A DNA stretch of 64,000 bases, taken from positions 32,495-96,494 of the forward strand of contig NW_005434628.1 of the NCBI RefSeq assembly GCF_000315625.1. Direction: 5' to 3'. The notes under the pieces were generated by a model. It was given only the letters and a program-made list of their open reading frames with translations. It had not been told where the DNA came from and did no database searches. Position 1 is the first letter of the stretch, and every line of letters begins with the position of its first letter. Of this stretch, positions 1-64,000 are shown one piece after another. A program made the position numbers and the translations under genes. Origin of the DNA: Guillardia theta CCMP2712 (lineage: Eukaryota > Protista > Cryptophyta).

Positions 1-1645
1 GGAGGCAGCCGACTGACCACTGTCAGTCGAGACTTCCGCAGCCGCCACAAAGCGGGCGGCCGCGGATGGAGAAAGTCCGATTTACTGGCAGAAGGTAAAA
101 AGTGCCTCAAGCAAAACAAAACAGGAACAAGCTAAACCTCCAGGCACACAGCGCACAGCGAGAAGCTGCACAAACACACACAAAACACAAGCCCGAAAAG
201 AACCAGCACTGCTGGCACCCAGATGCGGCACCGCCAGCCCAAGCGCGAAGCCGCGCAGACGGGAGTCAAGCAGCCGAAGGGTCAGGCAATCAAGCAACAA
301 GAGGTAGTGGATTTACTGGCAGAAGCAACAAGCAGCAGGAGCATGCAGGAGGAATAAAATCCCTTAGACGCGATACCCGGAGGCAGCCGACTGACCACTG
401 TCAGTCGAGACGTCCGCTGCCGCCACCTGCGACCTAACGGTAAGGGCATCCGCCGACACGGGAACACGGTACCGCTCGAGGTAGTCCTCCTCGCTAGCCT
501 CCGAGTCAGCGGTAGCCGAGACCAACACTTTTGGTCTTGTTTTGTAGTGTGTGTTTGTGCAGCTTCTCGTCGCTGTGCGCTGTGTGCATGCAGGTTTCGC
601 TTGTTCCTGCTTTGTTCTGCTTGAGGCACTTTTTACCTTCTGCGAGTGAAACTTCGGTACTTCCACCGCCGCCGCAAAGCTGGCGCCGACAAGGAGCCGG
701 CGCCGCGCTGCCCGGGGGTCGGCCGCCGGGGGCAGCGGACGGAGGGAGGCTGGACACAGAAGCACGGTACCGCCCAGCCAGTAAATCCTTAACCGCTCCG
801 AGGTAGTCCTCCTCGTACTGGCAGAAGGTAAAAAGTGCCTCAAGCAAAACAAAGCAGGAACAGGAATTTACTGGCAGAATCGTGGATTTACTGGCAGAGG
901 GTAAAAAGTGCCTCAAGCAGAACAAAGCAGGAACAAGCTAAACCTCAGAAGGTAAAAAGTGCCTCAAGCAGGAACAAGCTAAACCTGCTTGCACACAGCG
1001 CACAGCGAGAAGCTGCACAATCACACACAAAACAGAACCAGGACTGCTACCGCCAGTCCAAGCGCGAAGCCGCGGCCTGAGACAAGCTTTAAATCCTATA
1101 TCAAGCAGCCTAAGGGTCAAGCAATCAAGCAACAAGCAGCAGGAGCATGCAGGAGGAATAAAATCCCTTAGACGCAATACCCGGAGGCAGCCGACTGACC
1201 ACCAGTCAGCGTGCCAGTGAGTGGATTTAAGTTACTGGCAGAGTCGAGACGTCCGCTGCCGCCACCGTATCATGTGAAAGCTGGCGGCCGCGGACGGAGA
1301 AAGGGCAGCCGCCGACAAGGAGCCGGCGTTGCCCGGGGGTCCGCCTGGGGCAGCGAACGGAGCCGGGGAGGCTGGACACAGGAGCACGGTACCGCTCGAG
1401 GTAGTCCTCCTCGCTAGCCTCCGAGTCACCGCGGCGGTAGCCGAAACCAACACCGCCCGTGACGGCGGCGACGCCCGGCACTGCCGCAGCAATGCCCAAG
1501 GACCGGCGTGACCCGACCGATGCCGGGGAGGAGCGCCGGGCAGGCCGGGCGAGCTCGTAGGAGGGGTAACAAGCAACGACGGACGGTACTCTGCATCCTG
1601 ACAGCCTTCGCTTCATCTGGATAGGACGGATTTACTGGCAGATTT
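1..1645. repeat. Mosaic repeat block (left arm of a fold-back-like structure)
   Basis: Shuffled ~50-150 bp modules recur in both orientations, e.g. GATTTACTGGCAGAAGGTAAAAAGTGCCTCAAGC, GCACACAGCGCACAGCGAGAAGCTGCACAA and CCCTTAGACGCGATACCCGGAGGCAGCCGACTGACCAC. Reverse complements lie at 4075-5015. Confidence 0.85.
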
Positions 1646-1819
1646 ACTTCATCTGGTATGTGGCGGACATCATCGCTCAGCACTCGATGCCTCTTGCCTC
1701 CGATGCCTCTTGCCTCCGATTCGGAGCCTCCGATGCGGCGTTTGGTCGGCACTTCGTTCCTGATGATGGACCTGCTGCTGAGATCTTGGCTCGCAAACGC
1801 GCCGCCACCTATCAGCGCC

Positions 1820-2653
1820 TCACCATGCAGCGGACGCTGGAGGCGCTCCTGCCGCGAGTCCATGGCCATGGTCTCGAGTGGAAAACATCTTCAAGTTTTT
1901 CTTCAGCCAGATTTTCTTCATGACCCTCGTCTTACAGATTAGCTTCGCAGAAACTGCAACCCTCTTCAATCTTTTCACGTGTGAATGATACGCGATGTAG
2001 GACCTCATAGGCATTCTGGATGCATGCACTCCAGTACATGCTTCATTGACATTCGGCGCGTATGCTCGGGCAACATATTTCAATTTCTTTTCAAATTTTT
2101 CGTCGGTAGGGATTTTTGTTTCAATGCACTTCTTGACGTTCTCATTCTGCATTAGGCCAAGGATAACTTTGTCAATCAACAAAGGGTTCATCCTTGGCGA
2201 CACATTTGACTCTTCTCGTGGCCGCAAGCAATTTCCAAGACGTTTCCATAGCTCTTCATGCGGTAGATCTTTCACTCCATGAATGATCGCTACCATCTGC
2301 AACACCTTCAACAAAACTGGGACCATGTATTCATTATATGCAATTTCCAACGCTTCTTGCGCCTCCGGGTCTTCGACATAGTCAAAATTGATGGGGTTCT
2401 CGTGGTGAGGCTTTGAAATTTTCGATTGAATGTCTTGCCAAAACTGATCAAACGTCTTGCAGGGAGGCGCGATTGGCCAATCGGTCAGATTTTCGCCCAC
2501 GCTATTCAAAAATTTGCCAATGTGCGGCTGCCCAGGACACTTCGAATCCTTAGTGTAAACGAAATTTCTCACTGCAGCATGTTGTTCTATGCAGCGCAAA
2601 GCATTTCCTTGTATGAGCACCCTCTTCGCTCGTTCGGCATCATCATGAGACAA
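1820..2653 (-). CDS. Hypothetical protein inside the repeat block (possibly element-encoded or a pseudogene)
   Basis: 277-codon uninterrupted ORF with protein-like composition. The frame stays open upstream through the 30-bp repeat (QPDSSELPSS units) to ~2917 without an ATG. No family recognised. Confidence 0.4.
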   Translation of the reverse strand: MSHDDAERAKRVLIQGNALRCIEQHAAVRNFVYTKDSKCPGQPHIGKFLNSVGENLTDWPIAPPCKTFDQFWQDIQSKISKPHHENPINFDYVEDPEAQEALEIAYNEYMVPVLLKVLQMVAIIHGVKDLPHEELWKRLGNCLRPREESNVSPRMNPLLIDKVILGLMQNENVKKCIETKIPTDEKFEKKLKYVARAYAPNVNEACTGVHASRMPMRSYIAYHSHVKRLKRVAVSAKLICKTRVMKKIWLKKNLKMFSTRDHGHGLAAGAPPASAAW

Positions 2654-2681
2654 TTCAGGTTGAGGTTGAGCAGTTGAGAGC

Positions 2682-2812
2682 TCAGGCTGAGAGCTTGGGA
2701 GCTCACTCGAGTCAGGCTGAGAGCTTGGGAGCTCACTCGAGTCAGGCTGAGAGCTTGGGTGCTCACTCGAGTCAGGCTGAGAGCTTGGGTGCTCACTCGA
2801 GTCAGGCTGAGA
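2682..2812. repeat. 30-bp tandem repeat, ~4.3 copies
   Basis: Unit TCAGGCTGAGAGCTTGGG(A/T)GCTCACTCGAG. Confidence 0.95.
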
Positions 2813-3679
2813 TGCTTGCCAGGCGGCCGGCGCGGCAGTGACGGCGGCGGCGGCGGTGCTCAGGCTCAGAGCTTGAGAGCTCAGGCTGAGAACAAGGGAT
2901 ATTAAGAATCCGACTCTCTACCATCATCACCCCAATCTGATGCCTTGTTGCGCTTCAAAACTCGTTTGACTTGTTGTTTCGCACATTTTCTTTGCTTCCT
3001 TGCCACTGGTCGCACTGTCGGAGAGATTGGTATCTTCTTGGAGGGGTCTTGATGAGGAATAATCTTGCTATGCATGTTCAACCTCTATCTCAAAGTTTCA
3101 AATCAGAACACAAGTTTTCTTCCAGAATCTGTACTAGTGCGTGGACGATCCCAGCCCGCGCAAATTCAAATCCCCAGCTTTTTCAAATAAGTGTCCACGT
3201 ACCGGTGGTTTGATACACGACTAGGGGGTAGGGTTTGTTCCCCACCTACCCCGGTGGCCATAACCTCACAACAGGACCGGTGCATAGTCAAACAAGGTAC
3301 TGTATCAATTGTTTACAGTACAAATATGTATAAACTTTGTACATATATATACATTTAAAATAAAATAATACGAAGTATGGTACAAATATGCCTAACTATG
3401 GTACAAAAAAACTGTACCTTTTATTTGAACAAAAATACAAGCATTAAAAACAAATTCAACGACCGCTCTGAAACCAATCTACCACCTCTACCCCCCCCAA
3501 ATCCAGTGATAATGACGGGTCATTACCTATCAACCGGTACTAAGACCCAGAGAACTGAGAAAAGCCACTTTTCCTTTGTTTTTCCTGGTCAAAAACCTAC
3601 AGAATGTGCCACGGTCTGGTCACCGGCGGCGACTGAGTTCCGCGACTGAGTCCCCGCGCATGAGGCTGACGCCCTTGCG

Positions 3680-5015
3680 GGTCAAGCACTGTGACACCAC
3701 AAAACACAAGCCCGAAAAGATCCAGCACTGCTGGCAACGCCTCAAGCAGACTCGCCAAAGCAGGAACAAGCGAGACCTGCATGCACACAGCGCACAGCGA
3801 GAAGCTGCACAAACACACTGGCACAACAAAACAAGACCAAAAGTAACCAGTAGTCAGACGGATTTACTGGCAGAAGGTAACCCCACAGCAGACCCGGCAC
3901 CGCCAGCCCACGCGCGAAGCCGCGCAGACAAGCAGGAAGGGTCAAGCAACAGTCGATACGAGGGGACGTCCGAGATGAAACCCCCTTAGACGCGATACCC
4001 GGAGGCATCCGACTAACCACTGTCCCGGATCAGTCGAGCCAAACCTCAGGCTAGCGACTGTTGTTTGGCCCTCCCTGCTTTGTTTTGCTTGAGGCACTTT
4101 TTACCTTCTGCCAGTAAATCCAAAATTAAGCCAGTAAATCCGTTCCCTGCTTGTCTGCGCGGCTTCGCGCGTAGGCTGGCGGTGCCGGGTCTGAGGACAG
4201 TTGCTGGTTACTTTTGGTCTTGCTTTGTTGTGCAGCTTCTCGCTGTGCGCTGTGTGCATGCAGGTTTCGCTTGTTCCTGCTTTGTTCTGCTTGAGGCACT
4301 TTTTACCTTCTGCGAGTTAAAACTTCGGTAGTCCACCGCCGCCGCAAGCGGCTGGCGGCCGCGGACGGAGAAAGCCCGGGGGTCGGCCGCCGGGGGCAGC
4401 GGATAGAGGGAGGCTGGGCACAGGAGCACGGTACCGCTCGAGGTGACGCATCCAGTCCTCACTAGCCTCCGGCGAGTCAGCGGTAGCGGTAGCCTGCCCG
4501 AGACCAACACTACCCGTGCGCTGATAGGCATCCGACTGACCACTTTCTCCGTCCGCGACCGCCAGCGGAGGCTTTGCGGCGGCGGCAGCCTCCCTCCGTC
4601 CGCTGCCCCAGGCGGACCCCCGGGCAACGCCGGCTCCTTGTCGGCGGCTGCCCTTTCTCCGTCCGCGGCCACCAGCTTTGTGGCGGCTGCGGAAGTCTCG
4701 ACTGACAGTGGTCAGTCGGCTGCCTCCGGGTATCGCGTCTAAGGGATTTTATTCCTCCTGCATGCTCCTGCTGCTTGTTGCTTGATTGCTTGACCCTTAG
4801 GCTGCTTGCCAGTGTCTGCGCGCCGGAGGCTTCGCCGCCCGGCGCTTGGGCTGGCGGTGCCGGGTCTGCTGACGGTTGCCAGCAGTGCTGGTTCTTTTCG
4901 GGCTTGTGTTTTGTGTGTGTTTGTGCAGCTTCTCGCTGTGCGCTGTGTGCCTGGAGGTTTAGCTTGTTCCTGCTTTGTTTTGCTTGAGGCACTTTTTACC
5001 TTCTGCCAGTAAATC
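3680..5015. repeat. Mosaic repeat block (right arm, largely inverted relative to 1-1645)
   Basis: 4674-4807 is the reverse complement of 1-53 plus ~1102-1200, and 4877-5015 is the reverse complement of ~78-215. Confidence 0.85.
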
Positions 5016-5248
5016 CTATATCTCTTCTAGAGCAGCCGCCGACAAGGGCGCTGCCTGACATGAAGTCGTGTGGGGACCTCCGGCGAAGACTCCTCGGGCG
5101 ACTCTACAAAGTCCGAGGAGGAGCTGTCCTCTGCGGCTCGAGAAGTGCTTGCGCCCGCAAAGGCGTCATGCGGCTCCTTGCACCAGACAGGGGGGCTTCC
5201 AGCGTCAGCTGCATGACACGGTGAAAACACGAATTATCAGGTATACAT

Positions 5249-5950
5249 NNNNNNNNNNNNNNNNNNNNNNNNNNNNNNNNNNNNNNNNNNNNNNNNNNNN
5301 NNNNNNNNNNNNNNNNNNNNNNNNNNNNNNNNNNNNNNNNNNNNNNNNNNNNNNNNNNNNNNNNNNNNNNNNNNNNNNNNNNNNNNNNNNNNNNNNNNNN
5401 NNNNNNNNNNNNNNNNNNNNNNNNNNNNNNNNNNNNNNNNNNNNNNNNNNNNNNNNNNNNNNNNNNNNNNNNNNNNNNNNNNNNNNNNNNNNNNNNNNNN
5501 NNNNNNNNNNNNNNNNNNNNNNNNNNNNNNNNNNNNNNNNNNNNNNNNNNNNNNNNNNNNNNNNNNNNNNNNNNNNNNNNNNNNNNNNNNNNNNNNNNNN
5601 NNNNNNNNNNNNNNNNNNNNNNNNNNNNNNNNNNNNNNNNNNNNNNNNNNNNNNNNNNNNNNNNNNNNNNNNNNNNNNNNNNNNNNNNNNNNNNNNNNNN
5701 NNNNNNNNNNNNNNNNNNNNNNNNNNNNNNNNNNNNNNNNNNNNNNNNNNNNNNNNNNNNNNNNNNNNNNNNNNNNNNNNNNNNNNNNNNNNNNNNNNNN
5801 NNNNNNNNNNNNNNNNNNNNNNNNNNNNNNNNNNNNNNNNNNNNNNNNNNNNNNNNNNNNNNNNNNNNNNNNNNNNNNNNNNNNNNNNNNNNNNNNNNNN
5901 NNNNNNNNNNNNNNNNNNNNNNNNNNNNNNNNNNNNNNNNNNNNNNNNNN
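5249..5950. other. Assembly gap (N run)
   Basis: Run of N. Confidence 1.
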
Positions 5951-6122
5951 ATGCTAGGATGTGAGACCCAAGCATCCAGACATGAGAGGACCTTAGCAAG
6001 ACGGCTAGGAAAGACCCCCTCTTCGTCCCATACGCTACATTGGCCGCCTGCCACGTAAGTCGTCTTGGTTTACAGGAGAGTTTTTGTTAACTCGGCGCTA
6101 TCTGACTGGCACGGCTGGCATA
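5951..6122. mobile_element. Partial copy of the TG..CA TIR element family (cut by the gap)
   Basis: Reverse complement of 7176-7303 and of 11932-12087. Confidence 0.75.
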
Positions 6123-6195
6123 CGTTCCATCCTCCCCCCGAGTTTCTGAAATAGTACGTTACATCGGACGTCAGAAAGTCACGCAAACAAGAATG

Positions 6196-6952
6196 TCAGC
6201 AGATCCAAGTCAAGATACGACGATACAACGTCAAGTTCACAGTCATGCTGAGTGGGCAATAACCATTCAAGGATTGTCCATTCTGAAGAAGATTTTCATG
6301 CAGGGCTATTAGATGTGCAGTAAAGAGATAAGGGAGATGCATAGCGAGCTGATGCAATGACGAGAGAAGGAGGATAAGATAAGAGAGTCTGAGGAGAGAA
6401 CTTCGGAGTTCAGATAACAGAGAGAGAGAGAGAGAGAGAGCGTGCCCGCCGGCATTTGAAGACCAAAAGATAAATTTTGAACCGTAAAGAACTTGTGACC
6501 AGAGATTGCTGCCGCGAGATTGGAACATCCGTTTCAAGGCATCTGAAGATTGTTGTGCAGTAGTACCTTGTTCGCCGATCCAGAAGTAGCTCCAGTTATG
6601 CATGCCACAGCCTAGCTCCATGACATGAAACTTCCGCCAGATCTCCTGGTAGTTCCATTTGATCCTACTCAAAGATCAAGAAAAATAAGAATCGAATCAG
6701 CTTCAAGTGCGTTTCCGACACACGGTTAAGCAGATATTCGACCGACCAATCTGGCTGGGGAAGGCTTGTTTTTCCTATTCGAAGATCAATCAAACAAATT
6801 GAGGCTGAGATGAGAGGCCTAAACAACTTGCGGCTAGAGAGAGAGCCTGATTGAAGAGAGGAGTCATCCGAATTTGTAAGGCTTGAATTGCATGAATTTT
6901 CGACAGTAACGAAACGATACCAAGAAAGAAAAAACTCCAGTAAACAATTCAA
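6196..6952 (-). pseudogene. Possible decayed ORF between TIR-element copies
   Basis: Two abutting ORFs (95 and 158 aa) in different frames with no obvious introns. No motif recognised. Confidence 0.2.
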
Positions 6953-7005
6953 CTAACCAAATATAAGATCAACATGATTAGCGCCGGCTCCCAGGCTTGT
7001 CCGAT

Positions 7006-7410
7006 TGACGGAATACAAGTTTGTTAGACTTGTACTAGTCCAAAGTCACGCAGACATCACATCGACCTTCGTTGTAACAAGACAGTTTTTGCTCAAGACC
7101 GAGTTTAATGCACACAAAACCAGAATTGAGGAGCACATGAGAGATAGACTGTATGCTAGGATGTGAGACCCAAGCAAAACTCTCCTGTAAACCAAGACGA
7201 CTGACGTGTTTCAAGGCCGGGCTGTGTTGACGAAGAGGGGGCTTTCCTAGCCGTCTTGCTAAGGTCCTCTCATGTCTGGATGCTTGGGTTCACATCCTAG
7301 CATACAGTCTATCTCTCATGTGCTCCTCAATTCTGGTTTCGTGTGCATTAAACTCGGTCTTGAGCAAAAACTGTCTTGTTACAACTAAGTAAGGTCGATG
7401 TATTCCGTTA
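7006..7410. mobile_element. MITE-like TIR element, near-palindromic copy
   Basis: Ends TGACGGAATA ... TATTCCGTTA. 7071-7176 is a near-perfect inverted repeat of 7281-7385. Confidence 0.75.
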
Positions 7411-8010
7411 CCGGGCCCTGCCGCCGCGCGCTTGTCTGCGCGGCTTCGCGCGTGGGCTGGCGCGTGCCGGGTCTGCTGACCGTGACACTGCCCGCCCAGT
7501 GTCACGGTTCAACACGACGGTTCAACGGCCCCGGGCCCGTTTGTGCAGTTTCTCGGCGCTGTGGCGCTCACCGTGGCACGGTGTGCTTACCGTACGACGT
7601 CGGGTGCGCTATCCCGGCGCCGGCCGGGTCCGATCCGGGCCCGGGGTATGCGGCGCCGCCGGGCGCGGCCGGGCCCGGGCCGCGGCCATGACTCCCAGTA
7701 CCGGCGGTCCCGGGGCTGAGGCTCCCGACTCGCCGCCGAGTCGAGCCTCACTGAGTGTTCCGTGGCAACCCGGTCAGTGACCGGTCACCGTCACGGCCGG
7801 GCCCGGGGTTCCGAGTCATCCCTCTTGCCAGTGTCCTCGTACTGATTTTAACTTAACTTTGAGCCACGGTGAAAGGCTGAAGCGCAACTGAAGGCTGCGT
7901 CGGCACACTGAGGGCCCGGCGGGCCCGGGCGGGGCAGCCCGGCGCGACTGTTCCCGGTGCCCGAGAGTTTTAGAAATTTTTAAAGTAGGAGGCCCTTTAA
8001 AAATCGTTTT
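7410..8010. promoter_or_regulatory. GC-rich palindrome island plus TTTnAAA boxes upstream of the fadH-like gene
   Basis: Many CCGGGCCCGG/TCAGTGA/CCGAGT motifs, then TTTTAGAAATTTTTAAAG..TTTAAAA. Shares a ~32-bp motif with 47090-47122. Regulatory role is inferred from position. Confidence 0.4.
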
Positions 8011-8064
8011 ATCTTATCCTCCAGTCGCTATGCGCTCACAAGAGACGCAAAACTCTAGTAGAGA

Positions 8065-8443
8065 AGAGGAGAGGAGAAGAAGGGAGGAGAGCAGAAGAAG
8101 GGAGGAGAGGAGAAGAAGGGAGGAGAGGAGAAGAAGGGAGGAGAGCAGAAGAAGGGAGGAGAGCAGAAGAAGGGAGGAGAGCAGAAGAAGGGAGGAGAGG
8201 AGAAGAAGGGAGGAGAGGAGAAGAAGGGAGGAGAGGAGAAGAAGGGAGGAGAGCAGAAGAAGGGAGGAGAGCAGAAGAAGGGAGGAGAGCAGAAGAAGGG
8301 AGGAGAGGAGAAGAAGGGAGGAGAGCAGAAGAAGGGAGGAGAGCAGAAGAAGGGAGGAGAGGAGAAGAAGGGAGGAGAGGAGAGGAAGGGAGGAGAGGAG
8401 AAGAAGGGAGGAGAGCAGAAGAAGGGAGGAGAGGAGAAGAAGG
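8065..8443. repeat. 18-bp purine-rich minisatellite, ~21 copies
   Basis: Unit GGAGGAGAG(C/G)AGAAGAAG. Confidence 0.95.
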
Positions 8444-8506
8444 CAGGAGACAAGAGGGGAGGAGATAGTTAATTTCGCTTGAATTGTCAGCAACATTTTA
8501 TCTTGA

Positions 8507-11802
<3,296 letters not shown>

Positions 11803-11931
11803 ACGCCGGGATGATTGACATGCGGCATCAGTGATGTCGAAAGGCTCCCACTGTCACACAAAGATAGGGCCTAGCCTAATAACACGTGACTTCAAAATAG
11901 TTGAAACCAAGACATATTGATCGGACGGATC

Positions 11932-12196
11932 GCATGCCAGCCGTGCCAGTCAGATAGCGCCGAGTTAACAAAACTCTCCTGTAAACCAAGACGACCCTGA
12001 CGTGTTTCGAGGCGGCAATGTAGCTTCCTAGCCGTCTTGCTAAGGTCCTCTCATGCCTGGATGCTTGGGTTTCACATCCTACTAGCATACAGTCTATCCG
12101 AGGCTCTTGTCTTGTTGCACTGCGGCAGCTGAGGTCGATATGATGTCTGCATTACTTTGGCGTAGTACAAGTCTAACAAACTTGTGCTCCGTCACA
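11932..12196. mobile_element. Partial copy of the TG..CA TIR element family
   Basis: Ends ...CAAACTTGTGCTCCGTCACA. Internal sequence is shared with 7176-7311 and 36290-36481. Confidence 0.75.
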
Positions 12197-12733
12197 TATG
12201 CCAGTACCGCTGAGCCGCAAACTTGATTTTGCAGTGCAGGCAGGCGGGCCGCATTGCCAGCGGCTCCGGTCCGGCCCGGCCCGCCCCCCCGCCGGGCAAG
12301 TTGACTCTATCCGAGCGAGGCTCTGCAGTATAGAGCGTGTGGGGGGTGGTCATATACGAGTTCTAGTCGGGTAGAGTGGGTGGGGTCATCGAATACCGAA
12401 GAGGCATGGCAGGGTTGGTTAAACATGTTGCAGAGAAAAAGGAAGGAAGGGAAGGGAGAGAGAGGAGAGGGAAGGGAAGGGGGAATGGAAAGGAAAGAGA
12501 GAAAAGGGAAACGAGGGTCATGGCAAGAAGTACATGCGGGAGTAGCGACATACTGATTGTGTTCAATGGATGATGGTTGCAGCGTGGAACAGAGCAGTGA
12601 CAGGGAGGGGACGGAAAGGGGAGACGGTTGGGAAAGTGAAAAGGAACTGGAAGTTTCAGAACAGAAGTGATTAAAGAAAGATGACTCTCCTGGATCGATT
12701 ACCTCTCCTTTTCTGACAACGTGCTTCTCACAG

Positions 12734-13112
12734 ATGATTTGGACTAAATTGTTGCGGACAATGCTCCCCGTGAACGCGCCATTGTCAGACAACGCTATGA
12801 TGACGCAAGAAGATGTAAGATGATCTCCCTGCAGTCGATGCGTCTTCATTGACTTGTTTCTTGGCTCTCAATACTGACTTGGGTGGACGTAGACGAGGGT
12901 GAGTTTTGTCATTGTCGCAGCTTTGTGAGGTTGACTTGTCGTATTTCAGATGCAGGAGGTCTGCACAGGCTCCACCTGCGTCCACGCGCTCAACGTTGAG
13001 GTTCGCGTTTGGCTGTGATGAGCAGAGGGGGTTAACGGGGCTGCAGATCATTCCTCCCAAGAGTCAGCAGGAGCCAGAGGAAGCTCACGCGTCGCGACAT
13101 TCCTTTCATTAG
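12734..13112 (+). CDS. Small hypothetical spliced ORF
   Basis: Three GT-AG introns (~12815-12892, 12899-12949, 13001-13046) join into one frame, MIWTKLLRTM...HASRHSFH*. No homology recognised. Confidence 0.25.
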
Positions 13113-13158
13113 GGTTGAGCATAAACTCGTTTAGCCTCATGGGGTTCCAATGGACTCG

Positions 13159-15434
13159 TCACCTTGTCTCAGCTCTCTTATAGAAGAGCAAGTTTGCCTT
13201 CACGGCCATCACGAGCTTCTCGCTGACGGGTCGGCATGTCTCGCAGATTACCTCAACCCAGCTGCGGCGTCTCAGCGGTGTATCACCTCAAGGATCTTTG
13301 ACTGACCTGCTTGATTTGTTCTTCACGTACACAACATACTTGTGCTTGCTGGTCCAGCGTCAAGCTTGCTTGAAGTCTGAGTGGCTAACCACCTGCTCTT
13401 GTCGTGAACGATGACTGCGTAGAGCTGATACGTCGCGTTGCTGCCCCCTGTTGACATGGTGATGGAGGATACCAAGAAAGTGAGATGACCAGCGGCTCGA
13501 GTGCTTCCGTTGACTGAGAGCAGCTGGGGAAACATGACAAACTTTCGCTCGCGGGCATAAGATAAAGTCCTGCGAGTTGTTGAGGCTGAGGGGAAGAAAG
13601 TTGGAGGATGAATCACTCAGATCTCGACACATGCAAGCACAGGATGGGAGGAAATCGCCGAGGGTCGACGCGCTGCGACTCGTTGAGACAGTGGAATGAG
13701 AGCATACGCTGACCATGATGATGTTCGTCGAGTTGCAGGCCGGACATGCAAGGGCAGCATCTGGCAGCAGACGATCACCACGAGCAGGGAGAAACATGTG
13801 GAGTGGAGGGAGGAGGAATAAGGGAGAGAGATTGAGGAAAGGCAGGAGAAGCAGGGAGGAAGGGGCGGGGAGAGAGGAAAGGAGTCAGAAAGCGGAAGTG
13901 GAGGGTCAGAAAGGGGAAGGAGATACAGAAATGGGGCGAAGGGGAGGGGGGGCAGCAAGACAAACTGACCCGAGATGCGCGAAGATGAGCTGAACATGTG
14001 GGAAAGCGAGTCTTGGACCTATAAATCTGTCAAAGAGATGAGGAAGGGAGGCAGCAGGAGACGTCAAAGATGCCCGAGTCGAGGAAGAGAGAGAGGTATC
14101 GAAACCTGAGCTGTCCGTCAACAACTTCCCTCCTCTTGTCTCCTCCTCACTTGACTCTCCGTGAAAACGTCTCGTGGCACTCAGTACATTTGAGCTGATA
14201 GCGAAGCCGACCCACGAAAGTTTCTTCCACAAACGACCTGCAGTAGCAGCAGCATGTGGGTCACATCGGGCGGTCAGGTCGGGCCATGGACCCTAGGAGG
14301 GATGAACTCTGCACGTGCACAAGAGTCTCTTCTCGTCGCAACGTCGCCAGGAGGTGATGGAAGAACTTGAGAGGAGTCGGCTGAGCGCTCGAGAAGTTGA
14401 CCTTGCGTGCCGGTGAGACGAGCAGAAGAGAGGAACTGAGACCTTGGCAAGCAGCTCAGGCTCGCAACATTCATCGTCGATCTTAGAGAACATGGAGGAC
14501 ACTTGCAGCTTGTTGCGCGTGAGACTCTCACTCGACTCTCAACTTCTCCCTCACCTCCAGGCAGCAGAGGGCGCAGACCCCCAGGCGTCGGCAGCGCTTG
14601 GAGTGGCTGCGGGTGAGGGAAAAGTAGGAGATGGGAGGCGAATGCGCGAGCACCTATGACCTGCAATGAGATTCGAGAGCGAGCTTGAGAGCGAGGCACA
14701 TGCCTGAATCACAACATTGGCGAAACAATTCTGATCGTCACAGTGAAGGAGCCGCGGATTCTCTCTCAAGCTATGATGCCAGTGGAGGAGGAAGTTGGGG
14801 TAGCCGCGAGGAGATGGCGTGGGGTCACTGTGGGAAGTCTTGAGGTCGGTTTGCACTAGACTTTGACTCCGTTGCTGGTAAAACCTGCAGAAGCTTGACA
14901 GAGCTCAAGACCCAGGAGGTCCACCTGCTGTAGTCCAGCAGCGATCGAAACCTTTGAGGCACAACTGCAGCATGATGCTCCCGCTCCCGGTTGAACTGTC
15001 AAGAGTCGAGCATGAGAGCAAGCAGAGGTGAGAGTGAGGTACATGAGACCATGAGAGTGAGAGTGAGGTACATGAGACCATGAGAGTGAGAGTGAGGTAC
15101 ATGAGACCATGAGAGTGAGAGTGAGGTACATGAGACCATGAGAGTGAGAGTGAGGTACATGAGACCATGAGAGTGAGAGTGAGGTACATGAGACCATGAG
15201 AGTGAGAGTGAGGTACATGAGACCATGAGAGTGCGAGTGAGGTACATGAGACCATGAGAGTGCGAGTGAGGTACATGAGACCATGAGAGTGAGAGTGAGG
15301 TACATGAGACCATGAGAGTGAGAGTGAGGTATATGAGACCATGAGAGTGAGAGTGAGGTACATCTTTGAGGTCCCTTGTCGCCTTTATCTTCGGGCTTGT
15401 CACCACGAGGATCGCGAGCAGCAAGCGAGCGCAT
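13159..15434 (-). CDS. Divergent ubiquitin-specific protease (peptidase C19)-like protein, multi-exon
   Basis: Cys box (PRGYPN...NCFANVVIQ), CPAC zinc-knuckle, KFVMFPQLL, YQLYAVIVH, and C-terminal ANLLFYKR. The His/Asp box is degenerate and the start is approximate. Confidence 0.7.
15027..15363. repeat. 29-bp tandem repeat, ~11.5 copies, inside the first intron of the USP-like gene
   Basis: Unit GAGTGAGAGTGAGGTACATGAGACCATGA. Confidence 0.95.
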
Positions 15435-15713
15435 GCCATCAACGCGCTTTCATGGCTGATACGTTCCGACAAAACACCCGCACCGGTGGTAATCCTGGGA
15501 TTCCGACCGGTACTACATCACAGGATCCGAAACCTGCCAGCACAACTGCAGTGGAGGGGAGAAGCGACGTGAGGGGAGGTGAGGGGAGGGGAGGGGAGGG
15601 AGTGGCGAATCCCTCCCCTCCGGCAGTGGCGAGTCGCTTGCGATGACGGGGAGACGAGGGCGAGTAGAGGAGGGCGAGTAGAGGAGATGATGACAGGCAT
15701 GGCGAGCTGAGCG

Positions 15714-17311
15714 AGCTGGCTGTGCTCCCTCGGCGCAGGCTGGCCAGGAGGGAGGCTCTGGACGAGCTGGGGTATGGGCTGAGGGAGGCGCGGAGGGAGG
15801 AGAAGGGGAGAGGAAGCGGGAGGAGGAACGCGGCATGGGAGGAGGAAGAGCTCCGATGTGATACGGGGGGAGCAGTCAAGCAGGGACGTCAAGACGGCGT
15901 GCCTGAGGGAGCCGAGAGCACGGGCGGGAGGGAGCTTGCTGGGTGAGGAAGGGCTGGGCATAGAGGGCGAGCGTCGCTTGCTTGTACTGCTGCAGGCTGC
16001 TACAAGGGAGGGGTCGAGAGGCTCGTCGTCGATCTGCTGCGGGAGAGGCCAAGGCTGGGCGAGGACGCTGGGTTTGCGGGAGAAAAAGAGACACAAACAG
16101 GGAGGGAGGGAGGGAGGAGGGGAGGGAGGGGAAGGGCAAGAGGATGATGAGGGAGAGGAGCAGAGCAGATGTGTGGATCGGTGTAGAGGCTCTGCATCTG
16201 CTTCTTTGTCAGGCTTGCGATGTGTGGTACATGCCCAGGACCGTCACCTCTGCTCGAGCATCTAGGAAGGCAGTGGGAGCAGGGGCATGGGGAATGAAGG
16301 ATGTGTGGAGGCAGGAAGGAAGCGAAGCGAAGGAAGAGACCTGAGGAGCGGGACGGTGATCATGTAGGCATGAGTAAAGACAGACAAGCCAACAGATGTC
16401 TCGGAGGAGCCCGACCTCTGCTAGACGGACAGCAGGCGTCTCGAGCTCCTCTCGCAAGCATCAGGAGCACAGCTGCACGTGGACCGCCAGCAGGCGGAGC
16501 GCAAGCCCAGACCCGCGGGAAGCGACAAGCCGAGGAAGCAGGAGCTCCGCAGCCCAGCGAAGCGACGACCCCCCTGGTTGACGAGCGAGGGAGGTCGGAG
16601 ACTCGAATCGCAGGGGAAGGGAGGAGGAAGGGATGGGCTGCTGGTCGACTGTCGCAACCCGCCAGGGGCTCTTGCTGCTCGGACCCTGCCGGGACTCCGC
16701 AGCTTGCTCGTGGCACTCCTCCCTCCCTGTGCTCCTGCTTTGATGCAGCCGTCGCTCCCCTCCCTCCTCTCGTTTGTGACCTTCCTTCTGACCCCTGCCC
16801 CCCTCCCCTCTCCTCTCCCTTCTCCTGCTCCTCGCCGACCCGCTCGCCCATGTCGTGCTTGTCTGAGGGAGCCGCCTTCCTCGGCGCTTCTTGCAAGCTC
16901 CCCCGCCCCCCCGTCTCCCCCGGTGGCCACATCGTGTCATGCTTCACGCGCTCCTCCCGCTCCGCTGCGCGCGACAGTCGTACGAGGAGCCAGACGGCAG
17001 ACAAGCAGCGACGCAGCAAGCAACAACCCCAGCAAGCAGAGCAGACGCGTAGGCAACGAGGGAGAGGCCCAGGCTCGCGGCGCAGGCGGACCCAGGGGAG
17101 ACTGAGAGCAGCTGTACCCAGCTGCAGCGACAACACGCCAGGCACGTCAAGTACACGCAGCGCCAGACTCAGAGGTGACACGCTCGAGGCTTCATACATA
17201 CGATGATACCATCCCGTTCTCGCTCCTCCTCCTCCTCCTCCTCGCGCACCTACAAGCTCGTCGCGACGCTCCAACCGCTCGCGCAGGGCCTCGCCTCCTC
17301 CCTCGCTTCAA
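15714..17311 (+). repeat. ~1.6 kb direct duplication, copy 1
   Basis: Near-identical to 18064-19711, and the ORF track shows the same peptides twice. Confidence 0.9.
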
Positions 17312-18063
17312 GCTTTCTCGGTCTCTCAAGCTGCCACGCTGTCCTCCCTCCCCGGTCTCTCTTCCTCCCCGCCGGCCGGTCCCTGGCCTCTCTGAGTGCT
17401 CGTCTTGATGCGCATGCTTAGGTCGCCCCTGGTCGTCCTCGCCCTGCCGCTCCTCCTCCTCTGCCTCTCTCCTTGCCCCCTCCCTCCAGGCCGGGTCTAG
17501 AGGAAGCCGTCCTGCTTGTCCTTCGCCGCCGCCTCTCCGCCTTGCTTGTCGGCCTCGTGGAGGCACATGGCGAGGACGGGAGGCCTGACCCACCCCCAGA
17601 GACAAGGAGGGCGGGAGAGGTGAGCACCCACCTGTGAGAGGAGGAGGAGGGAGAAAATGCTGGTTCCCCTGTAGCCCCTCAGCCCTTACGCCATCTGTCC
17701 TAGCAGCGGAGCTACAGAACCTCCCCTTCCCTCCCCCCCCGCCTGTCTCTGTACCCTGCCTTTATACCCTCACCCCCTTTTATGCCGTCCCTCCGTCCCC
17801 CTACCCCCTTGTCTCTCACTGCCCCCATCCGCCCCTTGTCCCTCGGCTTGTCGCTCTCCCCGGCTGTCGCTTGGCCTGGCCTGGCCCGTCCTCTTGCCTG
17901 GCGAGAGGAGGGCTCTGGTCGGTGCGGCCTCGTGTCTCCTCTCCGGCTCCTCTCCTCTCGTCCTCTCTTTGTCCACGCCTCTTGTCTCCCCTCCCGCTCC
18001 TCGCCGCTTGCTCGTCTGACCTCGGGGATGACGACGCGCTTCGGGCAGTGGCGAGTCGCTTGC

Positions 18064-19711
18064 AGCTGGCTGTGCTGCCTCGGCGCAGGCTGGCCAGGAG
18101 GGAGGCTCTGGACGAGCTGGGGTATGGGCTGAGGGAAGCGCGGAGGGAGGGGAAGCAGGGACGTCAAGACGGCGTGCCTGAGGGAGCCGAGAGCACGGGC
18201 GGGAGGGAGCTTGCTGGGTGAGGAAGGGCTGGGCATAGAGGGCGAGCGTCGCTTGCTTGTACTGCTGCAGGCTGCTACAAGGGAGGGGTCGAGAGGCTCG
18301 TCGTCGATCTGCTGCGGGAGAGGCCAAGGCTGGGCGAGGACGCTGGGCTTGCGGGAGAAAAAGAGACACAAACAGGGAGGGAGGGAGGGAGGAGGGGAGG
18401 GAGGGGAAGGGCAAGAGGATGATGAGGGAGAGGAGCAGAGCAGATGTGTGGATCGGTGTAGAGGCTCTGCATCTGCTTCTTTGTCAGGCTTGCGATGTGT
18501 GGTACATGCCCAGGACCGTCACCTCTGCTCGAGCATCTATGAAGGCAGTGGGAGCAGGGGCATGGGGAATTGAAGATGTGTGGAGGCAGGAAGGAANNNN
18601 NNNNNNNNNNNNNNNNNNNNNNNNNNNNNNNNNNNNNNNNNNNNNNNNNNNNNNNNNNNNNNNNNNNNNNNNNNNNNNNNNNNNNNNNNNNNNNNNAGAC
18701 CTGAGGAGTCGCTATGGCACTACCACTGCGATAAAGACAGACAAGCCAACAGATGTCTCGGAGGAGCCCGACCTCTGCTAGACGGACAGCAGGCGTCTCG
18801 AGCTCCTCTCGCAAGCATCAGGAGCACAGCTGCACGTGGACCGCCAGCAGGCGGAGCGCAAGCCCAGACCCGCGGGAAGCGACAAGCCGAGGAAGCAGGA
18901 GCTCCGCAGCCCAGCGAAGCGACGACCCCCCTGGTTGACGAGCGAGGGAGGTCGGAGACTCGAATCGCAGGGGAAGGGAGGAGGAAGGGATGGGCTGCTG
19001 GTCGACTGTCGCAACCCACCAGGGGCTCTTGCTGCTCGGACCCTGCCGGGACTCCGCAGCTTGCTCGTGGCACTCCTCCCTCACTGTGCTCCTGCTTTGA
19101 TGCAGCCGTCGCTCCCCTCCCTCCTCTCGTTTGTGACCTTCCTTCTGACCCCTGCCCCCCTCCCCTCTCCTCTCCCTTCTCCTGCTCCTCGCCGACCCGC
19201 TCGCCCATGTCGTGCTTGTCTGAGGGAGCCGCCTTCCTCGGCGCTTCTTGCAAGCTCCCCCGCCCCCCCGTCTCCCCCAGTGGCCACATCGTGTCATGCT
19301 TCACGCGCTCCTCCCGCTCCGCTGCGCGCGACAGTCGTACGAGGAGCCAGACGGCAGACAAGCAGCGACGCAGCAAGCAACAACCCCAGCAAGCAGAGCA
19401 GACGCGTAGGCAACGAGGGAGAGGCCCAGGCTCGCGGCGCAGGCGGACCCCAGGGGAGACTGAGAGCAGCTGTACCCAGCTGCAGCGACAACACGCCAGG
19501 CACGTCAAGTACACGCAGCGCCAGACTCAGAGGTGACACGCTCGAGGCTTCATACATACGATGATACCATCCCGTTCTCGCTCCTCCTCCTTCTCCTCCT
19601 CCTCCTCCTCCTCCTCCTCCTCCTCCCCCTCCTTCTCCTCCTCGCGCACCTACAAGCTCGTCGCGACGCTCCAACCGCTCGCGCAGGGCCTCGCCTCCTC
19701 CCTCGCTTCAA
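18064..19711 (+). repeat. ~1.6 kb direct duplication, copy 2 (contains N gap 18597-18696)
   Basis: Differs from copy 1 by an indel near 18150, a few SNPs and a longer (CTC)n tract. Confidence 0.9.
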
Positions 19712-21988
19712 TCTGATCTGGATATCTGTGGTTCGCCATGATTGTGCTGCTTGAAATATTATTCCAATGTTTTAAGAGAAATGAGTTTTAAGAGAAATGA
19801 GATTGTTAAATATGAGAAGCTTTCAAATGATTTCATTGATGGAGATGGGATTTTAATGTGATGTGATGTGATGGTATGAGAGGAGAGGAGAGGAGATGTA
19901 GCTTGTGTAGCTTCTGTTGGTCAATGATGAGTCGAGTTTGTAAAAAACGAAAGTGAGAAACGAAGAGAACTTGAGATTGAATGATAGGATGATGGGGACG
20001 GGAGGGAGGACGAGGAAGAGAGAGTTACGAGTGAGAGCAGCTGACTGCTGCAAGGATTCGCGCATCCTCGTGTGAGAGCGAGGAGGAGGGCAGTATGCGC
20101 TGGGGCAGCCAAAGCATTTTCGACCCCCACCCCCACCCCCAAGAGGTTCACTACCCATTTGACAACAGCGAATCACCCCTCCTTATCAGCAAGAAAATGC
20201 TGTTTCCTTACCCGTTGGTCTATATTTCCTTCCTACGTTTCCTTACGAAAGCAGGCGGTTCTCTACCTGCCCCTGCCCCTGCTTCAACCCTTCTTGCTTC
20301 TAGCTCGATCCTCGCCATTCTTGCCCAGCTCCTGCTCTACATGCTCGATCATCTGCTTGTCAACTGCACCCATGCCTTGCTTTGATGTCTTGCTCTACTT
20401 GGTATTTATCGTGTATTTCTCCCTCACCATCAATATGTTCATGCCATGACACTCGCTGCTTTCCACCTGCAAGATGCACAAAAGCAGATGATGCGAGTGG
20501 CAACTAGATCAAATCATACAACATCGCATTGTGAGGGAGGGCTACAAGTCTGAGCAGCAGCTGATGAGGACCAGGGGAAGTTGAAATAGAAGATTGACAG
20601 CAACCATGTAGTGCAACTTGAGACCTCCGCCTCCATTGAGAGGGGGGGGGAGGCGGAGGTCTCAAGTTCTCGCACCTCGTCCAACGGTGTCAGATATCTG
20701 CATGTGCGATGTGCTGCTGCTTTCACTGGTCATGCACGCGTGGCAGGACCGAGATGAGAGTTTATGAGAGCGTGATGATGCATCTTGCCCCCAAGAACTC
20801 ACTGAGGTGCCTCATCCTCCGTCGTTGACGGTTAAGCTTTAGAGGAAGGTTTGCGATGTATGAATTGTCCCTTCCCTTGCTCTTTCCCAGGACCCTCCTC
20901 TTATTTCACACTTAAACATTCCCTTGACCTGCCTTTTCTCTGCTGCTATCCCTCTTTCGCTTTCTCCCCCTTCCTCCCCAAGATGCTCACCTCGTCCGAT
21001 AGCTAATTTTGCTCCCGATTGCTGCAAGCTCCTGTTGCACAATCAACTCCACAGAACAATATGGCACTTTTGTTCTCAAGTATGCGATTCTTCGCTGCTG
21101 GCGCTGTGATTTTGGCTGTGCCTGCTTCCTGTCATCATGGTGCCTTGTGTTCTCTCTAACCCTTGAGATCTTCAAGGCTCGTGTTTTAAACTTCATTTTT
21201 ATCGGTAAAAAAATGTGATTGGATTCGGGGTACACACCTTCTTGGAGGGACATAAACTATCTTCTTCCCTAGACTCGCTTCCTCTTTCCCTTGCCAGCCC
21301 TCAAGTTCCGGCTGGTGCTGCTGCCGCTGTCAGCCTTGAGCTCGAGTGTGACTGAAGGTCAACCTGACGACAGTCGGACTACTAGACTACCTGCTAGCAG
21401 ACCTGATAGGCTTAAGCCGCTGAGGGGTTGGCCCGACGTTTTCTTTCTTTTTCTTTTTCTTTTTTTTCTTTTGCCAACGCCCAAGCAGTCAGGTCCCGCC
21501 AAACGACAAGTGCCAAGTGAAGGCGGGGGGAGGCGGGTACAGACTTCGGGTGGGGTAGAAGAGGGGGGGTAGGGGTAGGGGGGTTGTGATGCAGGAGGGT
21601 GGACGAATGCTGACAGGGGGGCTTTTTTTATGGGCAGAGACCTCAGGATTAGCTCCTGGTACAAATGTTTTAGTCAAAGGGAGGGCTAACAACCAGAACC
21701 TTTGGCTTGCCAACCGTTGCGAGTTCAAGGTTCTCCCTCTGGCCTTCGCAAGGATCGTTCACCATCCTGCATACCTTCCTTCCTCCCTATCCTGTTCTGA
21801 AGGCGGAGCTGACTGGACATGCCCCGTCCCCCACGTCATCGAGCCTATGGACCCACACATATACGTCGATATCCACCTGTGCAACGAACAGCGATGATAA
21901 GGACAGCTTTGCAGTCTGTTGCAGATTAGTGTAACATGATCATGTAAGTTGTCGTGCAACGATTACAACCCAAGAATCTTGCGCATCT

Positions 21989-22478
21989 TTGGGAACATGC
22001 CAGTTCCCGAGTGCTCAACAGCAAGAGATCAATCGACCAGGGGGAGACACGTGCGTACGTCAAAGCATCGACCAGGAAACTGTATACAATGGACACAAAA
22101 GATGTCACTGTCTCAATTATCTTGGTGTTGTACTTAGAAATGGTATTCTCCTGATGAGTGGACCATATGAAGGTAGGAGGCATGGTGCAGCTCTGATGAG
22201 AGACAAATGTTATTCATGATCTGGGTGGAATGCAGGGCGCGCTGGGCCGCAACTTTTATCTATATGGGGATAGCGCATTCCCAATGAATATGGTATGTCA
22301 GCGTGCATTCAGAGCACCTCCAACAGCGGATCATGCTCGTTTGAACCTGATCATGTCCAAGTTTCGTATATCGGTTGAGAACAGCTTTGGCGAAGTCAAG
22401 AACAGTTGGCGGTATATTGAAAACAACATGAAAATAGGAATTCTTTTTCTGTTTGTTGCCATCTCCTTGTCTCTGTAA
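21989..22478 (+). pseudogene. PIF/Harbinger DDE transposase remnant (HARBI1/DDE_Tnp_4-like)
   Basis: INRPG...QETVYNGHKRCHCLNYLGVVLRNG...GPYEGRRHG, then after a stop/frameshift LYGDSAFP...NLIMSKFRISVENSFGEVKNSW. The RRHD Asp is replaced by Gly and the C-terminus is truncated. Confidence 0.85.
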
Positions 22479-22951
22479 AAAGTATCGATCCTGTCGACAA
22501 CATCTTGCCATACCTGCTCCCTTTCACCATAGGACTGGCGAGCATTACCAGATGCATTGCCCAAACCTCCTGAACAAGGACGCATTTGTTTCTTGAACTT
22601 GTTGACGTATTCCTCAAATTTGGAACTGATTGTCTTCCAATAAATGCCTTTGAAGAAAAGATCATCTATCTCCAACACACGGAGTAGGGCTTCCCACTGG
22701 GCAGTCTTGGCTCCTTCAATGATGGACAGATCCATGTCCAACCAGACTTTGGCCACTTTGAGCATCATTTCTGCAACAGTAGATTCATCAGATGGCCACT
22801 TTTTCCTTTTGCGTTCAGAACCATTGCCTGATGTACTCTGCAAACTGTCTGTAGAGATGTTACCCTCGTTTCCATTCACTGAAGCTGATTCTGGTTTTGT
22901 CGGATGCGCCGGTACAGCGTCATCGGAGGCTGGCAACATCTCATCTGCCAT
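22331..22951 (-). mobile_element. Harbinger-associated Myb/SANT-like (trihelix) ORF, 3'-truncated
   Basis: RKRKKW...AQWEALL...WKTISSKFEEYVNKFK...SG Trp pattern, convergent with the transposase as in two-gene Harbingers. Confidence 0.65.
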
Positions 22952-23199
22952 ACTGGAATCTTCCCACCCAAAATGTCACTCGACCCTTAATGCAACAGTT
23001 CCTAAAAAGAAAAACAAATTGGATAAAACTCTAAAAGTTAAGGTCGTGGTACAAATTATTGACTGATTTTAGGAAGAAACTCGATTGCTTTTCCCCTATA
23101 TCACAACGTCTCAAAACCAGACTAAAAAAACAAAGGTTAAAACCGCCGTGTAACGGCAGGAGCAGGTCGAAGGTTTCTGGCGCCCCCTCTAAATAACTC

Positions 23200-24760
23200 C
23201 AATCGGTAGTAGGGGTGGGTGAACGGATCCCTGTCCCTCTGAAGCGTTCAAGAGACAAAGAGAGGTCGTGTAACCTTTGTCTCAATAACCCCTCCTTTTG
23301 ACCATGTAATACGACTTAAGTCCTGGGTAGGTACTTGGGTGAAGGATCCGTACAAGGCATCAATTTTCAGAGAAAGGGGGGGTAGGGGTGCTTCTCCGAC
23401 CGGAGAGGTTTTGAAAATGCACTTCTTCGACTTTCTTCCATTCTATTAGTCTTCTTTTTATCTCGAGATCCCATCATGCCACCCTACCCTCGGACGTTTT
23501 GGAGAGCAAGTACCCTACCCCTATCCCCTCACCCGTGCCGAACATCGGAGGGGGGGGGGGGGTGCGAGGATTTGAAAACTTGCCCAATGCTTGAAACTCT
23601 ACCTCTGACGCTCATTTGACTACCCACCCTAATCCCCTCACCACCCACCCCTTTCGTAAAAAAGCCATTTCCTGATCTGAACTATAGTTTGTGAGGTACA
23701 AGGGTCTTGAGTCACCCCTGGGTAAGGCAGGGAATGAGGGGGTAGGGTCATGATTACTCAACAATCCAGTGGGACTCTTGCAGGGATTATAGGGATGGAT
23801 CATGGGGGGTGGAATATTGGTCCTGGTGGGGTACTGGGGTGGCAGGGGGTGGAGCAGAAGTATGGACAGATCTGTGTAAGAGTCGCAAAGAGAGGGGAAA
23901 GGAAGGGTGGGTGTCTGAATGAGGGGGGTGGGTTGGTAGACATGCTTGAGAGAGTGGGGTGAAAGTAAAGAGACGGTGGGGTAGTCAGAAATGGGGGTAG
24001 TTGGGGATGGTTTTTGGGTTCCAGAAGGCAGAAAAGGGGTCGAGCTGACGAACAGGGGTTATTCTGACCACATTAAGTGCTAAAATATATGGGTGGGTAA
24101 TTGAACAGACCCTCTTAACAGATATTTCTGTGTGCGGAAAAGAGAGTCGGCTGGGGTGGGTGGGGGGTCTAGTCCTGGTTAAGGGGTAGGGGTGAGATTG
24201 GGTCTCAGAGCAAGACCATGGGTGCTTGTCTGTTAAAGCAAGTAGGGGTGGATCTAAGGGTTCTCGGAGGGGGTGGGTGGGGGGAGGTGTTCCATCCTTG
24301 CAGGGAATGACCATTTTTGGGGTGGGGTGAGACGGTGAGGAGGGCAGGAAAGAAGGGGGGCCGGAAGGGTATCGGATATGAAAGGGGTGGGGTCAATGTC
24401 ACCAGGGGTAGGTGCTCGAACGGGAAGGGCGAAAGAGTGCCGTGCTTAGGCGGGAGGCATGGAGATGTTTGAGGGATGGGGAAAATTTATTGGAGCGTAA
24501 GGCCGAAAGAGCTGAAGTAGGGGCATGTGTTCAGGATCAGAGCAGTGAAATGGCTGGACGGGTGGTACCGGTCGGGCAAGGAGTAAAGAGGAAGGTGGGT
24601 ACATTGGAACTAGGGGTGGGGTAGAGGTCTTATGCATTGAAATCAGGGCGGCATGATTGGTTTATAAAAATCTCGGGGGGTTGGGTACAATCGACCTGGG
24701 GGTGGGGGTGGGGATGACGGGTGGGGGAGGGAAGGGGGGGGGGGTTGGAAGGTGAGGGGC
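23200..24760. repeat. GGGGTA/GGGTGG-rich degenerate intergenic block
   Basis: Dense G-tracts and no credible ORF. Similar blocks occur at 47440-47950, 51100-51600, 55900-56760 and 61770-62130. Confidence 0.6.
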
Positions 24761-25990
24761 GGGAAGTTTGATCGAGGGCGATGGTGAGAGCGAGGGGGGC
24801 GAGGGCGGAAGAGAGCGGGGAAGGAGGAGGAGGAAGAGGGTGTGTGCGGATGATTCTCCTTGCCCCTCTCATGTTGTGTTGCCTCTCTGTCTCATCCTAA
24901 TCTCATGCCCTTCTCTGCTCCTGTTGCTCGCTGCCTCGACCCAAGACCAGGATAGCGCTTGGTCTCATCTGGTGTCGTCTTGGGCGGCTGGGCAGCTGGA
25001 TATGGCGTCTTGTGCTATTTCAAGTTGCAAACGGTCCTTGTCTCAGTCCTTCAACGTGATGTCGAACTTGTAATTCCCCTCTACTGTTTGGTCCGACTGC
25101 AGTTGGTTTCCGGAAAGACTGGCACTGGGTAGCAGCAAGCAGGAATGAATCCGAGGGTAATGGGGAGGTGTGAGGTGCAGCTGCTGAGAGATTGTGCATT
25201 ATGGTCTATCGATGAGAGTAGCTGATCCTAGTACATAGCGATTTGATAGCAGAAGGACCCCAGCCGCCTCGTGTCGCCCTGGTGAGCAGAGGTTGGGTAG
25301 TGAGGCAAGCGAGGCATGCTCGAGGCTATCTAGCAGAGTGGATAGCCCAAGATTTGACACGCGAGCACTCTCTGTCGGGAAGATTTAACAGCTCCTGACG
25401 ACCTTGTTCGGATACGTGTATGCTTGTCTGATCGCGATCGCCTGTACATATGAAGAACAACATAAAGGCATGGAGACTTGTGTTGAACGCGCTGACTGAC
25501 TTTAGATTTGTGCTTTGTTTTCAGCCAGGAAGATTATGACTGATGTGTCTTGTATTGGTTTTAATCCTCCAAATTGTGTAGAATCGAATTGTATCAGTCA
25601 GGCAACGTAACCTACTAAAAAACCTAAACCCTAAACAGACCTCTCTTTTAGACTGGAATGAGCTGAAGCGCAAGCTGTGTAGAGGCATTAGACTGTTGCC
25701 TAGTGACAACGGGGGATTGAAGGCAGTGGTGAAATGGTGGATGCAATGTTGGAACTAGATGGAGCATCTTCAGGACTTGTCTTGTGTTAGCTCTTTGCAT
25801 GCAAGATGTTTTACAACATCCAGGAGCTGCTGACACTTAATTCCAGGTTTCATGTCCCCCGAGTATCACGATAGTAAGAGCTTGAGCACTCCGAAAAGAC
25901 TTGAGGTGAACGAGATGACAGAATAGCGAGCCTACTGTCAGTTCATGCGACTACGGGAAGAGATTGCCGGATTCCATTTCATCACTTGAA

Positions 25991-27161
25991 ATGGACCAGA
26001 ACTTGAATTCCACCAGCAACCCGTTGGACTCCTTCGTGTTGCCCATTGGTCAGCCAGTCCCTCAATCTCTCAATCAGGAGACTTCCGGCATTATGCTGAC
26101 TCCTTTCTTCGCTCCTTTGGCGACGAATTACGGATCGAACTTGTTTCTTCCTCACAATACTCTACCGGTTTGTCACCAGCCAGGTGAGGATCTGGTTTCT
26201 TCGTTTCCCCTCCTCACTTGGGCTTCCCCTCAGCAACTCTATCGGCAGCTTTCCCGAGACTCGACATGCTAGGGATGCAGCAGCTGCTGGGAGCGTCAAG
26301 TTTCGCGTCCTCCTCCTCCCATCTTTTCCCTCGAGGTTTCAACGCTAGCGGGCAGATGATCAGCATCCCTCAGCGAGCCTCCCACATGCCTCCGTTGCTC
26401 AGCCAAGTCAACACGAGTACATTGGTGGGGCCTCCTGTGGATCTTCAGATTGATTTGAGCGCTCAAAAATATTTGGAAGAAGTCAGAGGTTCGGAAGAAT
26501 TCGAGCAGCATCACGTGGCAGCAAGCAGTTACAGCCCTCCTTCGAACAGATCTGCTTTCTTTCCTGTCGATCAAAGTTCCGGACTCTCTCACAAGAGGTC
26601 AACAACTTCTCTCGGTCTGCATGTCTGCAACTGATGATAGTGGTCACCTGACGACTGCGATTGTGATCTCGCAGACATTCTCAAGGAATCGCTCGATCGC
26701 AAGGCTAAGGTGTTTCCTCTATCAAGTACTCCTGTAAAACTCATGCTCATGATTCTCAGTCAGAAGACTCTTCGCTTTCATCTGCATACGTAAGCTCAAC
26801 GCCTCGTTCAAGAACGCAACTGACTCTCCTCGTACTCCAAGTCTTCCAGCAGCCATAGAAAGCCTGCAACGGGCACAAACAGCGTAAGACAACACTCTAT
26901 CTTGTTCTCTCGTGCCTCACTTGAAATACAGGTGAATCGTCATGGTCAAGCGAAGAGCGGTGGCGGATGGGGTAAAGTAGAAGAAGGGTGAGACAGCGAT
27001 CCCCCGATCGGTGTGGTCGTTGATCCTTGAACAGATCAACCTCGGGCAGGCACAAACCTTGGAAGATTGCTTTGACAGAATCTCAGGTACGAAGATGAGG
27101 GAGAGGGAAGGAGGGAGCTGGAGGCAGGCAGGCAGCAGCTGGAGGGAGGGAGGAAGGAAGA

Positions 27162-27224
<63 letters not shown>

Positions 27225-27685
27225 CTGGAGCAACGGGGGGGGGTTCGGAGGGAGGGTATGAGGCTTACAGAGTGGCATTTATCAGGCACAGGATATCTTT
27301 ATGCAACGACCGAAGATCAAGGAGCTCTACGGGTTCGGGTAGGAGGAAGGCAGAGCATGGCTTTCAGCTTATCTACAAATGTGCTTTCAGGTCAAGTCAG
27401 TTAGGAGAGAAGTACATGGTGAACGCCAAGACTATCCGAGACATCTGGTGCGTCTACCGTGCAGGGGATGAAGGTGATGATTGGGGAGCAGGAACCGCGA
27501 AACATGGGTCAAGGCGACGAAACACCTCTGGACGTCGGAGGAAATCATGCAGTGAGTAGGCGAGGGGAGGAGGAAAGTGGTCTGACGGTTGGATACACAG
27601 GGATGCGGCTGAGAGGGAGAGGAAACGGTTCAAGAGCAGTTGCACGGACGATGAGGCAGCAGGGAGCGGCAGCAAAAAGAATTGA
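25991..27685 (+). CDS. Hypothetical protein with low-complexity N-terminus and C-terminal HTH-like domain (putative transcription regulator), multi-exon
   Basis: Spliced C-terminus reads LTESQ|AQDIFMQRP...SSQLGEKYMVNAKTIRDIW|NRETWVKATKHLW, which resembles a domain I recall as expanded in cryptophytes. Confidence 0.6.
27163..27223. repeat. (GGCA)n microsatellite in an intron
   Basis: Direct tandem repeat. Confidence 0.95.
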
Positions 27686-27761
27686 AAGACAGGCAGGAGA
27701 AAACAAGTTTTATTCATTCTTTAACTCTAAATGAATTCATGCGATCAACCCTAATGGTCCC

Positions 27762-30700
27762 TTAGTCTTCAGCTATCCTCCTCCTACCTCTGTTCGAATA
27801 ATTCCCTCGCTCTTCGCGGTTCGTCCATGCCTCTCTCATGGAGCCCACAGGCCCGACCTCTCCAGCTGTTCTCTGCTTTTTCTCGTGCGGCTCTGCCCAT
27901 CTCGTCCTCCCCTGCTCACCGTCAGCTCGATTCCAGCGGCTTGCGCCTCTTACCGCTACAGGCTCCAGGTTGAGCTCAGCTGGTGAAGGTGGGAATCGGA
28001 CAGGCCGTAGAGCTTTTGTCGGATGCTGGGGACTCGGGGTGAACCAGCGACCAGCAGGGCGCTGAAAAAACTTGTGAGGAAGGCCAAGGTGAAGAGGAGG
28101 AAACGAAACCAGTTCGAGGGAGGAGATGCCGCTGCCAGCTTGCTTGCCCTTGCCGATCGCCTCGAGAGCCTCCGAGAGCTCGAAGACTTTGGCGCCTAGA
28201 AGTCGAATCTGGGCATGACACTCGGCGTTCTCACGGAGCAGTGTGCGGATGCGAATCTGAAAGCGTCGGGTTACGTTGGGATGACAGGGGGGAGGAGGAA
28301 GACCTGCAGGTGACTCCTTGGCGTGGAAGAGGAGCCAAGCTGCTGCGTGCCTGTCGTGAGAACGAACCACAAGGACAAGCAACAACCTCTTGCTGAACTT
28401 CCCCATGAGCCGGAGCTGAATTGACTCCCTCCAGCCTATTCTCACGCAAGTTCTCCACCTCACGCTCTTTAGCCGACAGAAGTTGTCTCAGGTCTTCGCA
28501 GCTTCGCTCCTTCTCCTTTACTGTCCTCTCGAGCTTTCTGACTTGCTCCTCCTTGAGCTGCATACAAAGTTAGCACCTTCCCGGCCTTCACCAATGCCAT
28601 AACCTTCAACGACAATTCTGACTCTCTGGGTGCCTGCGCAAAAGCTTCCTGCCTGTTACTCTGTGCCTCTTCCAACGCCTGCGAAAGTCATGAATCAGGC
28701 AGCCGTCAAGTAACTCTTACGACTCCTCGTCCCTCCGCCTTACCTGCAACTGTGAATGCAGCGAGGATACTTGGACGCGCGACTGCGAGCATTCTTCCAA
28801 GACGGAGCTCAGCCGCTTGCTAAGCTCCTTGTTGTTCTAACGCAGCAGGTGAGGAACAGATTCTTCGTACGAGCAACCTGTTCACCTCTTTCTCTACATT
28901 CAGATCCAGCGACAACTTCCTTTTGACATCTTCAAGACACTGCAGCTCCCCTGACAGCCGACGGATTTCCTTCATCGCAACGTCACAGAAATAAAAATTG
29001 ATGGCACAATTTTCTTACAGATTCTGCGGAAAGAAAGCTCTCTTTCTGATGTGTGTAAGCCGATGTGTTATATTGTTTTTCTTCTTCCAGAGTTTTAGCC
29101 CTGTCCTCCTCCTTCCTGAGCTTCTCCTCTGCCTCTGCCACCTGCTCCTCCAGCGCCCGCCTCCTCTCCTCCTCCTTCCTGAGCTTCTCCTCTGCCTCTT
29201 CCACCTGCTCCTCCAGCGCCCGTCTTCTGCCATCCGCCTTCTTGAGCTTGTCCTCTGCCTCTGCCACCTGTACCTCCAGCGCCCGTCTTCTGCCATCCGC
29301 CTTCCTGAGCTTCTCCTCTGCCTCTGCCACCTGCTCCTCCAGCGCCCGCCTCCTCTCCTCCTCCTTCCTGAGCTTCTCCTCTGCCTCCGCTGCCTCCCTC
29401 TCCAGCGTCCGCTTCGTCTCCTCCTCCTTCCTGAGCTTCTCCTCTGCCTCTGCCACCTGCTCCTCCAGCGCCCGCCTCCTCTCCTCCTCCTTCCTGAGCT
29501 TCTCCTCTGCCTCCCTTGCCCTCCTCGCTGCATCTGCCACCTGTACCTCCAGCGCCCGCCTCATGTCCTCCTCCTTCCTGAGCTTCCCCTCTAGCTCCAC
29601 TCCTTTCTCCTTGGCCTCTTGATGAGCTTTGAGCTGCCCTCGGAGCTCAAGCAGCTTTCCTTCAAGGCCTACTAACCCTTCCCCACCTGTTTTCACCTCC
29701 AATCCTGCCTTCGACGCGAGGTCCAGTATCTTCGCTTCTGTGTCCTTGATCACTGCCATCGCCTCCGCAAGCTGTCCCTTCGTTTCACCTTGCTCCTCCC
29801 TCCCTCCCGCCGCACCCTGATGATCATACGATGTGATGCTAGGGACTGTTACCTTGTCTCTCTCAGCTCTCAGCTCCTCCTCTGCCTCCCTTGCCCTCCT
29901 CGCTGCATCTGCCACCTGTACCTCCAGCGCCCGCCTCATGTCCTCCTCCTTCCTGAGCTTCTCCTCAGCCTTCCTTGCCCTCCCTGCTGCCTCCGCTGCC
30001 TGCTGCGTTATCAGCGAGTGCGCGTGCGAGTTGATTTCAGAGTTCTGATTGGTATTGAAATGGTCTTCGAGTGCGTGCAAAAATGCAGCAACATCCTCCA
30101 TAGTGACACGGTCTATTTCAGTTTGCAAGTCGAATCTTCGAGAAAGTTTGAACATCTGATCTTTGACAAATTTCTCCTCTTCGATTTGTTTTTGGGTAAA
30201 TCCATCATGTACGATGGTTGATTGATTATTCTCTTGAATAACTTTCTCTCCACCAAATTCCCGACATGTCTGCGGTTTTGAAAGTTCGATCGTATTCAAC
30301 CAACTTTCTACCTCGCTTTTGAACTTATAGAATAGGAGAAGAGTGTCTGAATCCTTGTTTTCTTCCCTTTGAAAGAATTCATACATGTTTGGCAAGCAGT
30401 AAACTGTATGTAGCGCTGACCTCCATTCATCAAAGCTTATGTAGCCATCCTTGTCTTTGTCCATGAAAGTCATGAGAATAGAAATGTCACTGTCTAAACA
30501 ATGGATCTGAAGCTCATTCATAGATGTAGTAAGATCTTTCAATGATATTCTACTATCTGAATCTTTGTCGAACGCTAGAAAGCCGGAATTCAAGTTCAGA
30601 TGGTTGTAATCCAGCGCGATGTTAATCTGATTCAAGATGCTGTAAACGAGTCCATGCATGTTAAAAGACAAAGAGGATCGAGACTTGTCCAGGCGACTTA

Positions 30701-33700
30701 TTTCCATGTCGATCAGACGAGAAAGGACTGAGGGAATTTCTGGATTGGTGACAGTATTCACAATATCGTCTTCCAAGACCTTAACTTTTGTTTGTTCAAA
30801 TGGAATTTTGTTGTCTACCAGCATTTTTGGCGGATTGCTATGTTGTATATGTTTTTCGATCTCTTCGACTAGGTTGATTGAAGATCTGATTCCATTGTCA
30901 ATGTCCATGACCACACAACTGATGAATGCATGCTGCGCAGTCAGCTCTTCATGCTTCGCTTCCGAAAAAAAATTCTTCTCCCTAATTATCGCAAGATCTC
31001 GTTGTAAATCTGCATTTTCCTCTTTGAACACTCTGACCTGGTCAAGCGAATAAACAAGCTCGGCAGTCGTGACTGAAAATGCGAAATGATTGAAGTCTGT
31101 TGCCAAGGATTCGATCTCTTTGAAAAACCTTGATAGAGAATCCTTCCTGCCATACATCAAAGTTGCATTCATGAGGAGAGTTAAAAGGTGAAGCTTTTGG
31201 GCAACGTCATTCATATCATGCACAAATTCTAATATATGCCCTTCTTGGTAATTGAACGAGTTGAGAAAAACTTTGCACAATTCGAAACATTCCGCAAGCA
31301 GAGGGAGTAATTGGCTTCCCACAAGCTTTGAAGAAGACTGTTTCTGAGTTTCCATCCAAACAATTCTCGAATATAACGAATCGAAAAATTGATTCTTTTC
31401 TTGAAATTTGCGCTCAACCTTATTGCCGGATGCTTGCAACTCTATCTGAGGTAGATTTGCGCCAAGATGTTGTGCTGATTCATCTGCATTATTAGTTGTG
31501 CCTTCTATCATACTGCCATTCGCAGATGGAGGATTCTCTGCTTCGTGCTTCTTCGAACTAGAAGAGCTTGTCCTCGTCACTTTGTCGGTGGAGCTTGTCC
31601 TATTGATTAAGACATACATGGAGCGATTCGTTGGAGGAGGAAGCAGCGTCCTCTGCTTCGGGGTCTCTTGATTGACTTTGTATGGCTTCGTCAAAATTTG
31701 GTCAGCCTCATGAGCGGTTGGAGGAGGTTGCAAGACCTGCCGAGACCTCTTTGTTGAAGCGGAATCAGATGGCTGTCCACTTCCGTCGATCTGCTTGGCC
31801 AAAGCAATATCTTCGGTCGAAGTACTCGATAGAAGATTGGAAGAAGTTGCTGCATCTTGCACCAGCATGAGGATTCGCCGAGAAAAAATTCTTTCTTGTT
31901 CTGCAAAATACTCGAAATAGTCCACATCCTTCTTGCGCGCATGCTCGGTGAATTGCTCAGCGTCCTCTCGAAGCCGACGAATTTCAGCTTTCAAACTATC
32001 AGATTTAGGATGAATTTTGCAAACATACAAATCGAATTCTGAAAGCAGTTTCTCCCTGTAGGCCATGGATGATGAGACAAACGAATCCATCTTCTTGAAA
32101 GAGGACTTCATGAAATTTTGGAGACGGTCCACCTCCGCCTTTAAAGATTCTAAACTCTTAGTAAGTGAAGATACAGATTCTTCGGCTTGCGAGATAGCTG
32201 TTTGTTCAATATGAAGCATTGCTTTCAGCAAGCATATATCTTCATCCTTTCGATGAAAAAGTTCTTGCAGGTCTTCCAGATTTAGCTCTTCATTGAAAGA
32301 TTCAGATTTGACATTCTCAATCACAATGTCAGCTTGGTTGATTCCTGAATTCTCCTGCTTCAGACCATCATCGAAATGGAATTCCTTGAGCTGTAAACGG
32401 TTCAAAATCTCATCCACAGGAATATTCTCTGATCCGACATAATTTAAATACACTTTGATTTTCTGCTTTTTGACTATGCATTTGATAAAGAGGTCCTCAT
32501 TCTTGCATGAAGCTGCAGCTGCTATTTGCCGAACCAAAGCTGTCTTGAAAGCCTGGATGTCTTCAATTTCATTAAAATGGATGTTGAATGTCACAACAAC
32601 ACAGCGATTCGTTTGTGTCTCTATTACACTGGAAGTTTCTGATTGTTGATTGATGCTCTGTGACTGTTTTGCTAATGCCATCATGGGTATTCTTCGTGAT
32701 GCCTGAATGACTCTTAGCCAATAGAGCCATAACACACGGCTTCGGCCACTATTTTCTGCTTCGCAGCAACATGAATGAAATGTGGATATATCGGATTCTC
32801 TAAATTTTTCTTGATGATTGCTTAAAGATTTCAGCAAATCCTCCTTCGATATTATGCCATCTTTGTCCACATCGTAAATTTTGTGAGAATCTTCTAGTTC
32901 CCCTGTGGACGATTCAATTGCAAACAGAATGTAGCTCCCTATAGTTTTGATTGCCTGTAAATCAGTGCGGTTCAACAGAGACCACTGTGATTGGGAGAAG
33001 AACAAGTCTTTTGAGAGCTCTGATTGCTTTGAAAACATATTCCATTTCAACTTGTCGACGAAATCTTGATGTTCTGGCAAACCCAATAGCAGACGAAGTC
33101 TTTCCTTTGAAAGGTTTGGTTGCAAGACAGCAAAGACATCGAACAAGTCGTTAATATCTACCTTCCCGTGATGATCATCCTTGCTGAAGCAATCGTAAAA
33201 TTGATCAGCAGTGAGAGAAGATAATTGTAAGACACCATTCAGATAATCATAGATAGATGGTTCTAGAAATTTGGTAGAGGAAAATTGTGATTTTTTTTTC
33301 GGGCTTTGTTGCGTTGAAATTTCTCTTGCATTTGAGTTCGTCGTCCCTTCCTTTCTTGAATCTAATACCTGTTGGGCATCAGCATTTTTCAAAGCCAGGA
33401 TCCACACATCCTTTGAAATGGCGTCCCCGTTTCCGCATAACTCATGAAACCATTTCAGTAATGTTGCTGAAGGCATTCTAAGATTCAAGTGCTCAACAGA
33501 TTCCAAGAAGTCATGTTGCGAAAGTCTGCCATCACCATCACAGTCAAATTCTCTAAAGCCTTCCTCGATTTCAAAGTGATTATATTTTAAAACTGCAGCC
33601 AGCGCATTTGAGACTTGAGCCAGGTCGGATCCAGACATCTTTGGAGCTGATCCCTGCTTTTTTACAGAACTTGTGCCTTCAGAAAGATATGCTGGAGTTT

Positions 33701-35839
33701 CTGCGACCTCAACTCCATGGGAACGCAATACTTCTTCTGCGTTTGCATCATCCAATAGCAAATTCCAAGTTTCAATTATGATTCCATTGGGATTGTTTGT
33801 AGAAGCACAGGAAAACCAACTTTCAAGATCCGAATCAGCTAAACCAAGCTGAAGTTGCTGTGCCCCAACTTTGAAGTCCTGTAAACTGATGATCCCGTCC
33901 TGGTCAAGGTCAAATGCTTCGAATCCATCCACAGTCCCAAGTTCATTAAATAAAAGCACAGCAGCAATTGTATCTGAAACTTTTCTCAAATCTGAATGGC
34001 CAAACAGTCAACTACAAGAAACAAAAACACAAAATAATCACCACGCGGAAGACAGTACTTATCAGATGGAGATGTTTTGGCATCTACTCCCAGCGACTGA
34101 AGAATCTGCTTAGTATCTCTCCGACCCAAAACTTCCCGCCACGCCTTAAGGTCTACATATCCCTTGTCCCCCTTCATCCTCCTGTACAGATCTTCGATTT
34201 GACTTGCCCCAAGCCCCAGCGAAAGCTGCTTAGCAGCCTTTCCAAGGTCGTCGAGAGAGATCTCACCATCTTCGTCGAAGTCGAGCTGGTCGAAGGCCTC
34301 ATCTATCCTAAGCTCGTTGTACTCGATTGCAGCAGCAAGCATGTCCAGCGCCCGGTCCGTTTCAGTCCCATCTGATGTTTCCTCCGGGCTGGCAGAGGCT
34401 TTCGATATGCCCCGTGATTGTAGCACCTCGCTGGTATCTCGGCTTCCTAGGGCCGCTCGCCACACCTCAAGGTCTACATATCCCTTGTCCCCCTTCATCC
34501 TCCTGTACAGATCTTCGATTTGACTTGCCCCAAGCCCCAGCGAAAGCTGCTTAGCAGCCTTTCCAAGGTCGTCGAGAGAGATCTCACCATCTTCGTCGAA
34601 GTCGAGCTGGTCGAAGGCCTCATCTATCCTAAGCTCGTTGTACTCGATCGCAGCAGCAAGCATGTCCAGCGCCCGGTCCGTTTCAGTCCCATCTGATGTT
34701 TCCTCCGGGCTGGCAGAGGCTTTCGATATGCCCCGTGATTGTAGCACCTCGCTGGTATCTCGGCTTCCTAGGGCCGCTCGCCACGCCTCAAGGTCTACAT
34801 ATCCCTTGTCCCCCTTCATCCTCCTGTACAGATCTTCGATTTGACTTGCCCCAAGCCCCAGCGAAAGCTGCTTAGCAGCCTTTCCAAGGTCGTCGAGAGA
34901 GATCTCACCATCTTCGTCGAAGTCGAGCTGGTCGAAGGCCTCATCTATCCTAAGCTCGTTGTACTCGATCGCAGCAGCAAGCATGTCCAGCGCCCGGTCC
35001 GTTTCAGTCCCATCTGATGTTTCCTCCGCGCTGGCAGAGGCTTTCGATATGCCCCGTGATTGTAGCACCTCGCTGGTATCTCGGCTTCCTAGGGCTGCTC
35101 GCCACGCCTCAAGGTCTACATATCCCTTGTCCCCCTTCATCCTCCTGTACAGATCTTCGATTTGACTTGCCCCAAGCCCCAGCGAAAGCTGCTTAGCAGC
35201 CTTTCCAAGGTCGTCGAGAGAGATCTCACCATCTTCGTCGAAGTCGAGCTGGTCGAAGGCCTCATCAATGGTTACTGCATTGTACTCGATCGCAGCTCTG
35301 AGCACATTCATGCTTGCTTCGGGGGGTTCAATCTTGTCTGGTACCTCTTCACTGTATTGTTTCGGCTCTGTTCTCCTTGTTCCATTTGAAGCTTTCTTGA
35401 CAGTCCATGTCTGCTCAGAGAAGTCAGTCACGACGATACGGCACCGCATACTTCCATTCGGAAAACGTCAGTCTTGTGCATGAGGATAACAACTCAAAGG
35501 TGCATAACCTCCAACATACATCAACATTGAGAATCGTTTAGGACCAATCTGCATTATGCTTCCAAGACTCGTTGTTTCTTGAACACTACAACTCATTCTC
35601 TTTATCTTTGTCAATCCACGTTGGCATGAGAGAATTCAAGCACCACAGTTGTCCTAAAATGTGCAGCGTTTCATACCTCACCCGACTATCGCTCAATGGT
35701 CTGTTGACCAAGCACTTCGCTCGACCATGTCTTCTCCTGCACTTCGCTCCTCTACTCCCTCTCTCCTCTCTCCTCTCTCCCTCTACCATCCTGCTGTCCA
35801 ATCATCATCTGACCAAGCACCATTCAATACTTTCTGCAT
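27762..35839 (-). CDS. Giant EF-hand repeat plus coiled-coil protein (>2200 aa), multi-exon
   Basis: ORFs 33986-35449 and 28983-33989 are joined by a short intron. Canonical EF loops are DFDEDGEISLDDL x4, DLDQDGIISLQDF, DCDGDGRLSQHDF, DVDKDGIISKEDL, DKDSDSRISLKDL and DKDKDGYISFDEW. There are 21-aa coiled-coil repeats. Both ends are approximate. Confidence 0.85.
29105..29590. repeat. 63-bp coding repeats (EEKLRKEEERRRALEEQVAEA)
   Basis: Repeated 21-aa (3-heptad) unit, with a further copy at ~29875-29965. Confidence 0.9.
34105..35300. repeat. 321-bp coding tandem repeat (107 aa EF-hand module), ~4 copies
   Basis: Matching antisense ORFs start at 34317, 34638 and 34959 (period 321). Confidence 0.95.
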
Positions 35840-36152
35840 GACAGAACGACTCCCCCACGAAAGAAAATAAAATCTAATGTACCCTCACATTACCCTCAGA
35901 GAAGCATAGATCTGGATATGGTGGGTTATTTATAAAATGTACATTTGAAGAACTCTTCCTCATCTGTTCGCCTCCTTCTCATCCGTTGGATGGGCGCAAT
36001 GAGTAACCGCTCGTTCAAATATAACCGTCATTGTAACGTCGTCATCGATGATTCCGATTCAAGTACCGTCTCGAGTACTGACTCTGAGTCGGAGTCCGAT
36101 CAGGGCCCCCGGCAGTCCGGGCCCTCAGTATCATTTTCAACCGTCTGGTCAG

Positions 36153-36481
36153 TGTGACGGAGCACAAGTTTGTTAGATTGTACTACTATGCCAAACTTGA
36201 AAGTACGGTAAGCGGCGGCCGGCCCGCTGACCGTCCGAGGCCGTCGACGGTCGGACGGTCGGAAGCCTTCAAGGAAGCCTGAGGAGGCCTTCCTAGCCGT
36301 CGTGCTAAGGTTCTCTCATGCCTGGATGCTTGGTTTTCACATCCTAGCCGATGATACAGTCTGGTTGAGCCGCAAAAACTGTCACGAGTCACAGGCTTGT
36401 TGCACTGCGGCAGCTGAGGTCGATATGATGTCTGCATTACTTTGGCGTAGTACAAGTCAAACAAACTTGTGCTCCGTCGCA
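36153..36481. mobile_element. MITE-like element with ~40-bp imperfect TIRs and TG..CA termini
   Basis: TGTGACGGAGCACAAGTTTGTTAGATTGTACTAC ... GTAGTACAAGTCAAACAAACTTGTGCTCCGTCGCA. Confidence 0.8.
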
Positions 36482-36787
36482 GTGTGCAGTGATCGACGAT
36501 ACAGTAAATATCATACCGTACAGTGCCTCAGACAGCGGGGAGGGGGACTGGAATGGTCCTACGCGCAGCGGCAGTTAACTCTTAAGGCAGTGACTGGGAC
36601 CGAGTCGGACGGGCCCGGGCAGAGTCACTCGGACGCCGCGGCCGCCGGGCCCGCCCGCCCCGGGTTCACAAATGATGATTGAATGGCGCCCCCTGAAGTA
36701 TAGTGGTACTGAAGGGGGCGGCACGTTGAAGTTCAAGTTGCGACTTTTGTTGTCATTAGCCTGACTCAGATGGAAAAGTACGGCGAG

Positions 36788-38678
36788 TTAGCTTACAGTC
36801 GCGGTGCCTTGGAGCTTGCGAATGAAGTCGCCTCCAGCTAAGAAAACTGTGGCGGATAACAAAAACAGAAAGGCGAAGATCAAGAACATTGCAAATTGCC
36901 TTCGCTGCTTGTGGATCTTTGCCTGTCAAGTGCTTGATGAGTGGATTCGCCAAATCAATTCTGCCCATCGACCAACCTGCATTAGTCCATGCCCGCAAAA
37001 ATTGTCGAAAGCGATGGAGAAACAATTATGTGACTTCAGTGCATGCACCTGTTGACAATGATGGGCGTTTAGAGTCACGAAAACAGTCCATTCACTTGTG
37101 CCACCCGTCACCTTGGTTATTGGCATGCTGTGTATGTCCAGACAACATTGAATCCCAATGTTCGCACAGTTCAACATGGCAACCTGCAGTGAGATCATGA
37201 GCGCAACAAAGCGCGGAAGCGACACGGACCCGTCCATCGCTGCATCCCACAAACGCGATCATCTTGTCGAGGCCACTGATCGTCGTAATCGGACATGTGA
37301 CAATCTGAAGGATCAGAATTACTTGCTGACGGCCAACAAGTCCATCATCGCTCTTGCCTTCTTTTGCCTCACGATGGGCAGATCCTTATCAACCTTGTGC
37401 TCCTGGATAAACCTTGACCCTCATCGTCAGGAGCTGGTCATACACCCATTTCGAATGCAGACCCAGCATCTCGTGTAGACAGCGCGGTAATGATCTTGTT
37501 CCCGTCCTCTGTAAATACAGCACCTCTACAGCGTGGGATTGTACACAAGAATACCCAGAAATTGCACCACAGCAATGTTCAGTGACCCTGTCTTCCTTAA
37601 TCGAGAACTTGAGGTCACCTGAACTTCTGCGCTCCTTTCCCGACATTCGAACTTTTCTCTGAAGAGGTTGTTCAGCAAACTTGATTCCTGGGATGTCGAG
37701 CACCCGATAAGTGTTCAAACAGCAGCTTCCCAGTCTTCGCATCCCAAATGCAGCAGGTTGAATCATCATGACTAAGAATTCTCTTTCCCTGTACAGGAAA
37801 ATTACCACACATCAAGAACTTGCGTAAAGGCATGCGAGGACATCTGGGTGGAAGCAAACGTCACGGATCGCCTCTGCATGCCAGCTCTTGCCGTCAGCGT
37901 TCACTCCAAAATCTCTGGACCACCCCAGTCACAGTCACGCAGTGAACACAGGGTAAATTACACCTTATCAACTTCAATCCTGATGTCGAGAAATCCCACA
38001 TGCCCAGCTTTTCTCCGTGGGAGATAACAACCTGGAAAGGCAGTCAACCGACAGAGGGAGTGCTCTTTTATCGCACAACCTGAGTGCCTGCCGGGTTGAA
38101 TGCCACAGCCCGTTGCGACGGATAGTCTCCACTAGGATCAGCCTACTCCTTGTTCAAAACTGACGCTAGCCCCACACACGAGCCTACCTTGCCGGTAGCC
38201 ATGGAAAACATCAACTTCAGTTCCTGATCACGGACGACGCGGTAAGGAGGGTTCGTTGGAGAGCCCTGGACTATTCTCTATCTCACCTTATCGTTGTAGC
38301 CCACTGCATGAGTTTTTCCTCCGTGGGTTGTACACAAGATAACCTTTCCTTTAGGGGAGGCGCACAGTCCCACCACTCGATCATCGTCAAAGTCTAGATG
38401 CGCTATTTCCTTTGCAAAAGTTTCAGATAATCGAAACATAAGGTACCTTCACCTTAAGCTCGTCCTGATCCAGGCAAAGCAACGAAATCTAACGACAATG
38501 ATTAACGATTCTACACCTGGGATGTGTTGTTTCTAGAAGATGTCAAGATTACCCGGTTTGGAATCCCTGATTTCGACTTGCCCCCACCCCCACCCACAGC
38601 GAACAGTTTGTCTGATAGGACTGCAGACGCCGTAGGAGGATACTTTAACTTGACGTACTTTGCAAAACCTCGCGACAT
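36788..38678 (-). CDS. SEC12: SEC12/PREB-like Sar1 guanine-nucleotide exchange factor (WD40 plus C-terminal TM), multi-exon
   Basis: N-terminal AVGGGGGKSKSGIPN K-loop motif, WD repeats (HDDSTCCIWDAKTG), and C-terminal TM FAMFLIFAFLFLLSATVFLAG. Confidence 0.75.
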
Positions 38679-39670
38679 TGTGAACTGGGAAATAGCATTA
38701 ATCAGCTGCGCAAGCCTACGGCCGTATGCTGCTTCCCCATCCTCTTCCACATTTCAAACCCTGGCATAAGTCTCCTGAATTCTCCTCGTATAGTCGATGG
38801 GTCGATGAATCCTAACGTCCATTTCTTGTGGAAGCAATCGCACTAGTAACAATCCCACAACATCCTTCTCGATTCTCTCCGCATGCTCTCAGATCTTTCA
38901 ACTTATGTCTTCATCAATCCTTGCCTGTCTTTCTTCTTGTCTTACTCACTCCCTGCTTGCCTGTCTGTATCCCTGTTGCTCTACCCGACCCATGACTTCC
39001 GCCATCACAGCCACCGCCATGCCATGTCAACACGATGCCCACATCCCCTCGTGTATCCGGGTTCGGCCCGGCCGGCCTGCCGGCCGGCTTGGTCATTCAG
39101 GCAAATGTCATTCAGTTTTGAAAAAATTTTAGGACTGCTAGAAATTCATCCTGAAATTTGAAATTGTGAGGCATTTGCAAAAGCTACGCACAGCTTTGAG
39201 CGATGCTGAGAGGAGGGAGGAGGGAGGAAGGAGGAGGGAGGAGTAAGGAGGAAGGAGGGACGGTAAGACGAAGGTCAGAGGGCAGTGATAAGTGAGTGGC
39301 AGTTGCGAGCAGAGAGAGAAGGCTTCAACCCTCTGTAGCACTCGACGGAGATCTGGCTTCAAAATTCGTCAAGCTATCAGGAGCAAGGCTACAAGACAGC
39401 TGTGTGATTAGAGTGAATCAGCCTGATCCATGAATGCTAGAATATAGAAGATTGATTGATGCAGGATCAGTGACAATATCATGACGCTAGGTATCGAGAG
39501 AGTTGATTTTCAGAAAGATATCTCAAAATCTTATGTGAGGATTGTTTTTTAAACGATGACCTAGTTTCTTCTGGTAACTTTTGCTGTCAACCAGTGTCTT
39601 TGTTCTTTTTATATTTGTTAGTTGGATTTGCTCACGCTCATTGGGATGATTTGACAGGCAGGCAGTCGGA

Positions 39671-42600
39671 ATGGATCCGACACAGCCAAAGCCTCAACTC
39701 AAGGTCAAGGAGGTGAGCAAGCTGGACTGCGAGAGTTGCTCCATCTAGCGGCAAGAGGGTGATGACGGGCGCGGACAGGTCATCGGGGCGCTATGCAAGA
39801 AAATCTTTCAGGAGATAGAGAAGGTCAACCCACAACAAGCGCAGCTCTTCAAGAGAGAAGTCCTGACAGGGGGGAAGACTGACATACAACAGGTAGTGAC
39901 TGGTTGATGTTCTGATGGGGTTCATTGATTCCTCTGCCATGCCACAGTACTTGCAATTGGCGGACCAGTACGTTGAGCGATATGCAATGCACATGGCCCC
40001 CGACGTAGAATCAGTCAGGGTCAAATATGGCGTCTCGAGACAAGCTCGAGTTTCTCAATCGGGAACGGGTACATCCATCCGAATCGTGACATGATCCTTT
40101 GACAGAGCTTGTAGGAAATGCTTCCAACCCAAGTGCGCCCAGCAATCAGGTAAATGATACGATCTGACAGTTGCTGCTATTCGAGAGCATCTCACATGTT
40201 GTCAGGTCCCAATGTCCAACCAAGCATCGCATCATGGTTCAGCGACCTACGGCTCAACTCATGCGAGCCATCAAGGCAGCGCTGCTCTCCCTGGCAGGTT
40301 GTATCTTCAAGCTCGTCTCTGCATCATTACGTTGACTTGCTCTCAAGCTCGACGAGAAGCGACTCCATCCATCGCTTTCAGCAGCCCGTCCCCAGCCAGC
40401 AGGTGCCGACACCTTATGGCTCCAATAGCACGGGGCTACAACAGCAAAGTACCGCCCAGCAACGAAGCTCCGTACAGCCAGGGACCATGCAACCAGGGGC
40501 CATGCAGCCGGGAAACATGCATCGAAGCTCTGTACCGCAAGGGGGGGGGCAGCAGGGAAATGTGCAGCAAGGAGGGATGCAGAGAAGCTCTGTACCCCAG
40601 GGAGGGATACAGCAGGGGGTTGTACAACAAGGGGGTATACAGCAGGGGAGCTTGCAGCAGGGGGTTATACAGAGAAGCTCTGTACCCCAGGGAGGGATAC
40701 AGCAGGGGGTTGTACAACAAGGGGGTATACAGCAGGGGAGCTTGCAGCAGGGGGTTATACAGAGAAGCTCTGTACCCCAGGGTGGGGTGCAGCAGGGAAC
40801 TATGCGAGGGTCGTTGCCTCAGACTTCGTCAGGTTCACTTCCGATGCAAAATCCGAGCGGAGCGAATCAAGGAGCCAGTAAGCAGTCAGACTCGACGACG
40901 TCAACCTGATATTCTTGTTTGCCCACCAGGTGCTCCATCCTCCTACACCTCCGCCTCGAACATGCCAAGTGTAAATCGAGGAGCTGTGCCAGTCACTCAA
41001 ACTCCAGTGCCTGGCAGTGGCAGTGTGGCTCCTGGGGCTCTGCCTGCTGCACCTGGTGGGGTTGCTCGGACTATGCCAGTGAGCTACAACACGACCAGCC
41101 CGTCAACTTCGTTGAGCTCCTCGTATGACTCGACCGCCATCGGCTTGATGTCGACTGTCGGCATCCAAAAGCCGGTAGGCGGCAGCACGTGCACTCGTCA
41201 GGTCTGACAAGGTCAAACCAGGGAACGGCGACGGTGAAGAGCACAGACTGTAAAGCTTGCAAGGGAAAACACGTCAAGTGATGCATCGATAGGAGCGGAT
41301 GTGTAAGCTCCTCTAACGCACTGCAGGCACACGTGCTCGAAGGCGAAGCCGATCTCAGATTCCAACCGCAAGCCGGGGCAGGAGTATGGCACCGGCAGCT
41401 CTCCTGGCAGCGCGTCGTCTCCCGCCCCCATGCCGCTTCCCAGCAGCTCGACGAGCCATATGGGGCTGACAGGACAGATGGACGTGTTGGGCAAGCGGAC
41501 CAGAGATGGGGACTACGAGGATCCGATGCAAGTGAAGCGCGTGAAACCTGACGGGATGACCGCACAGCCTCACGACAGCAACACGATCTACAAGGACCAG
41601 GTAGCTCCCCTGAGACCCTTGACCCTCAGTCGCTGACCCTCGTCCTGCAGTTGCATGCGAAGATGCAGCAGGTCGAAGAGGAAAGGATGGTGCGAAGGGT
41701 CTGACCAGCTGCCAGATTTTCAAAGCGAGGAAGAAGCAGCAGGAAGACGATCTGTCCAGCAAGAAGACCAAGTCATCTCCTGCTCTGACGTCGGCATGTC
41801 CTGAAATGTTTCAAGGTGTGAGGTCTGTCAATCGTCCTTTCCCCATAAGGCTACCGATCATCAGTTCAAGAAAGGTGAACCCTGCGCTTGCCTGCCACCT
41901 CTCATGTACTGCAGCTGGGGTTGTGCTGTTGGAGTCCATCGAACAGCAAGCATACTACTGTATGCGATATGCCTGCGAGCAGCGAGTCAAACACGTGCGA
42001 GCTGAGCTGAGGAAGGGGGATACATGACAGGGTGTCAGGTCCTGAGCCACCTCATGTCCATCTCGAGGAATCGATTCGATCAGGTGGACTTGAGCTGGGC
42101 CTGTCGCTCTCGTCAACCGCCTTTTGATCGTTCTACAGCTGAGAAACAACAAGGCGAATCTCACAGGGATGGTGCGCGAGCAGGACGTCAAGGAACAAGC
42201 GAAGTATCGCGACATCGATGGACGTCGTTGCCGGCTGAGCGCTGACGTGATGGTGCTTCAGGCAGTTGCTGAAGCAACTTGAGATGCAAGAGGAGTCGAA
42301 GAAGCAGGAGCAGGTGAACTTGTTGCATGCAAGGCGCGCGGCTGACCACGAGCAGAGCAAGAAGGATCAGAACTTTCACAGCCTGGCCAACCAGACAGCT
42401 CTCCTGGCCGGTAGCTGGACGAGCATGCCGGCTCATTGTTGAGTGTGTTTGCCAGTCGGAAGGGCTGGAGGGTCAGCGGGAGGAGGCACGAGCGTGTCCA
42501 ACGCGGTGAGGAGGATCGAGCTGCGAGACATCCTCCACCTCCTAGAGCGCGAGGTCAGCTGATCCCCAGCTGCCCCCGAGCTCTCAGCTGACCAATCGCA

Positions 42601-42694
42601 GTCGAGGCTGCGGAAGTCGCACATCATGTATAGGGCGTACATGCGCTTCCACGAGGATCACATGCGGCGGATCGCAGCCAACGCGAACGCGTAA
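39671..42694 (+). CDS. TAF4: TFIID subunit TAF4-like protein with Q/G-rich repeats, multi-exon
   Basis: Spliced C-terminus has ACEQRVKH|VLSHLMSISRNR (histone fold) and ANQTALLA...VRRIELRDILHLLERE|SRLRKSHIMYRAY (TAF4 conserved C-terminal domain). Confidence 0.7.
40575..40800. repeat. 15/75-bp coding repeats (QRSSVPQGGIQQGVVQQGGIQQGSL)
   Basis: Direct repeats within the TAF4-like exon. Confidence 0.85.
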
Positions 42695-42821
42695 GAGGCC
42701 CTGAGGCAACCGTGCGGGGAGTGACGTGCTTGAGGCAGGAACCGGAATTGAAGGAGGAGGAGGAGGAGGAGGAGGAGGAGGAGGAAAGATGGAGGGGATG
42801 TTTTAAGAAAGAGAGCGACGT

Positions 42822-45137
42822 TCACAAGTAGCTGCAGCCATGGCTCATAAGTCGATTTCGCTGCTCCTTGTGTTGGTCAAACTCTCCAAGAGATCCTGTC
42901 AACACATCAGCTCCTCTCCTCCCACACTCTCCTCCTCCTCCTCCTCCCGCTCCCTCTTCCCCTCCCTCTTTCTCACATGGGCAAACTGCACAGAGTCGGG
43001 AGTTCCGATAAGATGAACCTGCAAAATGGAGGAGAGTTTGAGAGGGAGGAGGAGGAGGCACGATGGATGTAGCGGCCAGCTGTGTGCGCGGCAAGCAGCA
43101 CAGGTGGAACCAAAACAAGGAGCGTGGAGCAGACTAAGAGAGGAGGAGGAGGAGAGGGGTGGGGGTGGGGGGTTGAGGTAATGAAAGGAGGAGGATGGTG
43201 ATGACCTCGCTGTTTCGGAGGATGATGAGCGAAAGCGAGGCCTGCGATGCTCCTTCACTTGCAGGAGGGAGGGAGAGAAGGGAGTAGACCTTCTTTCCTA
43301 TTGCCGGGAGGATCTCGGACAACGCGTCGACCTCCTCCTCCTTCAGCGGAAAGATCGCTCTCATCTCGTCCTCGTCCTCGCTCTTTTGCTCCCCAGCATC
43401 TCCTCCCTCCCTTCTAGTGCCTTCCACGCTGCTGCCTCCTTGTTGGCGTCGAATCTGCTGCTGGGATGAAGGAGGTCGACCTTTGCCCCCGCAGCTCCTC
43501 GTCCATCGTTTCCTCCCTCCAGGCCCTCGAGTCACTCTACCAGAGTGAGAGGAAGCAGAGAGAGAGACTTGCTCCTCCTCCCTCCTCTCCTCCTCTCTGA
43601 TCCTCTAAGTCTGCATGGAGAATGTGAGGCCAGGGGAAGGAAGAGGGAGAGAGAAGGAAGTAGGAGAAGTAGGGAAGAGGGGGAGGTAGGGAGAGGGAGG
43701 AGGCAGGAACGATGAGGGGGAGGTAGGAAGAAGAAGGGAAAGGTAGGGAGGAGCAAACAGGAGAGGGTAGGGAAGGAGGAGAAGGTAGAAACGGGGGGAG
43801 AAGAAGGAGAGGAAAGAGTAGAGGGGCGGAGGGAGGAGGAAAGGTAACGGACCTTGCTCTGTCACAGCAGGAGCAGGAGGGGCGGCAGGACGTCGTACTG
43901 CATGGCTAGAAGTCTCAGCCTGAGCTGGTCGGCTCTCCGAGGAGAGGTGCTCGTGGCTGCAGCAGTATAAGGAGAAGTGAAAAGGAGGAGGGGGAGAGGA
44001 GGAATGGAGCAGTAGAGCTAGGGAGGAGAGGCAGGAAGGAAGAGACCTTGTGGCGAGGGAATGGGATGGAGGAGGAGGAGGTTGAGATTTCTGCTTCCTG
44101 GGCCCAGTACACCCAAATATGTGCTTGATACCTGCAGCAGAGAAGTAAAGGAGGAGACGAGGAGGAAACAGTCAGGAGAGATGGGGTGGTGGTGATGATG
44201 ATCTGTTGGGGTGGGGAGGGGAGGGAGCACGAGGAAGGAGGTGGGAGGGAGGAGGAGGGGTTGGGAGGGAGGAGGAGAACGCTACCAGTCTTGGCCGATG
44301 AGAAAATAGTTTTGAAGGAGCTGGACCTGTTGGCTGTGGACTGTGCCGGGAGGAAGAAGGTCAGAAGATACGTGGGGGAGAGGAGGGAGGGAAGGGCAAT
44401 GGATGGGGGGTGACCAAGACGTCTCAGCTTCAACAGACCTCAGCTTGCTGCTGCTGCTGCTGCTGCTGCTTGTTCTTCTCTTCTTCTCCTCGTCGTCTAG
44501 CGAACATTAATTACTCGAGGAGTTGACCACTCGAAGGAGTTTACGACGAGGAAGGCAGTTGTTTCTCCTCTTCCTCTCCCTCCAGCTTCAGATGATCTCG
44601 ACCAATCCATCCAAGCGAGTGATCTTTCTCTACCAACACCTAGCACAAGTTTATCCTCTTCCGTCATCCTCTTCCCAAACTCCCCCCCCCCCCCCCGTCA
44701 TTCCTCCTCCTCCTCCTCCTCCTCCTCCTCCTCCTCCTCTCCATCCTCGGCTGATGACCTGATAGCACGAGGATTCTTCATCGAACGCCTTCACCACTCC
44801 AGTGCTGGAATGAGATGAGCGCGCGGAAGAGGAGGAGAACAGGGAAAGAGGGAGCAGATGGTACAGTGGTAAGTACAGGGAGATATGAAGAGGACAGATG
44901 AAAGTGGAGGAGGAGCAGAGCGAGAAGAGAGAGTAGCAAGGGAGGGAGGGAGGAGTGAAGGGAGAAGCGATTTCACCATCCGTTGAAGTCGAGATTCTTC
45001 TTCAATCCAAAGATCTTAACTCTCACTCTGTGAGCGGGCGATGAGAAGGAGTAAAGGGAACGAGCAGAATTAATCAGATTGCAGGAGCAGGAGCAGGAGC
45101 GGGAGCGGGAGCGGGAGCGGGAGCGGGAGCGGGAGCG

Positions 45138-45178
<41 letters not shown>

Positions 45179-45221
45179 GGGAGCGGGAGCGGGAGCGGGA
45201 GCGGGAGCGGGAGCGGGAGCG

Positions 45222-45282
<61 letters not shown>

Positions 45283-46653
45283 CGCCTCTAGCTTACCCAT
45301 GGGACAGCCTCTCTTTATCCTTGTCCTGACCTCGCTCTCCTTGCCAATCAGTCGGCCGGGGCACCTATCGAGCAGCAACTTCATTGAAGTTCCCCCTGCC
45401 CCTCTCCTCCTCCTCCTCCTCCTCCTCCCTCCTCCTCCCTCCTCCCTCCTCCTCCTCCTCTTCCTCCTCCCTCCTCCTCCTCCCTCCTCCTCCTCCTCCT
45501 CCTCCTCCCTCCTCCTCCTCCTCCTCCTCCTCCTCCTCCTCCTACCTTCGCCTCCTTCCTCATGTTCCATATCGCGGGAGCGTCCATGTCATCATCCTCC
45601 AGAAGGCAAGCTGCCGACGATCCTCTTCCTGCTGGTGCTCTCCGGCTCTGCTCCATGGGGATCAGCTCAACCAGCGAGCACGCGTTTCTCTTCACCGTGT
45701 CTGCTCGTCCTTTCAACCCTTGCAAGCTCATCTTGACATTCCAATCTCGTCCGTTTGCCCTCATTGCTGCAGTCTCCACCTTTTCACATCGACATCAGCT
45801 CGACATCGGCAGGCAGGACAAGATCAGAAACTGAAGCAAGTCAGCACCTACCTTCGGAGCCTCTCCCTCCTCCGATCGTGCTGGCCGCCTCTTGCCATAC
45901 CTCCCCACATCATTGACGAGATCGTTCGCACCAACCACACCCCTTATTCTTTCCTCCTCCTCGTCCTCCTCCCTCGAGCGACTGCTGAGAGATCCTTCAG
46001 CTCCGTTACTGAGTCTCGAGGCATCGTCGCAGTCCGCATCCTCACTCTCCCTGTTTCGACCTCGAATCACCTCGTCCGTTCCTTGCAACCCAGCAGTGCT
46101 CGTAACTTCGCGCCGGCGAGACCAGCGTTGAACAGGTTTCCTCCGCTCCTCCTCCTCAACAACAGCCGCCTCTCTCCTCGATCGGATCAGAGCGGAAGCT
46201 TCAGCCTTCCTCCTCATCTCAAGATAACGCTCGTAGGACGACACGGAGCTGTGCTGCCTGTCCCAGGCAAACGTTTCCATCTCAAACTTCACGTTCTTCG
46301 GCTGCTCGGCATGGCTCCGACTCGCTTTCTCGTCGCTGCTGGTCGGCTGTCTTGTCGCCTGTTTCCTAGCAAAGTACTTGACACCTCCCTCCTCATCGGA
46401 CTCCGTGTCCTCTAGCTCCTGCCTGTACCCTCAGCCTCCCTGCATTCGTTTCTTCGCGCACCTGGACGAAGGAGGAGAAGTGATTGACCGACGGCCCGCC
46501 GTACAGGCTGCTGACTTCCTTCTCTCGTTCATCCTCAAGCTGCAAGACAGAGGGATCAATGGCGCGGCTTCTGCTCAGCAAGCGAGCACCCACCTCTCTC
46601 AGCTCCTGCTCCAAGTCGAGGATCCTCTGAAAGTGATCCACCTCCGACGCCAT
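42822..46653 (-). CDS. Hypothetical protein, multi-exon, acidic/low-complexity
   Basis: MASEVDHFQRILDLEQELRE... start, a chain of GT-AG introns with CT-rich interiors, ending ...MSHGCSYL*. No family recognised. Confidence 0.5.
45081..45283. repeat. Compound (GAGCAG)n/(GAGCGG)n hexamer satellite
   Basis: Direct tandem repeat. Confidence 0.95.
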
Positions 46654-46834
46654 GCTCAGCGTCTCGCTCCCCTTTGCCTGACACTGACATGAGGGTTGGG
46701 GCATAACACCATACGGGTGAAGAAGGCAACCGATTGAAGCTCTCCTTGAAGCATCGCGTACTGAGCAGACAGAGCGAATCAATCTTCTCTCTTTCTGCTT
46801 CTGCCTGTAAATGTGTGCTGGTCTCCGTCTCACT

Positions 46835-46922
46835 CTCTGTCTCTGTCTCTGTCTCTGTCTCTGTCTCTGTCTCTGTCTCTGTCTCTGTCTCTGTCTCTGT
46901 CTCTGTCTCTGTCTCTGTCTCT
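46835..46922. repeat. (CTCTGT)n microsatellite
   Basis: Direct tandem repeat. Confidence 0.95.
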
Positions 46923-46964
46923 ACTCATCTTCTACGAATTCGCGCAATCTGCCATATCTATTAG

Positions 46965-47415
46965 CGGCGAAACTTTGCAAACTTTCAAAGTTTTCAAACG
47001 CAAACTTTCAGGTCACAGGCTTCGAAAGTTCCGAGTCGCCGCCCGGCCGAGTCTGCGGCTCCGAGGCTCACTGCAGTGACGGTCCTGATTGTCCTCGTAC
47101 TGATTTTTAACTTAACTTTGAGTCGGAGTAAAGAAGAGTCCGGCACAGCCGGGCCTGGCGGCCCGCGGCCTACCGGCGGCGTTAACTTGTTGTCAGAGTA
47201 AACACCGCTACCCGGGCCCGGCTCAGTGGGGCGCCCCAGCTGCCATTGAAGGCTTGCCGGGGGCCCGGCCGGCTGTGACTGATCATCAGATCATCGGATC
47301 ATGTCCCGGATGAATGGCCCGGTCTGAGTCCCGGGGGCAGTGCGACCCGGGCCCGAAGGCTCAGTGACTACCGGCTGATTAAGTTCTTCTTGAGTCCCTC
47401 CGGGCCCAGCTGAAT
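46965..47415. promoter_or_regulatory. AAACTTT boxes plus GC-rich palindrome island between divergent genes
   Basis: GAAACTTTGCAAACTTTCAAAGTTTTCAAACGCAAACTTTC, then a CCGGGCCCGG/TCAGTGA-rich island. Role is inferred from position. Confidence 0.4.
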
Positions 47416-48258
47416 CCACCCCTCGGGTGATGAGGTAATCCAGACCCTATCCGTCCAATTATGACCCTCATTATTACATGCAAAGTACCCTACCATCGCC
47501 AAGGGGGTGGTACCCCTAATCAAGATGGACCCTCTTGTTCAAAAGGCGCTATTCCAAGACCTTCTATGGGAAAAGGGATGGGTGGGTCTCCAAAAATATC
47601 GAGTACCCCTTCTTTTACCACTACTATGAAGAGGGGATAGGGGGTACTATGTCGTTATGGGGGTACTTTATGATGGAGGTGTAGCAAGCTCAAAGTGCGG
47701 TATACGTGGGGGTACTTGAGTCTCAGGTTAATTTTGAAAGGTGGGGTGATAAAAAGTACGGGTAGTTGAGGAAATCATCGGTCTATGTTAGGGTAGGTGA
47801 TGATCAATACCCCCTAATACTACTTCAAAATCATGATTTTAAGTAGGTAGGGTTATTGTCAAATGATGTTCAAAATGAGGATGGTCTCAGGTATGTGGGT
47901 GGGGTAGTGGAAATACAATCTGAAGGTAGGTGGGGAGGAATCAAATCGATGGTGGTGACATGGCGGGATAGAAGGCGGGGGAGAGAGATGGAGAAGGGAT
48001 GGAGAGGAGCGAGATGGAGCTGAGAGAGACTGAACACAGTGTGTTCAAAGCGAACCAGCACCATGTGCGATGAATGCATCCTAATCTGTCATCTTTTCAC
48101 TCTCATTGTTTTCAGTTCCCCCCTGAATGAGAAAATTGGTCAGAGAAAAAGTAGAATCATGTTTCGCACATTTATTTGCTCGCCTCTTCCTTCTTTGCCG
48201 CTCCATCACGCGCCATTTCTTACCCTTCGCTGACACCATTATTCCTGCAGAGCGATAA

Positions 48259-49107
<849 letters not shown>

Positions 49108-49310
49108 GCAGAAGTGAAGCATATTCGAGACAAAAATGTTCAATTCACAAACCTCTCCTACAGGATCCCTAGTTCGTAGCCAATAGTTGGTACGAACCAT
49201 CTCGCGAGACTTTTGGTTTAAGTTGAGATGGAGATATTGGCAACATCATAAGCTTGTTGCTTTCTTGAAATTCATGAATTCGTTGACATACTCTACATGA
49301 GTCAAGCAGA

Positions 49311-50811
49311 TCACATGATCAAACACTTCTTCTCCCCATCAGATCCTTCTTGACCAGCCTGTCGTCATCGTCATCCGCAGGCAGTATGAATCAAACTTTA
49401 GAACCTCGCACTGGAGTATCAGCTTCCGAAAGATCTCCTCGATGTTGGTGTTGAACTTGGCACTGCTCTCAATGAATGGAACGCCCCACTCATCCGCCAG
49501 CCGCTGTCCCTCCTCCGTAGCCACCTCCCTTTCATGGACCAGATCGCTCTTGTTGCCCACCAGCACCTGACCTCATCCATCAGAAGCGGAGAGCAAAGAG
49601 CGCAGAAATTCACATGAGGGATGTTCTCCGTCCCCACAGCATTCAACAGCTTGTCGCGGATGGTGCTGACCATGTCGAAGGACCTCCTCGACACGATGGA
49701 GTACCTGAGGTTAGCCAGGTTCAGCCCCTCCAAACAGACGACAAGTGGAGGGTACATGAGGATGTAGCCGTGGATCCCCATCGCATATCTCGTGTGAAAT
49801 ATTTGATATCTGCGTGCCATAGTGTCACAACCTCTTCCCCCACAGCCGTCAGAGCTCGTCTCACTCGTCCTGCCCTGCCGTGTCCAAAATGTCTGTCTGG
49901 TACTCGATCCCCTGTATCTCGCGTGAGAAGAAACACCAGCTATCAACATCCCCGGACCTTGTGCCGGATCACTTTCTGAAACGTGTTTTCAATCGTCGGG
50001 CTGTACGGCTCTGCAAAGTGACCTTCGGTGAACTGGATAGTGACAGCACTCTTCCCTGCGGCACTCGTGTCAACCTTGCAACCACCGCACCCCATGGATC
50101 TCACCCACTCCCATGAACCCCAGGACTGCAATCTTCCGCTGCAACTTCTGCTTTGTGCTCGAAGAAGCTCCCGACCCGCTCCCCAGGGCATCGGAGAGCT
50201 TCCCACTGCAGCTCCGGTTGGCATCAATGAATGCTCTGAACTCTGGGCTCCCAGCCGCGTTAGGGTCTGCAACCTGCGAAGAGCACCGTGAGCTGGGTGG
50301 AGACAACGAAGAATGGCAGGAGGACTAAACATGACGGGAGGAGCGGTCGAGAGCTCACCAAGTCCTTCAAGTACTGCTGCAAAAAGTTCTTCCTCTCCTC
50401 GACAAACTCGGGCTTCATGTTGCCTCCCATCTTCTTTTGCGGCAGTCGACCGGGGAACGAGGGATTCCTGGACGTCATTGTCGTTCAGCGGAGCACAGAA
50501 TCTCCACCCCTCTCATACCTCTCCTTGATCTTCGCGTCCAGCTCGTGAAACTGTCGATACCTGCGAGCCAGAACGGGTGCAACAAACTCGGTCAGTCTGT
50601 ATGCGCCAGCAGCATGCATCAGAGCACCTCCTCCACACCACCCATGGTCCGATCTCACTGCGTAGCTCCACCTTGTACACAGTGAACTTCTTCCCTCCCT
50701 CCTCCCGCACTTCCGTGCCAGTGATCGTGGCGCTCTGAACTGGGAGACCGAGGGTCAGCGCAGGGAGAAAGTTGGTCATTTCGGCCTCTCACCCCTCGTC
50801 GAGCGCTCCAT
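49311..50811 (-). CDS. RHEB: Rheb GTPase with N-terminal PX domain and C-terminal CaaX (CLIM), multi-exon
   Basis: PX: FTVYKV...VVWRR|YRQFHEL...LPQKK...[13 protein letters not shown]. Rheb: [11 protein letters not shown]|[50 protein letters not shown], and KKCLIM*. Confidence 0.9.
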
Positions 50812-52067
50812 TGGAACAAAGAATACAAGTACTGAAGAATAAGGTGTGAGGCAATCATGCACAGGGCAGCAGCAGTGCGAACAACTCTTGCGATGGGAAC
50901 TAGGACTCCTGGCCTCCGCGCTCACCTTTCCCCTGCAGTCCCTCTTCCTCCTCAACATCGAATGAGATCGACAGCTCAAGCCATCATGCTTGCATCATCT
51001 TTCTCCTGTCTTCATGTTCTATTCTGACCTCTCCCCACATCTCCCTCCCTCCCTCCCTCCCTCCCTCCCTCCCTCCCTCCCTCCTCCAGGTTCATCCGTC
51101 CACTCAGCCATACCTACGCCCTCTACGAGGCAGTACCCCCTTTCCTTCCTCCCACCACCCCCTACTTTTCCCATCCACAGAATTCAAGTACCCACCCATT
51201 CTCATTGACAGTACCCCACCATCAAATATCCCACAACAGCAACTCAAATGGACCGGTATCTCTGATACCTCCTTGAAATCATCCTGAGGTGAGCTCACTC
51301 TGTGGAGGTGTCCGTTGAAGACCACCCCACCCCCCAGTCTCCCAGTCAACCACGAATGAGGTCTGGACAGCTTCAGATGGAAGCAGAGTGTCTTGGGGTC
51401 ATGTGGAAAAGGGGGGTACTGAAACGTATAAGATGGGGTGGTATTGATGAGTCGGGGGTGCCTGCGGCTGCGACTCGTGGGGTGGACTGTGGGCTGGGAT
51501 GTAGGAAAATGCTGATTAGAGGGGGGTAGTTTGTAGGGAAATGGAGGGGTGGAAAAGGTGTATTTAGGGGGTAGGGGTATTGGCGATGAAGCATGCAGAG
51601 GGGGGAAAGATTGCAAATATGGTTGAAAGCGACGAGGGCTAGGAGGAGGAGGAGGAGGAGGAGGAGGAGGAGGAGGATATGAATGGAGAAGGGCGGGGGA
51701 AGAGGGAGGGAGGATCAGGAAACGATCATGGATTCAGTGATTCCATCTTGGACGAAGAGTTGAATATTTTCATCGAAATGAGTCTGATCAGAGGTCTTTC
51801 CTGGGAGTAAGAGAGTAATAAGACAATGGATGAGAGACAACAGGGAATTTTGAGAAGATGAATAGGAAGACAAGACAGAGTTGAAGTCAGAGACAAGAAG
51901 AAGGCTTGATTGCCTCGATGTGTGCTCTTCTTCCGATGATATCAAACTAACGCTGTTGTGCAGGTCCTGACATTCTGGAGCGATTAGGTTCTCGTGTCCC
52001 TGCCATGAATGCCTGAACGTGCCATGGTCATGCGATCGCAAAGAAGACATCCCATGGCTGCAGATGG

Positions 52068-54284
52068 ATGCTACTGAAATCCGGGTCTACCTTCTTGTAC
52101 TGGCTAGTTTTGAACTTTGTATCAAAACTTGTGAGCTCGAGCGAGGCCGTTGAAGCTTTCTCGCTCCTCGAAGAATCTACTCTCACTTTCCATGCGGGCT
52201 ACTTCTCCACAGCTACCAACCCTACTCTGCAACTGGTGGGCCCTTGCTGACCCCTGCGATCTAGTTGAGTGACAGAACTTGTCCAGGAATGCTCACAGAC
52301 TGAGTGCAACGGCTGCGTGCTAAAATGTCTGACCTGTGAACGTGATCTTTCAGAAAAGCTTCGATCGTCTCACTCGGTCATCGCAGAAGTCGTCGGGTGT
52401 CAATCAAGCTGCGGGAACTGGACTTGTTTCACAGACTATCCAAAGCCTCACTGCGACCTGGATAGTGTACACATCTATTGTGAGACCATGGGCCACGCTA
52501 AGAAGATGGGGCAAATGCAAATGATCAAGAGAGGGAGTTGCTCGGCTCGATACTCCCTTTTGAGCCATAAAAACACGAAACAAGCTGCTGATGTCTATCG
52601 GTATACACTGACAGCAGACGATAACGAGAGCGGAAATATTCTCAAGAAAGGTATAGCCACTAAACCCCACAGGACAAAGGCAATCGAAGAGAGTCCTCCT
52701 TTCCGCTCCTCTCTCTCAACTTTCTCAGAGGTGGCGAAGAAGGAGAATGAAAGCTTCGCCGCTCCAGCATATGCGAGCTCGAAGTACGAATACCCAAGCA
52801 AATCGATCGAAATTGAAAGATATCCTTTCGAAGACGGAGAGACAAAAGTGCGGATAGAGCAGCAAGATGAGGTAAACAATGCGCCTGCTGGCGGCGCTGA
52901 TGCGGGAACATGCAAAGCCTCGGACAACTCGTACTACTCCTACTGGCCAGGCTGTCTTGGAACGATCTTGGGCTTCTGGATGTTATACTACAAGGGTCGA
53001 TCGCTTCCGATTCGGGTCGGGCTGAAAAGACTTGGCCGTTCTCCCTACGCGCTTGACTCTGAGAACTTCGACGAGGGTTACGGAAGCGGGGGAGAAGGCA
53101 ACCATGAGATCGAGCGAGACGGGGAAAACTTCGGGGAAGATGATGACTTGTTGTACGTGGAAGCGCCTCCGATGAAACCTAGATGGAAGACTTACACAGT
53201 GGACATGAGCCTGTTGTCTTCTAACGTCACTTCTCTCTTTGTTCTGTCGCACCTGTCTCAGCGGAACCATGCCCTGCGAAGACAGGACGGCGGTGGCTCC
53301 AGGCAGCCTTCGGCTATGAAGGGCAAGATTACAATGGACACACACCGTCGAGTAGGAATCAGAAATCTTGGCTCGACTTGCTTCATGAACGCTTGCCTGC
53401 AGCTCATGGCGAACATCGAAGGGTTCGAGAGCGTCATCTTTGATAGCCTGGATGGCAACGACACGAGCGAGAAGTCAGAGATCGCCTGGCACATTGCGTC
53501 AGTCATCTCGGCTATCCGTAACAAGTCCGTTGATTCCAGAGTATCAGCTGGGCTTGAGCTCGTCAAACGGGCAGGCAGAATTTGCATTGTACCCTCGAGA
53601 ATCGTTTCCCTCCTGGACAAGCTGATGACGACTGGACATGTTGCAGGACAGCAGGAGTGCGCAGCGGAGTTCCTCCTGTACATGATCAACCACGTCGCCC
53701 AGTTCAAGCCCGTGTCGCAGTCGCTGCAGAAGACGATGGGGATAAACTTCAAGATCCACATCTCCTCTGAGTCGATGGGGATGAGCAACGTCAAGCAGGA
53801 GGTGGACTGGATGATCCACTCTCCCATCAGCGGGGACTCTCTGGAGGATTGCCTGACGGACTACACGCGCACTGAGTCAGGCCTGCAAGTCGGAGACAAG
53901 CACGATGGAACGCAAAGGACACTAGTGGAGTCCTGCGGGGAGTACCTTCTGATCTGCCTCAAGAGGTTCAGCTTCCAGCAGTCGTCCAAGTCCTTCACCA
54001 AGGAGCGCAGGTCGGTTGCGGTCCCGCACACTTTCAACTTGAGCACCGTGCTCGAGGACGGACGATCGGAGGCGTACGAGCTCATCGGCGCCATCGTGCA
54101 CATCGGAAGGGGGCTGGAGTCGGGGCACTACGTGGCCTACAGTCGGGTGGATGGAGCTTGGTTAGAGATGAACGATGAGGTTGTCAAGGTCGTGCAGCAA
54201 TCCGAGCTGGACAAGACGCTGGAGGAGCAGGCGTACATACTCTTGTACCGACATGCCGTCGCGCAAGAAGACTCTAACGAGTGA
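52068..54284 (+). CDS. Signal peptide + SARAF/TMEM66-like domain + TM + USP (peptidase C19) deubiquitinase
   Basis: Exon 1 (52068-52235) is joined via intron 52236-52287 to the 671-codon ORF. USP motifs are GIRNLGSTCFMNACLQ, QQECAAEFL, LLICLKRF and YELIGAIVHIGRGLESGHYVAY...WLEMNDE...AYILLY. Confidence 0.85.
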
Positions 54285-54338
54285 GCCGCTAGAGTCTCTC
54301 GCTGTTTCTCGTGATTGATAAGTTGGGCCCGCTGGGTT

Positions 54339-55420
54339 TTAACGTACATGAATGAAGATCATTGCTTGGTGTATGCGAACTCCTCGTGGCTGTCGGGAAA
54401 GCTGGCGAAGAGGCGGAGGAGGACTACCATCAGCCAGACCTTGATAGCCATCAGTCTCATTCCTCGCCAGCTCGCACATTCTCACCAGAACCGCGCAGAC
54501 TGCTATGATGATGAAGTAGATGTTGTCCACCGACAGGACTTCTCGTGCCCCCAGCAGCAACGCTACGATGCCCAACGTGTGAACCACGAAGCCTAAGAGG
54601 CTAGTCAGAGCCACCACTACCGCCGCCTCCTCCCACTGCTCCTGTTCGTCGTGCTACGGAGTCCTCTTCCTCCTCCTCCTAAACATCCCCCTCCCTCCTC
54701 ACCGCTCGTCCCATGCCAGCGGTGGACCTTCTGCCCGCTCGTCGACACTGACTGATACTGGACCACAGCAGGTCAGCCCATCGCACTTGACAGCATCGCC
54801 GACCTTGAGCCACCCTATGGACATCTGCATGACGATTCCCGCCACAGTCAAGAGGCCAAACATTCCGTGCAGCGACAAGGCGAGGGGCTACGGGTATGTC
54901 AGGCGGCCAACACCCTCTGCCGAGACGGCGACGTACCGAGTGATGCACCAGCAGCTTGTTAGTGACTGTGAAGAGCTTTAGAAGCTCCCAACTCCTCCTC
55001 CTTCCCACTTCCCCTCTCCCCACTTCCTCTACCTCCTCTCCCCCCCCCCCCTCCTCCTCCTCCTCCCTCGGCTCACTGATCACGACGAGCCCTACGAGCG
55101 CTGAAATCCCTCCTGCTATCTGCAGCTCCAGCTCATGATTTGTTTTCTTGCCCAAGAAGCATGAAGCTGACCAACCCACCTGCCATATCCTGTGCCCGTC
55201 CCTCACATCCTGGAGGTTTCGCTCGGACTCGCTCGTTGTCAACGATTCCAGTCTGTACCTGACCAGCCGTTTCAGCGCTCATTCACAACCATGGCACAGG
55301 CACATTGTCATCCCGTAAGGCAGGAGGGCCACCATCGCCGCTGCCATGGCGGTGGCATGGATTCCCAGCAGCAAAGATTGCTTAAAGACAACTGGTGTGT
55401 TTCTGTCAGTACCAGTACGA
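54339..55420 (-). CDS. Hypothetical multi-pass membrane protein, multi-exon (ends uncertain)
   Basis: Hydrophobic segments LLLGIHATAMAAMVALL, IAGGISALVGLVVIS and LLGFVVHTLGIVALLLG...IYFIIIAVCAVLV in short exons. Confidence 0.4.
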
Positions 55421-57112
55421 CAGGAGACGCTGGCCAGGACAAGCTAGAACGCTTGCTATGGTCAATCCAAATCATACTATCTGTCTTAGTGAGTGTACGA
55501 CCCTAACTTTCCCTCCCCTCGTTCTCCCTCCTGCGTTCAGTCCGATTCTTGCTTTCGATAGGACCCTCCCATCATTCGGCAGCAGAGCGTTTCTTCATGC
55601 AGCACTGTTTTTCATCCATTCTTGCCCATAATTGACCTTATCAGGTTTCACCCTCCCCATGCCCCCGTCGTGCTTGCTTCGATTCCCCTCCTCTCCTCCT
55701 ACGGCTCTAATTCATCCGATTCATCCGATTCCCTCCCTTTTCCCCTCTCTTGCTCCTCCCTCCTCTCTCCTCCCTCGTCTGTATTCTCTTTTCTCCACCT
55801 CCTCCTCACCTTGAACGAGCGTCAACGCTATGATGCTGAACGCTACTGCCGGCGCCGCTTTTAAGACTCCCCAGGCCATGGCTGGCCACCACCTCATCAA
55901 CACCATGTTATGTACCCTCTTTATTTCTCTCATACCGGTACAATTAATTACCCCCACCCACTTTTCCCCATGTATATACCCACCATTTGCCAATATCGTA
56001 CCCTCATGGACAATATCACACCCACCTTTTACATTGACTACCCCCTTCCCCTACGCCGTTTCCTTAGAGAGCGTTGGACCCTACCCTTTGTCCAATTACC
56101 CCCTTCTATAACATGTTTTAACCCACCCCTAGAGACCTCATTCTACCCCTCGGACATCCTCTACCCCTTCCTGTTCCCCAGTTTTTGTCAGGCCTGCCTC
56201 GCTATACTCGACAAACACCCAGGTACCCTTGTGATGACCTACCCCTACCCTACCCTACCCTACCCTACCCTACCCTACCACGGTAGTACCCAACATGGTC
56301 CATACCCCCAAGAAAAATACCCCACCTACTAAATTCGGGGAACCTGCAGATTTTATCACCGGTTACCAATACTACCCCTACCCACTCAATTTCTCGATCG
56401 GTCCCCAACATGTACCACCCCAGTCTTGCAATCTCTGTTTTATGCTGCTAGGACCACCGACCCCATGGTGATGTTTGTTTTGCATGTACCCCTACATTCA
56501 TCTATTCACCCACCCCCAGATCTTCACACCCTCTTTAATCAGGTCGTTTACAGGGGTCTCTTGTGGCTGATGCCTACTCATCACCCTTCCAAAATTTTCA
56601 CTACCCCTCATTTAGTGCCACTGATGCTACCCCACCCACTCTTCATCAGCCCACTCCTCGGCTACCAAAAAGAACCACCCTGACCCCAATTTCCATTGGA
56701 GAGTTTCGGGGTAGGGTATACAAACACCCGTTACTCCAACAGGAATCTAGGGGGTGGGGGTGATTAAGCGAAAATGCCGGAGACAGAGGCGATTGACGAG
56801 GAGGAGGAGCGAGAAAGAGAAGAGAAGACGAAGAGAGAGCAGGAGAGGAGGGAGATAGCTGAGGGAAGTATGAGAGAGGCAAGGAGAAGTAGCGACAGTA
56901 GCGGTGTATGGTGGTCAGGGCATCGAGAGTGTGCAGAGCGCAACGAAGTGAAGTTCAGTGTAAGGATCTGATGAGTTGGCCATATGAAGAAGAGTGGGAG
57001 ATGTCTTTGTTGTTGATCAGCGTGATCTTCATAAGAATCTGTGTCAGACATAATTTGGTTATTGTTCCTCCCTGCCTTCGTTGCGAAACCTCATGACGTG
57101 TTGTGGCACAAG

Positions 57113-58760
57113 ATGGATATGCTACCAAGGCAACGCGCGGCGACGACCATCGTACACAGGAATGTGGAGGTCGAGACCAGCGACTATTATGACCACACGT
57201 AATTTCTGTTGAACTGAAAATCCTTTGAGTTCTGACGGAGAGTCGCTCTCCTCTCTCGTCAGGTTTGCTGGTATCATGGTCAACATTGAAGCCTGCAATT
57301 TCTTGCCAGTAGACTCGCTCTACGTCTTCTCGGTGTGGGTCAGGTTCGTTCGACTTGTTTCCCGGTGCTTGTAGCTTGAAATTCACTCCTCTTGCAGAGG
57401 CGACTTGGGTCCGATGACCGTGTGGAGCACCCAGGTCAGCGAACAATCTACCTTTGTTTATTTCCGTTGTCCTTTAGTAGAAGTAGGAAACCCTGGTTGC
57501 AATAGGCTGGTCTTGTAGAGATTGCCTTTGTAGAGGAGGGGGTTTGGTATGTTGGGAGGTGCTTAACGAGTCTTGACAGAATGGATATCAAGGGAAAGAA
57601 GAATCTCAAAAGGATTGGGTCTGCCATTACTCTAAGTTTCATGAGCCCAGCGTCGATCAGTTCCAGGAGATGAGGCTGCAGGAGCCGATCTGCCTGAAGC
57701 CAGGAGATCGATTTGGTGGAGCTATGACTCACCATCGCTCCTCCTGCATTGTTGACCTGATCGTCAGGCCTTTACGTGCACTCGGCGTGTTACGGCGATG
57801 ATCAGATTGTCTACGATAACCAGCGGCATCACGTTTCTCATTCTGTAAGGAGGAGAAGTCAGCATGGCGAGACCTCTGAAGCTGCTTCCTTGTTGTAGGA
57901 CAACTTCCTGCGTATCCTCCCTGGCAAAGCTCACCTGTCACACGAGCCCTTCAGTCCTACCCATGAGGTACATGCTTCGAATGTTTGCTGCGGGGCAGGG
58001 ACTGACGGCTGCTGCTCAGAATTTTGGAGGATGGGGAAGACCATGGCGAGAGAATCGAGAGTTTGTAGGAAGGTGCAGGCGTCATGTTGGGGTTAAGAGG
58101 AGGAGATGAGAATTCATGCGCAGGATTAGCTATGGAATTCGATGGTTGAAATGGGATCTAGACACCCACAACCTGTTCCCTCCTCTTATGAAGAAGTAAT
58201 CCCGAAGCTTGCTCGCCTCGTCGCTGTTGGCCTCACTCGGTTTTAGGATGGTTTGGAGTGTGCTGATGTCAAGACACATCAAGGCCAAGAATAGGTAAGG
58301 AGCTCTGGAGAGTGAAAGAGGTTCAGGTGAGAGTGTGCATGGCAGTTTGTTATATCCCCTCGACGATGGGCATATCTTCTACATTCTCAACTCGCTTGAC
58401 TGGTGGGAGATTCCAAGAATCGAAGAAGGTGAAGGGCAGAGAGAGGGGAGGGGAGGGGGGAGGGAGAGGGGAAGCTCTGACGTGAATCATTAGCGATGGA
58501 GCGAGAGATTCCTAAGAAGAGACTAGCTATGAAGCTCAAGCAAGCCAAGAAGCAGCTCAACTGCTTCCGCCAGGTGAGTTTGACAAGGAATTTGACCTCC
58601 TTGAACTGCTGGGTGACGGCATGAGCAGGAGCTGGACCATCTCCGCCTATCTGCTCGCCATGTGCTGAATCAGCTCATCAAGTCGCTGGACCTGATCAAC
58701 TGCGAGGACTTGGGCCAGTCGGCCTTCCGTGCTGAAGAGTTGTGTGAGTCCGTCTACTGA
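57113..58760 (+). CDS. Hypothetical protein, multi-exon (start uncertain)
   Basis: Spliced segments FAGIMVNIEA..LPV, RGDLGPMTVW, LYVHS...IVYDNQR, ILPGKAHLSHEPFS and WGRPWRENREFVGR|ISYGIRW look like a globular domain, ending ...EELCESVY*. Confidence 0.55.
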
Positions 58761-58786
58761 AGGCTCGACCGCTCCCTCGTCCTCTT

Positions 58787-61624
58787 TCACGTCAGTCGAA
58801 CAGCTTCTAGTCTGTTCAGTTTTGTCTCTTCTGCAACGATTGTAACATCTTGCTTGCTTGTGTTTGTAGTAAATCTGTCACGGTGTAGAGATGCATGGAA
58901 GGAAAGGAGGAGGAGGAGGAGAAAGGAAATAAGAAAGGAAAGAAACTCAGACGTCGAAGACTTTGTTCGTGAAAGTTGTGTGAGGAGGCAGCGAAGGAGC
59001 AGAGGGAGGGGCGGCAGGCGCCATGGCACCTGAGGTCAACTCCTGACCTCAACGCGTCAGGAACTAAAGGGAGGAGCAGGGAGATGAATCACCTCCTCCT
59101 CCTCCGACGGCTCCGGTGAGGAAAACATGATGGGAACCCCCCTCGTCTTCCTGCTGCCGATCATCCGTACAGGGCGGAGCACGACGGGCTGTCTGTTGGC
59201 GTTTTGAGCTTCAGAGCTCGAGGTCGACTTTAGCTGGGCCTGCCTTTCCTTCCAGGAATCTTGCCTTGGCTCCCTCCCTTTGCCTCCTGCTGTTCGTCTT
59301 ACCCTCGAGTTTCACAAACACACTCGTCAATATCACCAGCAGCAGCAAGCGACGATCTCACTCGTCTCTCCTCCTCCCCGTCATCGACATCCTCTTCTCT
59401 TCCCGCCTTCACCGTCACGTCGTCCGACGCCAGCTCCACGAAGTTGTGCATGCTTGACGACAGACATGCCGTGCTGTCAGAGCTGGAGCTGGAGTCGTCC
59501 AGCTCCTTGTGGGCTTGAGGAGGCTTCTGCCACTTGGCTGATGTACGTATCGGTGATCGATGATAGGTGTGCTTGCTTGCATGACCATCATTGTGTCGCT
59601 CCCCCCTGCTGTCGGGGAATCAGCGTGAGAATCTTGTAGCTCGGCTCTTCTCACATGGAAGCCTCTGGTGTCGCAGACGAGTCGAGTGACTTGAGCAAGG
59701 TTGTACGACTTGAGCCATTCAAAGAGCTAACGCTCATGACGTCAGATCTGACTAGTCCGAGCGAGAGGGAGAGGGAGGGAGGGAGAGAGGAGGGAGGGAG
59801 AGGGGGGGGGGAGAGGGGGGGCAGAGAGACGGAGGGCGGGAAGAGAAAACCGAGGGAGGGACTGAGGGAGGGAGGGAACGAGGGACTGAAGGAGGGAACG
59901 AGGGACTGAGGGAGGGACTGAGGAGGGAGGGAGAGAAACAACATCGCAAGTGGGGGGGGGGATAGAAAGCTTACGGCTTGATAGCTCTTCCATCAAGGTT
60001 AGATACATACGGTAAAGCACCTCTACCACAAGCTCACGACCAAGAACTAGATCTTCTGCACTGATACCTCGCAGACTTGCTGGAGCTGATTGACATGTGT
60101 GAAACGTTTTGATTGCGTATTGAGATGTCTTCCTTGCCGTCGTGAGGCTCAGAGGTAAACGTCAACTCTTGCCTGTCATCGAATCTCAACGGAAAGGAGG
60201 AAGCAGCAGCACAAGTCACCATGCTCTCAGCAGCCTCCTGACCTCCCTGCCATAATGTCTGTTCGAAATCAGAATCCCGATCCTCCGAACCATGTTCCTA
60301 TGGATGCAGCTCGCCAGCAGCCTTTCCATGATCTGACTAGTGCGTTTGCGAGCCATCCGGCGCTGGAAGAGGAAGACTTGCCGTGAGGCATGGCTCCTCT
60401 GAGACATGCTCGTCTTCCAATGGAGGAGGCAGAACCGCAGCAGATGCCGTCCGGATTGCATCGCAACGAGCCTCTGCATCGATCGGACCTGACGAGAGCG
60501 CGGGGCCTTCCTGTCCAGACCGTCGGTTTCTATGAGAAGGTCAGAGAACAAGTTTCGGATGTTGTTTGAAGTCACGGGGATGTGATGTTCTTTGTTTGAA
60601 GTCACGGGGAGGTGATGCTCTCTCAGGTGATGCTCTCTCAGCTGGCTGGATCTCAGCTTGCTTCTCGAGCTGCTGGGACCAGAGGCAACAGCAAGTCAGT
60701 CCTGCAGCAAGCAGCAACCGCCGCCAAGTACCGAGAAGTCATGGTTCAGATGGGAAGGACTAATCGAGCGTTAGCATGCACGGCAGGAGGGAAAGGAATC
60801 ACCTGTATCTCTCGTGATGCATCTTCTTCTTCGGGAGCCTCTACAGAGTCTGTCAGTCAGCCGGCAAGGTGAAGTTTTCTTCGACTTGGCTGTTCGACAT
60901 GCCAACTTGTTGGACGAACAACTCGTCGTAGCCCGCGCGATGTCTCTGAAACCTCACAACATCTACAAGTTCTCTTGTCACAACCCCGATGAATCTTGAG
61001 CTCCCCCCCCCCCACCCTCCCGTTGCTCTCAGCACTTGCCTGCATACTCTTCTGTTCGCACATGCCGCGTCCTGATCCCCCACCCATCATCGTCAGGCTT
61101 CTCTACCTCAACATCTTTCCTCCACGGCATCTCCTGACAGCAGGGTGAGGGGGTTTAGCTCATGGACCAGCCGAGCGTTGCGGAAGTCACAGAGGCTGTC
61201 TGCCCCCCAGCCTGTGCCAGATCCTTGTCTATCACCCTCCTCCCTCCTATACTTTCTGCATCACGTCTCGCTCCTGCTCCACCTGCTCCTCCTGCTCCTC
61301 CTGCTCCTCCTGCTCCTCCTGCTCCTCCTGCTCCTCCTGCTCCTCCTGCTCCTCCTGCTCCTCCTGCTCCTCCTGCTCCTCCTGCTCCTCCTGCTCCTCC
61401 TGCTCCTTCTGCTCCTAATATTGAGTTACAGTACCAGTCCTTCCTGGAACTGATCTGCCTTACACTGCCCCGGACTCTCCATCGATGATTCAACCGTTTG
61501 GGCCGATCAGGATGAGAAGGATTCAAGTTCGGCTCAACCAAGTCTCGACAGCCTCCTCCTCCTCCTCCTCCTCCTCCTCCTCCTCCTCCTCCTTCACCTC
61601 TTGGTGATGTTGCTTGCCCGCCAT
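58787..61624 (-). CDS. Hypothetical protein, multi-exon (ends uncertain)
   Basis: Series of GT-AG-bounded exons, a basic W-containing helical segment (60216-60540) and a (GAG)n peptide repeat. Confidence 0.4.
61271..61416. repeat. (CCTGCTCCT)n 9-bp repeat
   Basis: Direct tandem repeat. Confidence 0.95.
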
Positions 61625-62259
61625 GGCCAGGCTAGTACGACTAGTGGCTGAAGAGAGTTTGCCAGGCTTGTAGAAACTAATTGACTACAGGGCTGATTAT
61701 CCACTTCTAAATATTGACTATAGAAGCACTTTCCTGTGAAACGGACTGGCCCGCCTCGCCGGGGAGGTCTGAAGGGGTGGGTGGTGAAATGGGGGGGTGC
61801 AGTCATGCCCTGCAGGGACAAGTACCCCCATTCAAACAATTGATTTAACCGGTACTGGTAGTTTACCTGCAAAGGGAGTGTTGGGCTGGGGTAGGGTTTG
61901 AGGGGGTGGAATTTGTGGTGCAGAGATGGGGTGCATACAGAAAGAAGGAAACAATCGAAGGTGGGTCATCCGGACCGTATCAGGGGTAGGGGTACCATCG
62001 GTGTAAAGTACTGGTGACATCGTGTACTTTTCAGGGTACCTGGAGGCATGGGTGGGTAGTCGCACTGAAAAGGGTAGGGTGAGAAGAAATAGGGTGGGGT
62101 ATGATAGGGGGTGGGGTAGGTGATTGAGTTACTTGGGTCGCAGACATGCAGGGACTTGTCCGTGCTGTACGACGGTGAGGAGGAGGAGGAGGAGGAGGAG
62201 GAGGAGAGTTAGTATGTCAGATGAGGGGAAGAATAGAGGCAGAGCAGGAAACACAGACC

Positions 62260-64000
62260 ATGCTGAATAATCTTCGTTAGCAAAGGGACCTTGTGAAGAA
62301 GAGAAGATGAAAGAAAATGTTGTGAGCAACAAGTACCTGATAAGTTTGTCTGTTAGCTTTGGATGCTCCAACTTTCAGAGGAGATTCGCATCCACCCTTG
62401 TGATTGCTGAGCACGACAACTCGGCCTTGAATGCCATCACGCGCAGTGCGGTATCCTTTGTTCTTCCAAGAACCGTTCTCGATCAGCATTGATGTGCAAC
62501 AGGTCACTGCCGCGTCCAAGTTGGGAGGTGATGTAGACTTGCTGGTGGCTGGCAACAACTGCGACAAGGTTGTTGAGGTACGTCGTCTCTCCTCGTTTGC
62601 TCTCATGCTGCATGTAGAATGCTGAGATATTGTTGCACACAGGAAGCGGCCAAGATCTCTGGAGTGAAGCGAGTGTTGAAGGCGTCGGCTCCTCATCTTG
62701 AGAGGAGATTGGCTGAGGAGCTCGAAGCGCTGATCTTGCACGCTCAGGTGAATTCCTTCCAGGCGCTTGATCACCGCTAACCTTGAACCTGCAGAATTCG
62801 AACAAGTACACCCACATCATGGGAGCTTCGTCGGCCTGTACCAAGTCAGTGTTGCCTCGAGTAGCAGCCAAGCTCGATGTGAACCAGGTAAGGAAACTTG
62901 AGGTCCAAGGTGAAGCAGCAAGAGTGACACCTTCCTCTCTTAGATCTCCGAAGTCATCGCCATCGAATCTGAGGTGACAGCAAAAGGATTCATTGTGACC
63001 TAGTCACTCGCTAACAGGACACTTTCGTCCGTCCCATCTATGCTGGAAATGCTCTTGCCACTGTCAAGGTCCTTCACTTGAACCTGCCGCGATGATTTCT
63101 GACACATTCACAGAGCTCGGATGCGGTGAAGGTCATGACAACTCGAGCAACCAGCTTCGATAAGGCTGAGGTCGCCCAACCGATCGCTGCTGCTCGGGGA
63201 CTGATGGTGTCGCGATGGCAGATGAATGGAAGCGCAAGTGTCGAAGAGATCAGCAGTGCTGCAGTTGGTGCTGAAACATGGAGACGAAACTCTCGACGTG
63301 TATTGACATGTTGGTCATCCTCAGGCGCTTCAGAATGGAAGTCGGAGGAGCTCAGCAAGTCAGACAGGCCCGAGTTGACAGCTGCCAAGTGAGAGAAGGA
63401 GGGGTGGGGGGGGAGCGCTCCAGCCCTGATTCTCGTTCTTAGCGTGATTGTTGCTGGCGGACGGGGACTGAAGAGCAGCGAGAACTTTCAGATGCTGTGA
63501 GCGTTCATGACAACTTTTGTTGGCACAGCGTAAACCTGTTGCAGCTACAAGTTTGCAGACAAGTTGGGAGCTGCTGTTGGAGCTTCCAGAGCTGCGGTGG
63601 ATGCAGGATACATGCCCAACGATGCGCAGGTGCGACAGACGGCTTTGACCCTGTTTACTTCATGATGATTCAACCACTGCAGATTGGACAAACTGGCAAA
63701 GTCGTCGCTCCTGATCTCTACTTCGCTATTGGAATCTCAGGTTGTGAGCCACCGCAGCTGACCGACTTGTCTGAAGGCTTCACAGGAGCAATCCAGCACC
63801 TTGCGGGCATGAAGGACTCCAAGACGATCGTCGCGATCAACAAAGATCCCGATGCGCCGATCTTCCAGGTTGGGCTTGAAATCAGCAGAAGCTGCTGCCT
63901 TACACTGTTCAGGTGTCAGACATCGGTTTGGTGGATGATCTCTTCAACGTCGTGCCAACAATGACGGTAGAAGAAAACTTTCCCTCCCACGTCCCGTCCT
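62260..64000 (+). CDS. ETFA: Electron transfer flavoprotein alpha subunit, mitochondrial, multi-exon, 3' end beyond window
   Basis: [85 protein letters not shown]|[27 protein letters not shown]. Start is approximate. Confidence 0.95.

Follow-up and report, generated by a model that had tools for sequence, protein, structure and literature searches.

Does the USP family include a member that carries a folded domain on the far side of a membrane, and is this domain of the SARAF type? The question is raised by positions 52068-54284 of the window, i.e. the whole 64,000-nucleotide stretch of Guillardia theta CCMP2712 DNA that was analysed; all features of the locus lie on its forward strand. The original prediction, made from the letters alone, read this region as a SARAF-like luminal domain fused through a transmembrane (TM) helix to an intact USP. 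With a probability of roughly 0.6, the product is in our view a deubiquitinase of 721 aa that spans the membrane once in type I orientation and has a divergent ectodomain of the SARAF fold.

Gene structure and transcript

Exon 1 (52068..52235) consists of 56 codons and encodes a predicted signal peptide along with the initial strands of the SARAF-like domain (..LLEESTLTFHAGYFSTATNPTLQL), while exon 2 (52287..54284) is an unbroken ORF of 665 codons plus stop. They are separated by an intron of 51 nt (52236..52286) with GT..AG ends, which is in frame and has two TGA codons inside. The spliced product of 52068-54284 is a 721-codon ORF, beginning with the ATG at 52068 and terminating with the TGA at 54282-54284. 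Removal of the 51-nt intron was observed in transcript contigs of runs X1, X2 and X9, which come from three studies (joint logged as 52234->52286, 'skips 51, GT..AG'). The contigs cover positions 51964-54437, and no further joint is present within the ORF. The candidate gene is real, expressed and forms one unit.

The proposed joining of a hydrophobic N-terminus to one long ORF by splicing was thus borne out by both the sequence and the contigs. The GT-AG intron after ...PTLQL was also recognized correctly, but its length was not: it had been given as 52 nt (52236-52287), whereas the contigs place its true end at 52286. An end at 52287 would disrupt the frame (frame check). As for other gene models, the existence of two separate genes was rejected, since the contigs and the Hanusia phi orthologue P0001 each represent a single ORF. 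The stretch 53199..53261 (VDMSLLSSNVTSLFVLSHLSQ), previously presumed to be an optional 63-nt intron, does have GT..AG ends, yet it was skipped in no contig, and its 21 codons are identical in P0001. It is therefore coding sequence, and the optional intron was abandoned.

USP catalytic domain

The USP (peptidase C19) catalytic domain occupies positions 53352..54248 (aa 412-710) and matches the Pfam UCH model PF00443 along its whole length (profile 1-254 of 254; E 1.8e-35, 123.2 bits vs a cut-off of 23.9). In a PDB sequence search, 83 solved USP chains matched the domain, the best of them being USP46 (E 5e-13). Catalytic Cys421 (53379..53381) is located in the Cys box NLGSTCFMN, aligned to USP46, and His670 (54126..54128) in the His box GRGLESGHYVAY (GHYVAY), with Asn685-Asp686 (54171..54176, within WLEMNDEVV) as the third member of the triad. 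The intact USP with a full Cys/His/Asn-Asp triad was accordingly found as claimed, and judging from the profile match and the aligned boxes the domain is clearly intact. Inspection of the sequence of the fingers region revealed no CxxC zinc-ribbon motifs.

Membrane topology and linkers

Only two segments of the protein are strongly hydrophobic on the Wimley-White scale (19-residue window), namely aa 1-19 (-7.6 kcal/mol) and aa 272-291. The latter is the top hydrophobic window of the protein (-10.0 kcal/mol on the octanol scale; -8.4 in Hanusia phi), and it is weak by Kyte-Doolittle, where it stays below 0.85. The first segment belongs to a predicted signal peptide (52068..52148, aa 1-27, MLLKSGSTFLYWLVLNFVSKLVSSSEA), probably cleaved after SEA. 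The second is the candidate TM helix (52932..52991, YYSYWPGCLGTILGFWMLYY), which has a GxxGxxxG pattern. It is followed by a basic juxtamembrane flank (52992..53039, KGRSLPIRVGLKRLGR), with KGRSLPRRFRFK at the matching place in P0001; five basic residues fall within the 16 aa C-terminal to the helix, and the positive-inside rule predicts this flank to be cytosolic. The original assignment of a TM (YWPGCLGTILGFWMLYY) with a basic C-flank was supported in that a single strong internal hydrophobic segment exists. Two hydrophobic segments and the basic C-flank fit a predicted type I membrane protein. A second TM at aa 358-381 was rejected, the segment being polar, reaching only -2.6 kcal/mol and lying within a near-invariant region that adjoins the USP.

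The predicted luminal or extracellular linker (52560..52931, aa 148-271) contains the sequons N169 and N210, both NES and both kept in Hanusia phi. The presumed cytosolic linker (53040..53351) comprises an acidic, poorly conserved part with EDDDLL, 42% identical to P0001, and then the highly conserved KPRWKTYTVDMSLLSSNVTSLFVLSHLSQRN, where identity rises to 77%. The protein is devoid of a C-terminal ER-retrieval motif. Residence in the ER, dimerisation and any role in Ca2+ stores or ERAD, as envisaged originally, are conjectural.

The N-terminal domain and its likeness to SARAF

The divergent SARAF-like cysteine-rich domain (52158..52559, aa 31-147 of the spliced product) is split by the intron. 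It begins immediately behind the predicted signal peptide, as in SARAF. The motifs quoted in the original prediction are all present (LLEESTLTFHAGYFST, PTLQL/EC with the intron at the slash, NWTCFTD, VHIYCE and IKRGSCSARYSL). The domain contains 11 Cys, of which C58, C73, C103, C121 and C141 coincide in the alignment with Cys of canonical SARAF, while C63/C66 are one or two residues off the sixth; the six collinear Cys of the SARAF luminal domain are hence represented by five exact and one near position.

For comparison, a six-frame scan with PF06682 located the canonical SARAF gene of G. theta at G000:C60, complete with a Pro/Gly/Tyr-rich tail. Because the genome holds this separate gene, the candidate is not the SARAF orthologue. 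Smith-Waterman alignment of the candidate with the luminal domain of this SARAF scored 58, compared to 27.0 +/- 4.7 for composition-preserving shuffles, 2/20000 of which reached that score (p about 1e-4).

The genome also contains one paralogue of the candidate N-domain (L010, G000:C6:15298-15663), with 33% identity to it. The relationship was detected in whole-genome searches (E 1e-4, reverse E 9e-3) and by Smith-Waterman alignment (168 vs 28 +/- 5 for shuffles). A 52-nt intron is predicted in the paralogue at the same codon position as in the candidate, after ..P.LQL. Its hydrophobic leader ends immediately before SLTFHAGYFS, and further hydrophobic stretches follow downstream. Where the candidate has its USP, a canonical EF-hand pair lies downstream of the paralogue. 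It is free of the insertion found in the candidate and stands nearer to canonical SARAF: aligned with the G. theta SARAF luminal domain, it scored 83 vs 27.4 +/- 5.0, a value reached by 0/20000 shuffles (Gumbel p 3.6e-7), and the alignment pairs each of the six canonical Cys. In the ESM-Atlas, its three nearest clusters were all PF06682 (score 0.86, 193/256 features in common). Pfam gave no SARAF match for the paralogue, and a word-index homologue search with it gave no relatives.

When candidate and paralogue were combined, hhalign of their profile against G. theta SARAF yielded a probability of 78.6% (P 1.7e-5, 92 collinear columns), and a two-sequence HMM ranked the real SARAF 1/5001, with 19.0 bits vs 11.8 for the best shuffle. 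The three-way alignment of candidate, paralogue and G. theta SARAF is collinear, with canonical Cys in register; another alignment, containing all SARAF exon pieces, was dropped due to two misplaced pieces. The similarity of this small family to the canonical SARAF luminal domain is statistically supported.

Might the N-domain instead be a lineage-specific Cys-rich module of a membrane-anchored USP, its resemblance to SARAF arising by chance or by convergence around disulfide cysteines? Profile and sequence database searches with the candidate itself, which never reached SARAF, speak for this. PF06682 matched neither the exon-1 nor the exon-2 product, queried separately, at E <= 10 (gathering score 30.8 bits), and the whole-genome six-frame scan that found the gene at C60 left both the candidate locus and the paralogue unmatched. 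With phmmer, G. theta SARAF scored just 10.2 bits against the candidate, equal to the best shuffles, and the exon-2 N-domain retrieved a single spurious FG-GAP-like repeat protein from 1.84 billion representatives. PDB sequence searches, the SARAF luminal domain included, found nothing at E <= 10 with candidate, paralogue or two-sequence profile, and the ESM Atlas gave no usable match for the candidate, whole or trimmed. AlphaFold2 models were poor (pLDDT 54 for the candidate exon-2 domain alone; pLDDT 48 for the paralogue with a 4-row alignment), and Foldseek with the pLDDT-48 paralogue model found nothing significant in the PDB. The Pfam, AlphaFold and large-database queries all took the exons apart, the joined N-domain being used only in the pairwise and profile statistics. 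Moreover, SARAF was originally chosen by eye, which amounts to a hidden multiple comparison. Against a chance resemblance stand i) the shuffle statistics for both the paralogue (p 3.6e-7) and the candidate (1e-4), obtained with G. theta's own SARAF, a sequence not used in the original prediction, ii) the collinearity across the whole domain with canonical Cys in register, iii) the independent language-model search, in which the paralogue led to PF06682 clusters only, and iv) the placement between predicted signal peptide and single TM, which is like that of SARAF. Taken together, we consider a likeness by chance or convergence rather unlikely.

The SARAF-likeness stood as far as the quoted motifs, the shuffle statistics and the paralogue match are concerned, and found no echo in Pfam, phmmer or PDB searches. 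We describe the N-domain as a putative divergent SARAF-type ectodomain, connected with SARAF only indirectly, through its paralogue.

Relatives and distribution

The Hanusia phi orthologue P0001 is one ORF leading from the last N-domain strands through the TM and the linker to the USP end. Its identity to the candidate is complete (100%) in the N-domain tail, falls to 62% in the luminal linker and 57% in the TM, and reaches 88% in the USP. P0001 opens at an internal Met, and coverage of the N-domain in Hanusia phi is confined to its tail. Among 5.8 billion proteins, this orthologue was the sole relative of the candidate USP at E <= 1e-10, a strict threshold outside of which more distant USPs fall. 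P0001 alone was found in a word-index search with the N-region as well, and metagenome scans for relatives gave no match. The predicted combination of signal peptide, SARAF-type domain, TM and USP has so far been seen in Guillardia and the sister genus Hanusia only. In the literature, we found no paper describing a SARAF-USP fusion.

A cryptophyte-restricted USP that has a predicted signal peptide and is divergent from other USPs could also serve the SELMA import machinery as its periplastidal deubiquitinase, replacing ptDUP, with its USP in the periplastidal compartment and its ectodomain in the chloroplast-ER lumen. According to a 2025 phylogeny, ptDUP is missing from Cryptophyta and an alternative enzyme was suggested (PMC12412216). 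However, the acidic, presumably folded, Cys-rich domain behind the signal peptide is unlike a transit peptide, a type I protein inserted co-translationally in the ordinary way would have its C-terminal domain on the host-cytosol side, and the gene was seen in Guillardia and Hanusia alone rather than across cryptophytes. We regard a role in SELMA as highly improbable.

Translation start

The 5' leader (51964..52067) is covered by the transcript contigs, which start about 51964. A stop codon is present in frame upstream of the ATG at 52068. Five other ATGs precede this ATG: the one at 52005 is in frame and opens a 3-codon uORF, those at 52024, 52030 and 52054 are out of frame, their uORF terminating at 52077, and the one at 52064 is out of frame with 29 codons. 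Initiation at 52068 could be reduced by these upstream ATGs. Their presence between the contig start and 52068 would suit initiation further inside the ORF, at Met124, Met130 or beyond, which would produce a soluble or N-terminally anchored USP lacking the ectodomain, the upstream ORF being leader; the Hanusia phi protein model P0001 opens exactly at MGQMQM. On the other hand, the first 123 codons are open after removal of the verified intron and homologous to coding exons of the paralogue, with the same intron phase, and such conservation would be unexpected for leader sequence. The true transcription start may fall 3' of the upstream ATGs, and P0001 is transcriptome-derived, so that its start may represent a truncated or unspliced contig. 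We regard the internal start as very unlikely.

Proposed model

Cleavage of the signal peptide, topology, fold and compartment of the candidate, any sensing or dimerising role and its substrates are proposals of the model. According to it, a cleavable signal peptide would deliver the disulfide-rich SARAF-fold domain and a linker of ~125 aa to the luminal side of the secretory pathway, and a single Gly-rich helix (aa 272-291) would cross the membrane. The cytosolic face would then carry the basic juxtamembrane stretch and the acidic linker, together with the USP domain as an active enzyme. Most likely, ectodomain and helix would anchor the USP at an endomembrane. The oligomeric state of the USP would perhaps be tied to luminal conditions, as proposed for the disulfide-stabilised, domain-swapping luminal domain of SARAF, and the enzyme would remove ubiquitin from membrane-proximal substrates. 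It is tempting to go further and view the SARAF fold as a portable luminal sensor, connected in Guillardia by one helix to either of two cytosolic outputs, the USP of the candidate or the EF-hand pair of the paralogue, with luminal redox- or Ca2+-driven oligomerisation switching a receptor-type deubiquitinase; this extension is doubtful, and we put it forward as speculation.

The candidate would represent a USP of new architecture, bearing a divergent ectodomain of the SARAF fold, and, if a USP truly resides behind a folded luminal domain, the first receptor-like layout among USPs. Natural fusions in which a SARAF-like ectodomain is joined to EF-hands or to an enzyme readable with Ub-AMC would offer testable handles on the function of the SARAF fold. 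The significance is limited by the occurrence in one cryptophyte lineage and by the weak sequence statistics behind the SARAF link.

Comparison with known systems

For the human protein, the structure of the luminal domain is PDB 6O2U; the SARAF fold is a beta-sandwich of ten strands. Like SARAF/TMEM66 (PF06682), the candidate has a predicted layout of signal peptide, Cys-rich domain of ~110 aa and single TM, and it contains the collinear motifs L-T-F, P-x-x-Q-L-x-C, W-x-C, [VI]-x-C-E and [RK]-G-S-C-x-x-x-Y-S-L. Unlike SARAF, it fails the Pfam PF06682 model; in addition, its domain has five more Cys and, compared with G. theta SARAF, an insertion of ~13 residues that falls between canonical Cys number three and number four. 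The Pro/Gly/Tyr-rich cytosolic tail, which is the acting region of SARAF, is replaced by an acidic linker and the USP. Three disulfides were described for the SARAF fold (PMC8391525), and the six-Cys pattern of the candidate would agree with them. According to the same review, the SARAF crystal structure shows no Ca2+ site, and redox sensing is raised as a possibility (PMC8391525).

As for the catalytic part, the top solved-structure matches are USP46, USP12 and USP36, whose Cys, QQ-E and His boxes align with those of the candidate; the overall similarity is weak (best E 5e-13). Membrane-anchored USPs include human USP19, held at the ER by a C-terminal tail anchor, human USP30, attached to mitochondria and peroxisomes through an N-terminal anchor, and yeast Ubp1 and Ubp16. 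To our knowledge, the well-studied membrane USPs are all simple anchored enzymes. The ER anchor of USP19 is also stated in PMC4726498. The candidate would share with these enzymes a cytosol-facing USP held at the membrane by one helix. Their anchors, however, are bare and have no folded luminal domain, whereas the anchor of the candidate is placed behind a signal peptide and ~245 predicted luminal residues that include a presumably folded domain, making its predicted layout receptor-like.

Gene structure and conservation

The candidate gene (52068-54284, plus strand) consists of two exons. The first (52068-52235) provides 56 codons from the ATG at 52068, ends with ..PTLQL and is followed by GT at 52236; the second keeps this frame, begins at 52287 and closes with a TGA at 54282-54284, giving a spliced product of 721 amino acids. 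The GT..AG intron after PTLQL, proposed in the original prediction, proved to be real, but the proposed length of 52 nt shifts the frame: transcript contigs from three runs of three studies (X1, X2 and X9) skip exactly 52236-52286, i.e. the 51 nt required for in-frame joining of the exons. As these contigs contain spliced joints, they derive from RNA. They span about 51964 to 54437 and pass through both exons and the USP with no further joint inside the ORF, as expected for one transcript. An optional 63-nt intron (53199-53261) that had also been suggested was skipped in none of the contigs, and its 21 residues are identical in the cryptophyte Hanusia phi; these splicing calls rest on assembled contigs, from which rare isoforms could escape.

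The same contigs contain a 46-nt joint with CT..AC ends (54438-54483). It corresponds to an intron on the minus strand, in a convergent gene (54300-54700) whose 3' end overlaps that of the candidate. The contigs run from one gene into the other and stop following the window at 54593, a point that probably marks a further intron. ORF pieces of this neighbour look like those of a small multi-pass membrane protein. Another ORF piece, at 49943-50332 (minus strand), resembles an exon from a gene for a Ras/Rheb-type small GTPase.

Three short reading frames occur in the 5' leader (52005-52153): a uORF of 3 codons (ATGAATGCCTGA), one of 17 codons that contains three ATGs and terminates shortly after the main start codon, and, opening 4 nt upstream of that start codon, an out-of-frame ORF of 29 codons. 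These uORFs may exert translational control, or transcription may start further downstream. The upstream ATGs also speak for a rival but unlikely explanation, namely initiation at an internal Met.

Among 5.8 billion sequences, the sole close protein relative came from H. phi; protein database and metagenome searches returned no other protein with the N-region or a close USP. This orthologue (P0001, 593 amino acids, with no encoding contig on record) starts with the final N-domain strands (MGQMQMIKRGSCSARYSL) and is a single ORF running from the N-domain tail through a linker and a hydrophobic helix to the USP. It begins at an internal Met, and the comparison covers the N-domain tail onward: identity was 100% in this tail, 62% in the luminal linker, 57% in the helix, 42% in the acidic linker, 77% in the pre-USP segment and 88% in the USP. 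The domains are conserved while the linkers drift yet stay open, which argues for one protein. The reading as two separate genes was rejected, given the 721 open codons and the single ORF of P0001 from the N-domain tail onward.

Catalytic domain and membrane topology

The C-terminal half matched the Pfam USP family PF00443 over the full profile (E 1.8e-35), and 83 USP chains of known structure matched as well, the best being USP46, USP12 and USP36. The predicted catalytic residues Cys421 (NLGSTCFMN), His670 (GHYVAY) and Asn685-Asp686 (MNDEVV) are all in place, bearing out the intact Cys/His/Asn-Asp triad described earlier. Judged by its sequence, the domain is divergent; in a word-indexed database, only the H. 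phi orthologue passed the threshold of E 1e-10.

Scoring with the Wimley-White octanol scale gave two strongly favourable windows of 19 residues and no others, residues 1-19 (-7.6 kcal/mol) and 272-290 (-10.0 kcal/mol; -8.4 in H. phi). The latter agrees with the transmembrane helix and basic C-flank originally predicted: a neutral stretch leads into it, and KGRSLPIRVGLKRLGR, which contains five basic residues, comes after it. Its Kyte-Doolittle score lies below the usual threshold because Trp, Tyr and Gly are abundant. Two NES sequons in the linker upstream of the helix are both kept in H. phi. From the hydrophobic leader, helix, basic flank and sequons, the candidate probably has type I topology, its USP facing the cytosol. 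At its C-terminus, no ER-retrieval motif was found.

The cytosolic linker contains an acidic dileucine-like motif, EDDDLL (EDNDML in H. phi), immediately ahead of KPRWKTYTVDMSLLSSNVTSLFVLSHLSQRN (53154-53270). This mildly hydrophobic segment directly 5' of the USP is near-invariant between Guillardia and Hanusia while the adjoining linker drifts, and includes a weak third hydrophobic window (residues 358-381, -2.6 kcal/mol). It may form an amphipathic or regulatory helix packed against the USP.

We favour, with a probability of roughly 0.6, a receptor-like type I membrane USP, whose ectodomain and Gly-rich helix would determine where the cytosolic catalytic domain resides and may also bring about its oligomerisation. 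A much less likely rival reading, a periplastidal SELMA deubiquitinase, arises because ptDUP was reported absent in cryptophytes (PMC12412216).

Relationship of the N-domain to SARAF

By the family's own threshold, the N-domain falls outside Pfam SARAF (PF06682): Pfam gave no match for the N-domain in either exon product, queried separately, and the SARAF HMM, run in six frames over the whole genome (87.1 Mb, 669 contigs), left the candidate locus unmatched while finding the canonical SARAF gene on contig C60. Other direct searches used queries in which exons 1 and 2 were not joined. Phmmer against 1.84 billion representatives returned a single spurious repeat protein, sequence searches of the PDB found nothing, the ESM Atlas returned no match of use for the candidate, and two AlphaFold models were too poor for use. 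A less likely rival explanation is that this Cys-rich domain is lineage-specific and unrelated to SARAF.

Whereas the SARAF likeness originally proposed found no support in these searches, it was supported through a paralogue. A genome search with the N-region gave one, on contig C6 (E 1e-4), and the reciprocal search recovered the candidate; their Smith-Waterman score was 168 (shuffles 28 +/- 5). As a reference that the original prediction had not used, we assembled the luminal domain of the canonical G. theta SARAF out of its exons at C60, with approximate junctions. Against it, the paralogue scored 83 (shuffles 27.4 +/- 5.0; 0 of 20000 reached this; Gumbel p 3.6e-7), with six of six canonical Cys aligned, and the candidate 58 (2 of 20000; p 1e-4). 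A two-sequence HMM of candidate and paralogue ranked real SARAF above 5000 shuffles (19.0 versus 11.8 bits), and hhalign of the pair against SARAF gave a probability of 78.6% (P 1.7e-5, 92 collinear columns). All three language-model clusters nearest to the paralogue were PF06682 (score 0.86; 193 of 256 features shared). The N-domain thus quite likely belongs to the SARAF-fold superfamily, as a divergent member.

The paralogue (about 1374-2630 within G000:C6:13816-17163, plus strand) ends its first exon with ..SLTFHAGYFSVSSAPVLQL at 1430; a 52-nt GT..AG intron (1431-1482) lies at the same codon position as that of the candidate, and exon 2 opens with DC... On the same strand 3' of its SARAF-like exon there are hydrophobic stretches and, about 0.5 kb downstream of the N-domain, two canonical EF-hand loops, DTDGSGALDRTE and DLDGNGEIDE; introns split them, which leaves each one alone below the Pfam threshold. 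Enumeration of GT..AG introns gave open paths linking the exon to this classical pair through predicted introns at 2219-2293 and 2339-2390; by eye, GEIDE is probably followed by one more intron, with GC..AG ends. Going by these predicted joints, the gene would encode EF-hands joined to a SARAF-like ectodomain; if true, one ectodomain type has been wired to two different cytosolic modules.

Comparison with known SARAF proteins

No SARAF-USP fusion was described in the literature searched, as the original prediction had anticipated, and we rate the candidate as a new domain architecture of a narrow lineage. The canonical G. theta SARAF gene (G000:C60:39962-43030, contig about 40370-41700, minus strand) is multi-exon, being split among numerous exons of only 23-28 codons; it has the usual Pro/Gly-rich cytosolic tail and exceeds the Pfam cut-off when its exons are summed; the candidate is not the SARAF orthologue. 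The SARAF fold has been described as a ten-stranded beta-sandwich that is held by three conserved disulfides and dimerises by domain swapping; a Ca2+ site was not observed, and a role in redox sensing has been put forward (PMC8391525). Compared with SARAF, the candidate N-domain has an insertion between canonical Cys 3 and 4 and five extra Cys.
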